Shown: piece by piece, positions 1-64,000 of the stretch | Layout of the letters: every line of letters starts with the position of its first letter | Numbering within the stretch: position 1 is the stretch's first letter | Assembly: GCA_965198225.1 (NCBI GenBank) | Contig: CBDAOY010000005.1 | Coordinates: 704,001-768,000 of the forward strand | Source: Terriglobia bacterium | GTDB taxonomy: Bacteria > Acidobacteriota > Terriglobia > 20CM-2-55-15 | Direction of reading: 5' to 3' | DNA length: 64,000 bases | Translations under genes and position numbers: made by a program | The notes under the pieces: model-generated | What the model saw: only the letters and a program-made list of their open reading frames with translations | What the model was told of the DNA's origin: nothing | Database searches by the model: none

Positions 1-150
1 TCGAGGGTGGCTGGCGAGGCGTCTCAGATTCTTGCCGGGCCCTGGAGATGCGTCGCCAATTACCGGCCAATTCCCGCCAAGCAACACCTCAACGGCCTAC
101 GGCCTACGGCTTACAGGCCGCGTAGCGGCCCAACGACCCACCGGCCAACT
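1..150. repeat. Partial copy of the GTAGGCCGTT...AACGGCCTAC intergenic repeat family
   Basis: Shares GAGGGTGRCTGGCGAG, CTGGAGATGCGTCGCC and AACGGCCTAC with 5249-5413. Confidence 0.7.
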
Positions 151-664
151 ACTCAATTCGCTTTACGAACGTCCCGGAAACCTTGTCCGCCCATGTCAAA
201 TGCTCCGGGTCCACGAACGCCCACAGGAAACCCAGCAGCAGCGGGATGATCGATATGAGGTAGCCGAAACTTCGCATGAAGGCCTCACGCGGCCGCAAGG
301 GATCGCCGTGGCGGTTGACCGCCACCAACCCGTAGTACTGCATCCCGGTGGTCTGGCTCATGCTCAGCATGAACAGAAAAAAGTAGACGGCCAGGAACAG
401 GAGATAGGCGGCTCCGTATATCCCAAGGATTGTCCGATCCAACGGGGTAGCGGCCGACATCTCTGAGACCGTGGCGACCACAAAGATCAGGTAGACGCCG
501 GAAACGATCAGGATGTCGACGAGAAACGCGTAGGCGCGCACGATCAGCATGCCGCGCTGGTAGGACGGAAGCGTGAATTCGGCGGCATGGGCGGCCTCGT
601 CGAAGTCCAGCGCAGGTTGGATCTTCGATAGATCGATGATCCGACGACGCCCCTTGCGTAGCAT
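149..664 (-). CDS. RDD family membrane protein
   Basis: R..AFLVD motif, hydrophobic helices, QTTGM and 'WADKVSGTFV' C-terminus. Confidence 0.85.
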   Translation of the reverse strand: MLRKGRRRIIDLSKIQPALDFDEAAHAAEFTLPSYQRGMLIVRAYAFLVDILIVSGVYLIFVVATVSEMSAATPLDRTILGIYGAAYLLFLAVYFFLFMLSMSQTTGMQYYGLVAVNRHGDPLRPREAFMRSFGYLISIIPLLLGFLWAFVDPEHLTWADKVSGTFVKRIE

Positions 665-778
665 GCCGGCGGAATTCTATCACGGTTCTTGCGACCGACC
701 TCTTTATGTGATTTATTCAACGGGAGCTGTGTTTCGCGCCATCCGGCGGGGAAAGGCGACTACTGCGGTTCCTTTGAT

Positions 779-2857
779 ATGCACGCACTACTACTGGCCC
801 TCCTTCTGATCCCGCTCCAACAGGACGACATCACGGTTTCCGCCGAACTTCTCGAGCGCAGCGGCGATGTCATTACTTACACCGGCAACGTAGTCGTGAC
901 ATACGGCGAGTTCGAGGTCCGAGCAGCTTCTATCACTGTCAACCGAGCCACGGAGGATCTGGAAGCGAACCAGGGAGTCACGTTCATCCATGGCGAAGAG
1001 CGGCTTTCGGGTAGTCGGCTCGAGATGAACCTGAACACTCTCGTGGGCGTTCTATTGGACGGGGAAGGTTCGCTCGGGCCGGGGTTCCTGGTCACTGCGT
1101 CCGAAATCCGTCGCGACGAGAACGGTCTCTACGAGCTGTTCGATGCCACGATCACGACCTGCGACGAAGCAGGTCACAAAGGCTGGGAGTTCTCCGCGGA
1201 ACGGGCACGCATCGATCCGTCCGCGCATGTCCGCGCCTCGAACTCACTATTCAGGATCAAGAGCGTTCCGATCTTCTACCTGCCCTACCTGAGCGCTCCA
1301 GTCGAGACCAGGCCCCGGTCGACGGGTTTCCTGCTGCCCCAGACTTCGACATCCACGACGAAGGGGCGCAGTTTGCGGGAGTCCTTTTACTACGTCATCA
1401 ACCGCAGCGCCGACGTCATGCTGACCGGCGAGTATTTCACAGAGCGAGGGATGGCGGGAGCGGTCGACTTCCGCGCGGTACCCAATACTCGCACCCGCGT
1501 CGAGGTGGACACCTTCTTTGCCGACGACCGGCAGGGTGAAGGTGGTTTGAGCGCGACGATCCTGGGAACTACGGAGCTGGGCGATGGATTCCGCGCCGTC
1601 GCGGACATGGATCTGGTCAGCTCGTTCGCCTTCCGGCAGGTGTTTGAGGAAGGCTTCGACCTGATCTCGTCCCCGACGGAAAACTCCCGCGCGTTCGCGA
1701 CTTACAAAACAGGTCCAGCGACGTACAACTTCCTCTACAGCCGCAGCGGCACGTTCTTCGTCAACCAACCCACGGCGATACTGCGCAAGTTTCCCTCGGC
1801 CGACGTGTCGTTCCATGCTCGGCAGATCGGAAATCTGCCTATCTACTTCAGCGTTGATGGGAGTTTCTCCGGAATGCATCGCCGGGACGGAGCACTGGAA
1901 ACCCCGGCTTTTGTCGAGCGGATCGACTTCCACCCCAGTATCGAGATTCCCGTCCTCCGTGGAGCCGGCTTCAGCTGGAGCCACCGTCTCGGTATCCGGG
2001 AAACCTTCTACTCGCACAGTCAGCGGCCCATCGTCGAGCGAGAGTCGTTGAGCCGTACGTCTTTCGACTACCAGTTCGAATTCTCGGGGCCTCAACTGGA
2101 ACGTGACTTCGGCAGGTGGAAGCACGTTATCGAACCGCATGTCGAGTACCGGTACGTGACCGGGGTCGATCGATTCCTCGACACCCTGCTGGTGGACGAG
2201 ACCGATCTCTATACCGACACCAACGAGGTCCGGTACGGAATAACAAATCGATTCTTCACCGACAGGGAGATCTTGAGCTGGACCGTGTCCCAGAAGTACT
2301 TCAGCGATCCTACTTTTGGTGGTGCCTTAGTTCCGGGACGAAAGAACCTTCTGAGCCCCCTGATGGACCTGACCGGCTTCGGTTTTGCCGACGAGGAACG
2401 CCGGTTTTCTCCTCTCGTTTCGATTCTCCGCTTCTCTCCCCGGAGCGGCCGCACGACCGATCTGCAGATCGACTACGATACGGTCCGAAACCACTTCAGG
2501 AGTGCCGGGGTCATCGGCGGTTACCAGGAAGGTCCGAGCTTCTTCAACGTCGCGTACTTCTTCACCCGGAGGAGTCCAATCCAGTTGCCGAGCAACCAGA
2601 TTCGCGCCACAGTGGGGTACGGGGATTCATCCAGGCGCGGGCTGAACGGTGCGTTCAGCTTCGCCTACAACATCGATCAGGCGTTTTTCCAGGCTACGAC
2701 CGCACAGGTTAGCTATAATACCGACTGTTACGGACTGCATATTGAGTTCAATCAGTTCGATCTGGGCCCCCGCCGGGAAAGTCGTATTCGGTTTTCCTTT
2801 TCACTGACAAATCTCGGATCAATCGGCACCCTGCGAAGCCAGGACCGGCTGTTTTGA
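779..2857 (+). CDS. lptD: LPS-assembly protein LptD
   Basis: Signal-like N-terminus at ATG 779, OstA-like N-domain, 'TTC...W' and 'PIFYLPY...RSTGFLLP' motifs, beta-barrel C-terminus. Confidence 0.85.
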   Translation: MHALLLALLLIPLQQDDITVSAELLERSGDVITYTGNVVVTYGEFEVRAASITVNRATEDLEANQGVTFIHGEERLSGSRLEMNLNTLVGVLLDGEGSLGPGFLVTASEIRRDENGLYELFDATITTCDEAGHKGWEFSAERARIDPSAHVRASNSLFRIKSVPIFYLPYLSAPVETRPRSTGFLLPQTSTSTTKGRSLRESFYYVINRSADVMLTGEYFTERGMAGAVDFRAVPNTRTRVEVDTFFADDRQGEGGLSATILGTTELGDGFRAVADMDLVSSFAFRQVFEEGFDLISSPTENSRAFATYKTGPATYNFLYSRSGTFFVNQPTAILRKFPSADVSFHARQIGNLPIYFSVDGSFSGMHRRDGALETPAFVERIDFHPSIEIPVLRGAGFSWSHRLGIRETFYSHSQRPIVERESLSRTSFDYQFEFSGPQLERDFGRWKHVIEPHVEYRYVTGVDRFLDTLLVDETDLYTDTNEVRYGITNRFFTDREILSWTVSQKYFSDPTFGGALVPGRKNLLSPLMDLTGFGFADEERRFSPLVSILRFSPRSGRTTDLQIDYDTVRNHFRSAGVIGGYQEGPSFFNVAYFFTRRSPIQLPSNQIRATVGYGDSSRRGLNGAFSFAYNIDQAFFQATTAQVSYNTDCYGLHIEFNQFDLGPRRESRIRFSFSLTNLGSIGTLRSQDRLF

Positions 2858-2895
2858 GTGGAGGCCGCGTCCGAACTGGTCTCCTGGTTTAGAAG

Positions 2896-3870
2896 ATGCC
2901 TTTTCCCCTCCATCGCATGCGCCGGCTCAGACGCAACGAACGATTTCGCGCTCTGGTCCGCGAAACCCAGCTTACTCCGGAGAGCTTCATCTTTCCAATC
3001 TTCGTCTGCCCTGGCGAGAGCGTTCGAACCGATATTCCGTCGATGCCGGGACAGTACAATTTTTCCGTCGACAACGCGGTTTCGATGGCACAGCTCGTCG
3101 CGAAGGTCGGCGTCGGCGGGGTGATGCTTTTCGGCATACCTGAAAGTAAAGATGATGTCGGTTCCGGCGCTTATGCCGAAGACGGAATAGTCCAGACGGC
3201 TCTCCGGGCGATCCGCCAGAACGTGCCCGACCTGATCCTGGTCGGCGATGTGTGTCTGTGTGAGTACACTTCCCACGGTCATTGCGGTGTGGTCAAGGAT
3301 GGGGACGTTGAGAATGATCCCACGCTGGAGCTTCTCAGACGAACAGCAGTAAGCCAGGTCGAGGCGGGAGCCGACATGGTTGCTCCGTCCGACATGATGG
3401 ACGGGCGTGTCGGAGCGATACGGCTCGGGCTGGACGAGGCGGGGTTCGACGACATCCCGATCATGTCCTACGCCGCAAAGTACGCTTCGGCCTTCTACGG
3501 CCCGTTTCGCGAGGCGGCTGGATCGACTCCGCAGTTCGGCGACCGACGAAGCTACCAGATGGATCCTCCAAACGCCCGCGAGGCTTTGCGGGAGATCGAG
3601 CTCGATATCGAGGAAGGCGCCGATATCGTCATGGTCAAACCCGCGATGCCCTACCTCGACATCATCAGCAGAGCGCATGACGCGTTCGAAGTGCCCCTGG
3701 CGGCCTACCAGGTCAGCGGCGAATACGCCATGATCGAAGCTGCTACAGCGAATGGTTGGCTGGATCGAGACCGCACAATCCTGGAAGCCGCAACTGCAAT
3801 CAAGCGCGCGGGTGCCGACGTCCTTATTACGTATTACGCCCTGGAACTAGCCCGAATACTGAACAAGTGA
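2896..3870 (+). CDS. hemB: Porphobilinogen synthase
   Basis: [37 protein letters not shown] motifs. Confidence 0.97.
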
Positions 3871-3872
3871 TT

Positions 3873-3947
3873 GTAGGTGCGCTCTATGAGCGCACAACCC
3901 ACAAGTTGGAACAATGTGCGGTCATAGACGTCATAGACCGCCCCTAC
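3873..3947. repeat. GTAG-type REP doublet (REPIN-like)
   Basis: GTAGGTGCGCTCTATGAGCGCACA...TGTGCGGTCATAGACCGCCCCTAC; same family at 16855, 22101, 25887, 28092. Confidence 0.85.
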
Positions 3948-3955
3948 ACTGACCC

Positions 3956-5227
3956 ATGAGCAAATCTGAAGACCTGTTCCAACGAGCGGAACGAGTAATG
4001 CCCGGCGGCGTCAATTCGCCTGTTCGCGCCTTCCGGGCTGTCGGCGGTAAGCCCGTCTTCATCGAGAGCGGGGAGGGACCGCGACTCCGGGATGTCGACG
4101 GAAACACTTACATCGACTACATCGGATCGTGGGGACCCTTGATTGCCGGGCATCGTCCACCCGCGGTGACGAAAGCCCTGGCGAGAATCCTGGACGAAGT
4201 CGGGACGTCTTTCGGCGCTCCCACTGCACCCGAGATCGAGCTGGCGGAACTGATCTGTGAGCTGCTGCCGTCCGTCCACAAGTTACGGCTCGTCAATTCC
4301 GGCACCGAGGCGACGATGAGCGCGATCCGTCTTGCCAGGGGTTTCACCGGACGGGACAAGATCGTCAAGTTCGATGGCTGCTACCACGGTCACGGCGACA
4401 GTCTCCTGGTTCGAGCCGGTTCCGGAGTCGCGACGTTGGGTCTGCCCGACAGTCCCGGTGTTCCACCCGGGCTGGCCGAACTGACACTGGTCATGCCATT
4501 CAACGATTCCGCCGCACTCGAGGGTTTGTTCCACCGAACGGGAGGCGAGATCGCCTGTGTCATCATCGAGCCGGTCGCGGGAAATATGGGCTGCGTCCCG
4601 CCGGAACCGGGCTATCTGGAACTCCTCCGAGAGCTGACCTTTCGGTCGGGAACGGTGTTGATCTTCGACGAAGTCATGACCGGATTCCGCGTGTCTCTCG
4701 GCGGTGCACAGAAGTTGTTCGGGATTCGGCCGGATCTTACCACCATGGGCAAGATCATCGGCGGCGGCCTGCCTGTGGGAGCCTACGGCGGTCGGGCCGA
4801 CATCATGGATCGAGTTGCGCCCGTCGGGCCGGTGTACCAGGCGGGGACTCTGTCAGGCAACCCCCTGGCGGTCGCGGCCGGGCTGGCCGCACTCGAAACG
4901 CTCAGATCGGAGAATCCCTACGATCGGCTCGAAGAGTTGAGTGCGCGCCTGGAGCGCGGGATCAATGAGACGGCAGTGGAGAAAGGAGCCCGAGTTGTCG
5001 TCAATCGAGTCGGTTCAATGCTGACCCTGTTCTTCAACGAGCAACCCGTCACGGACTTTGCGACCGCGAAGACCTCGGACACCGACCGCTTCTCGGAATT
5101 CCACCAGGCGATGCTCCGACACGGTGTGTACTGGCCCCCCTCTCAGTTTGAGGCGGCATTCGTGTCCGCAGCCCACACCGAAGCGGATATCGATGAGACG
5201 GTCGAAGCGATCAGAGAATCCATGTAG
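3956..5227 (+). CDS. hemL: Glutamate-1-semialdehyde 2,1-aminomutase
   Basis: [45 protein letters not shown]. Confidence 0.97.
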
Positions 5228-5248
5228 GTGCGGAGTAGTCAGTAGTCC

Positions 5249-5413
5249 GTAGGCCGTTATGGTGTCGCTTACCGACAATTTTGAGGGTGACTGGCGAGGA
5301 ATTGCCGCCCTTCATGTATGCCGTTGCGGTCAGATTCCTGTCAGGCACTGGAGATGCGTCGCCGGTTACCGACGAATCCCCTCCAGGCGAAACCACAACG
5401 GGTAACGGCCTAC
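5249..5413. repeat. MITE/REP-like element with GTAGGCCGTT terminal inverted repeats
   Basis: Ends GTAGGCCGTT / AACGGCCTAC, flanked by short tandem repeats; related copies at 1-150 and 18469-18610. Confidence 0.75.
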
Positions 5414-5416
5414 GGT

Positions 5417-6319
5417 CTACGGACTACGGACAACGTCCTCCGCACAGCGGAAGCCGACTGTCGTCGACCGGACTTCAGGGTCCGCGTAGCTGCGGAAGTG
5501 ATTCATGAGGTTGCGATCGTCGCTGTCGGACCAGCCGCCGCCTCGAATGATCTTGTACTTCCCGTCGGGCCCCTGAGGATTCTCGAGCGGGCTGACGCTG
5601 TAATAGTTGCGGTAGTACCAATCGTTGACCCACTCCCAGACGTTGCCCGACATGTCGTTGACACCGTACCCATTCGACGGGTATGAACCGACCGGGGCCG
5701 GACCGAAGGGATAGTTCGTGTGGGCCCGGTTTCCTGTCTTCGCGGCGATGCTGTCGTCGTTGACTTCGTATCCTTCCAGACCGAGCCCTTCGTCACCCCA
5801 CGGGAACTTCTTCCGGTCCAGACCACCCCGGGCCGCTTTCTCCCATTCGGCTTCCGTGGGTAACCGCTTACCCGCCGACGCGCAGTACGAGTCGGCTTCT
5901 TCCCAGCTGACGTTGTAGACCGGAAGGCGCTCGTCTCCGGGGGCGATCGCTCCCTTCGGCCATTGCCAGGGCTTCAACGAGCCGGTTGCATCGACGAACT
6001 TCGAGTACTCTGCGTTGGTGACTTCGTTCTGATCGATGAAAAACCCGTCCAGGTACACTCGATGGGCCGGCGTGTTGTCCTGCCGGTCCCGTTCGAACCA
6101 CCCGATCGCGTCGACCAGGAAGAAGTGCACCCTGCCCATCCAGAATTCCCCGGCAGGTACAAACTCCATCCCGTCCGGCGGGGTCGGAGGAGTTTGGGGT
6201 TCGCGTTCCGCGGGCTCGACCTCGGCAGGTTCAGCCGGCGGTGTCTGGGGTTCGGGGGTCTGTGGATACGCCGCGGAAGCGAACGTCAAGATCAGGAGAA
6301 CCGCAGGGAGTTGTCGCAT
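5417..6319 (-). CDS. Formylglycine-generating enzyme (SUMF1/FGE-sulfatase) domain protein, exported
   Basis: RLPTEAEWEKAARGG, DMSGNVWEW, RGGGW, GFRC motifs; signal peptide. Confidence 0.9.
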   Translation of the reverse strand: MRQLPAVLLILTFASAAYPQTPEPQTPPAEPAEVEPAEREPQTPPTPPDGMEFVPAGEFWMGRVHFFLVDAIGWFERDRQDNTPAHRVYLDGFFIDQNEVTNAEYSKFVDATGSLKPWQWPKGAIAPGDERLPVYNVSWEEADSYCASAGKRLPTEAEWEKAARGGLDRKKFPWGDEGLGLEGYEVNDDSIAAKTGNRAHTNYPFGPAPVGSYPSNGYGVNDMSGNVWEWVNDWYYRNYYSVSPLENPQGPDGKYKIIRGGGWSDSDDRNLMNHFRSYADPEVRSTTVGFRCAEDVVRSP

Positions 6320-6381
6320 AGTTATGGGGCTATCAGCGCTCAGGCTTCAGGCAGGATAGCTGAACGCTGATAGGTTACAGA

Positions 6382-7782
6382 TCATCCAAATATTTCGTCG
6401 ATCGAGTCGCCGCTGATGAATTCCCCGCCGCCGATCGGAGCGGTCTGCACGTAGTCGTAAGCGCGGCCCGACGGCGTATTCTCGTAGCGCTTCGTCCAGT
6501 CTATTCCGAGAGCGGAATAGACGGTCCCGATGATGTTGTCCATCGCCGGCTGCTCCGGGTGCTTCCAACCGGGGTCGATGCACTTGGAGCAATCCTCGTT
6601 CGTGGCGCCGATGATCTGGGTCTCTTTCTTCACGCCGCCACCGAGGAACAGACACGTAAAGGTTTCGCCGTAATGGTCGCGACCCTCCACGTTGTTCATG
6701 TACGGCATCCGACCGAATTCGCTCGCGGCCACGACAAGGGTTTCGTCCAGCAGCGATTTGCCCGGTTCATGGCCCGGCATCGAGTCCAGGTCCTTGATGA
6801 GGTTGCTGAACGCGTTGTCCCACGCCAGGCACGTCACGTAATGATTCGACCTCTTCGTGCGATCGAAGATGAAGCTGTGGTGGTCCCAGGGTTGGCGGCC
6901 GTCGATGACATAGGCAAGGCGGGTACCTGCATCGGCGGCGATGAGATTCTTGGCGATGATGCAGCCCATGCCGAACCCGTTCGCGTACCGTTCCTTCTCT
7001 TCCTCGCTGACTTCGAAGACTTTTTTCCAGCGCGGGTCGTCGAGGGTGAGGTAGGCGTTCTGGTAGAAGGCCTTGTAATCCGACGCCTTTTTCCCCAGCG
7101 ACGCTCTCACTGCGGGAGAAACTTCCGAGAGTTTCAACAACGCGTCGTAGCGCTCTATCAGCGCCGTATCGGCCGCTTCGCCGGGTTTGCCGGCGAAGCT
7201 GTCGAAAGCGGATGCGGGATCGAGATCGATACCCGTGAATTGAGGCGGGAAAAACCCCGATCCGATGGCGCCCACGCGCGCCCTTCCCAGACCCATACTC
7301 ATGTAGGTCGGGAAAGTGTCTGAATCTCGGCGCTCATCATCCAACTCCGCGGAAACCACACTTCCGAAGGCGGGGATTTCCTTGGCCACTGCCTGGTTCA
7401 GGGATCGGCCCGTCTGTGTGTGGTATTGACCGGTAAAATGCGCCAGTTCAGGCGCGCGCATCGACCGCACAAAACTGGTACGGGGAGCCCAGTCCATATA
7501 ATTCGGGAAGAGCATCTTCGACATGTACAGGTCGCCGACAACATGCTGTATGTCGAGATCCTTCGGTGTCTGTCGCGTCTCCTTGAGGTCCCAACACTCC
7601 ATCGGACTGATCGCGCCCGGCAGTTCAATGAAGATGCAGTTGCGCGCCGTACCGCGCGGCGAGGCCTGGGGTGATGCGCTTACGAGTTTGGGCCAGCCGA
7701 TCTGGTCGGCCGCGGTTGCGGCCAGCGCGATTCCCCCGAACTTCAAAATGTCGCGGCGGGTTGGTTGATATCGCCTTCGCAT
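6382..7782 (-). CDS. DUF1501 domain protein with Tat signal
   Basis: TRRDILK twin-arginine motif, 'WDHH', 'LLDETLVVAASEFGRMP...GRDH'. Confidence 0.88.
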   Translation of the reverse strand: MRRRYQPTRRDILKFGGIALAATAADQIGWPKLVSASPQASPRGTARNCIFIELPGAISPMECWDLKETRQTPKDLDIQHVVGDLYMSKMLFPNYMDWAPRTSFVRSMRAPELAHFTGQYHTQTGRSLNQAVAKEIPAFGSVVSAELDDERRDSDTFPTYMSMGLGRARVGAIGSGFFPPQFTGIDLDPASAFDSFAGKPGEAADTALIERYDALLKLSEVSPAVRASLGKKASDYKAFYQNAYLTLDDPRWKKVFEVSEEEKERYANGFGMGCIIAKNLIAADAGTRLAYVIDGRQPWDHHSFIFDRTKRSNHYVTCLAWDNAFSNLIKDLDSMPGHEPGKSLLDETLVVAASEFGRMPYMNNVEGRDHYGETFTCLFLGGGVKKETQIIGATNEDCSKCIDPGWKHPEQPAMDNIIGTVYSALGIDWTKRYENTPSGRAYDYVQTAPIGGGEFISGDSIDEIFG

Positions 7783-7816
7783 TTGTACTCTCCCGAAATA
7801 ATCTCTTCTGATGCTC

Positions 7817-9736
7817 TTAATGGTTCAGCAGGAATTCAGTGCTGTTCAGCAGCGCCCACTGAACATTCTCCAGGCCGACCTTTCGGTCCCTCTCCATCAA
7901 CTGCAGCGCCACGTCGATCTCCTCCGGCGTGGGTTGTCGTGAAAGGGTCGACATGAAGATGTCCTCGACGATTTCCTGCTGGGTCCGACCTGATTCAAGC
8001 AGACGCTGCAATCGGCTTCCCTCGCTGGCCGTGGAACGATTCGTCACCACGTCTGAAACCATCATCAGCATCGCTTGCAGCGGGGATGCCTTGTTCCCCT
8101 GAAACGCCGGTGTCTCACGCGTGCTCTGGAAGAATGCCTGCATCAGCGCGTACAGGGCCGTTCCTTCATTGGGTCCTTCTGAGCCCCGTTGCCGGCCCGA
8201 TACGCCGTTGGGGGCGGCAAGCTCCTTCACGCGCGAAACAGGCTGGCCCTTGAGCGAGAAATTGTAGGGTTGGTCCGTCGCCTGAGCGATGACGTCCGCC
8301 AACTCGGGCCCGGTCAATACCCGTACGAACCGGCGGGAGTAGTAAGGTGTGTACTCATCCTTCCACTCACCTGGAAACTTCGTCGACAGCTGGTAGGCGC
8401 TGGATTTCATGACCGTCCTGATCAGGTGATGAATACTGAAATCGTTCGCCCGGAAATCTTCGGCCAGCGCATCGAGAAGTGCCGGATTCGTGGGCTGAAT
8501 CGTCCAGGGGGCGGGTGGAGGATTGTCCGGATCCAGGCGAGCCAGATCGAACGAATCATAGGGCTCGACAAACCCAACCACCATGAGCTTGCCCCAGATG
8601 AGGTTCGCCGCAGCACGACCGAACTGGATGTGCGTCGGGATGATTCGTGCCAGAGCCTTTCGTGGATCCTCGTCCGGCCGAGGCTGTTCGCCCGTGAGGA
8701 GGAATGCGGGCTCGTACGTCCTCCCATCGCGCGGGAACCGCGCTTTGGCCAGGGTGTAGAAGGGGGCGTCATCTCCCGTGCCGTAGCCGGGGGCCTCGTT
8801 GTCCATGATCGTGTTCGCGTTCGACACGTTCAGCGCACGATCGCTGTAACTGACGACGGCACGCATCTTCCCGAAGAACGCCGCGTTCTTGTGAAACTCT
8901 TCTCGCGTCTTTTCGGTCAGGTAAAGATTGATGCTTTCGAGATGACCAGCTCCGTCATGACATGAGACGCAATCCAGGTTGAGGCCCAGAAAGATCCGGG
9001 CGACTTCGACTGAGACTTCGTCCACGAAATCCAGACGATCCATCAGGTGGTAGTTGTCCGCGTCGGTCGGGCTGACCGCGCGCGTAGCGGTATAGAGAGG
9101 TCCTCTGTAGAATTCGAGTACGGGCATCATCGTGTGGCTCTTTGCCGCGGTCGTGAGCATGTCGTACATGACCTCGTCATAGGGTCGGTCGACCTTCAGC
9201 CACTGCTTGTTGAACCACTGGAACGACTGGTCCCGCACGCGAAAGAGATCGCCCCAGAACCAGGCCCATTGCTCGGCGAACTCGTCGGTGCCGATCAGGG
9301 AGTCGATCAGCTTGTCGCGCTTGTCCGCTTCGCTGTTGGCGACGAACGCCCGCACGGCGTCCGGACTCGGTATCAGGCCCGTCGCATCCAGATAGGCGCG
9401 TCGGATGAACTCTTGATCGCTCGCCAGGGGAGAGTGAGGAATCCCATCGCGCTCGATACGACCGAAGATGTGGTCATCGACGAGGTTCTTCCGTGGAATC
9501 TCTCCCACGTCGAATGAGGCGGGAAGCGAGCCCGCGACCGCTTCCGTCAACCGACTGGCTTCGGCAGCTTTATCTTCGGCATTCGCGAAGATTCCTTCGT
9601 GCGCCTTCTCGATGGCGTCATGCTGCTGGATCGTCGGGGCCTTCGGCTTCTGAGGCGGCTTTTGCTGTTGCGCGAAGAGGGTCAGTGTGACCGATAGGCA
9701 AAGAATCGATAGCACCGCCACTTTCCATGGCTGCAT
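7817..9736 (-). CDS. DUF1549/DUF1553 (PSCyt2/PSD1) domain protein
   Basis: 'FIRRAYLDATG', CVSCH motif, 'PTNPALLDALAEDF', 'WALLNSTEFLLNH'. Confidence 0.9.
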   Translation of the reverse strand: MQPWKVAVLSILCLSVTLTLFAQQQKPPQKPKAPTIQQHDAIEKAHEGIFANAEDKAAEASRLTEAVAGSLPASFDVGEIPRKNLVDDHIFGRIERDGIPHSPLASDQEFIRRAYLDATGLIPSPDAVRAFVANSEADKRDKLIDSLIGTDEFAEQWAWFWGDLFRVRDQSFQWFNKQWLKVDRPYDEVMYDMLTTAAKSHTMMPVLEFYRGPLYTATRAVSPTDADNYHLMDRLDFVDEVSVEVARIFLGLNLDCVSCHDGAGHLESINLYLTEKTREEFHKNAAFFGKMRAVVSYSDRALNVSNANTIMDNEAPGYGTGDDAPFYTLAKARFPRDGRTYEPAFLLTGEQPRPDEDPRKALARIIPTHIQFGRAAANLIWGKLMVVGFVEPYDSFDLARLDPDNPPPAPWTIQPTNPALLDALAEDFRANDFSIHHLIRTVMKSSAYQLSTKFPGEWKDEYTPYYSRRFVRVLTGPELADVIAQATDQPYNFSLKGQPVSRVKELAAPNGVSGRQRGSEGPNEGTALYALMQAFFQSTRETPAFQGNKASPLQAMLMMVSDVVTNRSTASEGSRLQRLLESGRTQQEIVEDIFMSTLSRQPTPEEIDVALQLMERDRKVGLENVQWALLNSTEFLLNH

Positions 9737-9927
9737 GTTGGGTCCTCCCTCGGAAACTTCGTATGAGTGCTGTTTGCGTAAGTACTAGAAGTAACTGCCC
9801 TAGTTTATATAACTGTCCCCTGTCGGTGGCAAGAAAAACAGGAGCATTCGCCCGAACTTCTCACGAATCTTCGGGCACCCTTTGCCACCGACACTAGTGA
9901 CCTGCTGTCGGGGAATTCGGGTACGGG

Positions 9928-10083
9928 GAATTCGGGGACGGAGACCGAATTCCAGTGTGGACCGAGATCGGGGACGGAGACCGGACTCTTGGGAACCGAA
10001 AACGACGGTTTTAAGGTCCTGGTAATTCGGTCTCCGTCCCCGATCTCGTCAGGTTGGCGAATTCGGTCTCCGTCCCCGAATTC
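9928..10083. repeat. Nested palindromic repeat (GGGGACGGAGACC family)
   Basis: GAATTCGGGGACGGAGACCGAATTC at 9928 is inverted at 10059-10083; inner GAGATCGGGGACGGAGACCG is inverted at 10028-10047. Confidence 0.8.
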
Positions 10084-10127
10084 AACGCTTCGATGGTCGG
10101 CCGGCGTATCCGGGTGAGAGATGCGGG

Positions 10128-10805
10128 TTAGCGGAACACTTCGAAGGTTTCGTCCTTGAGTTCGTAGAGTCGCAACCTCTGGATCTTTCCGTCTTCGGCA
10201 AACTGGAAGAAGGCGGCGCCGGGGACCGTGAACTTCTTTTCTCCATCCCGGAACGTGTAGATGGCTGTGAATTCCACTGAAACGGCCAGTCCGCCCCACG
10301 GTAACGGGGTCGCGTAGAACAGGTTAGCGGTAATCTCCCTGGCCGTTTGGTCATTGATACGGTAGAAGAGGTCGAAGAACGTTGTGCCGTAGTAGTCGGC
10401 CCAGGCTCGAACTCCCGAATGTTCGTAGTACATCACCGGTCCCAGTTGGTGTTCGTTGGGTCGGACGAAAAAGAAGGCGTCAGGGCGGTATAGTTCGACG
10501 AAGCTCTCCACGAACGGTTCCGGGTCCAGAAGTTCAGGTTCCGGTTCGGGCTCCACAGGTTCCGGTTCCTCCGATTCCGGTTCTTCCGTTTGAGACTCGG
10601 CCACGCGGTTCTCGGCGTTCTCGGGGGACCAGTCGTCGAGAGCGTTCAAACGGGCAAACCATTCTCGCACCAGCGCTTCCGGGTCGAGAGCGGCTTCCGA
10701 GCCGGCACCTTCCGGTGCTTGCGGACTGTCTTGCGAGTAGGCGGGCGGTAGAGGGACGAGGGTCAGAATCAGTCCGACGATGATGTGCAATTTGGTACCT
10801 GCCAT
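10128..10805 (-). CDS. Exported hypothetical protein, possibly SnoaL/NTF2-like fold
   Basis: Signal peptide, acidic EP-rich linker, 'GAAFFQFAEDGKIQRLRLY' C-terminus. Confidence 0.6.
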   Translation of the reverse strand: MAGTKLHIIVGLILTLVPLPPAYSQDSPQAPEGAGSEAALDPEALVREWFARLNALDDWSPENAENRVAESQTEEPESEEPEPVEPEPEPELLDPEPFVESFVELYRPDAFFFVRPNEHQLGPVMYYEHSGVRAWADYYGTTFFDLFYRINDQTAREITANLFYATPLPWGGLAVSVEFTAIYTFRDGEKKFTVPGAAFFQFAEDGKIQRLRLYELKDETFEVFR

Positions 10806-11114
10806 ATCAGCACCTTCCAAGATAAGATTCGGCAAAGATACCGCTTGGGTCGGGTCAAATCAAGGTCACTAGATTATCGGGACACTGCTGGAGTAACGTT
10901 TCAGGCCTGCCGAGCGGGGGCTGGTGTCGCGGGCGGTAGAGGGACGAGGGTCAGAATCAGTCCGACGATGATGTGCATTTGGTACCTGCCATATCAGCAC
11001 CTTCCAAGATAAGATTCGGCAAAGATACCGCTTGGGTCGGGTCAAATCAAGGTCACTAGATTATCGGGACACTGCTGGAGTAACGTTTCAGGCCTGCCGA
11101 GCGGGGGCTGGTGT
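10741..11114. repeat. Tandem direct duplication of about 187 bp
   Basis: 10741-10927 is repeated at 10929-11114 with a 1-bp deletion. Confidence 0.9.
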
Positions 11115-11474
11115 GGTGTAACCCAGGTAGGTGTGTCGGAGTTCGACGATTTCGGAGGTTCGGAAGGGCTTGCGGATGATCTGAACGATTCCGACGTCGG
11201 CGATCGCGTCAGTCTGCGCGTCGCTGAGCGGCTTTCCCGTGACCATGACGACCGGTGTTTCGGCACCCAGATCCCGGATAGCGCGAGCCAGTTCGATGCC
11301 ATCCAGTTGCGGCATGTCGAGATCCGTGATCACGAGGTTGTGCCCCCGGTCCGCGAACGCCCGAATCGCCTCCTGGCCATCTGCAACCAGGTCGACTTCA
11401 CAGTCATCGTTCCTCAAAATCGATGCGATCAACTCTCGGATGTTCGCGTCGTCTTCCGCCACAAGAATGAGCAT
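11088..11474 (-). CDS. Single-domain response regulator (CheY-like receiver)
   Basis: ILVAEDD, TDLDMPQLDG, MVTG, KPF. Confidence 0.92.
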   Translation of the reverse strand: MLILVAEDDANIRELIASILRNDDCEVDLVADGQEAIRAFADRGHNLVITDLDMPQLDGIELARAIRDLGAETPVVMVTGKPLSDAQTDAIADVGIVQIIRKPFRTSEIVELRHTYLGYTTPAPARQA

Positions 11475-11820
11475 CTTGACGCGGGATAATCGCCGATCCG
11501 GCAGACACTGTCAACACGGAATTCGCAATACCTTCAAAAAAGTGAAAATACGCAAAAATTGCAGGAATTCCGGGAGTGAGAATCGCGTGCCCAAACAGGC
11601 AAATGTGGAGTTGGAAAGTCACTTCCCATGAAAGGGAACACGCGTTGACGAGATTTCCGAATAGGCTCGGGTTTTTCGCGTCCAATCTTCCCTTCGATCT
11701 TGGAGTGGCGTGCCTCCTCTTCGGTCAAACACCCGCGCGCCAGCAGTCCAATTTTTCCCACCCGGCACGATTTACCCCTCGGAGAGAATTCAAATGACTG
11801 ATTTCAAAGGCCAGTGCGTT

Positions 11821-11835
11821 TGGCATCGGCCTTGC
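11821..11835 (+). promoter_or_regulatory. Sigma-54 (-24/-12) promoter of the GGDEF gene
   Basis: TGGCATCGGCCTTGC has exact GG-N10-GC spacing, about 30 nt upstream of the start. Confidence 0.7.
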
Positions 11836-11857
11836 GAACAAGATCATCGCCAGAGAC

Positions 11858-12517
11858 ATGGAGGATATGACTGTAATGAGTTTAGCCGGTACAGATGCAG
11901 AGAGAGGCGCTCAGATCCGGCTCGCCGAACTGGAACGTAGGAACCAGCTGCTGGAAGCAGAAGTCCAGCAACTTCGGGTTTACAAGGACTACGCATACAC
12001 CGATGTGCTGACCGAGATCCCGAATCGCCGGTTCTACCACGAGAGGCTTGTCCAGGAGATGGCCCGTGCGCGACGGGGCCAGAATCCACTCGGACTCGCA
12101 CTCCTCGATCTGGATCACTTCAAGGAAGTCAACGACCAGATCGGGCACCGGGCAGGCGACCAGGTTCTGAGATTCTTCTCGCAGTTTCTCCGGGTGAACC
12201 TACGCCAGGAAGACATCCTCTGCAGGATCGGGGGGGACGAGTTTTCCGTGATACTCCCCGATACCAGCGCTGAGCGCGCCGAGATCTTCTTTGAACGGGT
12301 GGTAACCAAACTCGATCGGGTCGATCTTTCCCTTGACGGCCGGGCTAATATCAACCTGTCGTTCAGTTGCGGGATTGCTTCCTTTTCGTCGGATTACACC
12401 CCGGAAGACTTTATCGAACAAGCCGACCATGCTCTGTACATCGCCAAAGGCCGTGGACGGAACCAGGTCGTCACGGCGAGCTTCAGCCAGGTGCTGGTGA
12501 ACAAGTTCGTCAACTGA
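11858..12517 (+). CDS. Diguanylate cyclase (coiled coil + GGDEF)
   Basis: DLDHFKEVND, RQED I-site, GGDEF; alternative start at 11867 follows GGAGGA. Confidence 0.93.
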   Translation: MEDMTVMSLAGTDAERGAQIRLAELERRNQLLEAEVQQLRVYKDYAYTDVLTEIPNRRFYHERLVQEMARARRGQNPLGLALLDLDHFKEVNDQIGHRAGDQVLRFFSQFLRVNLRQEDILCRIGGDEFSVILPDTSAERAEIFFERVVTKLDRVDLSLDGRANINLSFSCGIASFSSDYTPEDFIEQADHALYIAKGRGRNQVVTASFSQVLVNKFVN

Positions 12518-12589
12518 AAACCGCGTATTGAAAAAGCTTGCAGCGGTCCATCCAACCGCTTTTGATTTTCCGTCCAAACAACAACTCTA

Positions 12590-12618
12590 ACGGCGGTCGA
12601 AAGACCGCCGCTTTTTTT
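12590..12618 (+). terminator. Rho-independent terminator
   Basis: CGGCGGTC-GAAA-GACCGCCG stem followed by a T7 run. Confidence 0.85.
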
Positions 12619-12619
12619 G

Positions 12620-14804
12620 GTGCGCCAGGCATGGCGCGCAGCGCCATGAATTGGCGCTGGATAACCGGGGAGCGAAAGCGAACCGGGAAGTGACTAGGAG
12701 GTGAGAGTCCTCTGGGGGCCTTGATGACAGGAACCCTTAGCCGATGTGGCAACTGCGTCCGAGCAATCGGGGGTGGGAAGGAAGCCATAGGCAAAACTCT
12801 GGCCCGAGGCACACGAACCGCATAAGAGGCAGGCGTCAGGTGGGCGAAGAGGCCAACAGATCGGAAGCCCAATGTCATCCGGACCGGGCGTTTGTAGATG
12901 CGGCGGGTAGATGGAGTGAAAGTCACGTGCCTTACCCTGGGAGATCCGTTGTCTTGCTGGGAACAGCTAGAGTCGTCGAGAGGCGGCGCGATGGGGCGGC
13001 GGAAGTCAGCCACGGTCATAGTAGCCCGGCGGAGCCGGGGTGAAGGACCACACATGGAGAAGAGACCGACACGGAGCGTTCGATGCGAAACGGAGACGCA
13101 GACAAGAGGGCTGAGAAGCCGGAACCGAACCGGAAGGATAGCGGCGGAACCGTGACAGATACGGATGAGGGGCGTCAAACTCGCACGGCACGTCACGAGC
13201 AAGTCGGGATCGAGGAGGGAATGCTACTGGAGAAGGTGCTGGAACGGGAAAACGTTCTGGCCGCATACCGACGCGTCAAGGCCAATAGCGGGGCGGCGGG
13301 AATCGACGGGATGACCGTTGAGGACCTGATGCGGCGGAAGTCAGCCACCATAGTAGCCCGGCGGAGCCGGGGTGAAGGACCACACATGGAGAAGAGACCG
13401 ACACGGAGCGTTCGATGCGAAACGGAGACGCAGACAAGAGGGCTGAGAAGCCGGAACCGAACCGGAAGGATAGCGGCGGAACCGTGACAGATACGGATGA
13501 GGGGCGTCGCACGGCAGCAAGTCGGGATCGAGGAGGGAATGCTACTGCTGGAACGGGAAAACGTTCTGGCCGGACGCGGGAATCGACGGGATGACCGTTG
13601 AGGACCTGAGTCTGGACGCGAGTCAAGAACTGCTCGACGAGACGTACCGCCCCCAACCGGTGAGGAAAGTCGATATTCTGAAACCGGACGGAGGGATACG
13701 GACGCTGGGCATTCCGACCGTGATGGACCGGATGATTCAACAGGCTCTGCTTCAGGTTCTCCAACCCCTATGGGATCGGACGTTCTCGGAAGATAGCTAC
13801 GGCTACCGACCGGGACGAAGCGCCCAAAAGGCGGTGGTGCGTGCTCGGGAACACATTCGAGCCGGACATCGCTGGGTGGTGGACCTGGACATCGAGAAGT
13901 TCTTTGATCGCGTCAACCATGACGTGCTGATGGCACGCGTGGCGCGACGAATCAAAGACAAACGGGTGCTTCGATTGATTCGGCGCTATCTACAGGCCGG
14001 ACTGATGGAGGGCGGGCTGGTGTCGCCCCGGGCAGAAGGGACGCCGCAAGGCGGCCCCCTCTCGCCTCTGCTGTCGAACCTGTTGCTGGATGAACTGGAT
14101 CGGGAGTTGGGGAAACGTGGGCACCGCTTCGTTCGTTATGCCGACGATGTGAATGTGTACATTCGCTCCGAGGCAGCGGGTCAGCGGGTCATGGCATCGC
14201 TGGAATGTTTTCTGGACAGGAGACTCCGGCTGAAGGTGAACCGGGCCAAAAGCGCCGTGGCGCGGCCGTGGAAGCGAAAGTTCCTCGGGTACAGTTTCAC
14301 GGCGCATCGCGAGGCCAAACTGAAGGTTTCGGATTCGTCGTTAAAACGACTGAAAATGAGACTTCGGGAGATCACGCGAGCCGGGCGAGGCCGAAGCCTC
14401 GCTCGCACGATCGGAACACTCATTCCCATCATTCGGGGTTGGGTGGCTTACTATCGCTTGGCGGAGGTTCGAGGCAGCTTCGAGCGACTGGATCAGTGGT
14501 TGCGCCGCCGGCTGCGGTCGATCTTGTGGCAGCAGTGGAAGCGGAACCGAACACGATTCCGGGAACTCACTCGACGCGGTATTGCGACCGCTCGGGCTCG
14601 GACCTCGGTTTCCAACGGGCGCGGGCCTTGGTGGAATGCGGGCGCCAGCCATATGAATCAGGCTGTCCCCGCCTCTGCCTTCCGTCGCCTGGGTTTGCAA
14701 TCCTTCTCCGAGGTGCATTCCCGACTTCAATCTTTATGAACCGCCGTATACGGAACCGTACGTACGGTGGTGTGGGAGGCGGGCGTTAAGCCCGCCTACC
14801 CGAT
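12620..14804 (+). mobile_element. Group IIC (class C) intron inserted directly after the terminator
   Basis: 5' GTGCG at 12620; short domain V ACCGCCGTATACGGAACCGTACGTACGGTGG with CGC triad; domain VI ends CCCGAT at 14804. Confidence 0.92.
13083..14739 (+). pseudogene. ltrA: Intron reverse transcriptase/maturase, broken by an internal duplication
   Basis: GAAGIDG, RTLGIPTVMDR, GTPQGGPLSPLL, YADD; ORF split around 13330-13591. Confidence 0.85.
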
Positions 14805-14819
14805 TCTGAGTCCGAACCC

Positions 14820-14972
14820 GGATTTCGGAATCTGCAATTTCCAATCTGGAACTTCCAATGCGGATTCGTACATTGACCAATCTGCAGTGGCTGGACTCTT
14901 CTGCCCGATCGCAAATTGCGATATTTGAAAGAATCCACATTGCAGGTTGCTCATTGCAGATTGCTTCATTTC
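14820..14972. repeat. Short degenerate tandem/inverted intergenic repeats (AATCTGCAAT / ATTGCAGATT)
   Basis: Repeated CAATCTG units mirrored by ATTGCAG units. Confidence 0.5.
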
Positions 14973-15112
14973 ATATTTCCGACCACCCCCCGTGTTCAGT
15001 GTCTCTGCTTATCGAACACCCGGGGACAGGGCCAGGCCCCTGTCCCCCTCACAGTGGCTCTCTCTTGGCTCGTTTCGCGCGAACGGGCGAATCCCTTATA
15101 ATCCCGCACACC

Positions 15113-16852
15113 ATGACTGGATATTTTCTGCCTTGCCGATACGGCGTCCTGCCGGTGCTTCTGCTCAGCCTGGCTCTGCTGCTCTCTTGTGCGCCGCCGG
15201 AAGTCATCCTGTCGACCGACGACGGTGCGGACGGTGCGGTCCTGGAGCCGTTCGAGAACGGGCTCGTCGCTTCGGTCGATCCCATCGCTTCGGGAGTCGG
15301 CCTGGAGATTCTCAGGAAAGGCGGTAACGCGATCGATGCGGCCGTCGCCACGGGTTTTGCTCTGGCCGTCACGCACCCGTCGGCGGGAAACATCGGGGGA
15401 GGCGGGTTCATGATGGTGCGCCTGGCGGAGACCGGCGAGGTTCATGCCGTGGACTACCGTGAGAAAGCCCCCGCAGCGTCCACGCCGCCGATGTTCCTCG
15501 GTGATGATGGGGAGGTCGACCGCGAGAAGTCGGGAGTCGGCTACCTTGTCATCGGCGTTCCGGGTACCGTTCGTGGCTTCTGGGAGGCCAGTCAACGCTT
15601 CGGGACGCTGGAGTGGGCCCAGTTGGTCGAGCCCGCATTAGCACTCGCCCGCGACGGTTTTGTGGTGGATGAATACCTGGCGAATTCGCTGAGGGGGCAG
15701 GAAAGAAACATGGATCGCTTCCCGGAGTTCGGGCTGGCGTACCGCAAGGAAGACGGCTCCTACTACGAGCCGGGAGAGCGCATGGTCCTTTCCGATCTCG
15801 CCTGGACCCTCGAGCAGATTCGGGATAACGGAGCCGACGGGTTCTACCAGGGAGAAGTTGCCGAGCGCCTGGTCAACGACCTCCAGGCAAACGGCGGCAT
15901 CATCACGCTGGATGACCTCGTTTCATACACGGCGCCGATCCGGGAACCGATTCACGGGACCTACAAGGGGTATGACGTCTACGGCATGCCTCCGCCCAGC
16001 TCCGGCGGAACGACCGTCGTCCAGATCCTCAACATGCTGGAGGGCTACGACCTGAGCGCTTGGGGACGCCGCGACCCCGGGACGATCCACCTTCTGGCCG
16101 AAGCGATGCGGATCGGGTTCTACAACCGGGCGAAGTATCTCGGCGACACCGATTTCGTGGACGTCGATGTCACCCGCCTCACTTCGAAGGAATTCGCCGA
16201 ACCCTTCCAGTCACGAATCGACCTGGAAGCGGCCATGGCCAGCCGGGACCTGGGCGACGACATCATCACCCGGGGTGAAGGCACGGAAACCACCCATTTC
16301 TCTGTCGTCGACCGCGCCGGGAACATGGTGGCCAACACCTACACGATCGAACAGGGTTACGGGTCGCGAGTCGTCGCGAAGGGAACCGGGTTCCTCCTGA
16401 ACAACGAGATGCACGACTTCAACATGAATCCCGGTGTGACCGATACGAATGGCATGATCGGGACTCCGCCGAACCTGATCGCGCCGGGCAAACGGATGCT
16501 CAGCTCGATGTCGCCGACCCTGGTACTGCGGGATGGCAATCCGTTCCTGGCAACAGGAAGCCCCGGCGGACGGACGATCATCAACACGGTCCTGCAGGTG
16601 ATCGTCAACGCGATCGACTTCGGTATGGACGTCCAGGCGGCCGTCGACGAACCCCGGATCCATCACCAGTGGATGCCCGACCGCGTGAACATGGAACAGG
16701 CACTCGGCGCGATCGAAGGGGCCATGCAGGGGCGTGGGCACAGGACACGGATGGCGCGACGGCAGGGAGACGCGCATTCGATCATGGTTCTGGACGGACG
16801 GTTATACGCTGGAGTCGACAGACGACTGCGTGGCGGAGCGGCAGGATATTAA
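15113..16852 (+). CDS. ggt: Gamma-glutamyltransferase, probable lipoprotein
   Basis: GGNAIDAAVA, ETTHFSVVD autocleavage Thr, PGKRMLSSMSP, GSPGG; LLSC lipobox; TATAAT at 15097. Confidence 0.93.
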   Translation: MTGYFLPCRYGVLPVLLLSLALLLSCAPPEVILSTDDGADGAVLEPFENGLVASVDPIASGVGLEILRKGGNAIDAAVATGFALAVTHPSAGNIGGGGFMMVRLAETGEVHAVDYREKAPAASTPPMFLGDDGEVDREKSGVGYLVIGVPGTVRGFWEASQRFGTLEWAQLVEPALALARDGFVVDEYLANSLRGQERNMDRFPEFGLAYRKEDGSYYEPGERMVLSDLAWTLEQIRDNGADGFYQGEVAERLVNDLQANGGIITLDDLVSYTAPIREPIHGTYKGYDVYGMPPPSSGGTTVVQILNMLEGYDLSAWGRRDPGTIHLLAEAMRIGFYNRAKYLGDTDFVDVDVTRLTSKEFAEPFQSRIDLEAAMASRDLGDDIITRGEGTETTHFSVVDRAGNMVANTYTIEQGYGSRVVAKGTGFLLNNEMHDFNMNPGVTDTNGMIGTPPNLIAPGKRMLSSMSPTLVLRDGNPFLATGSPGGRTIINTVLQVIVNAIDFGMDVQAAVDEPRIHHQWMPDRVNMEQALGAIEGAMQGRGHRTRMARRQGDAHSIMVLDGRLYAGVDRRLRGGAAGY

Positions 16853-16854
16853 AT

Positions 16855-17036
16855 GTGGGTGCGCTCTATGAGCCCCACAATTGTTCCAGCTTGAGTGAGG
16901 CGTGGGGGGACCGGACCAGCTGTCTTTCTCCACACACCCACGCACTACGAACGGTACCTGAACACTCAAACTTTCGTCGAGAGGGGGACGGTGGGCCCGA
17001 CGCTAATGGACGGTTCCGGTCATAGACCGCACCTAC
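16855..17036. repeat. GTAG-type REP doublet with a long spacer
   Basis: GTGGGTGCGCTCTATGAGCCCCACA ... GGTCATAGACCGCACCTAC. Confidence 0.75.
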
Positions 17037-17039
17037 ACG

Positions 17040-18323
17040 TCAACGCACGACCAGAATCTGTCCGGCGTAGATCGTACTGTTCCGCAGTCCGTTCAGATCC
17101 ATAAGCTCGCGGAGTCCCACCCCGAAACGTCTGGCGATCTCGGACAGCGTATCGCCCCATCGGACGCGGTATCGTCCGTCTGACGGCGCCGCCGCCGGAG
17201 CGCCGGAAACCGAGACCAGCAGAGTCTCGCCGGCAAAGATCACGTCGGTCGGCAGTCCGTTTAGATCCATGAGGCGGTTCACCGACGTTCCATGCCGGTT
17301 TGCGATCCCGCCCAGCGTGTCGCCGTACCGGACCCGGTAGCGGGCGCCGTCGACTCCGGAATCGGCCACCGACCTTCGCCGGGCCACCTGCGTCGGGACG
17401 TTCGAGAAGTCCTCGGGAGGGTCCAGCGCCAGCAGTCCGAAATACTTCTCATAGTTCTGGTAGACGTTCACGGCGGCGACGAACTCCGCGTAGAAGTTCT
17501 TCGACGCATAGCCGAACGACCGGCTCCTGTAGTTGCGGATGATCGTCGGCAGGTCGGATCCATGCCTGGATCGCGCCCGGGCCATACCGGCACGTCCATG
17601 GTTGTACGCGCTGATCGCCAGCGGCCACGATCGGAGTCTCTCGTAGTTGTTCTTGAGCAGGCGTGCGGCCGAACGTGTCGCGATAGCGGGGTTGAGCCGG
17701 TCATCCCGCCCGCGGACGACGCGCATGTAGAGCCGTCCGGTGCTGCTGGTGAACTGCCAGATACCGGCCGCGCCCGCGCTTGAGTACGCACGGTTCTCAA
17801 AAGACGACTCCACGAGGGGCAGCAGCGTGATGAGCGTCGGAACGCCGACCTCTTCGAAGACCTGCTCGAAGTAGGGCAGGTATCTACCCGACTTGATGAT
17901 CCCGGACCGAAAACGCTCCTTGATGCCACGTTGAGCGTGAACTCGCTGGCGAAGGACAGCGATGTTACCCGCCGTCATCTTCACGTCGGTTTCTGCGATG
18001 AGGTCGTAGATCCGACGTTCCTCGGCATTCATCGCCTCCGGCGTGGAGATCTTCCGCCGAATCTGATCAAGCGTCGCCCGGACCGAGCGCATCCTGGACC
18101 GACGTTCCCGTTCTGGCACGACGTCGTAGATCAGGTTGACGCGGAAGTTGTCGTGGATGATGTAGTCGTCTTCGCCGTAGATCGTGAAGACTTTTTCCCA
18201 GAACGCAACGCGGTCTTCAAGACCGGCGGACGGGAATCCGGGTGGGAGTTCCGCGAAGGATGGTGTGGTTGCAGCGATTGAAACGATCAGAAAAAGAAGC
18301 AGCGCGCGAGGGCCAGACTTCAT
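17040..18323 (-). CDS. Lytic murein transglycosylase (MltD-like) with two LysM domains
   Basis: VESSF, SSAGAAGIWQF, AYNHG; two YRVRxGDTL repeats. Confidence 0.92.
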   Translation of the reverse strand: MKSGPRALLLFLIVSIAATTPSFAELPPGFPSAGLEDRVAFWEKVFTIYGEDDYIIHDNFRVNLIYDVVPERERRSRMRSVRATLDQIRRKISTPEAMNAEERRIYDLIAETDVKMTAGNIAVLRQRVHAQRGIKERFRSGIIKSGRYLPYFEQVFEEVGVPTLITLLPLVESSFENRAYSSAGAAGIWQFTSSTGRLYMRVVRGRDDRLNPAIATRSAARLLKNNYERLRSWPLAISAYNHGRAGMARARSRHGSDLPTIIRNYRSRSFGYASKNFYAEFVAAVNVYQNYEKYFGLLALDPPEDFSNVPTQVARRRSVADSGVDGARYRVRYGDTLGGIANRHGTSVNRLMDLNGLPTDVIFAGETLLVSVSGAPAAAPSDGRYRVRWGDTLSEIARRFGVGLRELMDLNGLRNSTIYAGQILVVR

Positions 18324-18420
18324 CAGTCTCAGTCTCCGGTCAGCATCTCCCGGGCGATACGCCGCGCCCGAACACCAAAACTGCATTTTAGCACGGGGAC
18401 ATTGGGGAGAAGTCGTTATT

Positions 18421-18625
18421 CGTAGGCCGTTGGGCCGCTGACGCGGCCGGGATCGTAGGCCGTTATCCGTAGGCCGTTGCGGTTTCGCTAACCGACGATT
18501 CATTGGTGACTGGCGAGAAATATCTCTGTTCTCCGGCAGAGTCGTAGTCGCGCGTCCCACCCTCGTCCGTCATCAGCGAAACTTCGGCAAGCGACACCAC
18601 AACGGCCTACCGGTAACGGCCTACG
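18421..18625. repeat. GTAGGCCGTT-family repeat element
   Basis: Three GTAGGCCGTT units on the left and two AACGGCCTAC on the right; internal GGTGACTGGCGAG shared with the 5249 copy. Confidence 0.75.
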
Positions 18626-18656
18626 AGAAGGATTGCGGTCTGTGACCGCATTCCTC

Positions 18657-20003
18657 CTACAGTTCCCGCATAACCGCCTGAGCGGCGACGTGCAGCGGAT
18701 CCCATAGGCTTCCGTAAGGAGGGGTGTAACCGAGATCGACCTGGGAGAGTTCGTCGACTTTCATGCCGGCGGTGATTGCGGTCGCAGCAACGTCGATACG
18801 CTTCGTGATGTCGCCATAGCCGGCTGCTTGCGCGCCGAGCAGCTTCCGGGTGTCGCGATCCGCGATCAGCTTCACCCAGATCTTCTGGGCGCCGGGGTAG
18901 TAGGCGGCGCGGTCGTAGGCTTCGATTCGGGCCGAAGCAGCGCGGATGCCTTCCTCTGCTGTTTCGTGAGAACTCAACCCCGTGCTGCCTACGGCGAGGT
19001 CGAAGACCTTGAGGACGGTCGTGCCGATCGACCCGCTGAACTTACTCCGCCCGCCGATAAGGTTCTCTCCGGCTACCCGCCCCTGCTTTGCCGCAACCGT
19101 GCCGAGGTAGTAGAGCACAGGTCGGTGTCGCACCTTGCAGTAGGTTTCGGCACAGTTACCAGCCGCAAAAATACTCGGGATGTTGGTTTCCAGGTAGTCG
19201 TCCACCGCGATGGCGCCGGTTGGGCCGGTGCGGAGGCCGGCCGCCTGGCTCAACTCGCTGTTGGGTCGAACGCCGGTGTCGAGTAGAACCATGTCGACCG
19301 GCTGGACGCCAAGGCTGCCAAGAGACTTGACACCGGTCACGTGCTCGCTTTCACCCACCAGGGCCTGAACGCGAGAACCGGTCCGCAGCCCGACGCCGTG
19401 ACGAGCCAGTTCGTATTCGATGATGCGGGCGATGTCGGGATCGACGCTTCCGAGAAGTTGTGGTCGCTGCTCGAAGATCGTGATGTCTTTGCCCACTGTC
19501 CGCAGACTCTCGGCGAGTTCCAGGCCGACGTAGCCGCCACCGACGATGGCGATTCTCTGCGCGTCGGACAAGGCTTCCTGAACCTTGAGAGCGCCTTCGA
19601 GGGTTGTGACAGGGAATACATTGCCGAGATCGGTGCCGGGAATGTCGGGCAGCCGTGGCGTAACGCCAGTTCCGACCAGCAGACGATCAAACCCAAAGCT
19701 CGCGGCCTCGCCCGTGTCGAGGCGCTTGCCGGTAACACGTTTGCGTGCTGGCTCAATCGCCTCGACTCGCATGTTAACGTGTGCGTCGATGTCGCGTTCC
19801 TTCTGGAGAGTCTCGGGAGTAAAGCGGATCAGATCGTCGGAAGGGACAGCCCCGGCAAGGAAGTAAGGAATCCCGCAGGTGCTGTAGGAAATCATCGGGC
19901 CCTGTTCGAGCACGGTGATGCCGACGCGGGGATTCAGACGTCGAGCGCGAGAAGCTGCCGTCATGCCAGCGGCGTTCCCCCCGATGATCAGAATCTTTTC
20001 CAT
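18657..20003 (-). CDS. CoA-disulfide reductase / NADH oxidase family flavoprotein
   Basis: GGNAAG FAD motif, SYSTCG redox Cys, GGGYVGLE, YTPPY. Confidence 0.9.
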   Translation of the reverse strand: MEKILIIGGNAAGMTAASRARRLNPRVGITVLEQGPMISYSTCGIPYFLAGAVPSDDLIRFTPETLQKERDIDAHVNMRVEAIEPARKRVTGKRLDTGEAASFGFDRLLVGTGVTPRLPDIPGTDLGNVFPVTTLEGALKVQEALSDAQRIAIVGGGYVGLELAESLRTVGKDITIFEQRPQLLGSVDPDIARIIEYELARHGVGLRTGSRVQALVGESEHVTGVKSLGSLGVQPVDMVLLDTGVRPNSELSQAAGLRTGPTGAIAVDDYLETNIPSIFAAGNCAETYCKVRHRPVLYYLGTVAAKQGRVAGENLIGGRSKFSGSIGTTVLKVFDLAVGSTGLSSHETAEEGIRAASARIEAYDRAAYYPGAQKIWVKLIADRDTRKLLGAQAAGYGDITKRIDVAATAITAGMKVDELSQVDLGYTPPYGSLWDPLHVAAQAVMREL

Positions 20004-20004
20004 C

Positions 20005-20757
20005 CTAAAAGTACTTTTCTCTTTCAGCTATCCAGGACGATGGATCGTTCGAGCCACGCCGTTCGACGAACACGTGCGTGCGATCGGAAGACACTCGTGC
20101 GCGTAGTCCGGCCTCGACGACGAGGTCGTCGAGCTCCCTCCGCGTGAAACCTGCCCGCACCGATGCTTCGAACACCGACCGGAGTCTTCCGGTGTAATGC
20201 CGGCCGTGGTCGGCGAGGTGACGCGACAACCTCAGGCTTGAGGGCCGGAGCCAGTCGCGGATCAGGATCGCGCCGCTTGGCTTCGTCACGCGATTGATTT
20301 CGACGAGCACTTCCAGGGGGTTCTCGAAACGATGTAGCGCCGCATCCGAGACCATGAGATCGAAGTAGCCGTTTTTTAATTTCATCAGTTGCGGATCCCC
20401 GACCTGGAAGAACATCCGTTCACCAAGCTCCCAGGCGTCGGCTGTGTCGCGCGCTCGCTCCGCAATCTTGCCGACACGCTGCAGTCCGATACCGAAAAGG
20501 TCGTCCTTCTGCCAGAGAATCTTCAGCGGGATCAGACCCAGTTGACTCCCGATATCGAGAACCATCCCGCTGTCGACGCCCAGCGCCAGCGCTCGGTCCA
20601 CAAACTTCCGGTCCTGCTCCGAAAAGTATTCCAGGGCGGCCGCATCGACCCACGCGTCGATCTCTTCGTCGCTGATGGCCGCTTGATTTGCAAGGACCCT
20701 GGCCGGGTGGATCAAGCGCGAGGCGACTCCCGCCAGGGATACACGGGACGCCGTCAT
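20005..20757 (-). CDS. Class I SAM-dependent methyltransferase
   Basis: VLDIGSQLG, FDL, 'EINRVTKPSGAILIRD'. Confidence 0.8.
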   Translation of the reverse strand: MTASRVSLAGVASRLIHPARVLANQAAISDEEIDAWVDAAALEYFSEQDRKFVDRALALGVDSGMVLDIGSQLGLIPLKILWQKDDLFGIGLQRVGKIAERARDTADAWELGERMFFQVGDPQLMKLKNGYFDLMVSDAALHRFENPLEVLVEINRVTKPSGAILIRDWLRPSSLRLSRHLADHGRHYTGRLRSVFEASVRAGFTRRELDDLVVEAGLRARVSSDRTHVFVERRGSNDPSSWIAEREKYF

Positions 20758-20767
20758 GTCGGTAGTT

Positions 20768-21256
20768 TCATTCTTCCTGTGGAGATTCGTCGAGTAGCCC
20801 GATGACCTCGTCGAGAAGCATGTTGTGCTGCGCCATGTACTTCACCTCACGCACGAACGCAAAGAGGTTGGTCACGACTGCGCCGAGTGCGAGAAATGTG
20901 TGGATCCAGGTCGGTATGACGCGCGTGTCGACCCCACCGCCCACGATCCACGCGGCCATCGTGAACAGAATGGCCAGGGTCGCGGGCAGAAACACTTTCG
21001 ATTTGAATTCGCGGGTCCGCTGGATGAAGTCGCCCGACTGCGGGCGTGACGCGACCAGATCCTTGACCTGTTTGCCCATTCCGATGAAGAAAAACATCGA
21101 CATGCTCTGGGCGAGAACCACGATAAATGTCGAGAACATCGCGAACAGAAAATGATCGGACAGGCCCACGCGGCCGTCCATCGCAAACCCCAGATAAAGC
21201 GTGATTACAAGAGAGATGATCCCGAGCAGGGAAGCGGTTAATAGTGCCAATACCAT
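20768..21256 (-). CDS. Hypothetical membrane protein (about 4 TM helices)
   Basis: Four hydrophobic segments; co-oriented with downstream genes. Confidence 0.75.
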   Translation of the reverse strand: MVLALLTASLLGIISLVITLYLGFAMDGRVGLSDHFLFAMFSTFIVVLAQSMSMFFFIGMGKQVKDLVASRPQSGDFIQRTREFKSKVFLPATLAILFTMAAWIVGGGVDTRVIPTWIHTFLALGAVVTNLFAFVREVKYMAQHNMLLDEVIGLLDESPQEE

Positions 21257-21375
21257 GAGCGGGGGAGATTCTACCACGCACCTTTCGGGGCATCGGTTGA
21301 CGCCCTTGCCAGGAACGGACAAGGTTTGTCCGGACCGCAAGATGATGGGTACGCGGACTGGAGCGATTCAAGCAG

Positions 21376-22098
21376 TTGTGTGCGCGACTTCACCTGTGGT
21401 ATGTAGTTCGGGTGCGTCGAGTAGTTGTCATCTTCGTCGTGGCGGCCCTGGCTTCGGCCTGTGCGAAGCGCCCTCGCGTGTCTGCTCCGACGGGTACCGT
21501 CGCGGCTTCGAATGAGAGCGTCCGATCCTCCTCTCGGGGGACGAGTGAGTTCGAGGGCGATGCCTCCTACTACGCTGACCCGTACCACGGACGGCCGACA
21601 GCGAACGGCGAGACTTTCGACAAGAACAAAACGACCGCCGCCCACCGGACTCTGCCCTTCGATACCTGGGTACGTGTCGAAAACCGCTTGAACGGGAAGA
21701 AAGTAGACGTTCGGATCAACGATCGCGGGCCTTTTGTCGCGGGCCGGGTCATCGACCTTTCGCTGGGAGCCGCAAGAAAGATCGACATGGTGCGCGCCGG
21801 TGTCGTCCCGGTTCGGCTGGAAATCATCAAGGAAGCGCCGAAAGCAGCACGATCCGCCGCCCGGCCTCAGAGCGTCTTTTACGTCGTCCAGGTGGGAGCG
21901 TTTCGTGAGGAGCGTGCCGCCCAGGCATTGAGACGCCGGATCGAGAAGAAGTACACGGGTGTGTACGTCGACAAGCCAGGCGGCGGAGACAACCTCTACA
22001 AGGTTTGGATCGGTCGTGCCCTGCTGCGAGAAGCCCGGCGACTCCAGACGTTGCTGAAAGAGGACAACATCGAAAGCATCGTGATCCAAATGAAATAG
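21376..22098 (+). CDS. rlpA: Septal ring lytic transglycosylase RlpA with SPOR domain
   Basis: [28 protein letters not shown]; VQVGAF SPOR motif; start uncertain. Confidence 0.93.
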
Positions 22099-22100
22099 CT

Positions 22101-22166
22101 GTAGGTGCGGTCTATGACCGCACACTCTTCGAGCCGAAACGATGTGCGCGCATAGAGCGCACCTAC
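22101..22166. repeat. GTAG-type REP doublet
   Basis: GTAGGTGCGGTCTATGACCGCACA...TGTGCGCGCATAGAGCGCACCTAC. Confidence 0.88.
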
Positions 22167-22287
22167 ACCTCCCCAACCCTCACTCCTGTAGCCCTGTGTC
22201 CCGCCGATGCCCGACGAGGTTGGAATTGACTGTCCCCTTAGGCTCGGCTAAAGTGCGACCATTCTTCCGAATCTCTCTGGAGACCGT

Positions 22288-23691
22288 ATGAGGCAAGTTA
22301 CCCTGGCCGTGTTTGTCTGCATATTGGTGGCATCGAATCTCGCCGCCCAGGAGCAGCCCGTCTACCTGACTGGTGGCCACCTCGTCGATGTTGTCCGGGG
22401 CGAGATCTACGAAGACATCGGCATCGTCTGCGAAGGCGGTAAAATCACCGGGCTCTTCTTCGATTTTTCCTATAACGATAACCTGATCCCCGAAGGCGCC
22501 GTCCGCGTCGACGTCGGCGGTAAGTACCTGTTGCCGGGCTTGATTGACCTGCACGCTCACACCGGCACCGAGTTCAGGGGTATCGAGGTCGACCAGGAAC
22601 GATTCTTCAGGTTGTTCCTCAAGGGTGGTGTGACGACCATTCGTGCCATGTCGGGCGACATGGCGGGGTTGATCCGCGACAAGACCGCGGTCGATGCCGG
22701 AGCGATGGACGGGCCGAACATCATCGTGGGGTCGAATTCCTTCGAACAGTCGCCCGGTTTCCCGAAACTCCCCCGGACCGACATCGTCAACAACCCGACC
22801 GAGGCGCGCGAGTTGGTCAGCAACTATGCCTACGAGGGCGCCGACTGGATCAAGTTCTACAACTACGGCGACGAGGAGATCGTTCGCGCTGTTGTCGATG
22901 AAGCACACAGCCACGGACGGAAAGTGTTCGGGCACTTCGCCACGCTCGGAGCCGCCGATGCGGCACGGCTCGGCGTCGACAGCCTCGAACACACCGTGGC
23001 GCTGCTGCAGAAAGCTCTGGACTACGAAGACAGCATTTCGATGACCGACATCGGCTACTATCGACTGTTCGTCCTGTGGCCCTCGGTGAACGAGGAAAAA
23101 CTGGATGAGATTTTCGAGGTTCTGATCGAGCACGGCACGGCCGTCGTTCCGACGCTGACGATCCAGAACGTCGTGGCCGACCCGGAAGGCATCGCCCGGC
23201 GCAGTGCCGACTGGTTTCCCTATTACCAGCCCGAGATCTATGAGTCATTCCAGGCGGATCCGAAACGGGTTCCGGACGCCTACGATTTCAGCAACGTCGA
23301 GGACCAGTGGCCCGAGAGCATCCGCGTCCAGGCGCGACTGATGGCGAAGTTCCTCCACATGGGAGGAATCGTCGGTACGGGTTCGGATCTGAACCCGGCG
23401 CCGCCGATCGTCCCCGGCCTTTCGATCCACCAGGAGATGCAGTACTTCGTCGACGGCGGCATGACGCCGCTCGAGGCGCTTCGGACCGCGACGATCATGG
23501 CGGCCGAGATACTAGGTTGGGAAACCCGCTTCGGGTCGATCGAAGTCGGCAAGCAGGCCGACATCGTTGCGGTCGACGGCAACCCGCTCGTGGACATCAC
23601 GAACATCTCGAACATCGATACGGTCGTGAGAGCCGGTAAGGTGTACCGAATTTCCGAGCTGGAGGACATGCTCCGCAACGATCGCCAATAA
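22288..23691 (+). CDS. Exported amidohydrolase family protein
   Basis: PGLIDLHAH, GVTTIR, SLEH, GSD, 'GKQADIV'. Confidence 0.9.
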   Translation: MRQVTLAVFVCILVASNLAAQEQPVYLTGGHLVDVVRGEIYEDIGIVCEGGKITGLFFDFSYNDNLIPEGAVRVDVGGKYLLPGLIDLHAHTGTEFRGIEVDQERFFRLFLKGGVTTIRAMSGDMAGLIRDKTAVDAGAMDGPNIIVGSNSFEQSPGFPKLPRTDIVNNPTEARELVSNYAYEGADWIKFYNYGDEEIVRAVVDEAHSHGRKVFGHFATLGAADAARLGVDSLEHTVALLQKALDYEDSISMTDIGYYRLFVLWPSVNEEKLDEIFEVLIEHGTAVVPTLTIQNVVADPEGIARRSADWFPYYQPEIYESFQADPKRVPDAYDFSNVEDQWPESIRVQARLMAKFLHMGGIVGTGSDLNPAPPIVPGLSIHQEMQYFVDGGMTPLEALRTATIMAAEILGWETRFGSIEVGKQADIVAVDGNPLVDITNISNIDTVVRAGKVYRISELEDMLRNDRQ

Positions 23692-23702
23692 GGAGACGAA
23701 TC

Positions 23703-25142
23703 ATGTCACGAAAGACCACGTGTTCAATCGCGATACTCTTTTTGATTGGGGCCGCTGTAGCGATGCCCCAGGCTCCGGAACTCTCGCCTGCCGTCCGGGA
23801 GTTCATCAGCGTCGATGCCCCGGTCATCGCCCTGACAAATGTCCGCGTGATCGACGGGACGGGCACGGCTGCGGTCGAGGATCAGACGATCGTGATCGCG
23901 GAAGGGCGCATCCAGGCGATGGGCGATGCCGCGAGCACCCGCGTTCCGGCCGGCGCCGAAGTTCTCGAACTCGAAGGTCACACCGTGATCCCGGGCATCG
24001 TCGGCATGCACGAGCACCTGTTCTATCCAGCCGGCAGCAGCCCCGCGCTGTACCCGACACTGGGGGTGACTTTCCCGAAGCTCTACCTGGCGAACGGCGT
24101 GACGACGATGCGAACCGGCGGCAGCATGGAGCCTTACCTGGACCAGAACATCAAGCATCGCATCGATGCGGGCCAAATGGCGGGACCGGAGATCCATCTG
24201 ACCGGACCGTACCTGGAAGGGCAGGGCAGTCCGATCCTGCAACTGCATCAGCTGAACGGGCCCGATGAGGCGCGCCAGATGGTGAACTACTGGGCCGACC
24301 TTGGTTTCACGTCGTTCAAGGCCTATAACTACATCTCGCGCGACGAACTCCGGGCGGCGGTCGAGGAGGCCCACAAACGCGGTCTCAAGGTGACCGGCCA
24401 TCTGTGCTCGATCGGATTCGGCGAAGCCGCCGAGATCGGCATCGACAACCTGGAGCACGGCTGGCGGACCAATACCGAATACACGCCCGGGAAAAACGCG
24501 GATCAGTGCCCCCCGGGTAGCCAGACCAGCCGGACACTCGCCGCGATGGACATCCAGAGCCCCGAAGCCCAGGAAACGATCCGCAACCTCGTCCGCCACG
24601 GCGTCGCGATCACCTCCACTCTGGTCGTCAACGAGGCTTCGTTGCCGGGTCGACCGATCCCGCCGCAACGGGCGCTGGACACCATGTCCCCGAACTCGCA
24701 AAACCTTTTCTTCGGCCGCCGCGCCCGCGCCGCGCTCAACCCGAACGCTCTTTCGATCGTGCTCTTCAGGAAAGAGATGGAGTTCCAGTACGCCTTCGCG
24801 AAGGCCGGGGGACTGCTGGTGGCGGGCGTCGACCCCACAGGCAACGGAGGAGCCCTGCCCGGGTTTGGAGATCTGCGCAACATTGAACTGCTCGTGGAAG
24901 CCGGTTTTACGCCCGAAGAGGCCGTTCAGGTCTCGACGTCCAACGGAGCGCAGCTTCTGGGCGAGGCGGAACGGATCGGAACGCTCGCCGTCGGCCGTGA
25001 GGCCGACCTGGTCGTAATACGCGGCAACCCGGCCGCCGAGGTCTCCGACATCCTGAACGTTGAGACGGTGTTCAAAGGCGGGATCGGTTACGATTCGGCA
25101 AAGCTGATCGATTCGGTGCGGGGAGCGGTGGGGAGGTACTAG
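23703..25142 (+). CDS. Exported amidohydrolase family protein
   Basis: PGIVGMHEH, GVTTMRT, NLEHG, 'GREADLV'. Confidence 0.9.
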   Translation: MSRKTTCSIAILFLIGAAVAMPQAPELSPAVREFISVDAPVIALTNVRVIDGTGTAAVEDQTIVIAEGRIQAMGDAASTRVPAGAEVLELEGHTVIPGIVGMHEHLFYPAGSSPALYPTLGVTFPKLYLANGVTTMRTGGSMEPYLDQNIKHRIDAGQMAGPEIHLTGPYLEGQGSPILQLHQLNGPDEARQMVNYWADLGFTSFKAYNYISRDELRAAVEEAHKRGLKVTGHLCSIGFGEAAEIGIDNLEHGWRTNTEYTPGKNADQCPPGSQTSRTLAAMDIQSPEAQETIRNLVRHGVAITSTLVVNEASLPGRPIPPQRALDTMSPNSQNLFFGRRARAALNPNALSIVLFRKEMEFQYAFAKAGGLLVAGVDPTGNGGALPGFGDLRNIELLVEAGFTPEEAVQVSTSNGAQLLGEAERIGTLAVGREADLVVIRGNPAAEVSDILNVETVFKGGIGYDSAKLIDSVRGAVGRY

Positions 25143-25217
25143 AAGGGGCTGAAGCGGACGCCAAAGAAGTGAGCAGCTGTCGTATTCAGAACGACGACCA
25201 AAGATCGTGTGTTTGGA

Positions 25218-25478
25218 TTACGGAAGAGGCTCGATTTTCCCGGGAGCCTCAAGATCCTTGGCCTTATCCCACGCGGCGAGCAGTTCCGTTCGGTGTAACG
25301 AAACCCACTCCGCGACCAGGCCGAGAGCACGAGCGGGAAGGCGGCCTGATATCACAGCGAGTGTATGGATTTCAAAGATCGCTTCCTCGCCGGAGTAGTA
25401 GGCGTGGAAGTGAGGCGGGTTGTGATCATCAAAATACATCTTGATGACGATCCCATAGAACCGGCTGAGCTCAGGCAT
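25218..25478 (-). CDS. DUF4160 domain protein (putative TA component)
   Basis: MPELSRFYGIVIKMYFDDHNPPHFHAYY signature. Confidence 0.88.
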   Translation of the reverse strand: MPELSRFYGIVIKMYFDDHNPPHFHAYYSGEEAIFEIHTLAVISGRLPARALGLVAEWVSLHRTELLAAWDKAKDLEAPGKIEPLP

Positions 25479-25755
25479 CCACCCGAGAGTTTCTGAGACT
25501 CGGGAAGACTTCCTCTGCGCGTTTCCCCGTCAGTTGGAGGTACAGGGCGTCTGGACAGAGCTCCACTTCCTCAGTCCAGACTATTTCACCGTTTTCACCG
25601 ATCCTCACCGAGTCAAACACTCCGGGATCCTTCCAGGCTGTGAAGACACCCCGGTCCTTGAGATAGGACAGGTCGATCTCGCCTTCGGTACCGTCGTTGT
25701 ACCTGAGTTTGAGACGAAACCCTTCAAGTGGTTTTACTTCCAGCGCTCTTGGCAT
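25471..25755 (-). CDS. DUF2442 domain protein (putative TA component)
   Basis: 'LRYNDGTEGEIDL...GVF...W...ELCPDALY'; overlaps the DUF4160 start. Confidence 0.88.
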   Translation of the reverse strand: MPRALEVKPLEGFRLKLRYNDGTEGEIDLSYLKDRGVFTAWKDPGVFDSVRIGENGEIVWTEEVELCPDALYLQLTGKRAEEVFPSLRNSRVDA

Positions 25756-26145
25756 GTTCGGATGATACCACTGGCGACAGGGTGCGTACGTTGACCAGCG
25801 CTTGACCCCGACCCAGAACAGCGAATCCGAGTGGCTGCGGGGGGGGGGGGGGACCCGTCATTCAGGTCTTCAGAGAAAACCGCTTGATAGACCGCACCTA
25901 CACGTGTCGTGTGATTGGTTTCCAGCTAGCATGAACGTACATGCCGTTGCGACGCGAACTGTCCCCCCATCGGGCGCACGCCCCTTCATGGCAGCGGCAC
26001 CCGTTCCTTCAGTTCCTCTGTGAATCCTGTCTCTGGGGCATTCCGTCGCCAATGTCTGGATAAACTTGAGTAAATGGTATGAAAGGAAGGGGTTGGAAGC
26101 AATCAAGCTCTCGTGTACAGGCCCGTAGGCTGGAGGAAAGCGAAC

Positions 26146-26634
26146 ATGATGGAAGTTCTCGTGACGGCGATAGACCAGGCTTTTGACAAGAAATCCTGGC
26201 ATGGCACGAATCTGAGAGGATCGATCCGGGGCGTGACGTTCGAAGAGGCCGCCTGGCGCCCGGCCCCGAACCGGCACAACATCTGGGAGATAGTCCTGCA
26301 TGCGGCCTACTGGAAATACGTCGTTCGCCGCCGAATCTTGAACGAAAAACGGGGTTCCTTCCCGTTGAAGGGTTCCGATTGGTTTACGCCGGAGGATGTC
26401 AGCGACGCCGCCTGGAAAAGAGATGTTCGTCTTCTCCTGGACGTTCACCGTTCTATGCGAGGGGCAGTTATTGGCCTGGATGCTCAGGATCTGTCGAGGA
26501 AGCCGTCGGGAAGCAAGGTCGACAACCTGTCCCTGCTCACCGGCATATCGGCTCACGATCTATACCATGCCGGTCAGATTCAGTTATTGAAACGACTCGG
26601 TGCCAAATGGTCGAGGACTCGAACCACCGTGTAG
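26146..26634 (+). CDS. DinB family protein
   Basis: 'HNIWEIVLHAAYW' and 'HDLYHAGQI'; GGAGG RBS. Confidence 0.88.
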   Translation: MMEVLVTAIDQAFDKKSWHGTNLRGSIRGVTFEEAAWRPAPNRHNIWEIVLHAAYWKYVVRRRILNEKRGSFPLKGSDWFTPEDVSDAAWKRDVRLLLDVHRSMRGAVIGLDAQDLSRKPSGSKVDNLSLLTGISAHDLYHAGQIQLLKRLGAKWSRTRTTV

Positions 26635-26777
26635 TCGCCGGCCGGAAAGGTTTGACCGCCCAGATCAAAATCGAAGGGAACGTTAACTCTAAGATGCTCG
26701 CTCTGGGCGTACAGCGAACCCGCTCCCATCAGTGCGACTACACTCAGCGTCGCAAGAATCGTGAACACTCGGTTCAT
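26580..26777 (-). pseudogene. Truncated small secreted protein
   Basis: RBS, signal peptide, 'VNVPFDF..GG..FPAGDY'; ends early and overlaps the dinB 3' end. Confidence 0.55.
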
Positions 26778-27040
26778 TGAAAGGCACTCCTTGATCAAAT
26801 CTCGATACGGTTTGTGCCAGAGCTCTCGCAGTTGTATCAGCCTTCTTCGATCTCGATGCCTCATCGTGAGATCGGATCGTTTCTTCGGCTTCTTAAGAAA
26901 GCCCCGAAAATGGGGCTTTAATTTCTAAGACTCCAAGAAAAAGAGATTGGTTACACCTGTTTTTCTGGACACGGTCAGCCTGGCGGAAGAATCAAAACAT
27001 CGGCGCCACCGACCCTCCCCGCTCCTCCCGACAAGAAGAG

Positions 27041-27068
27041 GGGGGAAAATGCCTCCTCAGGCGACTAT
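27041..27068 (+). promoter_or_regulatory. Candidate ECF sigma promoter (GGGGGA-N15-CGACTAT)
   Basis: Same motif and spacing at 29127-29154. Confidence 0.6.
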
Positions 27069-27107
27069 GGTTTTAATAGGCAGAAATAGGACGGAGGCAA
27101 GCAGCTC

Positions 27108-27797
27108 TTGGATGCAATCAAGTCATCGCCCGATCTTGCGCAAGCCGAAGGAATGCCCGGTGCGCGTGACTTGAAGCTCGTCGCGGCGGTACTCGAGAAA
27201 GACCGGAAAGCGACCGCGGAGTTTGTGGAACTTCACGCCGACAGTATCTATGGCTACGTTCACCACCGGCTCATACCGAGGGCGGATCTGGTGGATGACA
27301 TTGTCCAGGAGGTGTTCCTGGCCGCATGGGACAATCTCCACAAATTCAAGGGAACATCATCTCTGCGAACCTGGCTGCTTGGCATCGCTCGACACAAGGT
27401 GGAGAGTTATTATCGCCGCCGGTTGCGGGAACCGGGGCCTATCGCCCAGGACGAGCCGGATTCGGCGCCGTATGCGGATGACCCGCAGTTGGAAAAGAGC
27501 CTGGACCGCGAACGCCTGATGGCGAGGACCAGGAAGATACTCGAGAGCCTGCCTGAAACCTACGGCCTCGTTCTCCTGTGGCGTTATTGGGAAAAGAGGA
27601 GCGTACGGGACATCGCTCGGAGTGTGGATAAGACTGAAAAAGCCGTGGAACGGACTCTGGCACGAGCCCGGAAAGCATTCAAACGGGAGGTGGAATCGTG
27701 GAGACGATTCGTAATACCGGGGATAATTTTTTTCAATGGCTTGCCGCGGAAGATCAGTCCGCTGACTTGCCCGGGCCATCAGCGCCCGCCTCCTTGA
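27108..27797 (+). CDS. ECF RNA polymerase sigma factor
   Basis: 'DDIVQEVFLAAW', 'LRTWLLGIARHK', region 4 'KAVERTLARAR'; C-terminus possibly frameshift-extended. Confidence 0.9.
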   Translation: MDAIKSSPDLAQAEGMPGARDLKLVAAVLEKDRKATAEFVELHADSIYGYVHHRLIPRADLVDDIVQEVFLAAWDNLHKFKGTSSLRTWLLGIARHKVESYYRRRLREPGPIAQDEPDSAPYADDPQLEKSLDRERLMARTRKILESLPETYGLVLLWRYWEKRSVRDIARSVDKTEKAVERTLARARKAFKREVESWRRFVIPGIIFFNGLPRKISPLTCPGHQRPPP

Positions 27798-28045
27798 AGT
27801 CGAAAACTTACTCAGCTCTGCTGAATCGCCAGGAAGAGTCGGGTCCACTCCTCAATGTGTCCAGGACGAAGCCGACTCGCGGCCTGTGCGTTTTCGAGAA
27901 CCTCGTCGAGATCTCTCCCCTGGCAGCGAATATGGGATCGTTCAATTTTTGCAGCCTGTGTCATGCCCGGCTTCTGGCCGAGAGAATGGAAAAGGCGCCC
28001 ATCTACTGGCCCGGTTGCCCGTATGTGGGTTTCCAGAACCGTTAG
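27698..28045 (+). CDS. Small Cys/His-rich soluble protein, putative ECF partner
   Basis: GGAGG RBS + GTG; CVFE, CSLCH, CPY motifs. Confidence 0.7.
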   Translation: METIRNTGDNFFQWLAAEDQSADLPGPSAPASLKSKTYSALLNRQEESGPLLNVSRTKPTRGLCVFENLVEISPLAANMGSFNFCSLCHARLLAERMEKAPIYWPGCPYVGFQNR

Positions 28046-28091
28046 TGACCTGTCTCATTCGGTTTGATAGGGCGAAACTCTAGGATCGGGT

Positions 28092-28358
28092 GTAGGGGCG
28101 CTCTATGAAGCTGTGAACGAATTATGGGAACGGAAAATCGGGTGGCGGGGCTTTTCACGTGTAGGTGCGGTCTATGACCGCACAACTTGTGGTCCCGCGG
28201 GCATTTGTGCGCTCATAGAGCGCACCTACACTTGAGGATCGCAGGTTCTTCATGAAAAGCCCCGCCACCCGATTCTCAAACAAATGGCATTCGTTCACAG
28301 CTTGTATGAGCGCACATCGTTTCGGCTCGAAGAATGTGCGGTCATAGACCGCACCTAC
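28092..28358. repeat. Composite REP/MITE: a REP doublet interrupted by an inverted-repeat element that contains another REP doublet
   Basis: Inverted repeats 28109-28122/28289-28302 and 28136-28157/28253-28274; TATGA direct repeats on both sides. Confidence 0.85.
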
Positions 28359-28391
28359 ACCTACTTAGGATCTCCGCCCTCCAAGTGCAGA

Positions 28392-29060
28392 CTAGAAACG
28401 CCGAATAAACCCGAAAAGATTCTGAAAATTCGCCAGGTTCCGCATGCCCGGCGGTGCAAGCTCGGCACTGATCGGGTTTCCTCGAATCGTTTCGCTGAAG
28501 CTGTAGCGCAGGTACCAGCCCGAACCGACAGCGAGATCAATCCCGACAGCGACCCGCAGGACGGGCTTGCTCGAGCTGAAGTTCATGGGCGGTGCAGACG
28601 GCATACCGCGGATGGCCAGAAGCTCTCGCCGGCTGCTCTCAAAGTAAGCAAAACCAAACCCGGCCGAGAGGTACGGACGTAGAGTATCCTCCCGGTTCCG
28701 GAAGTAGAGCAGCAGGTCTCCGATCACGCTGTGCTGGACGCTGTCTCTCGCCTGTTCGTAGAACCTATCGCCGTCTTCGGACACCGCCGTGGATGTGAGC
28801 ACCAGGCTGTTCCGATTCCACACGTAGTTTCCCTGCAGGGTCAGAAATCTGGTGAGGTCCACTCCACCAACGAGATTCATCGCGGCACCGTTCTCGGGCT
28901 TGTAGACCGAGACGGCGGCGGAACTGGAATCGATCACGGATCGCCCGTCGGCCGAAAGCGTGGAAATGCCGACCAGAACTCCGGCATAGCCGGCGCCCTG
29001 CGCAAAAAGACCGCTGTGGCAACCAAGAGCGATCAGGAGCACCCCAAGTCCTTTCGTCAT
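28392..29060 (-). CDS. Outer membrane beta-barrel domain protein
   Basis: Signal peptide, alternating beta-strands, 'RPYLSAGFG', terminal Phe. Confidence 0.75.
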   Translation of the reverse strand: MTKGLGVLLIALGCHSGLFAQGAGYAGVLVGISTLSADGRSVIDSSSAAVSVYKPENGAAMNLVGGVDLTRFLTLQGNYVWNRNSLVLTSTAVSEDGDRFYEQARDSVQHSVIGDLLLYFRNREDTLRPYLSAGFGFAYFESSRRELLAIRGMPSAPPMNFSSSKPVLRVAVGIDLAVGSGWYLRYSFSETIRGNPISAELAPPGMRNLANFQNLFGFIRRF

Positions 29061-29126
29061 GTCTGATCCTTCCCGAGACTTCCAGAACGGCTTACCGGCA
29101 GATCCGAAAACATTCTCACCAGGCAA

Positions 29127-29154
29127 GGGGGATTTTACGTTTCAGAACGACTAT
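29127..29154 (+). promoter_or_regulatory. Candidate ECF sigma promoter upstream of the spondin gene
   Basis: GGGGGA-TTTTACGTTTCAGAA-CGACTAT. Confidence 0.6.
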
Positions 29155-29256
29155 CCACAACAGCCCTTACCGGCGCGCGGCACCGCCGAAGCGCGTTGCC
29201 GTGCGCTCATTTGCGACGCGGAGATGTATTTCCAAAAGGAAAAGAAAGGACTACAA

Positions 29257-29955
29257 ATGAAACGCTTATCAACCCGATCCCGACGCTGGCCACTGTGGAT
29301 CAGAGCGGCGCTGCCGGCGCTGGCGTTCCTGCTTGGGGTGCAAACCGCCTCGGCACAGAGTTTCTCCTACGAAGTCACCATTACGAATCTGACCCGAGGG
29401 CAGCAGTTTACGCCCATCCTGGTCGCGACCCACAGGTCGAACGTGCAACTCTTCGAGTTGGGCTCTCCGGCAAGTACGCAACTCGAGACCCTAGCCGAGG
29501 AGGGTAATACCGCTCCGCTGACCACGCTGCTCAGAGCGACAGAGGGCGTGTTTGACGTCAATGCATCCGTGGGCCTGTTGAATCCGGGCGCCTCGGTGAC
29601 CGTACAGGTCAGCTCAGCATGGAGATTCGCTCAGTTCAGCGTCGCTGCGATGCTGATACCCACGAACGACGCCTTCTTTGCAGTGCAGGGCGCCCAGCTT
29701 CCAGTTTTCCGTCGGAGCCTGACTTCAATGGCGACAGCCTACGATGCCGGTGGCGAACCGAACGACGAGCTTTGCGCATCGATCCCCGGCCCGTTCTTTA
29801 CGGAATGTGAGGGACCCGGCCTGGGAGGACCCCCGGCGGGAGGCGAAGGCTATGTCCACGTCCATGCAGGGATGCACGGAATCGGGGATATGAACGCCTC
29901 CATGCGGGACTGGCGGAACCCGGTCGCAAAGATCAGTGTTCGGCAGGTTCCATGA
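29257..29955 (+). CDS. Spondin_N domain secreted protein
   Basis: 'YEVTITNLT..Q.FTP', LAEEG, MLIPTNDAF, YDAGGE, VHVH, 'WRNPVA'. Confidence 0.85.
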   Translation: MKRLSTRSRRWPLWIRAALPALAFLLGVQTASAQSFSYEVTITNLTRGQQFTPILVATHRSNVQLFELGSPASTQLETLAEEGNTAPLTTLLRATEGVFDVNASVGLLNPGASVTVQVSSAWRFAQFSVAAMLIPTNDAFFAVQGAQLPVFRRSLTSMATAYDAGGEPNDELCASIPGPFFTECEGPGLGGPPAGGEGYVHVHAGMHGIGDMNASMRDWRNPVAKISVRQVP

Positions 29956-30049
29956 AAATAGGGCGGGAAAATAGGGGCAGGCTCAGGGCAGGCTCCAATG
30001 TCCCTATTTTCCGAGCCCGAACAGCGCGGGCAAAGTGACAACGCTCATG

Positions 30050-30475
30050 TCATTCCGTCAGCTCGGGCAGAAGTCGGAAGGCTGAGCAGTGTTTCGGCCG
30101 GTATATACCGAAGTCCCGGCGGTCCAGCGTGAGGATGTCCCGGATCTTCAGCCGCTCTGCGACCGCCATGACAGTTGCGTCCACAAGGCCGAACCTGGAG
30201 TCCCGGTACTGGTCGAGAATGTCGATGACTCGGTTCAGATCTCCGGTCGTCGGCTGCTCGACAATTAGCTCCTCCGCCGCCAAAGACCGAAGAAAACTCA
30301 ACTCTGCTTCCGGGCCCAAACGTTCCAGCACGATCGCGCATGTTTCCCAGACGACTGGACCCGGCACGATCAGGGTATCGGGATTTGCGATCAGGTGTTC
30401 GCGGACGGTCTTATGTCGGAAGTCTCTTTGGTCGGCCAGCGCAAAGAGGACTCCTGTGTCAACGACGGCGGCCAC
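30050..30475 (-). CDS. vapC: PIN domain toxin
   Basis: VVDTGV, 'GLVDA', 'ILTLDRRDF'. Confidence 0.88.
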   Translation of the reverse strand: MAAVVDTGVLFALADQRDFRHKTVREHLIANPDTLIVPGPVVWETCAIVLERLGPEAELSFLRSLAAEELIVEQPTTGDLNRVIDILDQYRDSRFGLVDATVMAVAERLKIRDILTLDRRDFGIYRPKHCSAFRLLPELTE

Positions 30476-30719
30476 CAGATCCCTCGTGAGGATCGATCGT
30501 CGCTCCGAGCGTTCCCTCAAGTTTTTCGGAGATCTTACCCGCTCCCGTCCCCTTGCTCTTCCCGACGCCAGTGAATGATGGCAGCCCCCCGGGCGGTTGC
30601 TTCCGGAGATACTCCGTCAGGGCCTCTTTAATGATTTGGGTGGCGGTCGTGCCCTTCTTGCTTGCCAATGCTTTGACTTCGAGCATCACGGTGTCCTCTA
30701 AAAGAATGGTGGTTCGCAT
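30459..30719 (-). CDS. vapB: Ribbon-helix-helix antitoxin
   Basis: MRTTILLED N-terminus; overlaps the PIN gene. Confidence 0.8.
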   Translation of the reverse strand: MRTTILLEDTVMLEVKALASKKGTTATQIIKEALTEYLRKQPPGGLPSFTGVGKSKGTGAGKISEKLEGTLGATIDPHEGSGGRRR

Positions 30720-30739
30720 AGGGCTAATCCTGCGTATGT

Positions 30740-30753
30740 ATATGCTAGCATAT
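30740..30753. promoter_or_regulatory. Palindromic operator upstream of vapBC
   Basis: Perfect 14-bp palindrome ATATGCTAGCATAT, 20 nt upstream of the antitoxin ATG. Confidence 0.55.
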
Positions 30754-30909
30754 CAGCTTGAAAAGAACACGTCGTTGCCACACACACATATGACTTATTT
30801 TTCAATCACATATAACGCGTAGAGCCTTGACGTCACTTCAATTTCGAACGGAAGAATCCTGGGCTGGAAGTACAAGGCGGGTTCGGGAGCCCCGGCGCGG
30901 ACGTCCATC

Positions 30910-31075
30910 TGTTGGACCGCCCATCTGGTGAGACGAGGGCGCCGGCCTCGATGAACTCTTCGGTCAAGAGATGTTTCAACTCGCGGTCTCCGTCCATCGA
31001 CAAGGTACCGATGTCGAAACCGGTGGTGTCGTTGAAGACCTCGGAAAGCAACATCGTGTTTCCGTCACTCCTAAG
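30910..31075 (-). pseudogene. Fragment of a TolB/PD40-like beta-propeller
   Basis: 'GFDIGTLSMDGDRELKHLL.EEF.E..A.VSPDGR' with no start context. Confidence 0.5.
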
Positions 31076-31325
31076 GGTGTCCCTGCCGTGAGAGCCATTG
31101 CTGCGACTGTCTCCCAGCCGTTCCTTCGGCAATGTCCGGAAAAACTTGCGCAAATGGTATTAGTTAGAGGAAGGAGTTGGAAGCAATCTAACGCCACTTG
31201 GCTCTGAGGCGGTATTGCGGGTTTCGTCAGTCAGACAAATGGGCCAAATTAGATGAAAATCGTGCCGAACCGCGGAAGTCGGGTTAGAGGAAGGGAATTG
31301 CGGGTTTCGCAGTCAGACGGAATTG

Positions 31326-32243
31326 CTAACGCAGGGCCTGCTGCTCGAGGTTCAGAACAACCTCAGCCAGCACCGACAGCAGGGCCCAATCCGCCTCCGG
31401 GTGCTGGGTGGCTGCGGGATCTCCCGCGTAGGTGTCGAAGAGAACGTACTTTGCATCGAGTGCGCAAAGACCCTCGAGATCGGTCCGAATCTGATCGAGC
31501 GTTCCTTCTCCGGCCGTTCGCTCGTTGTCGTCCAATGTCGATTCGGTACGCCGGAGGCTGAGTCTGGGGCAGAGATCGGGCACCGGAGTTCCTGCCGCCT
31601 CCGCTATTCTCCGTAGTCGCGGCATACCCTCGTCCTTCAGCCACGTCACTCGAGTTCGGATCGGATGCCACGCGTTGCCGTATCGAACGGCCCTCCGGAG
31701 AGCCGCATCGCTCGAGCCCCCAACCCAGACTGGAGGGTGAGGCGATCTCGCCGGGCGTGGCGCCGTGTGAACATCCGTGAAGGAAACATACTTTCCGTCA
31801 TGGGAAATCACGTCGGAGGCCCAGGACTTTCGGATTACTTCGAGATATTCATTGGCGATCGCACCCCTCTGATTGAACGGCACACCGAGTGCTTCGAATT
31901 CCTGCCTGGCCCAACCTACGCCCACGCCGAGGATGAAGCGTCCGCCGCTCATCTGGTCAATGTTGGCTGCTACTCTTGCGATCTGAAGCGGGTGGCGGTA
32001 GGGAAGGATCGTGACTGTGGTCCCGAGCTCGACCTTCCGCGTCTTCGCAGCGAGCCAGGACAGTACGGTGAAAGGGTCATAAAAAGGCGCTGGGTACATG
32101 GCGTCCACGTCCGGCGTGACGGTGACGTGATCTGAGATCATCACAAAGTGAAACCCAAGTGACTCTGCAAGCCGTGCCCATCGGAGGAAGGAGTCGGGGC
32201 CCGCTCCGGGACCGAAGTTGAGGATGTTGATTCCAAACTTCAT
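31326..32243 (-). CDS. LLM class flavin/F420-dependent oxidoreductase
   Basis: 'AESLGF..V..SDH', 'DQMSGGRFILGVGVGW..EF..LG', PPVWVGG. Confidence 0.9.
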   Translation of the reverse strand: MKFGINILNFGPGAGPDSFLRWARLAESLGFHFVMISDHVTVTPDVDAMYPAPFYDPFTVLSWLAAKTRKVELGTTVTILPYRHPLQIARVAANIDQMSGGRFILGVGVGWARQEFEALGVPFNQRGAIANEYLEVIRKSWASDVISHDGKYVSFTDVHTAPRPARSPHPPVWVGGSSDAALRRAVRYGNAWHPIRTRVTWLKDEGMPRLRRIAEAAGTPVPDLCPRLSLRRTESTLDDNERTAGEGTLDQIRTDLEGLCALDAKYVLFDTYAGDPAATQHPEADWALLSVLAEVVLNLEQQALR

Positions 32244-32412
32244 TTTTGCGTTTGTTCCAAATCAGGTGGCAGGAATTGAAGCGGTAGCCGCGGAAGGGTC
32301 TTCGAACCGGCGCTTCGTTTGAGTCAAACAGACGAACACACCATGACCGATTCTGACGACGGCCGCAATCCTTCCAGTCTGGAGGTCCCAGGAAGCTCTG
32401 TCTTGCTGTGGG

Positions 32413-34266
32413 TTACTTCGGTGCGCGGACCAGCCCACCCGCCGCCGAGGTCTCCTGCCTGGACTCCCTTGCGGCGTGCTGCGCACCAGTGACAGGATCC
32501 ATCATGATCGCATGGACGCTCCCCCAGGCGCGTTGGGCCTCGAGCTGGTGCCCCATCCGTTCGAGCGCGGTGCCGATCCCGTAAGGCAAAGCCGCTTCGA
32601 CGTGGCTGGGTTCTTTCTGTTCGACATGAAACCGCGGCGCGCTCACAGCCTCCTGCACGTCCATGCCCCAATCGATCGTGTTGAGAATGAGCTCGACGCA
32701 CTCCGTCATGATCCGCCGTCCGCCCGCCCCGCCGGCGGTCATGAACGGCCGACCGTCCTTGAGCACCAGGAACGCGTTCATGTTGTTCAAGGCCAGCTTT
32801 CCCCCCTGCATCCGGTTCGGATGAGTCGAAACGGGTTCCGGATCGAACTCCGTCGGATGGAATAGCCCCATTCCATTGTTCAGGGTGATGCCCGTCCCCG
32901 GCACGGTGACACCGCTGCCCAGAAAGTTCCTCATCGTCATCGTCAGCGCCACCATGTTGCCGTCTTTGTCCATGGCAGAGGTTGTGGCCGTATCTCCTTC
33001 CGGTGCCATCGGCGGGATGTTCCGGGCAATCATCTGGGGCAGATCCGCCAACGGCCCGGCGGCCGCTCCTTCCGCGGAGCTCGGGCTCTTCAGAAACGTC
33101 GCCGGCCCGTCGCTATCGAACTTCCACGGGTCACCCGGCCGCGCATACGGCCATGCCACGTCCGGATCGATGAGCTGCCGCCGCTCATCGGCATACTCTT
33201 CCGACATCATCCCCACATACGGCACTTCGACCATCCACGGATCTCCCGCGTACCAGAGGCGATCGGCAAACGCCAGCTTGTACGCCTCCAGGACCACGTG
33301 CAGGGACTCCGCCGACCGGCCCATCTCCGGCAGGTCGAATCCCTCGATCAGGTTCAGGATCGCGATCAGATTCTGCCCGCCCGTGCCCACCGGGGAGGTG
33401 TAGACGTCGTAGCCGCGGTAGTCGGTGTGCGCCGGTCGCAACGTCTGAACGTGTCGCTGGCGCCAGTCGGCGAGATCTTCCATCGTGATCAAGCCGCCTT
33501 CCGATTGGATGTAGTCGACCATCCGCTTCGCCAGTGACCCTGTGTAGATGGCGTCGGGCCCCTCGCTCGCCAGTGTCCGCAGCGACTGGGCCAGGTCCTT
33601 CTGTACGAAGCGGTCGCCGGCTCTCAGCGCCCTGCCGTCCGGCCTGTAAATCGCCCGTGAGGCCGGCCATTTGTCGAGTATGCGGTCGAAGGTGCGGTCG
33701 ATCGACCCGGCATAGCTCGCCGTGACGATGAAGCCTTCGTCGGCATACCGAATCGCGGGCTGCAGGACTTCGGCCCACGTCATCGTGCCGTAGTTCTCGA
33801 GCGCAACAGCCAGGCCGGCCACCACGTTCCACGTGGAGACCGAGAGGATACCGGGTTCCTGGCCCTCCCGTTTCTCGTAGAACATCTCCAGCGTGGCAGC
33901 CAGCGGCGCGCGCGTGTTGAAATCGACGACGACGGGCTCGTCCAGATCCCCGAGATGGATGACCATCGCCCCGCCATAGCCGCCAATCCCGTTTGAACCG
34001 TGCGCGACGACCGAAACGGCCAGGACGGTTGCGACAATTGCGTCCACGGCGTTCCCGCCCTTTTGCAGCATTTCCAGCCCGGCGCGGGAAGCCAGGGGGT
34101 GCACGCTCGAGACGGTGCCTAGCTCGCCAACAACTTTTCCTTCCGTGCTGATGACAATCTCGCTTGCTCCGGCTTGCCCGGCCGCCCGACGGACATAACT
34201 GAAGTTGAAGAGCCCGGCCACCAGCGCTACGACAGCGAGAGTGCCGACGTGTGCTTTGCATTTCAT
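32413..34266 (-). CDS. Gamma-glutamyltransferase family protein (divergent)
   Basis: GGNAVDA, GIGGYGG, DTATT cleavage site, GITLNNGM, GAGGRRI. Confidence 0.88.
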   Translation of the reverse strand: MKCKAHVGTLAVVALVAGLFNFSYVRRAAGQAGASEIVISTEGKVVGELGTVSSVHPLASRAGLEMLQKGGNAVDAIVATVLAVSVVAHGSNGIGGYGGAMVIHLGDLDEPVVVDFNTRAPLAATLEMFYEKREGQEPGILSVSTWNVVAGLAVALENYGTMTWAEVLQPAIRYADEGFIVTASYAGSIDRTFDRILDKWPASRAIYRPDGRALRAGDRFVQKDLAQSLRTLASEGPDAIYTGSLAKRMVDYIQSEGGLITMEDLADWRQRHVQTLRPAHTDYRGYDVYTSPVGTGGQNLIAILNLIEGFDLPEMGRSAESLHVVLEAYKLAFADRLWYAGDPWMVEVPYVGMMSEEYADERRQLIDPDVAWPYARPGDPWKFDSDGPATFLKSPSSAEGAAAGPLADLPQMIARNIPPMAPEGDTATTSAMDKDGNMVALTMTMRNFLGSGVTVPGTGITLNNGMGLFHPTEFDPEPVSTHPNRMQGGKLALNNMNAFLVLKDGRPFMTAGGAGGRRIMTECVELILNTIDWGMDVQEAVSAPRFHVEQKEPSHVEAALPYGIGTALERMGHQLEAQRAWGSVHAIMMDPVTGAQHAARESRQETSAAGGLVRAPK

Positions 34267-34366
34267 GGTTGTCTCCTGTCGTCGAAGATTTTGGAAAGAA
34301 CGAGATCGACCGGATTGAGGAAAGCGAGGGCGGGCGTGGCGCCCGCCCTGTATGCAGCTCTCCGGT

Positions 34367-35602
34367 CTAGCGTTCTATTTCCACCAGGCCTATGCGGTTC
34401 GAACTGGTTTGGTGAATCAAAAGGTTGCCCGCCTCCGTCACCCACATATTCCGGACGATGCCGACGCCGGAGGGAATGGCCCAGCTCTGGAACTTTTCCG
34501 TCTTCGGGTCGAAACGCACCAGTGCGTCAGGCCTCATCCCCGACTCGTTGTACCAGATGATGTCGTCCACGACGCTGAAAGCATAGGGATGAGAATCCGG
34601 CCCACTGGGTGAAGGCCACTCCTTGATGTCACCCGTCTCCGGGTTGAGCCTTCCGATGCGGCCTTGGGTGGAGTTCCCGTACCAGACCATGCCGTCGCTG
34701 GTGAGCCCGAGCCGGCGAATGCGGGACTCTTCGTTCGGCACCTCGTAGTAGCGGACACGCATTGTCTCCGGATTGAGGGCTCCGATCTTGTTGATGCCGT
34801 TGTAGGCAACCCAGACCGTGCCGTCGGACGCCACCTGCATACCGTACGGCCTCGGCTCGGTTTGGATCTCGGTGACCTCGCCGGTCTCAGGGCTCAGGCG
34901 GCCGAGCATATGGGCGCCCTGTGCGGTGAAGTAGAGCCTGCCGTTCGGGTGGAAGACCGCAGTGTGGGGATCCCGGGCCTCAGTCTCGTATTCGGTGACC
35001 ACGCCGGTTTTGGGATCAAGCTTGCCCATGGTCGCGTTGCTGTTTCCCGTATACCAGATGTTTCCGTCCGCGTCTGGAACGATGCTGTGCGGTCTTGAGC
35101 TGGGCGGCAGCCGAAACTCCTCCATCTCGCCCGTCTTTGGATCGAGCCGCCCCGCGAGGCTGGCCCACATCCCGGTCCACCAGATGGAGCCGTCCGGCGC
35201 CTCTATCGGGTCGCGGGACCGCTGGCCGAGAGTCGGAACCATCCACTCCGTGATCTCGATCTCCGTGTCACCCGAAACCAGCGTGGGGCGCCGCCCCGGC
35301 CGCTCGGGGTAATGCTCGGTCAGGTACCGGGCCACGGTGTGAGCCTGGGCGTCCGGAAGTGCGACCATCGAAGCGACAAGTGCCTCCCAGTCGTCCTGGG
35401 AATATCCTGATGACCTGACGATCTGGTTGAGTCCATGGCACGTGGTGCAGTGGTTCTGGACGAGTTCCTGACCAGAGCCCGCCGGCAACTCGATGGGCTG
35501 GCCACGGCCGCGCCCTCTGCCGCGCTGGGCATTCCCTGGCGCCCCAAGGGCCAGGCCAAGGAGTATCACCACCATCAGGATTGAGAATGCTTTGCCGCGC
35601 AT
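34367..35602 (-). CDS. Vgb (virginiamycin B lyase)-like beta-propeller with N-terminal cytochrome c
   Basis: CTTCH heme motif; repeated 'DG..W......GRLDP.TG' blades. Confidence 0.85.
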   Translation of the reverse strand: MRGKAFSILMVVILLGLALGAPGNAQRGRGRGRGQPIELPAGSGQELVQNHCTTCHGLNQIVRSSGYSQDDWEALVASMVALPDAQAHTVARYLTEHYPERPGRRPTLVSGDTEIEITEWMVPTLGQRSRDPIEAPDGSIWWTGMWASLAGRLDPKTGEMEEFRLPPSSRPHSIVPDADGNIWYTGNSNATMGKLDPKTGVVTEYETEARDPHTAVFHPNGRLYFTAQGAHMLGRLSPETGEVTEIQTEPRPYGMQVASDGTVWVAYNGINKIGALNPETMRVRYYEVPNEESRIRRLGLTSDGMVWYGNSTQGRIGRLNPETGDIKEWPSPSGPDSHPYAFSVVDDIIWYNESGMRPDALVRFDPKTEKFQSWAIPSGVGIVRNMWVTEAGNLLIHQTSSNRIGLVEIER

Positions 35603-35901
35603 GGGTTTCTACCTCGAAGTTAAGAGATAACGATCCGGCCCGCGTCGCCATTGTGAGAGTCCGTTACGGATGAGCCCGGCCGGGTGATGCAAACTTGATT
35701 CATCTTGGAAGCCGCTAGAATAGGCCGATACTATACTTCACTTTCCGCAGGAGCAAGGTTCTTGCCCGACACGTTCCCCCCGGGGACTTGCCCGGCGCTG
35801 GTGCCGGGTGGAAGTCCGTACAGCCCGCAACAGGGTCGGGTTAGGGTGCCCGCACTAGTTGTAGATGCTGTCGTCATTTTGCATGGTAAAATGACGACGA
35901 T

Positions 35902-37062
35902 ATGTCAAATGAGAATTACGCGCGCCTGATCGCTCCGCCGAAAAGAAGTTTCTTCCTGTTTGGCCTCCGCGGAGTCGGCAAGAGCACCTGGACCCTCGAG
36001 CGGTTCCCAGATGCTTACTACGTCGATTTGCTCGACGAGTCTCGTTATCAGAACCTGTTGGCCAACCCGGGGCTGCTTGCCCTGGAGCTTTCAGACCTGG
36101 CGCCCAAAAGGGTCGTCGTCCTGGACGAGGTCCAGCGCGTGCCAGCATTGCTGAACGAAGTTCACCGGGCGATCGAAGCGAGCCGCCGCAGATTTGTGCT
36201 GGTCGGTTCCAGCGCGCGCCGTCTCAAGACGGCAGGGACCAATCTTCTGGCCGGGCGGGCAACCCTCCACACGATGTATCCGCTCCTCCCGGCCGAACTC
36301 GGCGACGACTTCGACCTGGAACGCGGCCTGCGTTTCGGCAGTGTTCCCATCGTCTGGCAGGCCGATGATCCGGGCGCGACCCTGGAGGCCTACGTCCAGC
36401 TGTACGTGCGAGAGGAAATCAAAGGCGAGGCTTTGGTCCGAAACCTTCCCGCCTTCCTTCGTTTCATGCCGGTGGCGGCGCTCCTTCACGGTCAGGTCAT
36501 CAACATATCGGGCCTCGCTCGCGACGCGGCCGCCGCCCGCACCACGGTGGAGGGCTACCTCGGTATCCTGCAGGACACGCTGCTGGCAACTCTGTTGCCC
36601 GCGTTCGAACCGAAGCTGCGAGTCCGGGAACGCCGGCACCCGAAGCTCTACTGGACCGATTCGGGCATCGTACGGGCCGCGAAGCGTCATACCGGTCCGG
36701 TCGGAGCCGAGGAACGGGGGCCGCTGCTCGAAGGATGGATCCTTGCAGTGCTGCGAGCGCACAACGAGTTGTCGGAGGTGTTTGAGGAGGTGTCCTACTG
36801 GGCACCGGCACAGGCGCGCCGGACGGAGGTCGATTTCCTCCTCCGTCGGGGAAACGAACATCTGGCTATTGAAGTCAAGGCGCAGTCCCGCTTCTCAAAA
36901 TCCCAGCTTACAGGATTGCGAGCGATCGCCGATCTGGGGCGCACCGTGCGACGTGTGCTGATCTACCTGGGTACGGAAAGGCTTCGCACCGATGACGGAA
37001 TCGAGGTATGGCCGCTGCAATCGTTCCTCGATGCGGTTGCGGGGGACCGGCTTTGGCCCTAG
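35902..37062 (+). CDS. AAA_14 ATPase with DUF4143 domain
   Basis: GLRGVGKST, LDEVQR, 'PKLYW.D.G', 'EVDF...AIEVK'. Confidence 0.9.
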   Translation: MSNENYARLIAPPKRSFFLFGLRGVGKSTWTLERFPDAYYVDLLDESRYQNLLANPGLLALELSDLAPKRVVVLDEVQRVPALLNEVHRAIEASRRRFVLVGSSARRLKTAGTNLLAGRATLHTMYPLLPAELGDDFDLERGLRFGSVPIVWQADDPGATLEAYVQLYVREEIKGEALVRNLPAFLRFMPVAALLHGQVINISGLARDAAAARTTVEGYLGILQDTLLATLLPAFEPKLRVRERRHPKLYWTDSGIVRAAKRHTGPVGAEERGPLLEGWILAVLRAHNELSEVFEEVSYWAPAQARRTEVDFLLRRGNEHLAIEVKAQSRFSKSQLTGLRAIADLGRTVRRVLIYLGTERLRTDDGIEVWPLQSFLDAVAGDRLWP

Positions 37063-37281
37063 CGTGTCGCGGGGGACATGGCGGACGAAGAGTTTCCGGA
37101 GTCTGGTCGCTTTGGTATGATCCGTGCTTCCGACGAGACTTAAAAAAGCTCGGTCAAACGGAAGCCTGCCAGTGGTTGGATCGTTTAAACCGTAGGCTTT
37201 TCCGCACCCGGTCAGCTCGGGACGGCCGTAATGGGTTGAGAATTCTCCGTCTCCGAGCCGGTGATGAGAAAACCTCACCAC

Positions 37282-39294
37282 CTACCATTCATACCGCAAG
37301 CCCAACCGGAAAATCCTCGGATTCAGGATCTGCGTTGCGCGGCCGAACCGCGGCACCGTGTTGCCGTTGCGATCCCGGACCAGGTTGCTGAAGGTTTCAA
37401 CTCCCAGGACGGTGTTGGCGTTGAAGATGTTGAACAGATCGAACATCGCCTGAACACTCTGGCGATCGCCGATCGCGAAAGTCTTCTCAAACCGGATGTT
37501 GGTCAGGTGGACGCTCGGGCGATGGTACGTTCCCTCGGGTTCCATGATGATGACCTGGCTGCCCTGCGCGAGACCCTGGGCGCTCGTGCAGTCTCCGTTC
37601 GTCACCGTCCGACAACGGGGATCGTCCGCTTCCCGTCGGAGCAGGTCCGGAGTGAACCGCACGCGCCGGTTGTACTCGACGCCTTTCTGGGCGTTGTAGG
37701 TACCCGATACCGAAATCCCTTTCGGCAGTTCGTATTGACCCAGTAGCTTGAACGACCACAGGTCTATGTGACGATTCCCGCCGTAGACCAGGTTGTTGGG
37801 GTCGGGTCCGACATCGAACGGATCGTTGCGTTTCGTCCAGTCGACACCCGTGATCATCATCCAACCGTTGCTCATCCGTTTTCGTGCACCGAACTCGATC
37901 GTCGAGAAGTGGCCGCCGCGGTCGAGATTCGTTACGAGGTTCTCCCCCGGGCGTGGTGATCGGGTTCGTTCGTAGATCGTGACCAATCGATCGTCGCCCG
38001 AGCCGACCGCTCCATCAGGCCCGCGATCCACCGCCTGAACGGGCCGGTAGGTCAGCGTGGGGTGGGCCTGGTCGATGCGGTCCCACAGGTTGTGTTGGAT
38101 TTTTCGGACAAAGTTCGCGTTCACCGCGAAATCCTGGAACAGTTCGTGTTCGATTCCTACCGTGTACTCGTCGGTGTACTGGTTCGTCAGATTCGGATCC
38201 ACGTCAGCGGGGTTCGGAGTGCCGGTGATCCGCTCGATGTTGGAGTTCGCGATCAGTTCGTGCGTGATCGGGAGGGTTCCATCCCAGGTGTACTGTGTCG
38301 TCACCGGGAGAGAATTCGGATTGCCGAGTTGCGCCACCCTGAAGCTCGTGATGTCGCTGAACCGGCCATAGCTGGCCTTCAGAGCTGTTCTCGTGTCGCC
38401 GAACACGTCGTAGACGAGGCTGATACGCGGCACGAGATCGTTGAACGTCGCGTAGTGGGTCCTGGGGTAGGTGATCTTTGTGGCGAAAGGGCCGGTTCCA
38501 GGATTCCCCTGTTCAGGTGCGAAGTTGGTGTAACGGTCGAATCGGAGCCCGAGGTTCAACGTGAGGCGGTTGTTCAGCTGCCACTTGTCCTGCACAAAAA
38601 AGTAGTTGTGGTACAGGGAGTTGTGGGACTTGAACGGTGTGGTTGTCGTCTGGAAAAAGTCGGGTACACCGCCTCTGGAAAAGAGCCAGATAGCGCCGAG
38701 TGTTCCCGGCGATGCGGGCGCCTCGTTCCAGGTGAACCGGGAGTCTTCCCACTGGAGGGCGTACCCCACCTTGACGTCGTGGTCGCCGGTGAAGTAACTC
38801 CAGTTCACGTTCCATTGCCAGCGGCGCTCCTGAGTGTGAAACGGGAATTGCAGCCCCCCCCGCTGGGCACCCGTGAACAGATCCCGCGTCGGCGTCTGGC
38901 TGACGTGAGACTTGGCGGAAACATTGACCCCAGTCGTGTTGGCGGAGACATCCAGAGTTGATCTACCGCTCAACATGGCCATCCACTGGAACTTGTACTT
39001 CCAGGCCCAGGCGTCCTGTTTTCTGGTCGACTCGAGGGTCCTGTTTTTTGCGCCCGGTCCGCTGCCACCGACGAACGGCTGGAACTTCCGGGTCGCCCCG
39101 CCGCTGAAAACCAGCGAATGGTCCGGGCTGATCTGGTGGTTGAGCTTCAGGGTGTAGTTCTGGAGCCGGGTCGTGAAGGTCCCTCCCGGCGTGAGGTCGT
39201 TCTGCAGGACCTGGGTCTGTAGAGCCGAGTACTGATCTCGAACCGAGACGAACCACCACAACTTGTCCCGGACGATGGGGCCTCCGGCATTGCC
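37282..39294 (-). pseudogene. 3' part of an Oar-like TonB-dependent receptor, cut by a group II intron
   Basis: 'GGPIVRDKLWWF', 'FVQDKWQLNNRLTLNLGLRFD', 'PRIFRLGLRYEW'; 5' part not found in the window. Confidence 0.88.
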
Positions 39295-39454
39295 GTAGAG
39301 TCGACGACTGGCGCGGTGGCGGTAGGCAAAGGGGGTAGCTGTTGCCGGTGGCTTTCGCCGATTCCGGTGCCTCACTCCTCGCCGTGGCTTCGTTTCCAGT
39401 CGCCGCTCATCGAACCGGACATGCGGATTTCCCGCATCCGGCTCTCGGACGAGA

Positions 39455-40795
39455 TCATGCCTTCGCCCACGGAAAGCTCGCCGTACGCGGCGCAAGATGC
39501 GTGAGCCCGTAATCGGACCAGAGCCGCTCGGACGGGAAGCGCACGTGTTTCCCGGTCCGCACCTTGTGCTTACGGCAGAGCCACTGGCGCGGCCGCCGGG
39601 TCGCGTGTTGATCAATCGCCTTGTAGGCCGGGCGGACCTGTCCCAGGATGAAATAGTTCGCCCAACCGATCAGCAACCGGTTGAGGCGTCCCACTACGAC
39701 TCCCGACGGCAGGAGCACGTGGCGCGGCGCGGTCAACTCGCTCACACGACGGCAGATGCTCTGGACGCTTTCCCGGCTCGGATGTGTGCCTATGTAGGCG
39801 GCACCCGTACCCGGCCGGTAGTTGCAACCGATCCGGTAGCCGAGGAACGTCATCGATTCCTCCGGCACCCGGCAGCAGCGGGTCTTCTCAACGTTCATCG
39901 CCAACTTCAGACGTTTTATCAGGGCTTCGACCGCCGCTAGCATCACCGCTGCCGGCGCGCGACCGAGAACCGCGAAGTCATCCGCGTAGTTGACGATTTC
40001 CGCCTTGAAGTGCCGGGCGTAGCCCAGCACCTTCCAGCCCAGAATGAAGCGCCGCATGTAGATGTTGCTGAACAGCGGCGAGATCGGAGACCCTTGCGGG
40101 GTCCCCTTCCGCTCGTGACGCGCCCGGTTCGTGCGGCGGCGACCGCCGCGCCCGTCGTCCTCTTCCACCGCCATCTCCAGCCACGCCTTGACCCAGCCCA
40201 ACAGCCGCCCGTCGCTCACACGCCGGGCGATGGACTTCATCAGGTCCGCGTGCGGAATCTGGCCGAAGTAGTCCGACAGGTCGGCGTCCACCACCTCCCG
40301 GTGGCCCGTCGTCAGCAGCCGATGCACGCGCCTGACTGCGTCATGCGCGTCTCGGCCCGGCCGGTACGCATACTGCTCCGGTTGCAGGTCGGCTTCGAAG
40401 ATCGGCGATAACACCAGCATCGCCGCCGTCTGCACCACCCGATCCCGGAGACACGGAATGCCCAACGGCCGGAACTTCCCTCGTTGCTTCTTCGGGATGA
40501 GAACCTGCCGAACCGCATGCGGCCGATAGGTCCCTTCCTTCAGGTCCCGCGCCAGTGCTCCCAGCCACCGGTCCACCCCGAACGCATCGATGTCCGCGAC
40601 CGTCTCGCCGTCCACCCCGGCCGCGCCGCCGTTGCGGCGCACGGCCTGCCAGGCGACTGCGAGCACGTCGTCGCGCCACACCTTGTCGCTCAGAGAGTAG
40701 AACCGGAAGCCCAGAGCTTCCTTCGCTTTCGCATGTAGCGCCGTCTGGAGTCGCTGAACTCTCTCCGAGGCTGTTAGGCTCTCGCCAGTCCTCAT
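39455..40795 (-). CDS. ltrA: Group II intron reverse transcriptase/maturase
   Basis: GAAGVDG, RPLGIP, GTPQGSPISPL, YADD; no endonuclease domain. Confidence 0.93.
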   Translation of the reverse strand: MRTGESLTASERVQRLQTALHAKAKEALGFRFYSLSDKVWRDDVLAVAWQAVRRNGGAAGVDGETVADIDAFGVDRWLGALARDLKEGTYRPHAVRQVLIPKKQRGKFRPLGIPCLRDRVVQTAAMLVLSPIFEADLQPEQYAYRPGRDAHDAVRRVHRLLTTGHREVVDADLSDYFGQIPHADLMKSIARRVSDGRLLGWVKAWLEMAVEEDDGRGGRRRTNRARHERKGTPQGSPISPLFSNIYMRRFILGWKVLGYARHFKAEIVNYADDFAVLGRAPAAVMLAAVEALIKRLKLAMNVEKTRCCRVPEESMTFLGYRIGCNYRPGTGAAYIGTHPSRESVQSICRRVSELTAPRHVLLPSGVVVGRLNRLLIGWANYFILGQVRPAYKAIDQHATRRPRQWLCRKHKVRTGKHVRFPSERLWSDYGLTHLAPRTASFPWAKA

Positions 40796-40972
40796 GTCCC
40801 TTCCTCCGTCATGCGCTGCTCTCGAACTGAGGTCCCTTCCCTCCACCGGCATTACCTGATGGGATGGACTCCTCCTTGATGACTGAGTCGGCATCGTAGT
40901 GCCAAAGTCATTGTGAAGCCTCGCGATGGTGCGGGCTAAACACGAGGACGTGTAAACAAGAAGGAGTCCGAG

Positions 40973-42007
40973 ATGAAGAGTAAAACGATCGCAGTGGATC
41001 TGGCAAAGAATGTTTTCGAGATTGGGATTTCCGACCGCCCCGGGCAGATGACGAAGACATACCGTTTAAGCCGGGGAAAGTTCTTGTCGTTTTTTGCGAA
41101 TCAGGAGCTGGCGACGGTCGTGATGGAAGCCTGCAGTGCCGCCCATCACTGGGGACGAGAGATCCAGAAACTGGGGCACACAGTGGTACTGATTTCACCG
41201 CAGTATGTCCGGCCCTACGTACCGAGGAGTAAGACGGATCGGGCGGATGTAAAAGGGTTGCTGGAGGCCCACCGGAATGCCGATATTCGGGCGGTACCCA
41301 TTAAGACGGTGGCGCAACAGCAACTCACCGCCCTGCACCGCATCCGGTCGACCTGGATGCGGACCCGGACGGCGCGCATCAACATGGTGCGGGGGCTGCT
41401 GGGAGAGTTTGGGCTCGTGCTGCCGACGGGAGCCCGGCGGCTGGTGCCCGGAGTCATGGGGTTGATCGAAGATGCGGATGTTGAGATCCCCATGACCGTA
41501 CGCGTCATGTTCTCGGAAGTGTGCACCGAAATCCGCGAGCTGGAGGCACGCATTCAATCGGTGGAGCGGGAGTTGGAAGCCCTGGCCCGTCAGATGCCCG
41601 AGGTGGCCCGTCTGCGCTCGATCCCTGGAATCGGGCTGTTGACTTCCACGGCGATGGTAGGTTTTGTCGGTGACCCCCGACGGTTTCGATCCTGTCGCCA
41701 CTTTGCCAGTTATCTGGGACTCACCCCGCGTGAGCGTTCGAGCGGAAACCGGCGTCGGCTGGGAGCGATCAGCAAACAAGGCAACGTCTACCTGCGGATG
41801 CTGCTCATACACGGTGGCCGCACTCTGCTATGGAGTGCGCATCGAAAAGGGGCGCAACCTTCGGCTCTGCAGAAATGGGGTCTCCGTCTCCACACACTCC
41901 GCGGGCACAACACGGCCACGGTTGCTTTAGCCAACAAACTGGCCCGCACGGTTTGGGCCGTCTGGACACAGGACACGGCGTACGAGGCTGACCGACGGGC
42001 GGCCTGA
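40973..42007 (+). CDS. IS110 family DEDD recombinase/transposase
   Basis: AVDLAK, VMEAC, KTDRAD, 'GLTPRERSSG', 'VALANKLAR'. Confidence 0.95.
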   Translation: MKSKTIAVDLAKNVFEIGISDRPGQMTKTYRLSRGKFLSFFANQELATVVMEACSAAHHWGREIQKLGHTVVLISPQYVRPYVPRSKTDRADVKGLLEAHRNADIRAVPIKTVAQQQLTALHRIRSTWMRTRTARINMVRGLLGEFGLVLPTGARRLVPGVMGLIEDADVEIPMTVRVMFSEVCTEIRELEARIQSVERELEALARQMPEVARLRSIPGIGLLTSTAMVGFVGDPRRFRSCRHFASYLGLTPRERSSGNRRRLGAISKQGNVYLRMLLIHGGRTLLWSAHRKGAQPSALQKWGLRLHTLRGHNTATVALANKLARTVWAVWTQDTAYEADRRAA

Positions 42008-42034
42008 CACCATGACTGTAGGAACATCCTTTCA

Positions 42035-42230
42035 GTAGACTGCGACGACGTTCGAGTTGATGACGTACCGGTCAGACCGGCGCGGGGAAACGCCGGAGAA
42101 GCCGTGGCCCCTGGAGGCCGTTTACCCGGTTGGCACCCCGCGCGCGAATTTCATCATGGCCCGGAACTCAAACGTTCCATTCGAGAGGCCGAAGATACGG
42201 ATGCAGTCGATCTGTCACTCAACTCGAAAA
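42035..42230 (+). ncRNA. Predicted bridge/seekRNA of element 1
   Basis: Structured region after the transposase with loops matching target and donor; RNA ends approximate. Confidence 0.75.
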
Positions 42231-42648
42231 TCAAATATCAGGATGCTGAAAAGAATCTTCGGGAAAAGGATATGGGACAGCTGCGCCTACTTGACAGGAG
42301 GAGTCCAGATACGGCTTTCTTGGTACTGCGGACCTCTCCGCCACCCTGTCGGCCCAACCTGACCCTCGCGGGCTGTCGGTTGGCGCGTGCCACGCCACCG
42401 GCAGGGCTTCCCGTGTTGCGTCCAATCCCCTCTTCCATACATGCCACCGCCCAATACCCCGGCGGAACCAGTCGGTGCTCGCGTCGCTCGCTTCCCGACC
42501 GCTGGCAGCCTTCCCCGTTTCAACGGCGGGTCGGCTTCCGCATTGTGCGTTTCGATGGAGTGGACGCCCCCGCTCCCCGGCGGCAGAATGGGCCGGGTCA
42601 GCAGAACGCACAAGGGGTGCGTTCAGAACACGAGAGAGGGAGGGATAC

Positions 42649-43695
42649 ATGGGCAAGGTGATCACCATCATCGGCATCGACATTTCAAAGAGGTACTTCC
42701 AACTGCATGGAGCCACGGCAAGCGGTGAGCCTGTGCTGCGCAGGCAGCTCACGCGCCCGAAGCTACTCGAGTTCCTCGCCAAGCAGCCTGTCTGCCGGGT
42801 CGTGATGGAAGTGTGCGGCAGCGCCCATCATTGGGGGCGGATGATCCAGGAGATCGGCCACGAGGTCCGCCTGATTCCCCCGATGTATGTGAAGCCGTAC
42901 GTCAAGAGGCAGAAGAATGACGCCAACGACGCGGGAGCGATCGTCGAGGCGGCCCAGCGGCCGACGATGCGGTTCGTGGCCGTGAAGACCGAGGAGGAGC
43001 AGGCACGATCGGTGGTGTTCCGGGCCCGGGCACTGCTGGTGCGCCAGCGGACACAGACGATCAACGCGCTGCGGGGTCATCTCGCGGAGTTTGGACTCGT
43101 CGCTCCGCTTGGGACCCACAACGTCGGGAGGCTGGAGGAGGTGTTCGCGGAGCGTGAAGAGTGTTTCCCGGCGCTGGTGCCTCCCGCCATACGCCGCCTC
43201 ATCGAGCGGACCCACGATCTGGATGCGGAGATCGATGAGCTGGACCGGGAGATCCGTCGCATCGTGAGGGAAGATGAGGCGCTCGGGCGCCTGATGACGA
43301 TTCCAGGGGTGGGAGAGCTCACGGCAATGGCGGTGCACGCGTTCGCGCCACCGATGGAGAGCTTCCGTAATGGACGTGACTTTGCGGCATGGGTCGGGAT
43401 CACGCCGCGTGAATCCTCGACGGGTGGCCGCCAACGGCTGGGGGGGATCACAAAGATGGGACAGCGCGACATCCGGAGGCTCCTGTACCTGGGAGCGACG
43501 GCGGTCATCTCGAGTGCCATCCGGCGGAGGGAGGTCACCGATCCCTGGCTTGGCCGGATGCTGGACGAAAAGCCGAGGAAGGTGGTTGCGGTGGCTCTGG
43601 CCAACAGGATGGCACGCATCATCTGGGCCATGACGGTGAAGGAGGAGAGCTACAGGGCACGGGGAATGACAAAGGCCGTTGCGCCTGCAGCGTAG
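42649..43695 (+). CDS. IS110 family DEDD recombinase/transposase
   Basis: GIDISK, VMEVCG, KNDANDA, 'GITPRESSTGG', 'VALANRMAR'. Confidence 0.95.
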   Translation: MGKVITIIGIDISKRYFQLHGATASGEPVLRRQLTRPKLLEFLAKQPVCRVVMEVCGSAHHWGRMIQEIGHEVRLIPPMYVKPYVKRQKNDANDAGAIVEAAQRPTMRFVAVKTEEEQARSVVFRARALLVRQRTQTINALRGHLAEFGLVAPLGTHNVGRLEEVFAEREECFPALVPPAIRRLIERTHDLDAEIDELDREIRRIVREDEALGRLMTIPGVGELTAMAVHAFAPPMESFRNGRDFAAWVGITPRESSTGGRQRLGGITKMGQRDIRRLLYLGATAVISSAIRRREVTDPWLGRMLDEKPRKVVAVALANRMARIIWAMTVKEESYRARGMTKAVAPAA

Positions 43696-43839
43696 GGTTG
43701 CGAGTCAGATCAGTGGAGCGAAGAAGGGTCGGCGAGATCAGAAACGCGGAGAAGAGAGAGGAAATCGTCCGGCTGGCGGCCTGGGCGGATGGACACGGGC
43801 CACGGAGGTTCCAACTGGAGAGTGCAAGCAGGACGTCGG

Positions 43840-44005
43840 ACAAGGTAGGGGCAAACGGTCGACAAGACGGGATCGGAAAACCCAGTAGGCCTCGAAGGGC
43901 CATCGAGCCCGTCGTTTCGATTTGGATCCGATCTCACGAACACCATACGGGCCCGCGGCCAGCAAGTGCCGCATCAAGAGGCCGCACATACGACCGTACC
44001 TGACC
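43840..44005 (+). ncRNA. Predicted bridge/seekRNA of element 2
   Basis: Loops AGGCCTCG/CGTTTCGA match the target; CCATACG/CACATACGA match the donor junction; RNA ends approximate. Confidence 0.78.
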
Positions 44006-44255
44006 TGAATGCCACCGATCCTCGGTTCGAAGTCAGGCTTGCCAACCAGGGGGGCGTCCACATACGAGGCCTGCTCGGCGTTTACTCGCGTTGTGGCCTG
44101 TGTGGTCGCTGAGCCGCCCGAGGCGGCCCTTTGTCATCGGAGTGCTTCAGACGATGTTGTTACCTCCACCATCCGCTCCGATTGCTACCGACTGGAGCGA
44201 CAGTTGCCGGGCGGGATTCGCACCCGCTGAGGATTGGCGCCTTCTCACGGCGCGG

Positions 44256-44738
44256 CTTGAGCCCTCGGCTCCTCATGAAGCTGTAGAGGGTCGTACGGGA
44301 CACGCCCGTGAGCTTGGCGATGGCGGTCTTGGAAACCCCCAGCTTGAGGAAGCGCCGGATGTCGTCCTCCTTGCCGTTGAGCCGTGAGACGCCCAGCGAG
44401 CCTTTCGGGCGCCCGAGCTTCCGGCCCGAGGATCTGGCCTTGGCGAGGGCGTCGAGGATGGCAACGATCTGACCCAGCGACCGACCAAGCCGGGAGAGTT
44501 CGCTGACGACCAAACGGTCGCCGCGCTGGAGAACGTTCATCAGCTCGTCGAGCCGTCGGCGCTTTTCGGAAGCCTATCCAGAGGCGGTCGCCTCGATGAA
44601 ATCGTCGATGCGGAAGTCGTGTTTGCGTGCGTACTCGAGGATGGCGAGGCGCTGGCTGCGCACGTCCTGCTGCGCGGTCGAGACCCTCAAATAGGCAACG
44701 GTTTTCACGGCCTGACCATGGAATGCGGCTTCTGGCAT
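44256..44738 (-). pseudogene. Serine resolvase/invertase remnant
   Basis: AYLRVST, ELSRLGRS, LGRPKG, C-terminal HTH; in-frame stop at 44574 and an apparent internal deletion. Confidence 0.85.
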
Positions 44739-44862
44739 TTTATCTGACAGATAAGAAACATGAAATGCGTCACGTTCCATGCTACTAAACTGTTAGGTCA
44801 AGACGGACGTTTGATGAGACGGTTCCATGCCATCCTGAGCGGCTCCGGTTCCAGACGGAGCC

Positions 44863-45237
44863 TTAGTCGGCCGTTCGGCGGGCCGTTCCTAGCCGCGCCA
44901 GCGCATAGACAATGCCAATGGCCGGAACCACCGAAAATGCGAGCGCAAGCTCCCAATCGCCCCGCACGCTACCCGCAGCAATCAGCTGCGCAAGGCCCAG
45001 GTCGGCGATCACGTTCGCCGTCAGGAGCGCCACCAAGGCGAGGATCGTCTTCGTGGTGAGACGGGGCCGCAACACGAGCAGAAGCACGCCCGCGGCCCCC
45101 AGGGGGTGCAGGAAGATCAGGAGCAGCCGTTGCCAGACGTCTCCACCATTCGCGAATGCTCCAACCATGGACGTGAGTCCTACGAAGGCAGCGTGGATCA
45201 CAGCGAGCACCGTCACCGAAATTCGGAAGCTGGTCAT
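44863..45237 (-). CDS. Small hypothetical membrane protein (4 TM)
   Basis: Four hydrophobic segments. Confidence 0.65.
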   Translation of the reverse strand: MTSFRISVTVLAVIHAAFVGLTSMVGAFANGGDVWQRLLLIFLHPLGAAGVLLLVLRPRLTTKTILALVALLTANVIADLGLAQLIAAGSVRGDWELALAFSVVPAIGIVYALARLGTARRTAD

Positions 45238-45314
45238 GAAACCATGATCGGTCCCTGATGGGGATCTACCCCATCCTCTGAACCGGCTGCCAGTTGGCGG
45301 GCCGGGCCGGCGGC

Positions 45315-45439
45315 ATTGTCAAGTTAAACTGTTTGACGACATTATCGGGGTCGTTTGCTAATGCTAAGTTATTGATTTTTAGTTCTGGTGTCGACTGGTT
45401 CTCTAACGAGAACGACCGGATTTCGATTAACTCGACAAT
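45315..45439. mobile_element. 125-bp AT-rich MITE-like element
   Basis: Terminal inverted repeats ATTGTCAAGTTAA / TTAACTCGACAAT (12/13 match); internal IHF-consensus match. Confidence 0.55.
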
Positions 45440-45471
45440 CGCGTTGCGCCTCCTCCAGCCTGTACCCCGTT

Positions 45472-45978
45472 CTATTCCGAACCCTCGGGTCGAGGTGATG
45501 CAGGCGGCACGCCGTCCTTGAGCCATCGCACGAGCGCCTTGCCAGGATCGGCGATCTCCTCGACCGCGCCGTACCAGTAGGCTTCCCATCCCGTTTCCGG
45601 CAGACCCGTAAACAACATCAGGTTGAGTGGATAGACCTCGCTGTCGGTGCAGCGGCGGAAATCGTCCCGGAACAGGAACACCGGCTTCTCCCAGGCGACC
45701 GCCATACCCAGTTCCACCATCACTCCCTCGTCCGGGGGACAACCGTTGACCACCGCGAACAATCCCTCGGCCTGCCGCACGTCCCGAAGATCGGCCTGAC
45801 CGATCTCATACGCCCAGCCCGGGCGGGCCCGGTCGATCTGGTTGTTGCGCGTGAACGGCTCCCAGACTTCGGCCCCCAGCGCCTCCAGAGCCGCCACAAT
45901 CCCTCCCAATGGCCCCGCGCGCTGCTGCAGGGAGAAACCATAGGGATTGGCCAGATACAGCGTCTTCTTCGATGTCAT
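45472..45978 (-). CDS. Nucleoside 2-deoxyribosyltransferase family protein
   Basis: LYLANPYGF, 'PDEGVMVELGMAVA', LNLM. Confidence 0.85.
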   Translation of the reverse strand: MTSKKTLYLANPYGFSLQQRAGPLGGIVAALEALGAEVWEPFTRNNQIDRARPGWAYEIGQADLRDVRQAEGLFAVVNGCPPDEGVMVELGMAVAWEKPVFLFRDDFRRCTDSEVYPLNLMLFTGLPETGWEAYWYGAVEEIADPGKALVRWLKDGVPPASPRPEGSE

Positions 45979-46111
45979 GTGCGAGGCCCGGTACTTAAGC
46001 ATCCGCGAATTCATCCGCCAGCGCAACGGGTCGATCGCAGGCGGTGGCCTTCCCAGATCGGCGAAATAGGTTTCAGAAGACCGTGCCCATTATCTACAAT
46101 TTCCGGCGAAC

Positions 46112-46441
46112 ATGACCGAAGACGAACGCCAGGACCTGCTTAGAACGGTAAGCGAGAGCCACGCAAGCCTGTCCGCGGTCGCCCTCAAGTTACGGCTGGA
46201 ACTGCCGCCGAAAGCCCCTGCACTGAAGGCAGCGATAAAGGCCATGCGTGGGGCCTTCGATCTCAAGCGCACGCTTCAGCAACTCGTTGTTGAGGACCTT
46301 GAAAAAGCAAAAGGGCTCGTGGCATTGCCCAAGGTTCGCTTGGGCGGCAAGGTGGTCGACGTGAAGCTGCTATTACGGCAAAAGGATCGGCGCTCGTCAC
46401 CAGGTCCGCCAAGGCGCCATAAGTCATGGCCCTGTGTCTAG
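46112..46441 (+). CDS. Hypothetical helical protein
   Basis: ATG-initiated ORF with plausible composition; no motif recognised. Confidence 0.45.
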   Translation: MTEDERQDLLRTVSESHASLSAVALKLRLELPPKAPALKAAIKAMRGAFDLKRTLQQLVVEDLEKAKGLVALPKVRLGGKVVDVKLLLRQKDRRSSPGPPRRHKSWPCV

Positions 46442-46645
46442 AATAATGTCCGCCTTACTCGACGATATATGGCCACAAAATAATCTGGATAGTACAATCG
46501 CTATCAGCCGCAAACAGGCCGCGTTTCGGCTTTTCTTGGACGCCGCAATCTTCTGACGTTGCGGCGCGAACGAGTGACCCAATTCGCACTAACATCTCAT
46601 TCGCACGTTGGATCTGTTGAGCGGCAGGAGCTGCGAAGGAAACGA

Positions 46646-47209
46646 ATGGCTGACTCGCCGGACGATGCATGGACGACGGTATTTTGCCAGCGTCCGTATA
46701 ACTCCTACCGCGCGTATGGAGGGCGAAACCCAGCCTTCAAGAGTAGTCCTGGCCTTGACGGTCGCCTGCTAGACTTCAAGGTTGGCGACAACGACGCGAT
46801 CAAGAGCGAAACGACCGTCTTGCTCAATGCTATCGAGAAGCTCGATCTTCTCGACGCTGTCGTGGCGATCATTCCTGGTCACGAAGCGGCCGCTTCGAAT
46901 AGGGAGACGCCGCTGGCCCGTGCGGCTGAGGCAATCGCTGCTGCATCCGACTACACAGCGGCACCGGACAGCCTGGTCAGGACGAGGTCAATAGACAAAC
47001 TCGCTGATGGTGGTGACAGGAGCGTAAACACTCACGTCACCTCGATGGCGATACCTGATCCGACGATTGTACGCGGGCAAACAGTCGTCATCATTGATGA
47101 CATCGTGACGACAGGAAATTCCATCGCAGCGGCTAGACAGCTACTAGAAGCAGCGAGCGCTGAACGGATCGCAGCCGTAGCCATTGGACGCACTAGGTCG
47201 CTGTACTGA
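46646..47209 (+). CDS. Phosphoribosyltransferase (ComF/ShosT-like)
   Basis: PRPP-binding motif VVIIDDIVTTGNS; 'IPGH'; AAGGA RBS. Confidence 0.88.
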   Translation: MADSPDDAWTTVFCQRPYNSYRAYGGRNPAFKSSPGLDGRLLDFKVGDNDAIKSETTVLLNAIEKLDLLDAVVAIIPGHEAAASNRETPLARAAEAIAAASDYTAAPDSLVRTRSIDKLADGGDRSVNTHVTSMAIPDPTIVRGQTVVIIDDIVTTGNSIAAARQLLEAASAERIAAVAIGRTRSLY

Positions 47210-47213
47210 ACCC

Positions 47214-48176
47214 ATGGTGACCGACGACATCCGAACCATCTTGGCTCTGTCAAAGCTACCGAAGGTCGGCCGGGTTCGACTGCGTGCGCTTTTGCAGTGC
47301 ATTCACGACAAGGGCTTCTCGCCGCCACTCACGGTTCGGCAGACTCTGGCTGAGTCCCACGACGCCGTCAAGCTGCCTCCCTTTTCCGATGGCGATGTTG
47401 ACAGCGCCATCGCTCGAGCCGACGATCTGGCAGGGCGCTGCGACGACCTTGGCATCGCCGTGCGGCCTTACGGTTGGCCTGAGTATCCGAACCAATTGCG
47501 TCGGATAGCGGCCCCCCCAGCAATTCTTTTTTCCATCGGCGCGTTCGAACCTGATCATGCGCCACGTGTCGCCGTGATCGGCACACGCCGCCCGTCGCAG
47601 TGGGGACTGACTACAGTCGCAGCTTGCGCTCGTCGGATCGCTGAACGAGGTGGAGTAGTTGTCTCCGGGTTGGCGTTGGGGATAGACGCTGCAGCCCACG
47701 CGGCTAGCGTTGAGAGCGCTGGAACCACTTGGGCCGTCATGGCACATGGTCTCCATACCGTATCGCCATCGTCCAACCGAGTCTTGGCCGAGGAGATCCT
47801 TGAAAAGGGCGGTGCCCTGATTAGCGAATATCCTCCTGACGAGGAGGCAAGACGGCACTACTTCGTCGAACGGGATCGCATTCAGGCAGGGCTGTCGGAC
47901 GCTGTCTTGGTCATTGAGAGTGGTGTTGCTGGCGGTGCGATGCATACTGTCCGGGCAGCGCAGAAGGGACATATCCCTATTTGGGTGACGTTCCCCAACG
48001 AGAGCGTCTCCCATGGGGAGATTCGGACTGAAGATCTTCTTGAACCGCAACAGGGGACATGGGATCTTCTTAGATCCCACGCGGCCGAACACGTTTCGAC
48101 CATCGGGGTGCTGGCTTCTAAGCTTGCAGCCTTGCCAGATCGCACATCTGCCAACAGTCAGGTGTCGCGACAGTGA
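47214..48176 (+). CDS. DprA/SMF family protein (ShosA-like)
   Basis: VAVIGTR, VSGLALGIDAAAH, ISEYPP, RDRIQAGLS; no C-terminal winged-helix domain evident. Confidence 0.9.
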   Translation: MVTDDIRTILALSKLPKVGRVRLRALLQCIHDKGFSPPLTVRQTLAESHDAVKLPPFSDGDVDSAIARADDLAGRCDDLGIAVRPYGWPEYPNQLRRIAAPPAILFSIGAFEPDHAPRVAVIGTRRPSQWGLTTVAACARRIAERGGVVVSGLALGIDAAAHAASVESAGTTWAVMAHGLHTVSPSSNRVLAEEILEKGGALISEYPPDEEARRHYFVERDRIQAGLSDAVLVIESGVAGGAMHTVRAAQKGHIPIWVTFPNESVSHGEIRTEDLLEPQQGTWDLLRSHAAEHVSTIGVLASKLAALPDRTSANSQVSRQ

Positions 48177-48204
48177 GTCGATTCGTCTTGTTCGATCTCC
48201 ACAC

Positions 48205-48360
48205 GCCAACCCAGTCGGGGAGGGTCTGGCTCGGAGTCGCTTCCGCGTAGGCGTAACCGCTGGCGCCCAACACGGCCTCGAACAACTCGACTCGAACCGC
48301 TTCGCCCGTCTGTGGATCCGTCAGATGTGGCGCTTTGCCGGAAAAGTCGATAAAAGGGTA
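48205..48360 (-). pseudogene. IS21 IstA transposase fragment
   Basis: 'FIDFSG...DPQTGE...LFEAVLGASGYAYAEATPSQTLPDW'. Confidence 0.8.
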
Positions 48361-48898
48361 GCGCTCACATTCATGTTGAAATACAACATCAGGGCGAACC
48401 GGGCTTTCTGGTCGACCCGGAGCGACCTCGCAAACGAATGGCGCCGCCAATGCAGGCGACGGTTTTCAAGGCAGCGCCTAAGAAAAGGTCAAAAACAGCC
48501 TGTTTACGACAGTTGCTGGCCATAGTATCCAGATCATTTCAGTGTCGGATAGCGTCGATCCAGGCACCGATATCTTCGTCACCCCACCGTTGGTCAGCGG
48601 ACCGTGATCGCGGGCGGCTGCCTAGTTTCGACGCTCTACGATCAAGGCGCATCACTTCACCGAATGGGTGACGGCAGCGCTCTCGCGCTGGTGGGCCGGC
48701 TACGTTTCACGCAGAGGGCGTGAGCCTTCCCCTTCTTTGCCCCGCGCGGGGTCCCTCCGTCAGGGGGGCGTCGGGAATCCATGATGCCGCTGAATCCGGA
48801 AAGGCGGATAGGATTGTTGGATTCCGCACCCTGCTTCAGCCCATACCCGGCATTCATGCGCATTTGTACCGAGGGCTCGGGCCTCCAGGCCGGAGCCC

Positions 48899-51800
48899 TC
48901 AGGGACTCGCTGGAGGCGTCGTCGGTTCCACGGCCAACTCCAGCGGCTGACCGTTCTGCCCCGTGAAGCGGATTGATCCGGACGAGGTTTGGCCTGCTGT
49001 CCCGCTGAAGAGGACGAACTGGGTTGTCCATCCGCCGGAATCCACAAAATGGGGGAAGAACAGGTCGGATGCGTGGGCGGCCGCGTTTTCGTCGGCCGGC
49101 GGTGTCGTCGTGACCACAATGTCGAACCGCTGGTTGGTTGTCAACCGCAGGCCGACGACGGCGATGTCGGGCGTCGGGGAGGCAATCCTGAGAATTCCCG
49201 AGAAAGGCGTGGCCAATGCGGGGAAGAATTCGTCGATGAATCGAGCGGCCTGGCCCGATGCGGGGAGGGTGAGGGACTCGGTGAGTCCCGAGGCTGAGCC
49301 GTCCAATGCCGTCAATTCGAGCGACACGACGGTGGCCGTCTCCGATGTGTTGGTCAGGGCAATGCCGCTGCGCACCGAGCCCGGCTGGCCGGGGGTGCCG
49401 CTCGTCTCCCCGTAAACACGAAACGCGTTTCCGGAGATGGAGGCCGGGACACCGGCTTCGGACACGGTCACGCCGGCGTTCTGGTAAGAGAAGATGCTCA
49501 CTCCCGACGGGGCGGCGTGGCCGGGGTCAGCCACCACCCGGACTGAGCCGGTCTGAATGGGGCCGGTGGGACTGGCGGTCTGGAGCCGCGTTGCACTGCG
49601 TGGGGGGATCGCATAGGGGAATGCCGATCCATTACTCCCATCGGCAAGCGTCAGCGTGGCCGGCCCGGCGTTCGCAGTCTCGCTGCCGGGGCCAAGGAAC
49701 TGAACGCTCCCCTGGATCGGGGCATGGGTGGGGTTGACGAGAATGACCTGGGTCGTCCATCCGGCTCCCGCCGCGAAATGCGGAAAGTAGACCGTGGCGG
49801 GCGTGGGGACTGTGAGCGGCGCGACGGGAAGCGTCGTCATCAGGAACTCGGAGCGCTCATTGACGAACCCGCGCAGCGCGATGACGGCGACCGGCAGGTC
49901 GGAGCTGAAGGTGAACGTGCCCCACACTGCGTCGCCTCCGTTAAACGGATCCTCGTCCAGGAATTGTGCGATCTGTTCCCGGGGCCCCAGCATGAACGTG
50001 CCGTGTCCGGAGTCGATGCCTTGGCTATCGGTGAAGAAGAACCCGATCGTGGCGGCGGTGCCGTTGGGATTGGCCATGGCGATCCCGGTCCGGAGAGCAC
50101 CGTCGGTTTCGGCAAAGATCCGGCCTTCCAGTACGGCGGCGGCGGCGGGGACGCCGGCTTCCGAGACGAGAATCCCGTCCTGCCGGGAACCAAATATGGC
50201 CAGTCCGGTTGGCAGCGTCATGCCCGCACCGGCCGCCACCTGTCCATATCCGGCAACGAGCGCGGGGGAGGCGCCCTGGGAGGTGAGGGAAACTCCGCCC
50301 TGGTCTGGAATGGAGAACCGTTGCGTGGCGGACGTACCGGTCGGACTCAGCAGGCGGATCCGGTAGTTGCCCGCATCGGCGATGTAGAGGTTGCCAACCC
50401 CGTCCACCGCCACGCCCCGTATATGGCTGATCTGCGCCTGGCTCGCCGGACCGCCGTCCCCGCTGAAACCGCGCTCCCCCGTGCCCGCAATCGTCGTGAT
50501 CACCCCCGTCGAATCGACCTTGCGGATGCGGAAGTTGCCCGCATCGGCGATGTAGAGGTTGCCAACCCCGTCCACCGCTACGCCTGTGGGAAGCTCGATC
50601 TGCGCCTGGCTCGCCGGACTGCCGTCCCCGCTGAAACCGCGGAGCCCCGTGCCCGCCACGGTCGTGATCATCCCGGTGGAGTCGACCTTGCGGATACGGA
50701 AGTTGTTCCTGTCGGTGATGTAGAGGTTGCCCGCCCCGTCCACCGCCACGCCATAGGGAGAGTTGAGCCCCGCCTGGCTCGCCGGCCCGCCGTCCCCGCT
50801 GAAACCGCGCCGCCCCGTGCCCGCCACGGTCGTGATCGTCCCGGCGGAATCGACCTTGCGGATCCGGTGGTTGCGGGTCTCGGCGAAGTAGAGGTTGCCC
50901 GCCCCGTCCACCGCTATGCCTGTGGGAGTGTTGATCGGCGCCTGGCTCGCCGGCCCACCGTCCCCACTGAAACCGCGGAGCCCCGTGCCCGCCACGGTCG
51001 TGATCGTCCCGGTGGAATCGACCTTGCGGATCCGGTCGTTGACAGCGTCAGCGAAGTAGAGGTTGCCCGCCCCGTCCACCGCTATACCTGTGGGAAGCTC
51101 GATCCACGCCTCGGTCGCCGGACCGCCATCGCCTCTGAAACCGAGCCCCCCCGTGCCCGCCACGGTCGTGATCGTTCCGGTGGAATCGACCTTGCGGATA
51201 CGGCCGTTGCCGAAATCGGCGATGTAGAGGTTGCCCGCCCCGTCCACCGCTATACCTGTGGGAAGCTCGATCCACGCCTCGGTCGCCGGACCGCCATCGC
51301 CGCTGAAACCGAACTTCCCAGTCCCCGCAATCGTCGTGATCGTTCCGGTGGAATCGACCTTGCGGATACGGTTGCCCCTATCGGCGATGTAGAGGTTGCC
51401 CGCCCCGTCGACCGCCACGCCTGTGGGAGTGTTGATCTGCGCCTGGCTCGCCGGACCGCCATCGCCGCTGAAACCGCGCTCCCCAGTCCCCGCAAGCGTC
51501 GTGATCGTTCCGGTGGAATCGACCTTGCGGATACGGTTGCCCCTATCGGCGATGTAGAGGTTGCCTGCACCGTCGACCGCCACACCCTCGGGAGAGTTGA
51601 TCTGCGCCTGGCTCGCCGGACCGCCATCGCCGCTGAAACCGAGCCCCCCTGTGCCCGCCACGGTCGTGATCATCCCGGTGGAGTCGACCTTGCGGAGGCG
51701 GTGGTTGCCGGTATCGGCGATGTAGAGGTTGCCTGCACCGTCGACCGCCACACCCTCGGGAGAGTTGATCTGCGCCTGGCTCGCCGGACCGCCATCGCCG

Positions 51801-53635
51801 CTGAAACCGAGCCCCCCTGTGCCCGCCACGGTCGTGATCATCCCGGTGGAGTCGATTTTGCGGATACGGTGGTTGTTCATATCAGCGATGTAGAGGTTGC
51901 CCGCTCCGTCCAACGCCACACCCTCGGGCCAGGAGAGCGTCGCCTGAGTCGCCGGTCCTCCGTCCCCGCTGAAATCGCTCTTCCCCGTCCCGGCAATCGT
52001 CGTGATCGTCCCGTTGGAATCGACCTTGAGGATGCGATGGTTGTTCCTATGGGCGATGTAGAGGTTGCCCGCCCTGTCCACCGCCACGCCATCGGGAGAG
52101 GAGAACCACGCCTGGGTTGCCGGACCGCCGTCCCCGCTGAAACCGAATTCCTCCGTGCCCGCCACGGTCGTGATCGTCCCGGTGGAATCGACCTTGCGGA
52201 TCCGGTGGTTGCTGCTGTCGGCAAAGTAGAGGTTGCCCACGCCGTCCACCGCCACGCCATCGGGAGAGTTGAGCTCCGCCTGAGTCGCCGGTCCGCCGTC
52301 CCCGCTGAAACGGAGCTCTCCCGTGCCAGCCACGGTTGTGATCGTTCCGGTGGAATCGATCTTGCGGATGAGGCCGTTGCCGGTATCGGCGATGTAGAGG
52401 TTGCCCGCCCCGTCCACCGCCACGTCCTCGGGAGCGGTGAGCTGTGCCTGGGTTGCCGGCCCGCCGTCTCCGCCGGAACCAATCACCCTCGGTCTCCCTG
52501 CCACGGTCGTGATCGTTCCGGTGGAATCGATCTTGCGGATGAGGCGGTTGCCGGTATCGGCGATATAGAGGTTGCCCGCCCCGTCCGCCGCCACGCCCTC
52601 GGGCCAGGAGAGCGACGCCTGAGTCGCCGCCCCGCCGTCTCCGTGGAAACCACTCGCCCTCGGTCTCCCTGCCACGGTCGTGCCCGTCCCCGCGGAATCG
52701 ACCTTGAGGATGCGGTGGTTGCGCCTGTCGGCGATATAGAGGTTGCCCGCCCCGTCCACCGCCACGCCTGTGGGAGAGTTGAGCGGCGCCCCAGTCGCCG
52801 GGTCTCCATTCCGGAAAAATTCGGAACCCATCCCGCCCGCCACGGTCGTGATTGTCCCGGTGGAGTCGACCTTGCGGATCCGGTCGTTGCGCTCATCGGC
52901 AAAGTAGAGGTTGCCCGTCGCGTCCACCGCCATGCCACGGGGAGAGTCGATCTGCGCCTGAGTCGCCGGTCCGCTGTCACCGCTGATACCGTGCTCCCCC
53001 GTGCCCGCCACGGTCGTGATCGTCCCGTTGGAATCGACCTTGCGGATGCGGTGGTTGCTGCTGTCAGCGATGTAGAGGTTGCCCGCCCCGTCCACCGCCA
53101 CGCCATAGGGAGAGTTGATCTGCGCCTGAGTCGCCGGTCCGCCATCGCCGCTGATACCGCGCTCCCCCGTGCCCGCCACGGTCGTGATCGTCCCGTTGGA
53201 ATCGACCTTGCGGATGCGGTGGTTGCTGCTGTCGGCGATGTAGAGGTTGCCTGCCCCGTCCACCGCCACACCCTCGGGACGGGCGATCCGCGCCTGAGTC
53301 GCAGGGCCGCCGTCCTCAAGCACTCGCTGCCCGGCGAAAGTATCGATTCTATAGCTGGTCTGAAGCTGCGCCCAGGCCACTGGAGTGAGCAGTGCCAGGC
53401 AGCCGATAAGAGAAGTGAACCTGGCCAGGAAACGCCCCCCGGACCGTCCATAGGCCCGACGTGGGCGGGGATTACCGGGCCGGTCCGGGAAGAACTCATC
53501 GGCGGCGCATGCCCGCCCGCCGACGGCAAACGCGTAGACTCGCCAACCGCGCGCTCGCAGCGCTGAAAGTATGCTGGATAATTGAGTCATGGATGAATGT
53601 AGCGTTCTGCGTTCTGCGGTTAGTGTATCGTTCAT
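48899..53635 (-). CDS. Large secreted NHL-repeat protein (18 repeats) with a duplicated C-terminal beta-rich domain
   Basis: 18 copies of about 56 aa 'P.GVAVDGAGNLYIAD..N.RIRKVDSTGTITTVAG.G..GFSGDGGPA'; two 'FPHF...GWTTQ' units; true start probably nearer the signal peptide (~53450). Confidence 0.9.
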   Translation of the reverse strand: MNDTLTAERRTLHSSMTQLSSILSALRARGWRVYAFAVGGRACAADEFFPDRPGNPRPRRAYGRSGGRFLARFTSLIGCLALLTPVAWAQLQTSYRIDTFAGQRVLEDGGPATQARIARPEGVAVDGAGNLYIADSSNHRIRKVDSNGTITTVAGTGERGISGDGGPATQAQINSPYGVAVDGAGNLYIADSSNHRIRKVDSNGTITTVAGTGEHGISGDSGPATQAQIDSPRGMAVDATGNLYFADERNDRIRKVDSTGTITTVAGGMGSEFFRNGDPATGAPLNSPTGVAVDGAGNLYIADRRNHRILKVDSAGTGTTVAGRPRASGFHGDGGAATQASLSWPEGVAADGAGNLYIADTGNRLIRKIDSTGTITTVAGRPRVIGSGGDGGPATQAQLTAPEDVAVDGAGNLYIADTGNGLIRKIDSTGTITTVAGTGELRFSGDGGPATQAELNSPDGVAVDGVGNLYFADSSNHRIRKVDSTGTITTVAGTEEFGFSGDGGPATQAWFSSPDGVAVDRAGNLYIAHRNNHRILKVDSNGTITTIAGTGKSDFSGDGGPATQATLSWPEGVALDGAGNLYIADMNNHRIRKIDSTGMITTVAGTGGLGFSGDGGPASQAQINSPEGVAVDGAGNLYIADTGNHRLRKVDSTGMITTVAGTGGLGFSGDGGPASQAQINSPEGVAVDGAGNLYIADRGNRIRKVDSTGTITTLAGTGERGFSGDGGPASQAQINTPTGVAVDGAGNLYIADRGNRIRKVDSTGTITTIAGTGKFGFSGDGGPATEAWIELPTGIAVDGAGNLYIADFGNGRIRKVDSTGTITTVAGTGGLGFRGDGGPATEAWIELPTGIAVDGAGNLYFADAVNDRIRKVDSTGTITTVAGTGLRGFSGDGGPASQAPINTPTGIAVDGAGNLYFAETRNHRIRKVDSAGTITTVAGTGRRGFSGDGGPASQAGLNSPYGVAVDGAGNLYITDRNNFRIRKVDSTGMITTVAGTGLRGFSGDGSPASQAQIELPTGVAVDGVGNLYIADAGNFRIRKVDSTGVITTIAGTGERGFSGDGGPASQAQISHIRGVAVDGVGNLYIADAGNYRIRLLSPTGTSATQRFSIPDQGGVSLTSQGASPALVAGYGQVAAGAGMTLPTGLAIFGSRQDGILVSEAGVPAAAAVLEGRIFAETDGALRTGIAMANPNGTAATIGFFFTDSQGIDSGHGTFMLGPREQIAQFLDEDPFNGGDAVWGTFTFSSDLPVAVIALRGFVNERSEFLMTTLPVAPLTVPTPATVYFPHFAAGAGWTTQVILVNPTHAPIQGSVQFLGPGSETANAGPATLTLADGSNGSAFPYAIPPRSATRLQTASPTGPIQTGSVRVVADPGHAAPSGVSIFSYQNAGVTVSEAGVPASISGNAFRVYGETSGTPGQPGSVRSGIALTNTSETATVVSLELTALDGSASGLTESLTLPASGQAARFIDEFFPALATPFSGILRIASPTPDIAVVGLRLTTNQRFDIVVTTTPPADENAAAHASDLFFPHFVDSGGWTTQFVLFSGTAGQTSSGSIRFTGQNGQPLELAVEPTTPPASP

Positions 53636-53949
53636 GGTTTTGATCTGTTGTTAAACTCTCACCGGAATATTCCGGTTTTTTCCGCTGCACATCCATTCCC
53701 GCGCCCAGGGCTCGGAGCTTCTCTCGCCTCCGGACCGCGTCTTTGAGGAGATTTCGTCTGGACCTCGGGGCGCTATCATCCTGGACCCGGAGCAATTGTG
53801 CGCACTACCCCGGCTTTTCAAGAGTCCTCACTTGAAGAGTCAAACCTGTTTCACGATGCCGGCACTTTGCCAGCTACCGGTGACCGCTGCTGCGGGAGAA
53901 TTCTGGCGGGAACCCCGGAGGGCTGGGCCGGATCCGTAAGGGCGGGAAT

Positions 53950-54325
53950 TCCTATCTACCGGATGTTCTTGTGGTCGGCGCACGGACACAGTATCACGTC
54001 GGCGACTCTGCTGAAGTGGAGGCTCCGCATTCATGAAGAATGCGGGCATAACCAGGCGGCGGTGGCGCTCGCCAACAAGCTGTGCCGACGATCTGCGCCG
54101 CCTGGAAGCGCGATTCCGACTATCCGGAGGCCAGACCGGATTTCGTTGCAGCAGGCCGCACTGACGTTCCTGTGCTGGCGTATCGGTCGGTCGGCGCGGG
54201 CACACGCCGACAAACTTCAGGCCCCTTCGGGGCTGTCATTTGACGCCTGGCGCCGCGTGCGACCTTGCATCGTGGCCTGAAATCCTACAATTCCACTGGA
54301 GCGGCTGGAGCTGCGGATGCAGTCG
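53950..54325 (+). pseudogene. Degraded IS110/IS1111 element: transposase C-terminus plus non-coding scaffold
   Basis: 'GHNQAAVALANKL'; 54178-54325 aligns with 42063-42209. Confidence 0.75.
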
Positions 54326-54330
54326 TCGGC

Positions 54331-54672
54331 CAATACCTCGGCCACGCTGCGCTGAAGGGCCCGATCTTGAACACAGGGCACGCCCAGGGGACGTTTCTCC
54401 TGCTTGCCGGGCTTGGGGATATACACCCGCCGAATCGGCGGAGCGCGATATCCCTTCTGGTGAACAGACTGGAGCATTGGCTCCACCCAGACTCCGAATT
54501 CCTCCTTCGCCTCCGGTACCCTCTGACCATCACATCCGGGAGCCGTGTTGCGGGGCACTTGACACAGGTTCTTCCACACACGCTCTCGGGTGACATGATG
54601 CGCCAGTGACGTGAACCGGAGCTTTGGCTCACTCCGAGCTTTCGCCGCTATTCGTTCCAGTTTCGTTTCCAT
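54331..54672 (-). pseudogene. Truncated intron B reverse transcriptase
   Basis: METKLERIAAKA...RFTSLAHH, APGCDG, RRVYIPKPGK, RPLGVP; stops before YADD. Confidence 0.88.
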
Positions 54673-54798
54673 GACTGGTTGTTCCTCTCGTTGCATAGAG
54701 GACCGTATCCTCCCGTTGCATGGAGCTCATGTTTCCCAAGAACGAGTCCACTTCTGCTGGCCGCTTCCCCATGTGATCGGCTCTCCCGACCTCGGAGT

Positions 54799-55704
54799 GT
54801 AGAGTCGAAAGTGGTCGGGCCGATCGGCCCTTCCACCGTCCGCTCAATCAAACGGCTCGTGCGGTTTTCCCGCAAGCCGCTTTCCTCAGTTGCTCCTCGT
54901 TCGGAATTCGCTGTGTGGCGGCAGGTGGCGGCTTCGTTCGTACCGCGTTTGGGTCTTTCGCTAAGGGAACTATCCAATTCCACGATATCTCCGCGTTTCC
55001 CATCGCTCGCACATTCACGACTGAGTACGGGGACTTCCCCCTCCAACGGGCCTTTTGGACCCGCCAGCGCCGCTGCTCGAAGCAACGATCCGAGACCTTA
55101 TGTTTGCCGTCTCGTTCCTGAGTACTATTCCCCGATCCGATTCCTGACACCGCGTCGGCCGGAATTTCGCTCTCGCTTATATCCGCACCTACCGCGCAGG
55201 GCTCTAGGTCGATGTTTGTCTTCTCGGTTGCCCGCCCTTTCGTCTGCGGGTGCCACATCATCTCGACCTTACCTTCCGCTCGGACGATACCAGGCCTCCC
55301 TGGGTCACTCGCGTCTCTTCTCCACCGTGTCGCCCGCACACACCTTGGTGCGATGGGGTGGAACCAATGCGCCTTCGCCCCAATAGTGCGGGCTCGACCA
55401 TTCCCCATCTTTGGCCGACCGGTTCATCCTCGGGATGGCTCCCGTCGATTACGACCCGGTGGTTCTCCTCATGCCCTTCAGACCCCACCTCGCGGTGGGC
55501 GCCCTGCCCTCCAAAGTTTCCGTAGCTGGCTCCAGCTTTGCCTTGGCCGTATCCGGCTTTCGCCTTCGTGCCCGTTTAGGCATCTGCACTACCTGTCTAC
55601 ACTTCGGCCAGTGAGGCATTACCCCCACTTGTTGGATATCGACCCGTGGCCTCGGGCCGAGCGGGACTTTAACCCGCCGGAAACGCGTGCTGCCAGGCAC
55701 GCAC
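54799..55704 (-). mobile_element. ORF-less group II intron C nested in intron B
   Basis: 5' GTGCG at 55704; domain V AAGCGGCTTGCGGGAAAACCGCACGAGCCGTTT; 3' ...GACTCTAC at 54799; no RT ORF. Confidence 0.82.
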
Positions 55705-56167
55705 TATCAGCCAGTCTGACTTCCGACAGGCCTTCGGGTCTTCCTCGCGTTGTTGGCTTGTCCAACCCTACAAGCTCCGCTTGAACCTGACGGATCTCCC
55801 TTGTTCCCATGAAATCCTTGGTTGCATGCCGGCGGTACGAACCCCGGAAGGTTGCCATTGCGTGCCCTGCGATTCCGCCTTCCCCGGCGGTACGAACCCC
55901 GGAAGCACCCCAGGGCACGCCATTGCGTGCCCTGCGATTCCGCCTTCCCCCAGCGACAGGGTCGGCTACTTCAACCACGTTCGATCAACCACGTTCGATT
56001 TCGGGGCTATCTTTCCGTTCACTGGTGTTCCGGCCTACTCCCTCCCTGTCTACGCTTCGCAGTGTCCGTCACCGACCACCACGCAAGACTCGGTACGTGG
56101 CTGCCGGCTAGGCTCTGCCACGGCCGCCATCTCAGGCGACTGGATCTCATGCGCTTGCAAGGCGCAA

Positions 56168-58050
56168 CGCTCATCGAACCGGACATGCAGATTTCCCGCA
56201 TCCGGCTCTCGGACGAGATCATGCCTTCGCCCACGGAAAGCTCGCCGTACGCGGCGCAAGATGCGTGAGCCCGTAATCGGACCAGAGCCGCTCGACCGGG
56301 AAGCGCACGTGTTTCCCGGTCCGCACCTTGTGCTTACGGCAGAGCCACTGGCGCAGCCGCCGAGTTGCGTGCCGGTCAATCGCCTCGTAGGCCGGGCTGA
56401 CCTGTCCCAGGGTGAAGTAGTTCGCCCAACCGGTCAGCAACCGGTTGAGGCGTCCCACTACGACCTCCGGCGGCAGGAGCGCGTGACGCGGCGTGGTCAA
56501 CTCGCTCACACGACGGCAGATGCTCTGGACGCTTTCCCGGCTCGGACGTGTGCCTATGTAGGCGGCACCCGTGTCCGGCCGGTAGTTGCAACCAATCCGG
56601 TAGCCGAGGAACGTCATCGATTCCTCCGGCACCCGGCAGCAGCGGGTCTTCTCAACGTTCATCGCCAACTTCAGACGTTTTATCAGGGCTTCGACCGCCG
56701 CTAGCATTACCGCTGCCGGCGCGCGACCGAGAACCGCGAAGTCATCCGCGTAGTTGACGATTTCCGCCTTGAAGTGCCGGGCGTAGCCCAGCACCTTCCA
56801 GCCCAGAATGAAGCGCCGCATGTAGATGTTGCTGAACAGCGGCGAGATCGGAGACCCTTGCGGGGTCCCCTTCCGCTCGTGACGCGCCCGGTTCGTGCGG
56901 CGGCGACCGCCGCGCCCGTCGTCCTCTTCCACCGCCATCTCCAGCCACGCCTTGACCCAGCCCAACAGCCGCCCGTCGCTCACGCGCCGGGCGATGGACT
57001 TCATCAGGTCCGCGTGCGGAATCTGGCCGAAGTAGTCCGACAGGTCGGCGTCCACCACCTCCCGGTGGCCCGTCCTCAGCAGCCGATGCACGCGCCTGAT
57101 TGCGTCATGCGCGTCTCGGCCCGGCCGGTACGCATACTGCTCCGGTTGCAGGTCGGCTTCGAAGATCGGCGATAACACCAGCATCGCCGCCGTCTGCACC
57201 ACCCGATCCCGGAGACACGGAATGCCCAACGGCCGGAACTTCCCTCGTTGCTTCTTCGGGATGAGAACCTGCCGAACCGCATGCGGCCGATAGGTCCCTT
57301 CCTTCAGGTCCCGCGCCAGTGCTCCCAGCCACCGGTCTACCCCAAGCGCCTCGATGTCTCCGACCGTCTCGCCGTCCACCCCGGCCGCGCCGCCGTTGCG
57401 GCGCACGGCCTGCCAGGCGACTGCGAGCACGTCGTCGCGCCACACCTTGTCGCTCAGAGAGTAGAACCGGAAGCCCAGAGCTTCCTTCGCTTTCGCATGT
57501 AGCGCCGTCTGGAGTCGCTGAACTCTCTCCGAGGCTGTTAGGCTCTCGCCAGTCCTCATGTCCCTTCCTCCGTCATGCGCTGCTCTCGAACTGAGGTCCC
57601 TTCCCTCCACCGGCATTACCCGGCTTCCCTGGTACTGCGGACCTCTCCGCCACCCTGTCGGCCCAACCTGACCCTCGCGGGCTGTCGGTTGGCGCATGCC
57701 ACGCCACCGGCAGGGCTTCCCGTGTTGCGTCCATCCCCCCCTTCCACACGTGCCGCCGCTACTACCCCGGCGGAACCGGTCGGTGCTCGCGTCGCTCGCT
57801 TCCCGACCGCTGGCAGCCTTCCCCGTATTCCGGGCGGATCGGCTTCCGCATCGCTTCGTTACGAGGCCTGCGCAGCGTTCACATCGTTGCGGCCCGCGTG
57901 GTCGCTGAACCGCCCAGGGCGGCCCTTTGTCATCGGAGTGCTTCAGCCGATGTCGTTACCTCCATCGTCCGCTCCGACTGCTACCGGCTGGAGCGACAGT
58001 TGCCGGGCGGGGTTCGCACCCGCTGGGGAATGGCGCCTTTCACGGCGCAC
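56168..58050 (-). mobile_element. Group II intron A copy 2 (class F-like), domain VI displaced
   Basis: 5' GTGCG at 58050; domain V at about 56175-56208; near-identical to copy 1. Confidence 0.92.
56219..57559 (-). CDS. ltrA: Group II intron reverse transcriptase/maturase
   Basis: Same motifs as 39455-40795, including YADD. Confidence 0.93.
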   Translation of the reverse strand: MRTGESLTASERVQRLQTALHAKAKEALGFRFYSLSDKVWRDDVLAVAWQAVRRNGGAAGVDGETVGDIEALGVDRWLGALARDLKEGTYRPHAVRQVLIPKKQRGKFRPLGIPCLRDRVVQTAAMLVLSPIFEADLQPEQYAYRPGRDAHDAIRRVHRLLRTGHREVVDADLSDYFGQIPHADLMKSIARRVSDGRLLGWVKAWLEMAVEEDDGRGGRRRTNRARHERKGTPQGSPISPLFSNIYMRRFILGWKVLGYARHFKAEIVNYADDFAVLGRAPAAVMLAAVEALIKRLKLAMNVEKTRCCRVPEESMTFLGYRIGCNYRPDTGAAYIGTRPSRESVQSICRRVSELTTPRHALLPPEVVVGRLNRLLTGWANYFTLGQVSPAYEAIDRHATRRLRQWLCRKHKVRTGKHVRFPVERLWSDYGLTHLAPRTASFPWAKA

Positions 58051-58427
58051 CAAAATCCAACGCTAAGGGTTGTCGCCTAGTGTCCTTAGCGGTCTCAATG
58101 CGGCTCCGTGGAGGTCCTCGTCCAAGTCGAAGCGGGTACTTCCCGTAGGGGTTGAGGTGGCCGTAGAGCGCTGCCGGCGTTGGTCTGAAGCCAAGTCTGG
58201 AGTTCGGGCTCCTGAGAATCGGAGGTTTTGGCGGCTCGTGGATACCCGGAGATAGACGGCGATGGCCCGGAGGTTCACCCGACCATTACTCTGGGGCTCA
58301 CAGAAACCCCAAAGAATCACGACATAGCCCAATTATTTCAACGAACCCTTCAAGTCGGACACTGCCTGATCGCTTCAGGTCCAGCAGCCCTTAGCGTTGG
58401 ATTTTGCACCGTTGCTATCGTAACCCC
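58051..58427. mobile_element. Tn3-family miniature element with a resolvase scrap
   Basis: 38-bp inverted repeat GGGGTTACGATAGCAACGGTGCAAAATCCAACGCTAAG (58427-58390); inner 17 bp of the partner repeat at 58051-58067; 'VYLRVST' fragment. Confidence 0.8.
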
Positions 58428-58480
58428 TATAACTTGAAAACCGTCTCTTAGAAAAACGGCTCTTCTGTCCGAATTACTCT

Positions 58481-58760
58481 TGTACCGCCCCTGATTTCCT
58501 GGACAGATTCACAACGCCATAATCAAGCCGCCGGTTCGATGGCAAGACGATGTCTGGCCTGAACCGGGGACTGGAAGCCAAGGCGCTGGATCAGCAAGTG
58601 AGTGATGGTTCTAGAGCACTCGGAATTCCTCCAGTGCCGGGGCCAGTTCCTCGACGGACCGGAAGTGCCGGATCCAGAGCAGTTGCTCCTTGAGCGTCCT
58701 GAAGAAGCGTTCGATACGTCCATTGCCTTCCCGCTCGCCCCGAAGGTGCTCCATGCCATC
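58481..58760 (-). pseudogene. IS3/IS481-like transposase 3' remnant with right end
   Basis: 'GNGRIERFFRTLKEQ...LGFQSP' and a terminal ...GGGGCGGTACA. Confidence 0.7.
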
Positions 58761-58801
58761 CACGGCAGGAAGAGCTATCGTTTTCTAGCTCCTGGGTAAT
58801 C

Positions 58802-59026
58802 CTATGCTTCAAGGAATTCTTCTGTTGTTACACCTGCTTGCTTCAGAACCGCCGATAACGTTCCTTCCGGCAAATCTCCAGGGTGATTGGGAACAGTGGT
58901 TCGACGGCGCGTAGTAGGATTCCACCAGATCTCGTGACTTCCTCGTGCTTGCCGGTCGAACTCAAACCCCAACCGCCGCAATTTGCGGGTCACCTGGCGG
59001 CCAGTACAACCTGCCAGCCGACCCAT
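58802..59026 (-). CDS. hicA: HicA family toxin
   Basis: 'LGF...RQARGSH..W...TTVPNHPGDL..GTL'. Confidence 0.92.
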   Translation of the reverse strand: MGRLAGCTGRQVTRKLRRLGFEFDRQARGSHEIWWNPTTRRRTTVPNHPGDLPEGTLSAVLKQAGVTTEEFLEA

Positions 59027-59271
59027 CAGCCGCTTACGGGAACGTCTAACTCAACGATCTCCGCATCCATGGCATGCAGCCCCTTCGGAAGAAGATCGCC
59101 ATGTTCCCGGTAGGATTCGATGAGTTTCCTTGCCACATCTCTAGCAATTTCAACCGCTTCAGCCACGGTTCTCCCTTGAGCGACCAGACCAGGAAGATCA
59201 TCTGAGGTAGCGAGGTGCTGGCCATTTTCGACTCGCCTGATCTGAAGATGCAGCCGATATTCCTCTACCAT
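59026..59271 (-). CDS. hicB: HicB family antitoxin (short form)
   Basis: 'DLPGLVAQGRTVAEA'; TGATG coupling to hicA. Confidence 0.88.
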   Translation of the reverse strand: MVEEYRLHLQIRRVENGQHLATSDDLPGLVAQGRTVAEAVEIARDVARKLIESYREHGDLLPKGLHAMDAEIVELDVPVSG

Positions 59272-59436
59272 CTTTTGCGCTCCTTTCTCCAAGATTCCGC
59301 CGGTTGCTGGACACGAGTGCCGTGGCCGTTCCCCTTCCATTTTCTCTCAAATCGAAATCCTTTCAACGATATTGCGGGGCACACTTTTGGCCACTTTCTA
59401 AGCGCGCTTAAAGCGACTACAGTGATTGGAGGAGTG

Positions 59437-59640
59437 ATGTGGGACGATTTAGCGCGGCTGCCACGGATCAGGACTGCGGATAAGTTCCGAAATCTCGCCA
59501 TAGATCCTGCCGGGAAATACCTGTACGCGACCAATTTGAACGCTGGAAGCGTTGTCGTCATCGATATATTGACGGGCAAGAAAATCAACGAGATTCAGAA
59601 CGTGGGCGAGACGCCTGGATACATGATCGTTGCACCCTGA
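59437..59640 (+). pseudogene. YVTN/YncE beta-propeller C-terminal fragment
   Basis: 'AIDPAGKYLYATNLNAGSVVVID'. Confidence 0.55.
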
Positions 59641-59886
59641 AGTCACGGCTCTCCCCGCTAGTGCTTATGGCGTCATACCCACGGGCCGGGTCACGTACTT
59701 TCCTCCCGCTGCGCGCCGACCATTGTTTCCCGGTCCTGTACGGTCCCACCTATGGATCGGCACGGCCGGGGCGACCCCAAATGCCTTCGCGCTCCGGCTG
59801 GGACAAAGAGGGAAGTCTTACCGAATAAGGTTTCGCGCGGACCGGAGAGAAGGAATGAGGTTGGTAACCGACAAATGAGGGCACTA

Positions 59887-60271
59887 TGATCCGATCGATT
59901 CTGGCCACCCTCCTTTGTCTGCTGGTAGTTACCCCTGCGGGGATGGCACAGCAACCTTTGGCGGAACCGCAGGTAGGATCAATTTCAGGCGTGACCCTGG
60001 ACTCCGGGGGTCAGCCTGTCCGGGGTGCGAGACTAGTTCTCACCCGACTAGACTAGAAAGTCGGGCCGAGTGGGACACAAGAAGCGGGGCGGGGGGCGTT
60101 TTCGGATTGAGGAACTCGAGCCCGGGCGCTACCGACTTCAGGCTCAACACGCGGCCTACGTGCCACAACAATACGGACAAACGACACCGGATCGGCCAAC
60201 CGCGACTATCGACGTCACTCTAGATCAGCCAGTTCCACACGTCGTGTTTCCGCTGATGCGGGCTGGCGTCT
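59887..60271 (+). pseudogene. Frameshifted carboxypeptidase-regulatory-like domain gene, cut by IS256
   Basis: 'GRFRIEELEPGRYRLQA..A.YV...YGQ'. Confidence 0.6.
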
Positions 60272-61186
60272 GAGAGTGAAATCGTAGGTCTTCATGCTGA
60301 TAGAAATGCCTATTCGGAAGATAGAAACAAAGTCTTAGACGGATCAGCACGCCAGGCGCAGACTAAGCGGTAGGAGGTCGTCAATGTTACGAAGCAAGTA
60401 TCGTGGGCTGCCAGTCGTTGCAGTCTGCACGACGATCGTGGGGGTTCTCGCCATCCGCGCCACAGCTCACACACAACAGTCCGAGCTGTCAAGCTTCGCT
60501 CCTGTCCAGGAGCTACCCTCAAAAGGTGTGTAAATAGCATAGGCGGTGATTATCCTTCCGGGTGAAATAAAAACCCGGGCGGAAGAGCCCGAAAGGAAGG
60601 AGTCACACCGCCATGAGCAAGAAGAACATTGATCGAAGTGTGGAGTCAAGAGTCTGCTTTGAACAGCTGGAAGAGTGGGTGCGAGAGCAGATCCAGTTTT
60701 ACGTACAGGAACTGTTGGAGGATGAAGTGACACAGCTGCTGGGACGAAGAAAGAATGAGCGTCGCCGAGAAGTGGACGCACCCGGGGGCTATCGCAACGG
60801 CTACGGTAAGGAGCGGCGACTGACGCTGAGTTGCGGAACGATCAAGCTGCGGCGTCCCCGAGTGCGGGATCTGGAAGAGCGTTTTGAGAGCCGGGTCTTG
60901 CCGCTGTTTGCCAAGCGGACGCAAGAGGTACGAGACTTGATTCCAGAACTCTATTTGCATGGTCTGGCCGAGGGGGATTTCGATCTGGCCTTAAGAGGGC
61001 TTTTAGGGGAAGAAGCGCCGCTGTCCCCCAGCACCGTAGCCCGGTTGAAGGAGAAGTGGCAGGGAGAAATGGAGGCCTGGCAAAGCCGTCGGCTGGACGA
61101 TCTGGAAGTGGTGTATCTGTGGGCAGACGGTGCCTCAGTGGTCACTTCAAAACCGGCCAACGGGGATGGCCCGGGACGGTGTTGTT

Positions 61187-61942
61187 CTACCTCTTTGGGA
61201 CTGGACTCGGCAAGCCCGTTTTAGTCCTCCAACTCCGAGGGCCGCATTTGAGGATGTGGCCGTGATGGAGCAGCCGGTCCAGCATGGCTGTGACGGCGGC
61301 GCTATCACCCAGTAGTTTTCCCCAGTCTTGGACGGGTCGATTCGATGTCAGTAACGTACTGGTCCGTTCATAGCGTCGCATCACGATCTCGAGGAGTTCC
61401 TCTGCTGCAGTGGGAGGAAGCTTCCGCATCCCCAGATCGTCGATGATCAGCAGCGGGACCGTCGCCAAAGCTTCCATGCACTCCTTTCGGGTACCGTCAA
61501 TGGTGGCTTCGGCGATGTCGTCGAGAAGCGCATGAGTTTCACGGTAGACGACCCGATAGCCCTGCTCAATGGCAGCCAAGCCGATGGCCTGAGCCAGATG
61601 ACTCTTGCCGGTGCCAGGAGGACCGAGAAACAAGGCATCGTCGTGCCTGGAGATGAAGGCGCCCGTCGCCAGGTCGAAGACCAGACTACGATTCATCTTC
61701 TTGTTGAAAGTAAAGTCGAAGGAGTCGAGCGTCTTCTGGGGATCGCGGAACCGGGCCTGTTTCCGACGCCGTTCCAACAACCGGATGCTGCGACGGTCCA
61801 GTTCATCCGAGACCAGACGAGAGACCAAGTCGATCGGCGCCATGGCTTCGGTCTGGGCCTGGTGGAGGCGTGTTTCCAACACCTCGGCAATGCCGCCGAG
61901 CCGGAGTTGTCGGAGAGCCCGCTGGAGTTCGATCAGATTCAT
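61187..61942 (-). CDS. istB: IS21 helper ATPase
   Basis: GPPGTGKS, LLIIDDLG, TSN, 'AMLDRLLHH'. Confidence 0.95.
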   Translation of the reverse strand: MNLIELQRALRQLRLGGIAEVLETRLHQAQTEAMAPIDLVSRLVSDELDRRSIRLLERRRKQARFRDPQKTLDSFDFTFNKKMNRSLVFDLATGAFISRHDDALFLGPPGTGKSHLAQAIGLAAIEQGYRVVYRETHALLDDIAEATIDGTRKECMEALATVPLLIIDDLGMRKLPPTAAEELLEIVMRRYERTSTLLTSNRPVQDWGKLLGDSAAVTAMLDRLLHHGHILKCGPRSWRTKTGLPSPVPKR

Positions 61943-63579
61943 GAGTGTTCCTGCTCCTGGATTTTGAGGTTGATGAGATCGCGATACTGAGTCAGTTCGC
62001 GAATGAGAGGATCGACCTGACGCAGGGCGAGTGGAGGTCGCCGCTCCAGATAGCGGCGGACGAAACGATACTCGTAGACGTGGAGTTCCAGTGCCGCAGC
62101 CGAAGCATCCTCCACGGCGGAGACACCGTACTTCTTGGCCAGGGAGAGCACACCCAGGATGCGGCGGACCGCAGCTTCCCCTTGTCGGCGGTGAATGGCG
62201 TCACAGAGTGTGCCGATGTGGGTGCCAGCGCGGCGGGCTCGGGCCAGCAGTTGCACCGTCGTTAACGGGGTTTTCTTCGGGTTGTCTTCAGCACGGACAC
62301 GGTATCCACCCCGCTTCTGGCGGACATGCTCGCGGAGGAGTGGATAGGTGTTTGGGTCCAGGATCCGGACGTGAAGCGTGTCCCACTGGACCTTGACACC
62401 CCGTCCGATCCAGCCCGGCGGTACACTGTAATAGGCGGCTTCGACTTCGACGCAACCGTCGAGATGGACGACACGTTCACCGAATTGGTAATAGCGAAAC
62501 GGTTCGATCGGCAGCGGCTTAAGAGATGGTTTCTCTTCGGCGAACATGGCCGCCACCTGCCGCTTGGTCGTGCCGTGGATGCGGGTGTCGGCCCATCGGA
62601 CTTCCCAGCGATCCAGATACCCCTGGGCCTGGTCGAGGCTCTCGAAGCGCTGTCCCTTCAATGGGGTCTTCTGGGCGTGCCCGACACCGGATTCGACTTT
62701 GCCTTTGCGGTCTGGATCGCGCACCCGGCATGGCATGGCCACCACGCCGTAATGGGTCAGGACATCTCGAAACAACGGATTCAGGGTGGGGTCGTAATGG
62801 TCCGGGACGATCACGCCTTCGCGCAGGTTATCCAGCACGATGAGGCGGGGAGTGCCGCCGAGTCGGCGGAACGCGGTCTCGTGCAACTGGGCCCAGATGC
62901 GGGAACTGGACTTGAACGTCAGCAGCCGGACCGATTTGCGGCTGTAGCCCAACGTCATCACGAACAGCCGCGTCCGTCGGTACTTGCCCGTCTTCGGATC
63001 CCGGACCATCGGTCCGGTCCCGTAGTCGACCTGCGCTTCCTCTCCAGCTCCGGTCTGGATGATTCCGACCGCTTCCGGGGATCGCACTCCCCGGAGTTTG
63101 CGAACGAAACGCTTGACCGATTCGTAGCTGCCGACAAAACCGTGATCCGTGACCAGGTCCTGCCAGATCGCCATCGCGTTGCGGCCACGCTCCAGCGCCT
63201 GTTGGATGGTCTCCCGGTACGGCTCGCAGGAACTGCCCGACGGTGGGCTTGGAGGGGGAGCCGACGACTCTGCCGAGACCGGATTCTCGGCCTCCGGGTC
63301 GGTGGTCACTTCGTTGGCCGGTTTTGAAGTATCGGAACCGCCAAACCCCTCAACGACACCATTTACGCCGTCCGGGTCGGTGGTCACCTCGTTGGCCGGT
63401 TTTGCCGGTCGCCGGCCCCAACTCCCGGGCGGCCGAATGGGGATTCCGGCCGCTCTCAGATACGCACTGGCCGTCTCACGACGCACGCCGGTGGTCTGTT
63501 CGATCCGACGCAGCGGCCATCCAAGCCGCCCCAATGCAACAACTTGCTCTCTCTTTTCTGTGCTCAAGACATTGCTCAT
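61939..63579 (-). CDS. istA: IS21 transposase
   Basis: GEEAQVDYG, LGYSR, DNL, 'KGKVESGV', 'HGTT'. Confidence 0.95.
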   Translation of the reverse strand: MSNVLSTEKREQVVALGRLGWPLRRIEQTTGVRRETASAYLRAAGIPIRPPGSWGRRPAKPANEVTTDPDGVNGVVEGFGGSDTSKPANEVTTDPEAENPVSAESSAPPPSPPSGSSCEPYRETIQQALERGRNAMAIWQDLVTDHGFVGSYESVKRFVRKLRGVRSPEAVGIIQTGAGEEAQVDYGTGPMVRDPKTGKYRRTRLFVMTLGYSRKSVRLLTFKSSSRIWAQLHETAFRRLGGTPRLIVLDNLREGVIVPDHYDPTLNPLFRDVLTHYGVVAMPCRVRDPDRKGKVESGVGHAQKTPLKGQRFESLDQAQGYLDRWEVRWADTRIHGTTKRQVAAMFAEEKPSLKPLPIEPFRYYQFGERVVHLDGCVEVEAAYYSVPPGWIGRGVKVQWDTLHVRILDPNTYPLLREHVRQKRGGYRVRAEDNPKKTPLTTVQLLARARRAGTHIGTLCDAIHRRQGEAAVRRILGVLSLAKKYGVSAVEDASAAALELHVYEYRFVRRYLERRPPLALRQVDPLIRELTQYRDLINLKIQEQEHS

Positions 63580-64000
63580 GCCGACGGAGCCTGTTTCGGC
63601 TTCCCGTCGGTGTCAATGTCCCGGGCTTATCTATGTTCGTTGGCCGGTTTTCAGGTGACCACCATTGGCCGGTTTTGGGTGACCGCCGAGGGGTGTGTAC
63701 ATCAAAGCAGGGCTGGAGAAGGAAAAGGCCGTGATCCTGGTAGTGATCGCCGCTTTAAGTGATGGCACTAAAGTGGTGGTGTCGGTCAGTAGTGGTTATC
63801 GAGAATCGACCCAGAGCTGGTCCGAAGTGCTGAGGGATCTCAAAGAGCGGGGGATGAACCCACCGAGACTGGTGATGGCTGACGGGCATCTGGGGATCTG
63901 GGGAGCGTTGCGCAACGTTTTCCCAGAAGCCGACGAGCAGAGATGCTGGAATCATCGCATCGTCAACTTGCTGGCTAAGATCCCCAAGGGTCGGCACAAA

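Follow-up and report, generated by a model that had tools for sequence, protein, structure and literature searches.

The window analyzed here, a 64,000-nt stretch of DNA, contains a group II intron copy (copy A) into which two insertion sequences, IS1 and IS2, are nested (Table 1). Without the two insertions, copy A measures about 1,994 nt. On the minus strand, Rfam placed D1D4-4 at 44086–44229 and domain V/VI at 39295–39446, and the covariance-model scores of copy A (82.8 bits for RF02003 and 45.2 bits for RF00029) identify it as a group II ribozyme; a search of 39200–44400 against Rfam at E ≤ 1 returned nothing beyond intron families. The family conforms to the GUGYG 5′ boundary, with GUGCG or GUGCA in eight sister copies, whereas copy A reads CCGCG, i.e., its nt 1 and 2 (44255–44254) are CC instead of the expected GU. 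The 3′ tail of copy A (109 nt, ending at 39295) is also present at eight or more other genomic places. Copy A is chimeric: its 3′ flank shows 100% identity with the C6 copy along 604 nt, and its 5′ flank differs. The contig as a whole is crowded with nested mobile elements.

Table 1 Features of the interrupted intron, in positions of the window
Feature	Position	Strand	Basis
Group II intron copy A, both insertions inside	39295..44255	−	Rfam D1D4-4 and Intron_gpII, sister-copy alignment
Intron domain V	39412..39444	−	Rfam D5 models
RT/maturase (IEP) ORF, 479-aa open frame	39455..40894	−	Pfam RVT_1 and GIIM
IS1, IS1111-type, 1,455 bp, after intron nt 432	40857..42311	+ (antisense to intron)	Uninterrupted sister introns
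IS1 transposase, 344 aa	40973..42007	+	Pfam DEDD_Tnp_IS110 (PF01548) and Transposase_20 (PF02371)
IS1 seekRNA-like scaffold, predicted	42080..42145	+	
Intron segment between IS1 and IS2, nt 192–432, 241 nt	42312..42552	−	
IS2, IS1111-type, 1,512 bp, after intron nt 191	42553..44064	+ (antisense to intron)	Uninterrupted sister introns
IS2 transposase, 348 aa from first ATG inside element	42649..43695	+	Pfam DEDD_Tnp_IS110 (PF01548) and Transposase_20 (PF02371)
IS2 seekRNA-like scaffold, predicted	43866..43937	+	
Intron 5′ segment, nt 1–191, part of domain I	44065..44255	−	Rfam D1D4-4 at 44086–44229

The RT/maturase (IEP) ORF carries RVT_1 and GIIM, matches TIGR04416 over residues 76–443 with 302.6 bits (cut-off of 300), and shares 97.7% nucleotide identity with sister intron B. 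Its codons 1–13 (40857–40894) are IS1 sequence, the native part ending at 40856. Since the conserved IEP starts only at ORF residue 76 and the IS1 site is followed, 5 nt downstream, by an AUG, the RT/maturase core is intact. An earlier, sequence-only reading of this DNA had described the RT ORF as left intact by the insertions, which holds for the core; the ORF of the sister copies begins 26 codons upstream of where IS1 inserted.

Anatomy of the two insertions

The same reading had proposed that two different IS1111-type elements, both antisense to the intron, lie 241 bp apart, and their limits could be confirmed from sister introns and from contig joints. Specifically, contigs of public sequencing runs join 40856 to 42312, skipping the 1,455 bp of IS1, and 42552 to 44065, skipping the 1,512 bp of IS2 (with 3 nt fitting either side), which leaves 42312–42552 as the gap between them. 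All of these joints are explicable by other, empty intron copies. Among the joints listed, there was no back-joint of the kind that a circular form of either element would give. IS1 has the ends TGATGGGA..GATA, subterminal inverted repeats of 11 bp (40865–40875 and 42297–42307) with extensions of 8 and 4 nt, and, at the left junction, TG in place of CG; it is present in the genome as four 100%-identical copies. The subterminal inverted repeats of IS2 are 12 bp long (42560–42571 and 44050–44061), with a left extension of 7 nt and a right one of 3 nt, and its junction is ambiguous by the 3 nt (CGA) common to both sides. Insertion was site and orientation specific without a sizable duplication, IS1 showing no target duplication at all and IS2 only the shared CGA.

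Both transposases match NF033542 far above its cut-off of 140 bits, that of IS1 with 308 bits (profile positions 1–342 of 343) and that of IS2 with 319 bits over nearly the whole profile. Their relatives in the PDB are ISCro4 and IS621 for the IS1 transposase (E = 2.5e-11 and 3.8e-11, respectively), and the IS2 transposase matched PDB relatives with E-values of 7.9e-14 and 5.7e-11. The two proteins are 36.7% identical to each other. Both elements fall within the IS1111 branch of the IS110 family, in which they are distant relatives of each other. In IS1, 304 nt of noncoding sequence follow the transposase gene (42008–42311) and 116 nt precede it; in IS2, the corresponding values are 369 nt (43696–44064) and 96 nt. 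Each element encodes a DEDD-type transposase and would produce a seekRNA-like guide RNA from the long noncoding region at its 3′ end.

Guide patches and their targets

Two internal-loop patches of the predicted RNA would pair with both DNA strands flanking a CG(G/A) crossover point. In IS1, guide 1 (GAAGCCG, 42098–42104) is complementary to the right flank on the top strand, matching 6 nt at the copy A site and 7 nt in B-type copies, and guide 2 (TTACCCGG, 42122–42129) corresponds to TTACC|CGG spanning the insertion point. In IS2, guide 1 (AGGCCTCG, 43887–43894) complements the right flank CGAGGCCT, and guide 2 (CGTTTCGA, 43913–43920) corresponds to CGTTT|CGA. By this complementarity, IS1 would be programmed for TTACC|CGGCTT, located 5 nt upstream of the first AUG that remains in the IEP frame, and IS2 for CGTTT|CGAGGCCT in domain I. 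In both elements, the patch complementary to the top strand precedes, in 5′-to-3′ order, the one matching the bottom strand, with a 14-nt hairpin between the two and a 3-nt overlap in the target. The accessible text of Siddiquee et al. 2024 (PMC11187229) gives the same order and overlap for IS1111 seekRNAs, and both elements may accordingly be classed with them on strand order and overlap.

Covariation between guides and targets among relatives strengthens the earlier claim that the guides of each element match its own insertion site. In five IS1-clade relatives (70%–77% amino acid identity), the noncoding region is conserved except for two patches, and these two variable patches match each element's own flanks. 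Among 20 IS2-clade loci (18 unique), guides scored a mean of 11.9 out of 15 against their own target and 6.1 (sd 2.2) against other targets, and the own-target value was equaled in none of 10,000 permutations. In the consensus fold of the IS2 clade, the guides occupy an internal loop flanked by stems, with compensatory changes in 3 of 16 pairs. No convincing donor-binding guides were found in IS1 or IS2, the matches to their abutted ends being just 6 nt long. An IS621-like bridge RNA system was considered and rejected on account of the downstream noncoding region and because no two-loop RNA with a recognizable donor-binding loop was seen.

Could the elements have nested by chance in a graveyard of mobile DNA, with coincidental guide matches? 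By our estimate, a lone 8-mer match within a 300-nt noncoding region is not rare, and mobile elements abound on the contig. However, coincidence would have to produce a two-patch layout shared by both elements at homologous positions of the scaffold, the strong covariation in the IS2 clade, the matches of IS1-clade patches to their own flanks, and the filling of an identical nucleotide position in several copies and in another genome (see below). We consider this explanation extremely improbable.

Occupancy of intron copies within and beyond this genome

All three genomic copies of IS2 share the right junction at the same intron position, the two complete copies also sharing the left one, and two of the four IS1 copies are located at one intron position. 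Orientation and nucleotide position are the same in all intron copies occupied by a given element. Each of the three IS2-bearing copies is flanked by a different 5′ exon, and introns were found with IS1 alone, with IS2 alone, with the two together, and without any insertion of this kind. Of six perfect IS2 target 13-mers, three are empty; as these three also belong to this intron family, all of the perfect sites (6/6) are intronic. The occupied IS2 sites are perfect 13-mers, and one-mismatch variants are unoccupied. No insertion was found at two non-intron sites that carry the full 11-mer TTACCCGGCTT. IS1 has a second target, the transposase gene of an IS5-like element that is non-homologous to the intron; there, it occupies only the better-matching subfamily, and occupied copies match the guide better than empty ones. 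A third IS1111-type element of the genome lies outside introns. The filling of the same sites in several copies with different 5′ exons upholds the proposal that conserved multicopy intron sequence serves as a landing pad.

Outside this genome, two loci of a single MAG (L022 and L023; transposase 86% identical to that of IS2 at the amino acid level) occupy the homologous site of an intron with 80% identity. Their guides equal those of IS2 except for one base, which follows the target, and their host introns have different exons. An IS2 relative on a metagenome contig (L170) has the same junction. In homologous introns of other genomes, an exact TTACCCGG was present in 15 of 23 cases and an exact TTTCGAGGCC in 18 of 25. 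Within the IS2 clade, an Rfam scan detected intron signals at 2 of 20 loci from genomes and 1 of 20 from metagenomes, all three representing one sublineage and one site, and none of 11 IS1-clade loci from relatives showed such signals; these counts do not support specialization of the clades on retroelements. In 400 other sampled genomes of the phylum, 33 of which have the intron 5′ region, neither IS/intron junction was found among the two candidates scored per genome.

Very probably, then, IS1 and IS2 are IS1111-type elements that carry guides programmed for conserved intron motifs and that landed repeatedly in a multicopy intron. With its many near-identical copies, the intron would offer repeated landing sites, probably at small cost to the host, and each element may have landed several times. 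The guide RNA would be made and loaded, insertion would proceed via a circular intermediate, and the intron would be inactivated by it. Alternatively, each element may have inserted once, after which the loaded intron spread by homologous recombination, gene conversion, or segmental duplication. We judge this history unlikely, though still worth serious consideration because the intron flanks of occupied copies are nearly identical (0–3 mismatches over 189–1,450 nt). The chimeric build of copy A, with a C6-like 3′ flank and a different 5′ flank, and the density of nested mobile elements on the contig also fit such spread. It is harder to reconcile with three different 5′ exons in three IS2-bearing copies, with the existence of all four IS1/IS2 combinations, and with the same site being filled in another genome in introns with different exons. 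In addition, IS2 copies differ at 8/1,512 and 19/1,141 positions compared with 0/430 and 1/189 in the intron flanks (a statistically weak contrast), and IS1 has also moved to a non-homologous target, where the occupied copies are those that match the guide better.

The sequence-only reading went beyond repeated landing and viewed such IS clades as specialized retroelement hyperparasites whose insertion and precise excision reversibly switch splicing or retrohoming. Consistent with this, two unrelated IS1111 lineages use conserved motifs of the same intron family in one genome, the IS2 sublineage keeps its intron target across genomes, IS1 sits 5 nt upstream of an IEP AUG, and, from general knowledge of group II ribozymes, the 1.5 kb of foreign sequence that IS2 places in domain I should block folding. 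Nonetheless, we regard this scenario as very improbable. Intron signals are absent at 11/11 IS1-clade loci and at 18/20 genome and 19/20 metagenome IS2-clade loci, IS1 also resides in the IS5-like transposase gene, and the third IS1111-type element has no intron host. Copy A has CC at its 5′ splice site, and both of the other occupied copies with enough flanking sequence to be judged are damaged: the IS2-bearing C4 copy is without the 3′ part of the IEP, and the copy at C5:608366 carries a further intron 8 nt past domain V. Empty sites predominate in public-run contigs, and IS621 excision mostly leaves the donor site intact according to the accessible text of a 2026 preprint (10.64898/2026.08.31.748434), which argues against a reversible toggle. 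What survives of the hyperparasite niche is the recurrence of the IS2 sublineage at the same site in another genome and a metagenome contig; specialization at the clade level does not, as most relatives target other DNA.

Repeated landing may also have a broader form, in which group II introns are a recurrent, evolutionarily stable harbor for RNA-guided ISs, two unrelated IS1111 lineages converged on constrained ribozyme or IEP-leader motifs, and the IS2 sublineage followed the intron family across genomes, including ORF-less derivatives. We put this forward tentatively and hold it to be rather doubtful. If true, the IS2 sublineage would be a true hyperparasite that sterilizes intron copies and limits intron spread.

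Relation to known RNA-guided elements

As far as described in the accessible text of Siddiquee et al. 2024 (PMC11187229), IS1111 elements have subterminal inverted repeats of 11–13 bp with terminal extensions of 7 nt (left) and 3 nt (right), and a long noncoding region downstream of the transposase gene. Judged against the same text, IS1 and IS2 share with the seekRNA elements ISEc11, ISPa11, ISKpn4, and ISPst6 the DEDD transposase, the downstream noncoding region, the guide order, natural reprogramming among close relatives, and a preference for repeated sequences; IS2 also has the same 7-nt and 3-nt extensions. In contrast, IS1 has extensions of 8 and 4 nt and TG instead of CG at the left junction, and the target here is the conserved ribozyme DNA of a group II intron.

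IS1 and IS2 are new members of the known IS1111 kind with a target class that is new to the literature searched, in which we found no report of group II intron ribozyme DNA as an IS1111 target. The conserved ribozyme DNA of a retroelement thereby joins REP elements, attC sites, and transposon ends as known landing sites, and the locus provides a natural example of seekRNA-guided target choice in which both guides can be read straight from the sequence. For recombinase engineering, natural near-target pairs offer data on mismatch tolerance; for intron biology, the insertions suggest a factor that inactivates intron copies.

The IS1111-attC group and IS4321/IS5075 target integron attC sites and the inverted repeats of the Tn21 family, respectively. 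Like these, IS1 and IS2 are RNA-guided elements found at one conserved position and in one orientation inside another mobile element, but here the host is a retroelement, and the site lies in a catalytic RNA or the IEP leader instead of a recombination site or terminal repeat. The IS621/IS110-type bridge recombinases, reportedly the subject of work by Durrant et al. in 2024, belong to the same protein superfamily (structures 8wt6 and 9t56; E about 1e-11 to 1e-14) and likewise use internal-loop guide patches that read both strands around a short core. Compared with them, the noncoding region of IS1 and IS2 lies downstream, not upstream, and the order of strand matches is reversed. Finally, an intron termed intron C sits 8 nt after domain V in B-type copies of the host intron in this genome; together with the IS insertions, this means that the intron family is parasitized by two kinds of element, giving three layers of parasitism at one locus (intron in gene, intron in intron, and IS in intron). 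Nested group II introns, however, use retrohoming through RNA-DNA pairing of exon-binding sites, whereas IS1 and IS2 would depend on a DEDD recombinase and a guide RNA.

Two IS1111-type elements within one group II intron

Rfam searches identified three group II introns in the window, one of which is interrupted by two elements, IS1 and IS2. Both are plus-strand and hence antisense to this minus-strand intron, 241 nt of which separates them. The limits of both elements were set by alignment with sister intron B, which neither element interrupts, and with other intron copies; at IS2, the triplet CGA belongs equally to the element start and to the right flank. Contigs assembled from four public runs (X1, X2, X5, and X15) contain joints that span each element precisely, leaving out 1455 and 1512 nt. 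IS2 falls within domain I, 22 nt beyond the Rfam D1D4-4 match; RNAalifold of the 5′ 454 nt of the intron was too rough for assigning domains II–IV, and placement is therefore limited to IS2 in domain I and IS1 just upstream of the AUG of the intron-encoded RT/maturase (IEP).

Both element proteins contain DEDD_Tnp_IS110 and Transposase_20 domains and match the NCBIfam entry "IS110 family RNA-guided transposase" end to end. The two transposases share 36.7% identity, and the solved recombinases IS621 and ISCro4 are distant relatives of both (E 1e-11 to 1e-14). As hallmarks of the IS1111 branch, Siddiquee et al. (PMC11187229) list subterminal inverted repeats, short asymmetric terminal extensions, and, downstream of the transposase, a long non-coding region (NCR); both elements show them, with inverted repeats of 11–12 bp. 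Alignment limits and domain matches thus confirm the sequence-only reading of two antisense IS1111-type elements 241 bp apart. Its statement that the RT ORF is intact is true of the conserved protein: the IEP profile begins only at residue 76 of the window-copy ORF, and the frame has an AUG 5 nt past the IS1 site on the downstream side. The open frame of sister copies starts further out, 26 codons upstream of that site.

Coordinates of the introns, inserted elements, guides and related features (window positions unless prefixed C4, C5 or C6, which are elsewhere in the source genome; a slash marks the insertion point)
Feature	Coordinates	Strand	Remarks
Host intron	39295-44255	-	interrupted by IS1 and IS2
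RT/maturase ORF of host intron	39455-40894	-	RVT_1 + GIIM; TIGR04416 302.6 bits, cut-off 300
Domain V of host intron	39412-39444	-	
109-nt 3′ tail of intron family	39403 down to 39295	-	at least 8 further places in genome
5′ exon side of host intron	44256-44540	-	C-terminal helix-turn-helix end of resolvase-like ORF
3′ exon side of host intron	37282-39294	-	TonB-dependent-receptor-like beta-barrel ORF
IS1	40857-42311	+	1455 bp; after intron nt 432
IS1 guide 1, GAAGCCG	42098-42104	+	complement of right flank CGGCTTC; 6 nt match in window copy, 7 in B-type copies
IS1 guide 2, TTACCCGG	42122-42129	+	equals TTACC/CGG
IS2	42553-44064	+	1512 bp; after intron nt 191
IS2 guide 1, AGGCCTCG	43887-43894	+	complement of CGAGGCCT
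IS2 guide 2, CGTTTCGA	43913-43920	+	equals CGTTT/CGA
Sister intron B	55850-58060		
Intron C in B-type copies	55884-56167 and beyond; C5:606912, C5:812467, C6:839762	- (window)	
Intron C IEP fragment	54328-54651	-	
IS1-like remnant	53857-54325	+	transposase residues 241-325 (~55% aa) and part of 3′ NCR
Solo IS1-like right end	C6:561402-561465		82% over 56 nt
Occupied IS5-like copies	C5:838646-840100; C4:355363-356817		IS1 inside
Insertion-free host-intron copy (L089)	C6:5959-7952		

Guide patches and occupancy of target sites

Each 3′ NCR carries two short guide patches with a 14-nt hairpin between them. The intron target reads GGCATTACC/CGGCTT for IS1 and GCGTTT/CGAGGCCT for IS2, and in both elements the patch complementary to the top strand precedes the other, the two matches sharing 3 nt of the target; the same order and overlap have been published for the IS1111 guide RNAs (seekRNAs) in PMC11187229. 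A single 8-mer match would by itself carry no significance; the comparative evidence does. Specifically, in five IS1 relatives (70–77% aa identity), which come from other genomes within the same family, the element ends are the same and the NCR is conserved, its only variable stretches being the two guide patches, each of which fits its own element's flanks. For the IS2 clade (68 related loci), both ends were present at an element-like distance in 23 of the 69 sequences examined, and dropping two loci without anchors and one cut by a contig end left 20 (18 unique). Their guides scored 11.9/15 against their own target versus 6.1 (sd 2.2) against other targets, a value matched by 0/10,000 permutations, although kinship among these elements means that the permutation statistics are somewhat overstated. 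The earlier claim that each element's guides fit its own site therefore holds, both in the two-patch matches and in the way guides track flanks across relatives.

Single-sequence folds of the scaffold were weak (z of -1.35 and -2.74), and the alignment fold was used in their place. The consensus of 24 scaffold sequences comprises an 8-bp outer stem, a 4-bp inner stem, an internal loop holding both guides, and a distal hairpin, with compensatory changes in 3/16 pairs. Over 39200-44400, Rfam returned intron families only and no bridge or seek RNA family at E ≤ 1, and a search for donor-binding guides gave nothing beyond 6-nt matches, to which no weight is given.

Within the source genome, IS1 has four copies, all 100% identical, two of them occupying one and the same nucleotide position in separate intron copies and two in an IS5-like element. 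The three copies of IS2 (100%, 99.5%, and 98.3%, the last 5′-truncated) have identical right intron junctions, and the left junctions of the two complete copies are likewise identical. The 5′ exons of the three introns differ. All four combinations of the two elements occur among intron copies: either one alone, both together, or neither. The IS2 target 13-mer CGTTTCGAGGCCT has three empty occurrences genome-wide, all in the host intron family, and its one-mismatch variants CGTTACGAGG and CGTTCCGAGG, found in B-type intron copies, are never occupied; of the seven empty sites for the IS1 target TTACCCGGCTT, five are intronic. The flanks of occupied intron copies are nearly identical, so that some of these copies may have arisen by recombination between intron copies.

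The IS5-like element is 1.1 kb long and present in seven copies, and IS1 interrupts its DDE transposase gene. Five copies are empty and read TTGCC/CGGGCT, one mismatch to IS1 guide 2, whereas the two occupied copies belong to a subfamily with TTACC/CGG, perfect for guide 2; in one of these two, CGGCT on the right side gives a longer guide 1 match. Occupancy thus follows the guide match in both targets, the intron and the IS5-like element. We also considered that the IS5-like flanks at C5:838646 had been converted towards the intron site; this was rejected, since the G>A change at -3 is common to both occupied copies, a subfamily mark, and one (-9) of the three private junction changes is not towards the intron. 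The choice of best-matching copies is therefore the simpler reading. In the C5 copy, the three private changes cluster within 9 nt of the junction, versus ~0.2 expected. IS1 is not specialised even as an element, given its additional use of a half-matching site in a different IS, which fits the "half-match" off-target behaviour of IS621 reported in 10.64898/2026.08.31.748434.

Relatives in other genomes and metagenomes

The sequence-only reading had proposed IS clades specialised on retroelements, which the relatives do not bear out. For the IS1 clade, 0/11 loci in five related genomes (1.5 kb of flank on each side) had an Rfam group II match or IEP hit, their targets being other sequences; a 64%-identical relative was not in an intron, nor were short RE-like matches from the phylum sample, checked in three genomes. 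The IS2 clade is wide, with its closest relatives in MAGs titled Longimicrobiales and others in Proteobacteria, and its ends are uniform (CGATGGAGTGGACGCCCCC .. GGGGGCGTCCACATA, then CG). No IEP hit was found at its 68 loci, and only 2 of the 20 loci scanned with Rfam had a D1D4-4 match beside the element. These two, L022 and L023 (2/68; one MAG; transposase 86% aa), adjoin an 80%-identical copy of the intron's 5′ 191 nt, with the element in the same position and antisense orientation as IS2 in the window. Their introns look like ORF-less derivatives, because the IEP is absent and only ~560 nt of 5′ sequence and a domain V-like piece are shared; their 5′ exons differ.

A metagenome scan with a 17-nt right-end motif yielded 48 stretches, of which 27 have IS-like context and between them 21 distinct right flanks, and one of the 20 stretches scanned, contig L170, has an Rfam-confirmed IS2/intron junction. 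The intron 5′ region occurred in 33/400 other sampled genomes of the phylum (34/401 with the source genome), and no IS1/intron or IS2/intron junction was found in those 400, two candidates per genome being scored. The two target motifs are well conserved among the homologous introns of these genomes, which are otherwise 68–91% identical: TTACCCGG was exact in 15/23 and TTTCGAGGCC in 18/25.

Several further traces were observed. The IS1-like remnant in the window abuts, antisense, the intron C IEP fragment; its right end is missing, so there is no clean insertion junction. After the solo IS1-like right end comes GCCGGGTAA, which is the IS1 target core in reverse complement. Three loci of one Longimicrobiales MAG (L021, L040, and L051; ~2867-2930) carry, at an identical position, an IS2-like element inserted into another IS2-like copy 31 nt from the left end of the latter, suggesting a relative programmed to target its own kin. 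L023 has an extra ~1.5 kb insertion (~4100-5590) between transposase gene and seekRNA region, unlike its twin L022. L033, from a Paracoccaceae MAG shared with L031, L034, and L037, combines L031-type guides with an L034/L037-type target (matches 7/9 and 4/6), reflecting either off-target insertion or recombination between co-resident elements.

State of the intron copies and comparison with known systems

The idea of excision as a reversible splicing or retrohoming switch is not supported, because excision in the IS110 superfamily has been suggested by recent work (10.64898/2026.08.31.748434) to leave the donor site occupied and because intron copies are damaged. Nucleotides 1-2 of the window copy are CC versus GU in eight sister copies, so it cannot use a canonical 5′ splice site; the IS2-bearing copy in C4 lacks the 3′ part of the IEP; the copy at C5:608366 has a further intron inserted 8 nt past domain V; and the C6 copy, the only insertion-free copy of the family in this genome, has a frameshifted IEP (no ORF of at least 150 aa; tblastn split at residue 422). 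Unlike in this C6 copy, the IEP frame is still open in the doubly interrupted window copy. Contigs of the public runs held no evidence of excision or circles; the joints across the elements in X1, X2, X5, and X15 are what empty sister intron copies would give. Over 40600-44300 in these runs (four studies), summed depth was in the thousands for intron segments versus tens to hundreds for IS1/IS2, a difference in contig data summed over organisms that is not evidence of expression, and which hints that empty intron copies are far more abundant than occupied ones. In the RNA library among the runs, the assembled forms were the joined (empty) ones.

The exons of the window intron are mismatched, and its 3′ flank is 100% identical to that of the C6 copy over 604 nt, while the 5′ flanks are unlike; the locus therefore appears to have arisen through recombination among copies of the intron. 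Intron C is another group II intron (Rfam D1D4-6; 5′ end UUGCGCC; with an IEP of its own, ~28% identical) and sits 8 nt after domain V of B-type copies of the host intron. This nesting has a fixed position, and the host 109-nt tail appears further downstream in other copies; in solo intron C copies, the preceding exon ends in GAGCG.

Ordinary IS1111 biology acting on an unreported target is the reading with the best support: two lineages have been independently programmed for conserved, multicopy intron DNA and have inserted there repeatedly, and one sublineage (IS2) has kept the intron target across at least two organisms. Full-text searches returned no paper on IS1111/IS110 targeting of group II introns, judged by listed title or abstract start, with supplementary target tables beyond their scope; the word "intron" is absent from the seekRNA paper (PMC11187229), and a 2026 atlas preprint mentions IS110/IS1111 and group II intron only separately. 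The locus is mainly of value as a natural data set on guide–target matching and as a case of mobile elements parasitising one another in layers. We rate IS1 and IS2 as adding a new target class, group II intron DNA, to the known IS1111 kind.

Follow-up and report, generated by a model that had tools for sequence, protein, structure and literature searches.

The element described here lies in the window, by which we mean the whole stretch of 64,000 nucleotides of Terriglobia bacterium DNA that was analysed. It is an insertion sequence placed antisense in a group II intron (copy 1, see Table 1), ~56-67 nt 5' of the start codon of the intron protein. The limits of this intron copy are the points where its homology with the copy at C5:605483-610250 stops. 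It also carries a second IS110-family element (42556-44064).

The limits of the insertion sequence are fixed by a second intron copy in the window, which is colinear with copy 1 minus exactly 1455 bases. A 97-nt contig, present in each of two RNA-library runs, also joins 40856 to 42312, with just 22 letters on its shorter side, a length that calls for caution. The element starts with TG (40857) and ends with AGATA (42311), and CG follows in the genome. A comparison of filled and empty sites has shown that insertion occurs at one specific sequence, in one orientation and with no target duplication.

The transposase matches the Pfam families PF01548 (34.3 bits, residues 7-144) and PF02371 (84.7 bits, residues 212-288), and the model NF033542, "IS110 family RNA-guided transposase", matches it at 308 bits (cut-off 140). 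Its 344 residues and its GLTPRERSSG motif agree with the motif GL-P----S(T)G and the length of 330-350 aa given for IS1111 (PMC11187229, in the part available). The inverted repeats, which lie 8 nt inside the left and 4 nt inside the right terminus, have a length of 12 bp and fall within the 7-17 bp reported for subterminal repeats of the IS1111 group (PMC11208160, in the part available). There are 116 non-coding nucleotides 5' of the gene (40857-40972) and 304 nucleotides 3' of it (42008-42311); that is, the longer side is downstream, which is the layout of IS1111. Judged by its protein, repeats and layout, the element is a member of the IS110 family, IS1111 group.

We were not able to find a canonical -10 partner for the TTGACA box at the usual spacing, and a scan for a junction promoter, an internal promoter or a terminator gave nothing meaningful. 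The circle junction was not seen among the RNA-library contigs mapped to the element.

Table 1. Positions of the features in the window.
Feature	Position	Strand	Remarks
Host group II intron, copy 1	39293..44253	-	Rfam D1-D4, D5-D6; RVT_1 + GIIM protein
Left half of occupied target ATTACC, intron copy 1	40851..40856	.	
IS1111-type insertion sequence	40857..42311	+	1455 bp; 4 genome copies, 100% identical
Left terminal extension TGATGGGA	40857..40864	+	outside the inverted repeat; first 5 bases complementary to donor-loop word 42152-42156
Left subterminal inverted repeat, 12 bp	40865..40876	+	100% complementary to 42296-42307
Transposase gene, 344 aa	40973..42007	+	DEDD (RuvC-like) N-terminal, Transposase_20 C-terminal, GLTPRERSSG motif
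Predicted bridge/seekRNA core	42059..42219	+	closing stem, small hairpin, target-loop module, donor-loop module; from alignments A1/A2 and consensus structure
Target-binding module (predicted)	42080..42143	+	outer stem 42080-42087/42136-42143; base stem 42092-42096/42130-42134
Target loop 5' strand AGAAGCCG	42097..42104	+	complementary to right-flank top strand CGGCTTCT; variable block, A1 columns 75-82
Target-loop closing hairpin (UGGCC ... GGCCG)	42105..42120	+	helix 5: 5 pairs, invariant in 12/12 sequences
Target loop 3' strand UUUACCCGG	42121..42129	+	8/9 bases equal to target top strand TTACC-CGG; variable block, A1 columns 100-110
Donor loop 5' word UUUCAUCA	42149..42156	+	CAUCA complementary to first 5 bases of element; CATCAT invariant in 12/12 relatives
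Donor-loop closing stem-loop	42158..42190	+	GGCC...GGCC, inner GGAAC/GUUCC hairpin; helices 7 and 8
Donor loop 3' word AGAUACGG	42193..42200	+	last 5 bases of element plus the genomic CGG after them; AGATACG invariant in 12/12 relatives
TTGACA, putative -35 box for a promoter at the junction	42291..42296	+	15 nt from right terminus; in 9/11 aligned relatives
Right subterminal inverted repeat, 12 bp	42296..42307	+	pairs with 40865-40876
Right half of occupied target CGGCTT, intron copy 1	42312..42317	.	
Unoccupied target ATTACC-CG-GCTT, intron copy 2	57615..57626	.	intron positions ~425-436 from GUGCG at 58050, minus strand

The predicted guide RNA

The fold of the 304-nt non-coding stretch 3' of the gene has two internal loops, both of which end in a conserved GGCC hairpin, and the covariance model R1 matches the core in the element itself with 163 bits. 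The original prediction had named two target words, AAGCCG (42099-42104) and TTACCCGG (42122-42129), on either side of a GGCC hairpin (42106-42109/42116-42119), and two donor words, CATCA (42152-42156) and AGATACG (42193-42199), around a second one (42158-42161/42187-42190). All of these positions are correct, as are those of the parts of the empty site (ATTACC 57615-57620, CG 57621-57622, GCTT 57623-57626). Furthermore, both target words turned out to be exactly the two strands of one conserved internal loop. Since 8 of its 9 bases are identical to TTACC-CGG, the 3' strand of this loop would span the insertion point in pairing with the bottom strand.

The consensus of the scaffold has 50 pairs and 98% of the cells are paired, with the structure derived from the same alignment that was used for counting. 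Compensatory changes were found in 7 scaffold pairs, a number reached by 0 of 500 shuffles; helices 3 and 4 of the target module carry such changes. When the pairing partners are slid against each other, the scaffold pairing falls to 30-46%, and the conserved G-U pairs fit the + strand only. The single-sequence fold of the 304-nt region is mildly better than that of shuffles (z = -2.03, with 4 of 100 shuffles equal). In Rfam no family matches the element at the gathering score or at E <= 1, so no curated model backs the predicted guide RNA.

How often would such words be found by chance? For the target words we took as criterion a reverse-complement 6-mer and then an 8-mer, in that order and within 60 nt, and 126 of 1,000,000 random genomic 12-mers find an equal pair of words in the 3' region. 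When this region is shuffled, both donor words turn up in the right order in 26 of 20,000 cases. Because neither these words nor the ends vary among the relatives (12/12), the donor loop yields no co-variation; the left end has a single variable position, which by eye agrees with its guide base in 9 of the 12 types. It had been claimed that the donor words match the joined ends of the element. They do match the TGATG and AGATA ends, but for the 3' word the right junction after integration (AGATA|CGG) is a better fit than the plain end-to-end joint.

Contigs from RNA libraries cover the element at a depth of 5-29 in the runs X15 and X16 and 0-3.5 in X17 and X18, and the non-coding region is represented by one 918-nt contig in X15 and none in X16. 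Such contigs cannot reveal a small RNA, DNA may be present in the libraries and missing or low cover is uninformative, so that these depths say nothing about a small RNA. In the runs labelled as sponge metagenome just 23-24% of the words are present, at an element depth of 0-3.5.

Target sites in this genome and in relatives

Of the four identical copies of the element in this genome, two lie at one point of the group II intron and two in an IS5-like element. The flanks of all four read TTACC | CGG(G)CT, and the two host elements are unrelated. Both loop strands match the intron site best, with 8 contiguous positions on the left and, on the right, 7 in the copy-2 type and 6 in the copy-1 type. 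On the other hand, the guide for the right flank is a poor match to the IS5-like sites (CGGGCT vs CGGCTT), so full pairing is not required.

Among the intron sites with a perfect 12-nt match, two of seven are filled. The second intron copy of the window was rightly predicted to be a free target, and there are four more such intron copies and at least one site outside repeats. The latter, a perfect 12-nt match at C6:862774, is empty, and so are five other 10-nt matches. In the IS5-like element, the copies with TTGCC are empty (5/5) and those with TTACC are filled (2/2). This A/G difference is a lineage variant, which travels with ~20 others. Because all empty IS5-like copies read TTGCC, a conversion of the flank to TTACC at insertion was suspected first; we rejected it, as the alignment of the seven copies places the filled ones in an older lineage with ~20 shared variants. 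The left-flank variants of IS5-like copy A recur in another genome (L010, L024).

Two side observations concern the same motif. The right flank of IS5-like copy A has one private single-base deletion, which improves the match to the guide. Moreover, a solo right-end fragment (C6:561411-561465) abuts the reverse complement of the motif; around it we found neither a transposase within 2.5 kb nor any intron homology, and we treat it as a relic.

In 12 sister genomes there are relatives of the element in which the RNA scaffold is retained; they carry other letters in the loops and occupy correspondingly other sites. For example, in an element of the same genome that is 72% identical, the scaffold and the donor words are kept, both strands of the target loop are replaced and the flanks differ to match. 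For a comparison of guides and flanks we parsed 11 guide types from 46 full-length rows (66 loci). In the target loop, the letters of the 5' strand change together with the right flanks and those of the 3' strand with the left ones. Cognate runs between guide and flank exceed non-cognate ones (5.0+7.0 vs ~3+3 for the element at 40857-42311), and when the 6 independent target groups are permuted, no arrangement but the true one gives a sum as high as that observed (1/720). In the L016-type group, the variable 5 nt of the left guide match exactly in one of seven flank sets and are 1-2 letters off in the rest. The tabulation of flanks, which had been proposed as a check, thus shows that other loop letters go with other, matching sites. 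All 46 full-length rows start with TG, and the right-junction dinucleotide is CG in 36 rows, CA in 7, GG in 2 and another one in 1. The two "cores" are therefore not one dinucleotide, in line with the earlier observation that they differ.

An identical element is found in two other genomes. It appears in five rows (L010, L012, L024, L025 and L040), which make four places because L025 and L040 overlap. In these four places it lies in the IS5-like element or in a third context (CCTTACC | CGGCTTT, row L012, in another genome), and never in the intron.

The original prediction was that the element is programmed by RNA to insert into the structural region of the intron. The co-variation of loops and flanks speaks for the programming. 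As to the target, copies at unrelated sites had been named as a refutation; what we see is a different host element with the same short motif. The comparison of sites supports as the programmed target a motif of ~10-13 nt, (C)NTTACC-CGG(G)CT, rather than the intron as such. That the site belongs to a structural region could not be established: a 5-bp hairpin is predicted there, with a fold no better than that of shuffles (z = -0.16), and we dropped the hairpin in the intron RNA as evidence.

It may then be asked whether the short motif alone is recognised, so that the intron and the IS5-like element are targeted simply as multicopy carriers of it, without any selection for mobile elements, in which case the intron would not be "the" programmed target. 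This account is quite plausible, if not the one that we favour. It is in keeping with the three unrelated contexts in which the motif serves as a site, with the position of the identical elements of the two other genomes outside the intron and with the low occupancy of the intron sites (2 of 7). On the other hand, it is the intron site that fits both loop strands best, and relatives in IS1111 are known to favour repeated or mobile DNA (PMC11187229, in the part available). Moreover, two copies of another, unrelated IS110-family element occupy one fixed position in this intron.

Potentially, the two intron-borne copies (in the window and at C5:608366-609820) go back to a single insertion, after which the intron retrohomed with the element as cargo. 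We regard this as possible, but unlikely. The homology of the two filled loci ends exactly at the intron ends (39293 and 44253 in the window), and these loci are 99.9% alike over 3152 bp, with the element included. However, the empty intron copy at C6:7515 has just 3 differences to copy B in 1431 positions and the filled copies have 2 in 1430 between them, and independent insertions into sister introns fit equally well. As the four copies of the element are identical, they give no timing signal.

That the protein alone, or a DNA-DNA pairing of the 3' region with the target, picks the site and the loop letters are not read as RNA seems very improbable: the same letters would look alike as RNA guide or as DNA in the sequence alone, but guide and flank letters change together in relatives with proteins 61-77% identical, the guide letters sit in the loops of a scaffold with compensatory changes and G-U pairs valid on one strand, and in members of the family RNA has been co-purified with the transposase and could be reprogrammed (PMC11187229, in the part available).

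Interpretation and relation to known systems

We consider it very likely, from the sequence comparisons, that this is an active or recently active element of the IS1111 group, with a DEDD transposase guided by RNA from the 304-nt downstream region. In the target loop, 42097-42104 would pair with the top-strand letters CGGCTT(C) that follow the insertion point on the right, and 42121-42129 with the bottom strand across it, TTACC-CGG; together these pairings would set the site, the exact position and the orientation. The invariant words of the donor loop match the left end TGATG and the right end AGATA with the following CGG, and would hold the donor ends. Recombination would then join the element to ...TTACC on the left and to CGG... 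on the right, and the target would not be duplicated. The site that matches best in this genome is that in the multicopy group II intron, 5' of the reverse-transcriptase gene, and a weaker match is found within the transposase gene of the older IS5-like lineage. With sites in both, the element nests in other mobile DNA. By analogy with described family members, the 3' region is presumably made as an RNA that is bound by the transposase, its pairing with the target would be of the RNA-DNA type and the movement probably goes through a circle.

Among the closest known systems are ISEc11, ISKpn4 and ISPa11 (Siddiquee et al. 2024, PMC11187229; compared here as far as the available part of that text describes them). 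In common with our element they have a transposase of ~340 aa with DEDD and PF02371 domains and the GL-P----S(T)G motif, subterminal inverted repeats and a long non-coding region 3' of the gene. They also have two words for the two target strands which overlap at the insertion point, in the same order, with the word that is complementary to the top strand placed 5' of that for the bottom strand. Natural retargeting between relatives that are ~72% identical and a preference for repeated or mobile DNA are likewise shared. The differences lie in the target, which is an attC site or REP there and a group II intron and an IS5-like transposase gene here, and in the host, here a Terriglobia-like genome; the guide RNA of our element is predicted from the sequence. 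In addition, the transposase is just 33-44% identical to the plasmid-borne IS1111 relatives that we found.

With the bridge RNA of IS621 (Durrant et al. 2024, PMC11208160; PMC13626964; both in the parts available) the predicted RNA shares target and donor internal loops in one molecule and, in each loop, one strand for the top and the other for the bottom DNA. However, the RNA of IS621 is located 5' of the gene, with the guide words in reversed order, whereas here it would be 3' of the gene. For 93% of IS1111 elements, a bridge RNA has been predicted at the right end (PMC11208160, in the part available). The CT core of IS621 is common to donor and target, in contrast to TG on the left and mostly CG on the right, and its inverted repeats have 2-3 bp instead of 12 bp (PMC11208160; PMC13626964, in the parts available).

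A covariance model of the RNA had been proposed as a further check. The model R1 finds the 3' region of integron-associated IS1111 relatives and of IS5075: it matches an integron-borne P. aeruginosa element with 50.8 bits (E 2.3e-9), a Klebsiella element with 35.4 bits (E 4.3e-6) and IS5075 with 32.9 bits (E 1.4e-5), all E-values being rough. Elements with proteins that are 33-46% identical are matched at 28.6-94.4 bits. In the IS1111-family pair IS5075/IS4321, the IS5075 protein aligns over its full length (residues 6-342, 33.5% identity), and the related RNA, a weak match, is situated just 3' of the gene. These elements are said to insert into the terminal repeats of Tn21-family transposons; they would thus also target another mobile element, although a different one from those found here.

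We were not able to find a description of an IS1111 insertion in a group II intron in a literature search, which covered titles and the openings of abstracts and is no proof of absence. What is seen at this locus is a nesting of three kinds of mobile elements, with two IS110-family elements in a group II intron, one of which is also found in an IS5-like element. The known mechanism is unchanged by it, and guides of the seekRNA or bridge RNA kind have been known since 2024. This case shows that raw sequence can reveal where an RNA-guided insertion sequence is aimed, and that the reading can be checked on its own copies and relatives. The Terriglobia clade, with about a dozen guides retargeted in nature on one conserved scaffold, provides comparative material for the less-studied IS1111 bridge/seekRNA, whose rules (the register, the fixed bases and the unequal dinucleotides at the junctions) differ from those of IS621.

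Maybe the guides of these Terriglobia elements are tuned to fixed points of other selfish elements, namely the intron and the IS5-like transposase gene, which would make them hyper-parasites; we offer this only tentatively and think it rather doubtful. If it is true, their gain would be a safe place in many copies and perhaps, for those in the intron, transport by retrohoming. The clade also provides a natural series of at least 6 retargeted guides on one scaffold, from which the guide code of the IS1111 type may be read, with its register, the fixed CGG beside the insertion point and the unequal TG/CG junctions.

A predicted guide RNA in the 3' region of the element

The transposase of the focal insertion sequence scores 308 bits against the NCBIfam model NF033542 ('IS110 family RNA-guided transposase', cut-off 140). 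IS1111-family transposases are described in PMC11187229 as proteins of 330-350 aa with a GL-P----S(T)G motif; the focal protein lies within this range and has the motif as GLTPRERSSG. A perfect inverted repeat of 12 bp lies 8 nt in from the left end and 4 nt in from the right, and non-coding parts of 116 nt and 304 nt stand upstream and downstream of the gene, an arrangement that is the IS1111 layout.

Features of the element, its copies and its predicted guide RNA
Feature	Position	Strand	Description
Focal insertion sequence	window 40857-42311	+	1455 bp; starts TGATGGGA, last bases ...CCAGATA
Transposase ORF	window 40973-42007	+	sole long ORF of the element; 344 aa; DEDD_Tnp_IS110 and Transposase_20 domains
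First-loop 5' strand	window 42097-42104		AGAAGCCG
First-loop 3' strand	window 42121-42129		UUUACCCGG
Intron-borne focal copies	window 40857-42311 and C5:608366-609820		same point of two intron copies
Focal copies in IS5-like element	C5:838646-840100 and C4:355363-356817		
Second IS110-family element	window 42556-44064	+	ORF ~42670-43695; also at G000:C4:145764-147272

The 3' region folds into a long closing stem (~42049-42064 with 42214-42228), a small hairpin and then two modules, each made of an internal loop and a closing GGCC-containing hairpin. We aligned this region with those of eleven relatives with different guides. Conserved parts are the stems and both donor words; the two variable blocks outside the hairpin loops are the strands of the first internal loop. 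The consensus structure was derived from this alignment, on which its pairs were also counted: it has 50 pairs with 98% of the cells paired, and 7 pairs are changed on both sides, which 0 of 500 shuffles attained. When the partners are slid, pairing drops to 30-46%. Several invariant G-U pairs of the scaffold would be A-C on the opposite strand, which places the predicted RNA on the strand of the transposase gene.

The original prediction held that the loops of this RNA match the insertion site and the element ends, and on re-reading the window sequence all its words and coordinates were correct. The 3' strand of the first loop crosses the insertion point (TTACC-CGG) and the 5' strand covers CGGCTT(C), so that the two overlap on CG(G), as is also described for seekRNAs. 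The word complementary to the top strand stands 5' of that complementary to the bottom strand, an order reported for IS1111 seekRNAs and opposite to that of the IS110 type (PMC11187229). In the second loop, CAUCA is complementary to the first five bases of the element, and AGAUACGG is the same as its last five bases plus the next CGG. The likelihood that such matches arose by chance is small: the target arrangement, with a reverse-complement 6-mer plus an 8-mer inside the 3' region, was found for 126 of 1,000,000 random genome 12-mers, and both donor words occurred in order in 26 of 20,000 shuffles.

Two further observations concern the element ends. The left repeat stretch (40866-40883) is 83% complementary to 40952-40969, which contains the ribosome-binding site of the transposase (AAGGAG), and therefore a hairpin in read-through transcripts could mask its translation. 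TTGACA lies 15 nt from the right end, recurs in 9 of the 11 relatives aligned and could serve as the -35 box of a junction promoter. The element junction would supply no canonical -10 box for it, and a promoter scan gave nothing useful.

Occupied and empty sites

The focal element lies antisense within a group II intron on the minus strand, recognised by Rfam D1-D4 and D5-D6 matches and a protein with RVT_1 and GIIM. A second intron copy in the window is colinear with the first less exactly the 1455 bases of the element, and the empty site proposed for it, ATTACC-CG-GCTT (57615-57626), is confirmed. This copy starts with GUGCG at 58050 (-) and its protein at 57559, which places the site at intron positions ~425-436, 56-67 nt ahead of the start codon. 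The small hairpin predicted at this point has no statistical support. The joint 40856>42312 is present in one 97-nt contig from each of two RNA-library runs, its shorter side having a marginal length of just 22 letters.

In the genome of 6.4 Mb (9 contigs), the element is present in four copies, 100% identical, and there is one relative at 72%. Rather than standing at unrelated sites, all four copies have TTACC as their left flank and CGG(G)CT as their right flank, an outcome which favours the original prediction. Two of them lie in an IS5-like element of 1.1 kb (~seven copies), within and in the same orientation as its gene for a DDE_Tnp_1 transposase of 325 aa. The five uninterrupted IS5-like copies form a young, near-identical set and all read TTGCC-CGGGCT at the site. 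The two interrupted copies are an older lineage with ~20 variants in common, among them the A of TTACC. Thus, a single base in the guide-matched part separates filled sites (2/2 with TTACC) from empty ones (0/5 filled with TTGCC). Note that the IS5-like sites match the right guide poorly. Furthermore, the perfect 12-nt site is empty in five further intron copies and at one place outside repeats, as are five other 10-nt matches.

The two intron-borne copies are 99.9% identical over 3152 bp, with homology stopping at the intron ends, and an empty sister intron is just as close as the filled pair. From these comparisons, it is possible that the element was carried along by retrohoming.

A second IS110-family element shares the intron copy of the focal one, at a distance of 245 bp, and recurs at the same position of another intron copy; its protein is 37% identical to the focal one, and it has an inverted repeat of its own (GTGGACGCCCCC / GGGGGCGTCCAC) together with a long 3' region. 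A sister intron copy has an extra ~1.3 kb insertion near its 3' end (C5:605593/606913), absent from the window copy (39403/39404), and other copies are broken at several points. Mobile DNA thus lands often in this intron family. Directly downstream of the second window copy, beside a repeat common to several other loci, an Rfam group-II D1-D4-6 match (55889-56132, -) is possibly a fragment of another abutting intron. For two RNA-library runs, the contigs that cover the intron flanks (40574-40869 and 42276-42571) have depths, summed over copies and organisms, of hundreds to thousands versus 5-29 inside the element; this no more than hints that RNA of uninterrupted introns is abundant.

Elsewhere in the genome lies an isolated right-end fragment, 56 nt long, from a related element (C6:561411-561465, -; 82% identity). 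It adjoins CCGGGTAAT, the reverse complement of the focal left target half; there is no transposase within 2.5 kb of it.

Guides and flanks among the relatives

In the 72% relative (C4:92181-93570), scaffold and donor words are retained but the letters of both loop strands differ. The flanks change correspondingly: the left one ends with TGTCAG, and the right one starts with GGAAAC, 3 nt apparently having been lost at the junction. When 60 related genomes were searched with the protein, 12 besides that of the window gave matches. From 66 loci we parsed 46 full-length rows, several being one place twice, which fall into 11 guide types; the 72% relative, left out by the parsing pattern, is additional.

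In most types, the reverse complement of the right guide matches the right flank over 7-9 contiguous bases, and left guides match left flanks over 4-7 bases. In a matrix of longest exact runs the cognate pairs stand out, for example 5.0+7.0 for the focal element versus ~3+3 with foreign flanks. When guides and flanks were permuted among six groups whose targets are unrelated, no assignment but the true one attained the observed total (1 of 720 permutations). On the other hand, two results run counter to this simple picture: the poor match of the focal IS5-like sites to the right guide, and the L016 group, where the 5-nt variable part of the left guide is exact in only one of seven flank sets, the others being one or two letters off.

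Transposases scored 100% identical to the focal one, in elements that are likewise 1455 bp long, occur in two genomes of another genus of the family (L010 and L024 in G024, L012 and L025 in G015). This points to a recent horizontal transfer or to contigs that are shared or mis-binned.

Junctions, mechanism and relation to known elements

The left junction dinucleotide is TG in all 46 rows, while the right one varies (CG 36, CA 7, GG 2, other 1), also among copies of one guide type. Therefore TG moves along with the element, and the target supplies the dinucleotide on the right. Whereas IS621 has a shared CT core, the junction dinucleotides here are unequal, so either crossover proceeds without a shared core or a mismatch is tolerated at its first base. 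The CGG adjoining the insertion point, common to nearly all guide types and mirrored in the invariant donor word, seems for this reason to be a fixed, non-programmable part of the site.

By analogy with ISEc11, ISKpn4 and ISPa11 (PMC11187229) and IS621 (PMC11208160, PMC13626964), the 3' region would be transcribed together with the transposase gene and then bound by the protein; its first loop would pair with both target strands and its second with the element ends.

A covariance model from the 12 aligned sequences, the E-values of which are rough, finds six places in the genome: the four focal copies, the 72% relative and window 54174-54334. It also matches the 3' region of the second IS110-family element (43850-44009, 40.1 bits), IS5075 (32.9 bits), an integron-borne P. 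aeruginosa element (50.8), a Klebsiella element (35.4), a Gemmatimonadota element (94.4) and more distant elements (28.6-32.1). The plasmid-element proteins are 33-44% identical to the focal transposase over nearly the full length. The match at 54174-54334 (+; 66.2 bits) has altered donor-loop words and only a short ORF (53798-54280) ahead of it, and a transposase search at E <= 1e-60 found nothing there; this place probably holds a truncated relative or an orphan guide RNA.

Publications since 2024 describe how IS1111 elements are targeted by RNA guides, and a bridge RNA was predicted in the right end of 93% of IS1111s (PMC11208160). The focal element belongs to this already known kind. Judging by one search of the literature, three details are new: which sites are targeted, that two IS110-family elements occupy one intron together, and that retargeted guides form a series across the clade.

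Follow-up and report, generated by a model that had tools for sequence, protein, structure and literature searches.

How an insertion sequence comes to lie at one and the same position in several copies of another mobile element is the question raised by this locus, where a group II intron in the window (the whole 64,000-nt stretch of DNA that was analyzed) is interrupted by two insertion sequences (IS), referred to here as elements 1 and 2. The first-pass annotation, made from the letters of the window, had described element 2 as an IS1111-type element with an RNA-guide region directed to a second site of the same intron, and this description was borne out by the family matches, the structural hallmarks, and the guide covariation presented below. 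Every sequence string and coordinate that it gave for element 2 was found in place on direct checking. The coordinates of both elements and of the variant intron site refer to the forward strand, and the intron segments flanking element 2 run on the reverse strand.

Anatomy and insertion site of element 2

Element 2 (42553-44064) is an apparently intact 1512-bp IS of the IS1111 group, IS110 family. It is located precisely at CGTTT-CG-AGGCCT, approximately 188 nt inside the intron, between the intron segment that separates the two IS (42312-42552, host DNA aligned with intron copy 2) and the 5' part of the intron (44067-44253), which was identified by alignment and by an Rfam D1D4-4 match at 44086-44229. 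The target had been proposed to be GCGTTT-CG-AGGCCT, and comparison with uninterrupted intron copies revealed an insertion of exactly 1512 bp at this sequence. The left junction reads GCGTTT-CG-ATGG, with the left CG core dinucleotide at 42553-42554, and the right junction reads CACATA-CG-AGGCCT, with the right CG core copy at 44065-44066, after which the intron resumes with the right target AGGCCT. From the empty and occupied sites, the CG core was the sole duplication, CGA being ambiguous, and the empty-site joint (42552 to 44065, skipping 1512 nt) was present in contigs of three public runs. The insertion is site specific, with no terminal inverted repeats and no duplication beyond the short core, as is expected of the IS110 family.

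The ends were delimited by an inverted-repeat scan. The short left end (42555-42648) starts with ATGGAG and holds the 12-bp subterminal inverted repeat GTGGACGCCCCC at 42560-42571; its complement, GGGGGCGTCCAC, is found at 44050-44061 in the right end (44050-44064), which terminates in CACATA and was also placed from homologue ends. The extensions from repeat to core are 5 nt on the left and 3 nt on the right, and the end CG-ATGGAGTGGACGCC was kept across 23 homologous loci. Noncoding DNA amounts to 369 nt downstream of the recombinase gene (43696-44064), compared with 96 nt upstream.

The recombinase gene (42649-43695) encodes a 348-aa protein of the IS110 family with a DEDD/RuvC-like N-terminal domain and a Transposase_20 C-terminal domain, as assigned from the translation, Pfam (PF01548, 56.8 bits; PF02371, 77.4 bits; both above the cutoff), and NCBIfam (NF033542, "IS110 family RNA-guided transposase," 319.8 bits against a cutoff of 140). 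Its relatives in the PDB were the ISCro4 and IS621 transposases, and the C-terminal domain matched IS621 by sequence (E value of 5.5e-11). The plasmid relatives that were found shared less than 60% protein identity with this recombinase. As set out in PMC11187229, the IS1111 group is characterized by subterminal inverted repeats of 7 to 17 bp with short terminal extensions, a transposase of 330 to 350 aa, a long noncoding region downstream of tnp, and the motif GL-P----S(t)G. Element 2 has the 12-bp repeats, the downstream noncoding region, a protein of 348 aa, and the motif in the form GITPRESSTG (G-I-x-P-x4-T-G), in which I replaces the L of the IS1111 motif. Placed by these published criteria, element 2 is a member of the IS1111 group.

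Element 1 (40857-42311), recognized by recombinase comparison and by its guides, is the other IS1111-type element of this intron and provides context and an internal control for the architecture. A divergent recombinase was thought to have converged on the same host element. The two recombinases are 37% identical, and element 1 has separate guides, GAGAAGC-CG and TTTACC-CG, that match its own site TTACC-CG-GCTTC; however, two of the four element 1 copies lie at look-alike sites outside the intron, so that element 1 is not intron specific.

A predicted guide RNA and its covariation with targets and the right end

We consider it most likely (probability of about 0.9) that element 2 moves to its intron site by RNA-guided recombination via its own bridge RNA/seekRNA, given the anatomy, exact insertion, family membership, guide-target covariation, and conserved RNA scaffold that are established here. 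By homology to ISEc11, ISKpn4, and IS621, we infer that the RNA is produced and bound by the recombinase, that the element circularizes, and that element 2 is active at present. The 3' noncoding region would encode an RNA of about 150 nt (roughly 43857-44005), in which AGGCCU-CG would pair with the top strand of the core and right target and CGUUU-CG with the bottom strand of the left target and core, the two target guides jointly specifying the 13-bp site CGTTT-CG-AGGCCT (the CGTTTCGAGGCCT target). A second arm would hold the abutted ends of the circle, with CACAUA-CG pairing to the right end and CCAU(A)CG, with a bulge, to the left end.

The target-guide strings AGGCCTCG (43887-43894) and CGTTTCGA (43913-43920), which had been placed around a GGGC/GCCC hairpin (43897-43900 and 43907-43910), were confirmed and fall in a conserved internal loop. 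The counts expected by chance in the 345-nt noncoding region are 0.009 and 0.002, respectively, and 0.001 for the donor-loop string CACATACGA. The 5' target guide, AGGCCU-CG (43887-43894), is complementary to the top strand CG-AGGCCT of the core and right target. The final A of CGTTTCGA belongs to the scaffold, being the same in every homologue, and therefore the 3' target guide proper is CGTTT plus CG (CGUUU-CG, 43913-43919), which repeats the left target and core in the same orientation and would pair with the bottom strand. The top-strand match thus lies 5' of the bottom-strand match, as in IS1111 seekRNAs.

The first-pass annotation had proposed a survey of homologue insertion sites as a check. 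Homologues with 45 to 88% protein identity provided 19 unique guide/target combinations, over which the target guides changed with the flanking DNA. At fixed positions, the 5' target guide matched the right flanks at +1 to +6 in 13 to 17 of the 19 combinations, and the 3' target guide matched the left flanks at -1 to -5 in 14 to 18 of the 19. Cognate guides and targets agreed at 186 of 247 positions, noncognate pairs averaged 4.26 of 13, and none of 10,000 permutations reached the observed total. Four of the 19 combinations matched poorly (L026, 4/13; L027, 7; L071, 7; L021, 9), and therefore some natural copies lie off cognate sites.

The predicted bridge RNA/seekRNA scaffold (43857-44005), derived from folds, RNAalifold, and pair counts, consists of an outer stem (GGTC, 43857-43860; GACC, 44002-44005) around a target-loop arm and a donor hairpin; the outer stem was identified by eye in the homologue alignment and stands outside the pair counts. 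According to folds and alignment, the target-binding arm (43869-43935) comprises P1 (43869-43877/43927-43935), P2 (43882-43885/43922-43925), the internal loop, and an inner hairpin (43897-43910) that covaries among homologues as GGGC/GCCC, GAGC/GCTC, and GTGC/GCAC. The donor-arm hairpin (43950-43984; GGCCCGCGGC ... GCCGC ... GGCCG) has two helices, 95 to 100% paired and each with one pair altered on both sides. Over 18 sequences, RNAalifold and pair counts gave 97.9% of scaffold cells as paired, compared with 24 to 48% when the partners were slid, and five pairs showed compensatory change on both sides. The minimum folding energy of the noncoding region was no better than that of shuffled sequences (z of -0.2 to -0.8), and we therefore relied on covariation for the scaffold. 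No Rfam family was found on the noncoding region, at the gathering score over the window or at E<=1 on 43650-44100, Rfam 15 having no model that detects the predicted RNA.

The donor loop was expected to match the junction CACATA-CG-ATGG through CCATACG (43943-43949) and CACATACGA (43985-43993). The right-end half of this expectation was upheld: the 3' donor guide CACAUA-CG-A is identical to the right end plus core and follows the right end through five end types (CACATA, CATAGA, CAGATA, CACACC, and CACACA). The left-end match, by contrast, is weak, consisting of CCAT, a bulged A, and CG. This candidate 5' donor guide, CCAU-A-CG, can pair with the CG-ATGG of the left end when a single A is bulged out, and is kept in homologues, where the bulge varies between A and G and the core between CG and UG. 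It does not covary with left-end positions 5 and 6 across clades, and all left ends start with ATGG. Pairing of CCAUACG with a downstream CCGUA was also considered; it fits the window and fails, as judged by eye, in homologues such as L020.

Abutment of the two ends in a circle would generate a promoter, TTGCCA-N18-TACGAT, from which the recombinase gene and the RNA downstream of it could be transcribed. This previously proposed promoter (TTGCCA-N18-TA-CG-AT) was obtained when the ends were joined in silico; it agrees with the sigma-70 consensus at 9 of 12 positions and has its -35 half, TTGCCA, at 44039-44044. By sigma-70 criteria, a junction promoter was formed by 5 of 17 unique homologue end pairs, and scanning the integrated element for sigma-70 promoters gave none. 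Contigs of four public runs, which drop rare forms, contained no circle junction. A circle-like joint in run X2 (43962 to 42553, with extra letters) proved to be a left end inserted after ...AAGAGGC, nested as in L008.

The homologues also bear on whether the recombinase protein might read its target directly, the noncoding matches being incidental or remnants of target DNA. The guides are fixed in the scaffold and change with the flanks over 19 combinations, whereas the protein and the ends stay similar, and a relative that is 87 to 88% identical in protein has other guides and another target (L014 and L008). The unexceptional folding energy would suit direct reading, as would the contigs of one RNA library, which gave no cover over 43883-44024, including the guide loops; only 5% of the sampled words were present in this run, which therefore supports no conclusion on expression or habitat. 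The same library covered the intron flanks and yielded a low-depth contig at 43668-43844, with DNA carry-over possible. IS1111 and IS110 experiments, as reported in PMC11187229 and PMC11208160, show the noncoding RNA to be required and programmable. Direct reading by the protein appears extremely improbable.

Occupied, empty, and variant intron sites

Element 2 is present in three genomic copies, 98.3 to 100% identical and all at the same intron site, and none of the differences between them (8 and 20) is inside a guide. Elsewhere in the 6.4-Mb genome, the 13-mer target occurs only three more times (chance expectation, 0.27), all in empty intron sites, so that its sole location is about 188 nt into the multicopy group II intron, within a motif that the intron family has conserved. 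Because the 13-mer is confined to the intron in this genome, element 2 lands in another mobile element and not in host genes. Four occupancy states were found in the one genome (elements 1 and 2, element 2 only, element 1 only, and neither), and a second genome, from Longimicrobiales, carries two copies of an element with 82% DNA identity at the same intron site. A tblastn search with both recombinases against 30 intron loci of relatives found no IS there; intron matches starting at the insertion point in G006, G032, and G058 were considered as IS junctions and were unsupported, tblastn detecting no IS.

The three copies could also stem from an intron that already carried the IS and was multiplied together with it, whether by duplication, by retrohoming, or by recombination between intron copies, in which case the same-site pattern would be uninformative on targeting. 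The intron is itself multicopy and mobile, and the intron flanks of the occupied copies are 100% identical over 240 plus 189 bp and so cannot prove independent insertions, yet empty and occupied intron copies are equally identical, which makes flank identity uninformative. Copying as a unit is difficult to reconcile with the coexistence of all four occupancy states in one genome, with the mutual differences of 0.5% and 1.7% between the IS copies, and with a diverged relative at the same site in another genome. It also leaves the guide-site match and the homologue covariation unexplained, and we regard it as very unlikely compared with RNA-guided insertion.

Intron copy 2, whose 5' GUGCG is seen at 58050-58046, reads CGTTACGA at 57857-57864 and is uninterrupted, just as was first noted; by empty-site comparison, its site (57857-57870) is CGTTA-CG-AGGCCT, with a mismatch at left position -1. 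Over the two genomes, 5 of 8 perfect sites and 0 of 7 one-mismatch sites were occupied; the second genome contributed two perfect sites, both occupied, and four empty sites, each with one mismatch. Copy 2 had been proposed to be an escape variant. Its variant base is derived and its site unoccupied, consistent with this proposal; on the other hand, the numbers are small, three perfect sites are empty, and the copy belongs to a diverged sub-lineage. The sequences are no more than suggestive on this point, and we treat it as a hypothesis that copy 2 may be an escape variant.

It is nevertheless fairly probable that copy 2 and its two sisters carry TTACG/TTCCG as a neutral marker of their lineage, a diverged intron subfamily that has been unhit so far. 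Type B introns share about 83% identity with type A over 121 nt and differ at many positions, although between type B copies the -1 base is the single difference in the 121 nt. The occupancy of 3 of 6 compared with 0 of 3 sites gives a one-sided Fisher p of 0.24, and with three perfect sites also empty, occupancy is far from saturated. Against neutrality, each of the 21 relatives' loci that span the site has T there (A in the intron RNA), as do the 9 empty sites found in two further genomes, and the genome of element 2 alone shows two different substitutions, A in two copies and C in one. Guide and target agree at -1 in 18 of the 19 natural combinations, single mismatches are reported in PMC11208160 to be poorly tolerated by IS621, and the pattern of the second genome, with perfect sites filled and mismatched ones empty, likewise argues against neutrality. 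The variant intron base was also considered as the N of a GNRA tetraloop and this was set aside, no closing stem being found and RNAalifold leaving the base unpaired.

We are doubtful of a broader reading, a sequence-level arms race in which the intron escapes by single bases and IS relatives retarget their guides to other mobile elements. The IS guide would read a conserved motif in domain I of the intron that presumably has a function; copies with one changed guide-contact base would stay uninterrupted, and perfect copies would become occupied. Left position -1 would have mutated on two independent occasions (T>A and T>C), and -5 or +4 would have done so in the second genome, while IS relatives would retarget to each other's ends and donor loop, the nested pair in L008 being an example. 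If true, this would amount to evidence from nature that one mismatch can suffice to escape an RNA-guided recombinase and that mobile elements wage war on one another through their guides.

Relation to known RNA-guided insertion sequences

RNA-guided DEDD recombinases with a bridge RNA/seekRNA were published in 2024, and element 2 is therefore nothing new in kind; it is a clear further example. The locus provides a clean natural test set: one group II intron holds two diverged IS1111-type elements, each with guides of its own; the same genome contains occupied as well as empty sites; sites with a single mismatch are without exception unoccupied; and in close relatives with 85 to 88% protein identity the guides have changed so as to hit other mobile elements. 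The natural guide/target pairs, the CG core, and the 5+2+6 site are usable for engineering IS1111-type recombinases. In titles and abstracts of the literature, no report of a group II intron target was found; such a target, or a close relative of element 2, could figure among the supplementary target logos and bridge-RNA tables that accompany PMC11187229 and PMC11208160.

Like the IS1111 seekRNA elements ISEc11, ISPa11, ISKpn4, and ISPst6, as described by Siddiquee et al. (2024, PMC11187229), element 2 has a DEDD transposase of about 340 aa, subterminal inverted repeats, a long noncoding region downstream of tnp with the top-strand match 5' of the bottom-strand match, a circle-junction promoter (in silico for element 2), and insertion without real target duplication. 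The targets described for those elements are a short chromosomal site, attC, or a Tn21 end, whereas that of element 2 is a group II intron motif; they have been studied experimentally, and element 2 is described here from its sequence.

With IS621, as presented by Durrant et al. (2024, PMC11208160; structures 8WT6-9), element 2 would share a two-loop RNA in which target and donor guides each read both strands around a 2-nt core; the same report describes a low mismatch tolerance and one donor guide (RDG-RD) that pairs discontiguously. IS621 encodes its RNA upstream of the gene, in the left end, whereas the predicted RNA of element 2 lies downstream and its guide order is reversed. The core is CT in IS621 and CG in element 2, and the subterminal repeats of element 2 are long.

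Targeting a conserved sequence of a multicopy element is a strategy that element 2 has in common with ISEc21 (IS3-family transposase genes) and IS4321/IS5075 (Tn21 inverted repeats), and also with the IS1111-attC group and REP-targeting IS, as these are described in the literature. The host element of element 2 is a group II intron, and the locus supports the view that such IS persist by parasitizing conserved sequences of other mobile DNA.

Element 2 and its host intron

Alignment with intron copy 2, the second copy in the window (about 55884-58050), revealed two interruptions in group II intron copy 1, at 40857-42311 (element 1) and at ~42553-44064 (element 2). Copy 1 lies on the minus strand and consists of a D1D4 part (44086-44229, Rfam D1D4-4 match), an RT/maturase ORF (39455-40894) and D5/D6 (39295-39446). 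The junctions of element 2 read GCGTTT-CG-ATGGAG on the left and CACATA-CG-AGGCCT on the right, and uninterrupted intron copies read GCGTTTCGAGGCCT at the insertion point; the empty and occupied sites therefore define an insertion of exactly 1512 bp, with the CG core as the sole repeat. The empty-site joint, 42552 to 44065, was also present in contigs of three public runs. The target is ~188 nt from the intron 5' GUGCG and adjoins a conserved AGGCC/GGCCU stem. All strings and coordinates that the first-pass annotation had recorded for element 2 were correct on re-check against the window sequence.

The recombinase gene (42649-43695) encodes 348 residues with Pfam DEDD_Tnp_IS110 and Transposase_20 domains. 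The protein scored 319.8 bits against the NCBIfam "IS110 family RNA-guided transposase" model (cutoff 140), and by sequence its solved relatives are the ISCro4 and IS621 transposases. It contains the motif GITPRESSTG. The element has 12-bp subterminal inverted repeats (42560-42571 and 44050-44061) and 369 nt of non-coding DNA downstream of the gene versus 96 nt upstream. PMC11187229 and PMC11208160 use such features to tell IS1111-type from IS110-type elements, and they place element 2 in the IS1111 type.

The source genome contained three copies of element 2 (100%, 99.5% and 98.3% identity, the last 5'-truncated), all at the same intron site. The 13-mer target occurred only three more times in the 6.4-Mb genome, each time as an empty intron site. 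The copies differed at 8 and 20 positions, none within the guides. Among the intron copies, the two IS sites showed all four combinations of occupied and empty. Intron flank identity was 100% for both empty and occupied copies and is thus uninformative. An element with 82% DNA identity was present twice in another Longimicrobiales genome, both times at the same site in the same intron family.

Other intron arrangements were also observed. The match of copy 2 to copy 1 ends at 56168, where part of another group II intron takes over (minus-strand Rfam D1D4-6 match at 55889-56132). Copy 2 therefore has no D5/D6 of its own, and the arrangement at 55889-56168 may be an intron within an intron. A third, unrelated group II intron with Rfam D1D4-3, D1D4-1 and D5/D6 matches lies at 12757-14804 on the plus strand. 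A type-B intron copy in the source genome (G000, C6:408308-410066) had a 1.76-kb insertion between the equivalents of window positions 57633 and 57702, in which tblastn detected no IS110 likeness.

Predicted guides and their match to targets and ends

The last ~200 nt of element 2 could be aligned well among 18 homologous elements, for which RNAalifold predicted two arms in succession: a stem-loop opened by a large internal loop, and then a further hairpin. Pairing on this structure held in 97.9% of cells, compared with 24-48% when partners were slid by 1-3 columns, and five pairs were changed on both sides versus 0-2 in the slid controls. The 5' side of the internal loop carries AGGCCU-CG (43887-43894), complementary to the top strand of the core and right target, and the 3' side carries CGUUU-CG (43913-43919), identical to the left target and core. 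These predicted target guides, whose 8-mers have expected chance counts of 0.009 and 0.002 within the 345-nt non-coding region of the element, flank a GGGC/GCCC hairpin that covaries in homologues (GAGC/GCTC, GTGC/GCAC). Their order, with the top-strand-complementary segment 5', is the one reported for IS1111 seekRNAs.

A survey of homologue insertion sites, proposed in the first-pass annotation, was carried out on 68 loci of relatives (proteins 32-88% identical in the best tblastn segment), 23 of which had the ends CG-ATGGAGTGGACGCC...GGCGTCCACATA-CG in common but differed in their flanks. Guides were picked by scaffold position in 22 elements, giving 19 unique guide/target combinations; L008 (scaffold interrupted) and L016 (left flank cut) were left out. 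The guides tracked the flanks: 186/247 positions matched, against a mean of 4.26/13 for non-cognate pairs, and 0/10,000 permutations reached the observed total. Matches were found in 14-18 of the 19 combinations at left positions -1 to -5 and in 13-17 at right positions +1 to +6, falling to 6/19 at -6 and 7/19 at +7, which indicates that the site read is 5 + CG + 6 bp. The four poor matchers, L026 (4/13), L027 (7), L071 (7) and L021 (9), come from copies whose sites are non-cognate or rearranged. One relative 87% identical in protein (L014:3926) had guides for CATTG-CG-TAGGCT and a right junction core of GG instead of CG.

The 3' donor segment, CACAUA-CG-A (43985-43993), is identical to the right end of element 2, and the same position follows the right end in the element nested in L008 (AUAGA-CG, CATAGA), in element 1 (AGAUA-CG, CAGATA) and in a more distant clade (ACACC or ACACA, CACACC or CACACA). 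For the 5' donor segment, CCAU-A-CG (43943-43949), pairing with CG-ATGG requires one A to bulge, and this segment is a plausible candidate guide; discontiguous donor pairing has been described for IS621 (PMC11208160). In homologues the bulge varies between A and G and the core between CG and UG. All left ends begin ATGG and so offer no variation for the segment to follow, and left-end positions 5-6 do not track it.

Joining the ends in silico reproduced the predicted TTGCCA-N18-TACGAT, a 9/12 match to consensus whose -10 box spans the junction; a promoter scan found no sigma-70-like site in the integrated element. The same held for 5/17 unique homologue end pairs, the others retaining only TTGC. 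Junction promoters are documented for this family. That element 2 makes the RNA, that its recombinase binds it, that a circle forms and that the element is still active are inferred.

Element 1, whose recombinase is 37% identical to that of element 2, has loop segments GAGAAGC-CG and TTTACC-CG that fit its own site, TTACC-CG-GCTTC, and donor segments CAU-CA and AGAUA-CG. The two elements thus have independent guides to separate sites in one intron, as had been suggested, but element 1 is not exclusive to it: two of its four copies, all with identical protein, lie outside (G000 C4:355377-356816 and C5:838647-840100), at sites reading TTACC-YG-G(G)CTCCTGG. Its core copies are unequal, with TG at the left junction and CG at the right junction and empty site. 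A fragment at 53857-54088 resembles the C-terminal part of its recombinase (~55% over residues 241-325), and a further IS110-family gene (G000 C4:92427-93458) is 74% identical to it.

Occupancy of perfect and mismatched sites

The base left of the core was T in 21/21 loci of relatives covering the site and in nine empty sites of two further genomes. Only the source genome deviated, with A in two copies and C in one, and this base was the sole difference in 121 nt between the A and C variants. Perfect sites were occupied in 3/6 cases and one-mismatch sites in 0/3 in the source genome (Fisher p = 0.24 alone), and in 2/2 and 0/4 cases in the second Longimicrobiales genome, G100, where three empty sites mismatched (T) at left -5 and one (T) at right +4. 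Both guide-perfect G100 sites (L113, L114) were occupied and all four empty ones (L106, L108, L111, L116) had one mismatch. Pooled occupancy was 5/8 versus 0/7; the test gave p = 0.028 for 5/8 versus 0/6 and, with the seventh site, 56/3003 = 0.019 by hand, the copies not being independent.

The pattern is consistent with escape or survivorship and does not prove selection. Of the suggestion that copy 2 may be an escape variant, the variant base and the empty site were confirmed; the variants also belong to a sub-lineage ~17% diverged in the target region.

Relatives in mobile DNA and known systems

In L008, the protein of the outer element is 88% identical to that of element 2, and the guides of this outer element fit GGCAT-CG-CAATG, a sequence of the left end of a second IS1111-type family. 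A member of the second family interrupts the outer element in its 3' donor-guide region, at GAGGC-CG-CACATA, a site matched by the guides of this inner element. The two nested elements (L008:2407-5315) apparently target each other. Two further loci of the L008 genome, L019 and L038, have the outer type beside a left-end-like flank, and a joint of this kind also occurs in a contig of public run X2. A Paracoccaceae MAG contains four copies (L017, L021, L022, L025) of a relative 63-65% identical, all at the site GAAAG-CG-GCTGTTC within a repeat of ~2.5 kb, which extends ~1.7 kb to the left and 0.77 kb to the right of them. The repeat encodes an IS4-like DDE transposase with a DruA-like N-terminal region, so that here too an IS has inserted into mobile DNA.

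Literature searches, covering titles and abstract openings, showed no group II intron as target. ISEc21, IS4321/IS5075 and the IS1111-attC group are already known to target other mobile DNA. Element 2 most likely shares the mechanism of ISEc11/ISKpn4 (seekRNA) and IS621 (bridge RNA); that mechanism is already known, and the element itself is a new example of it.
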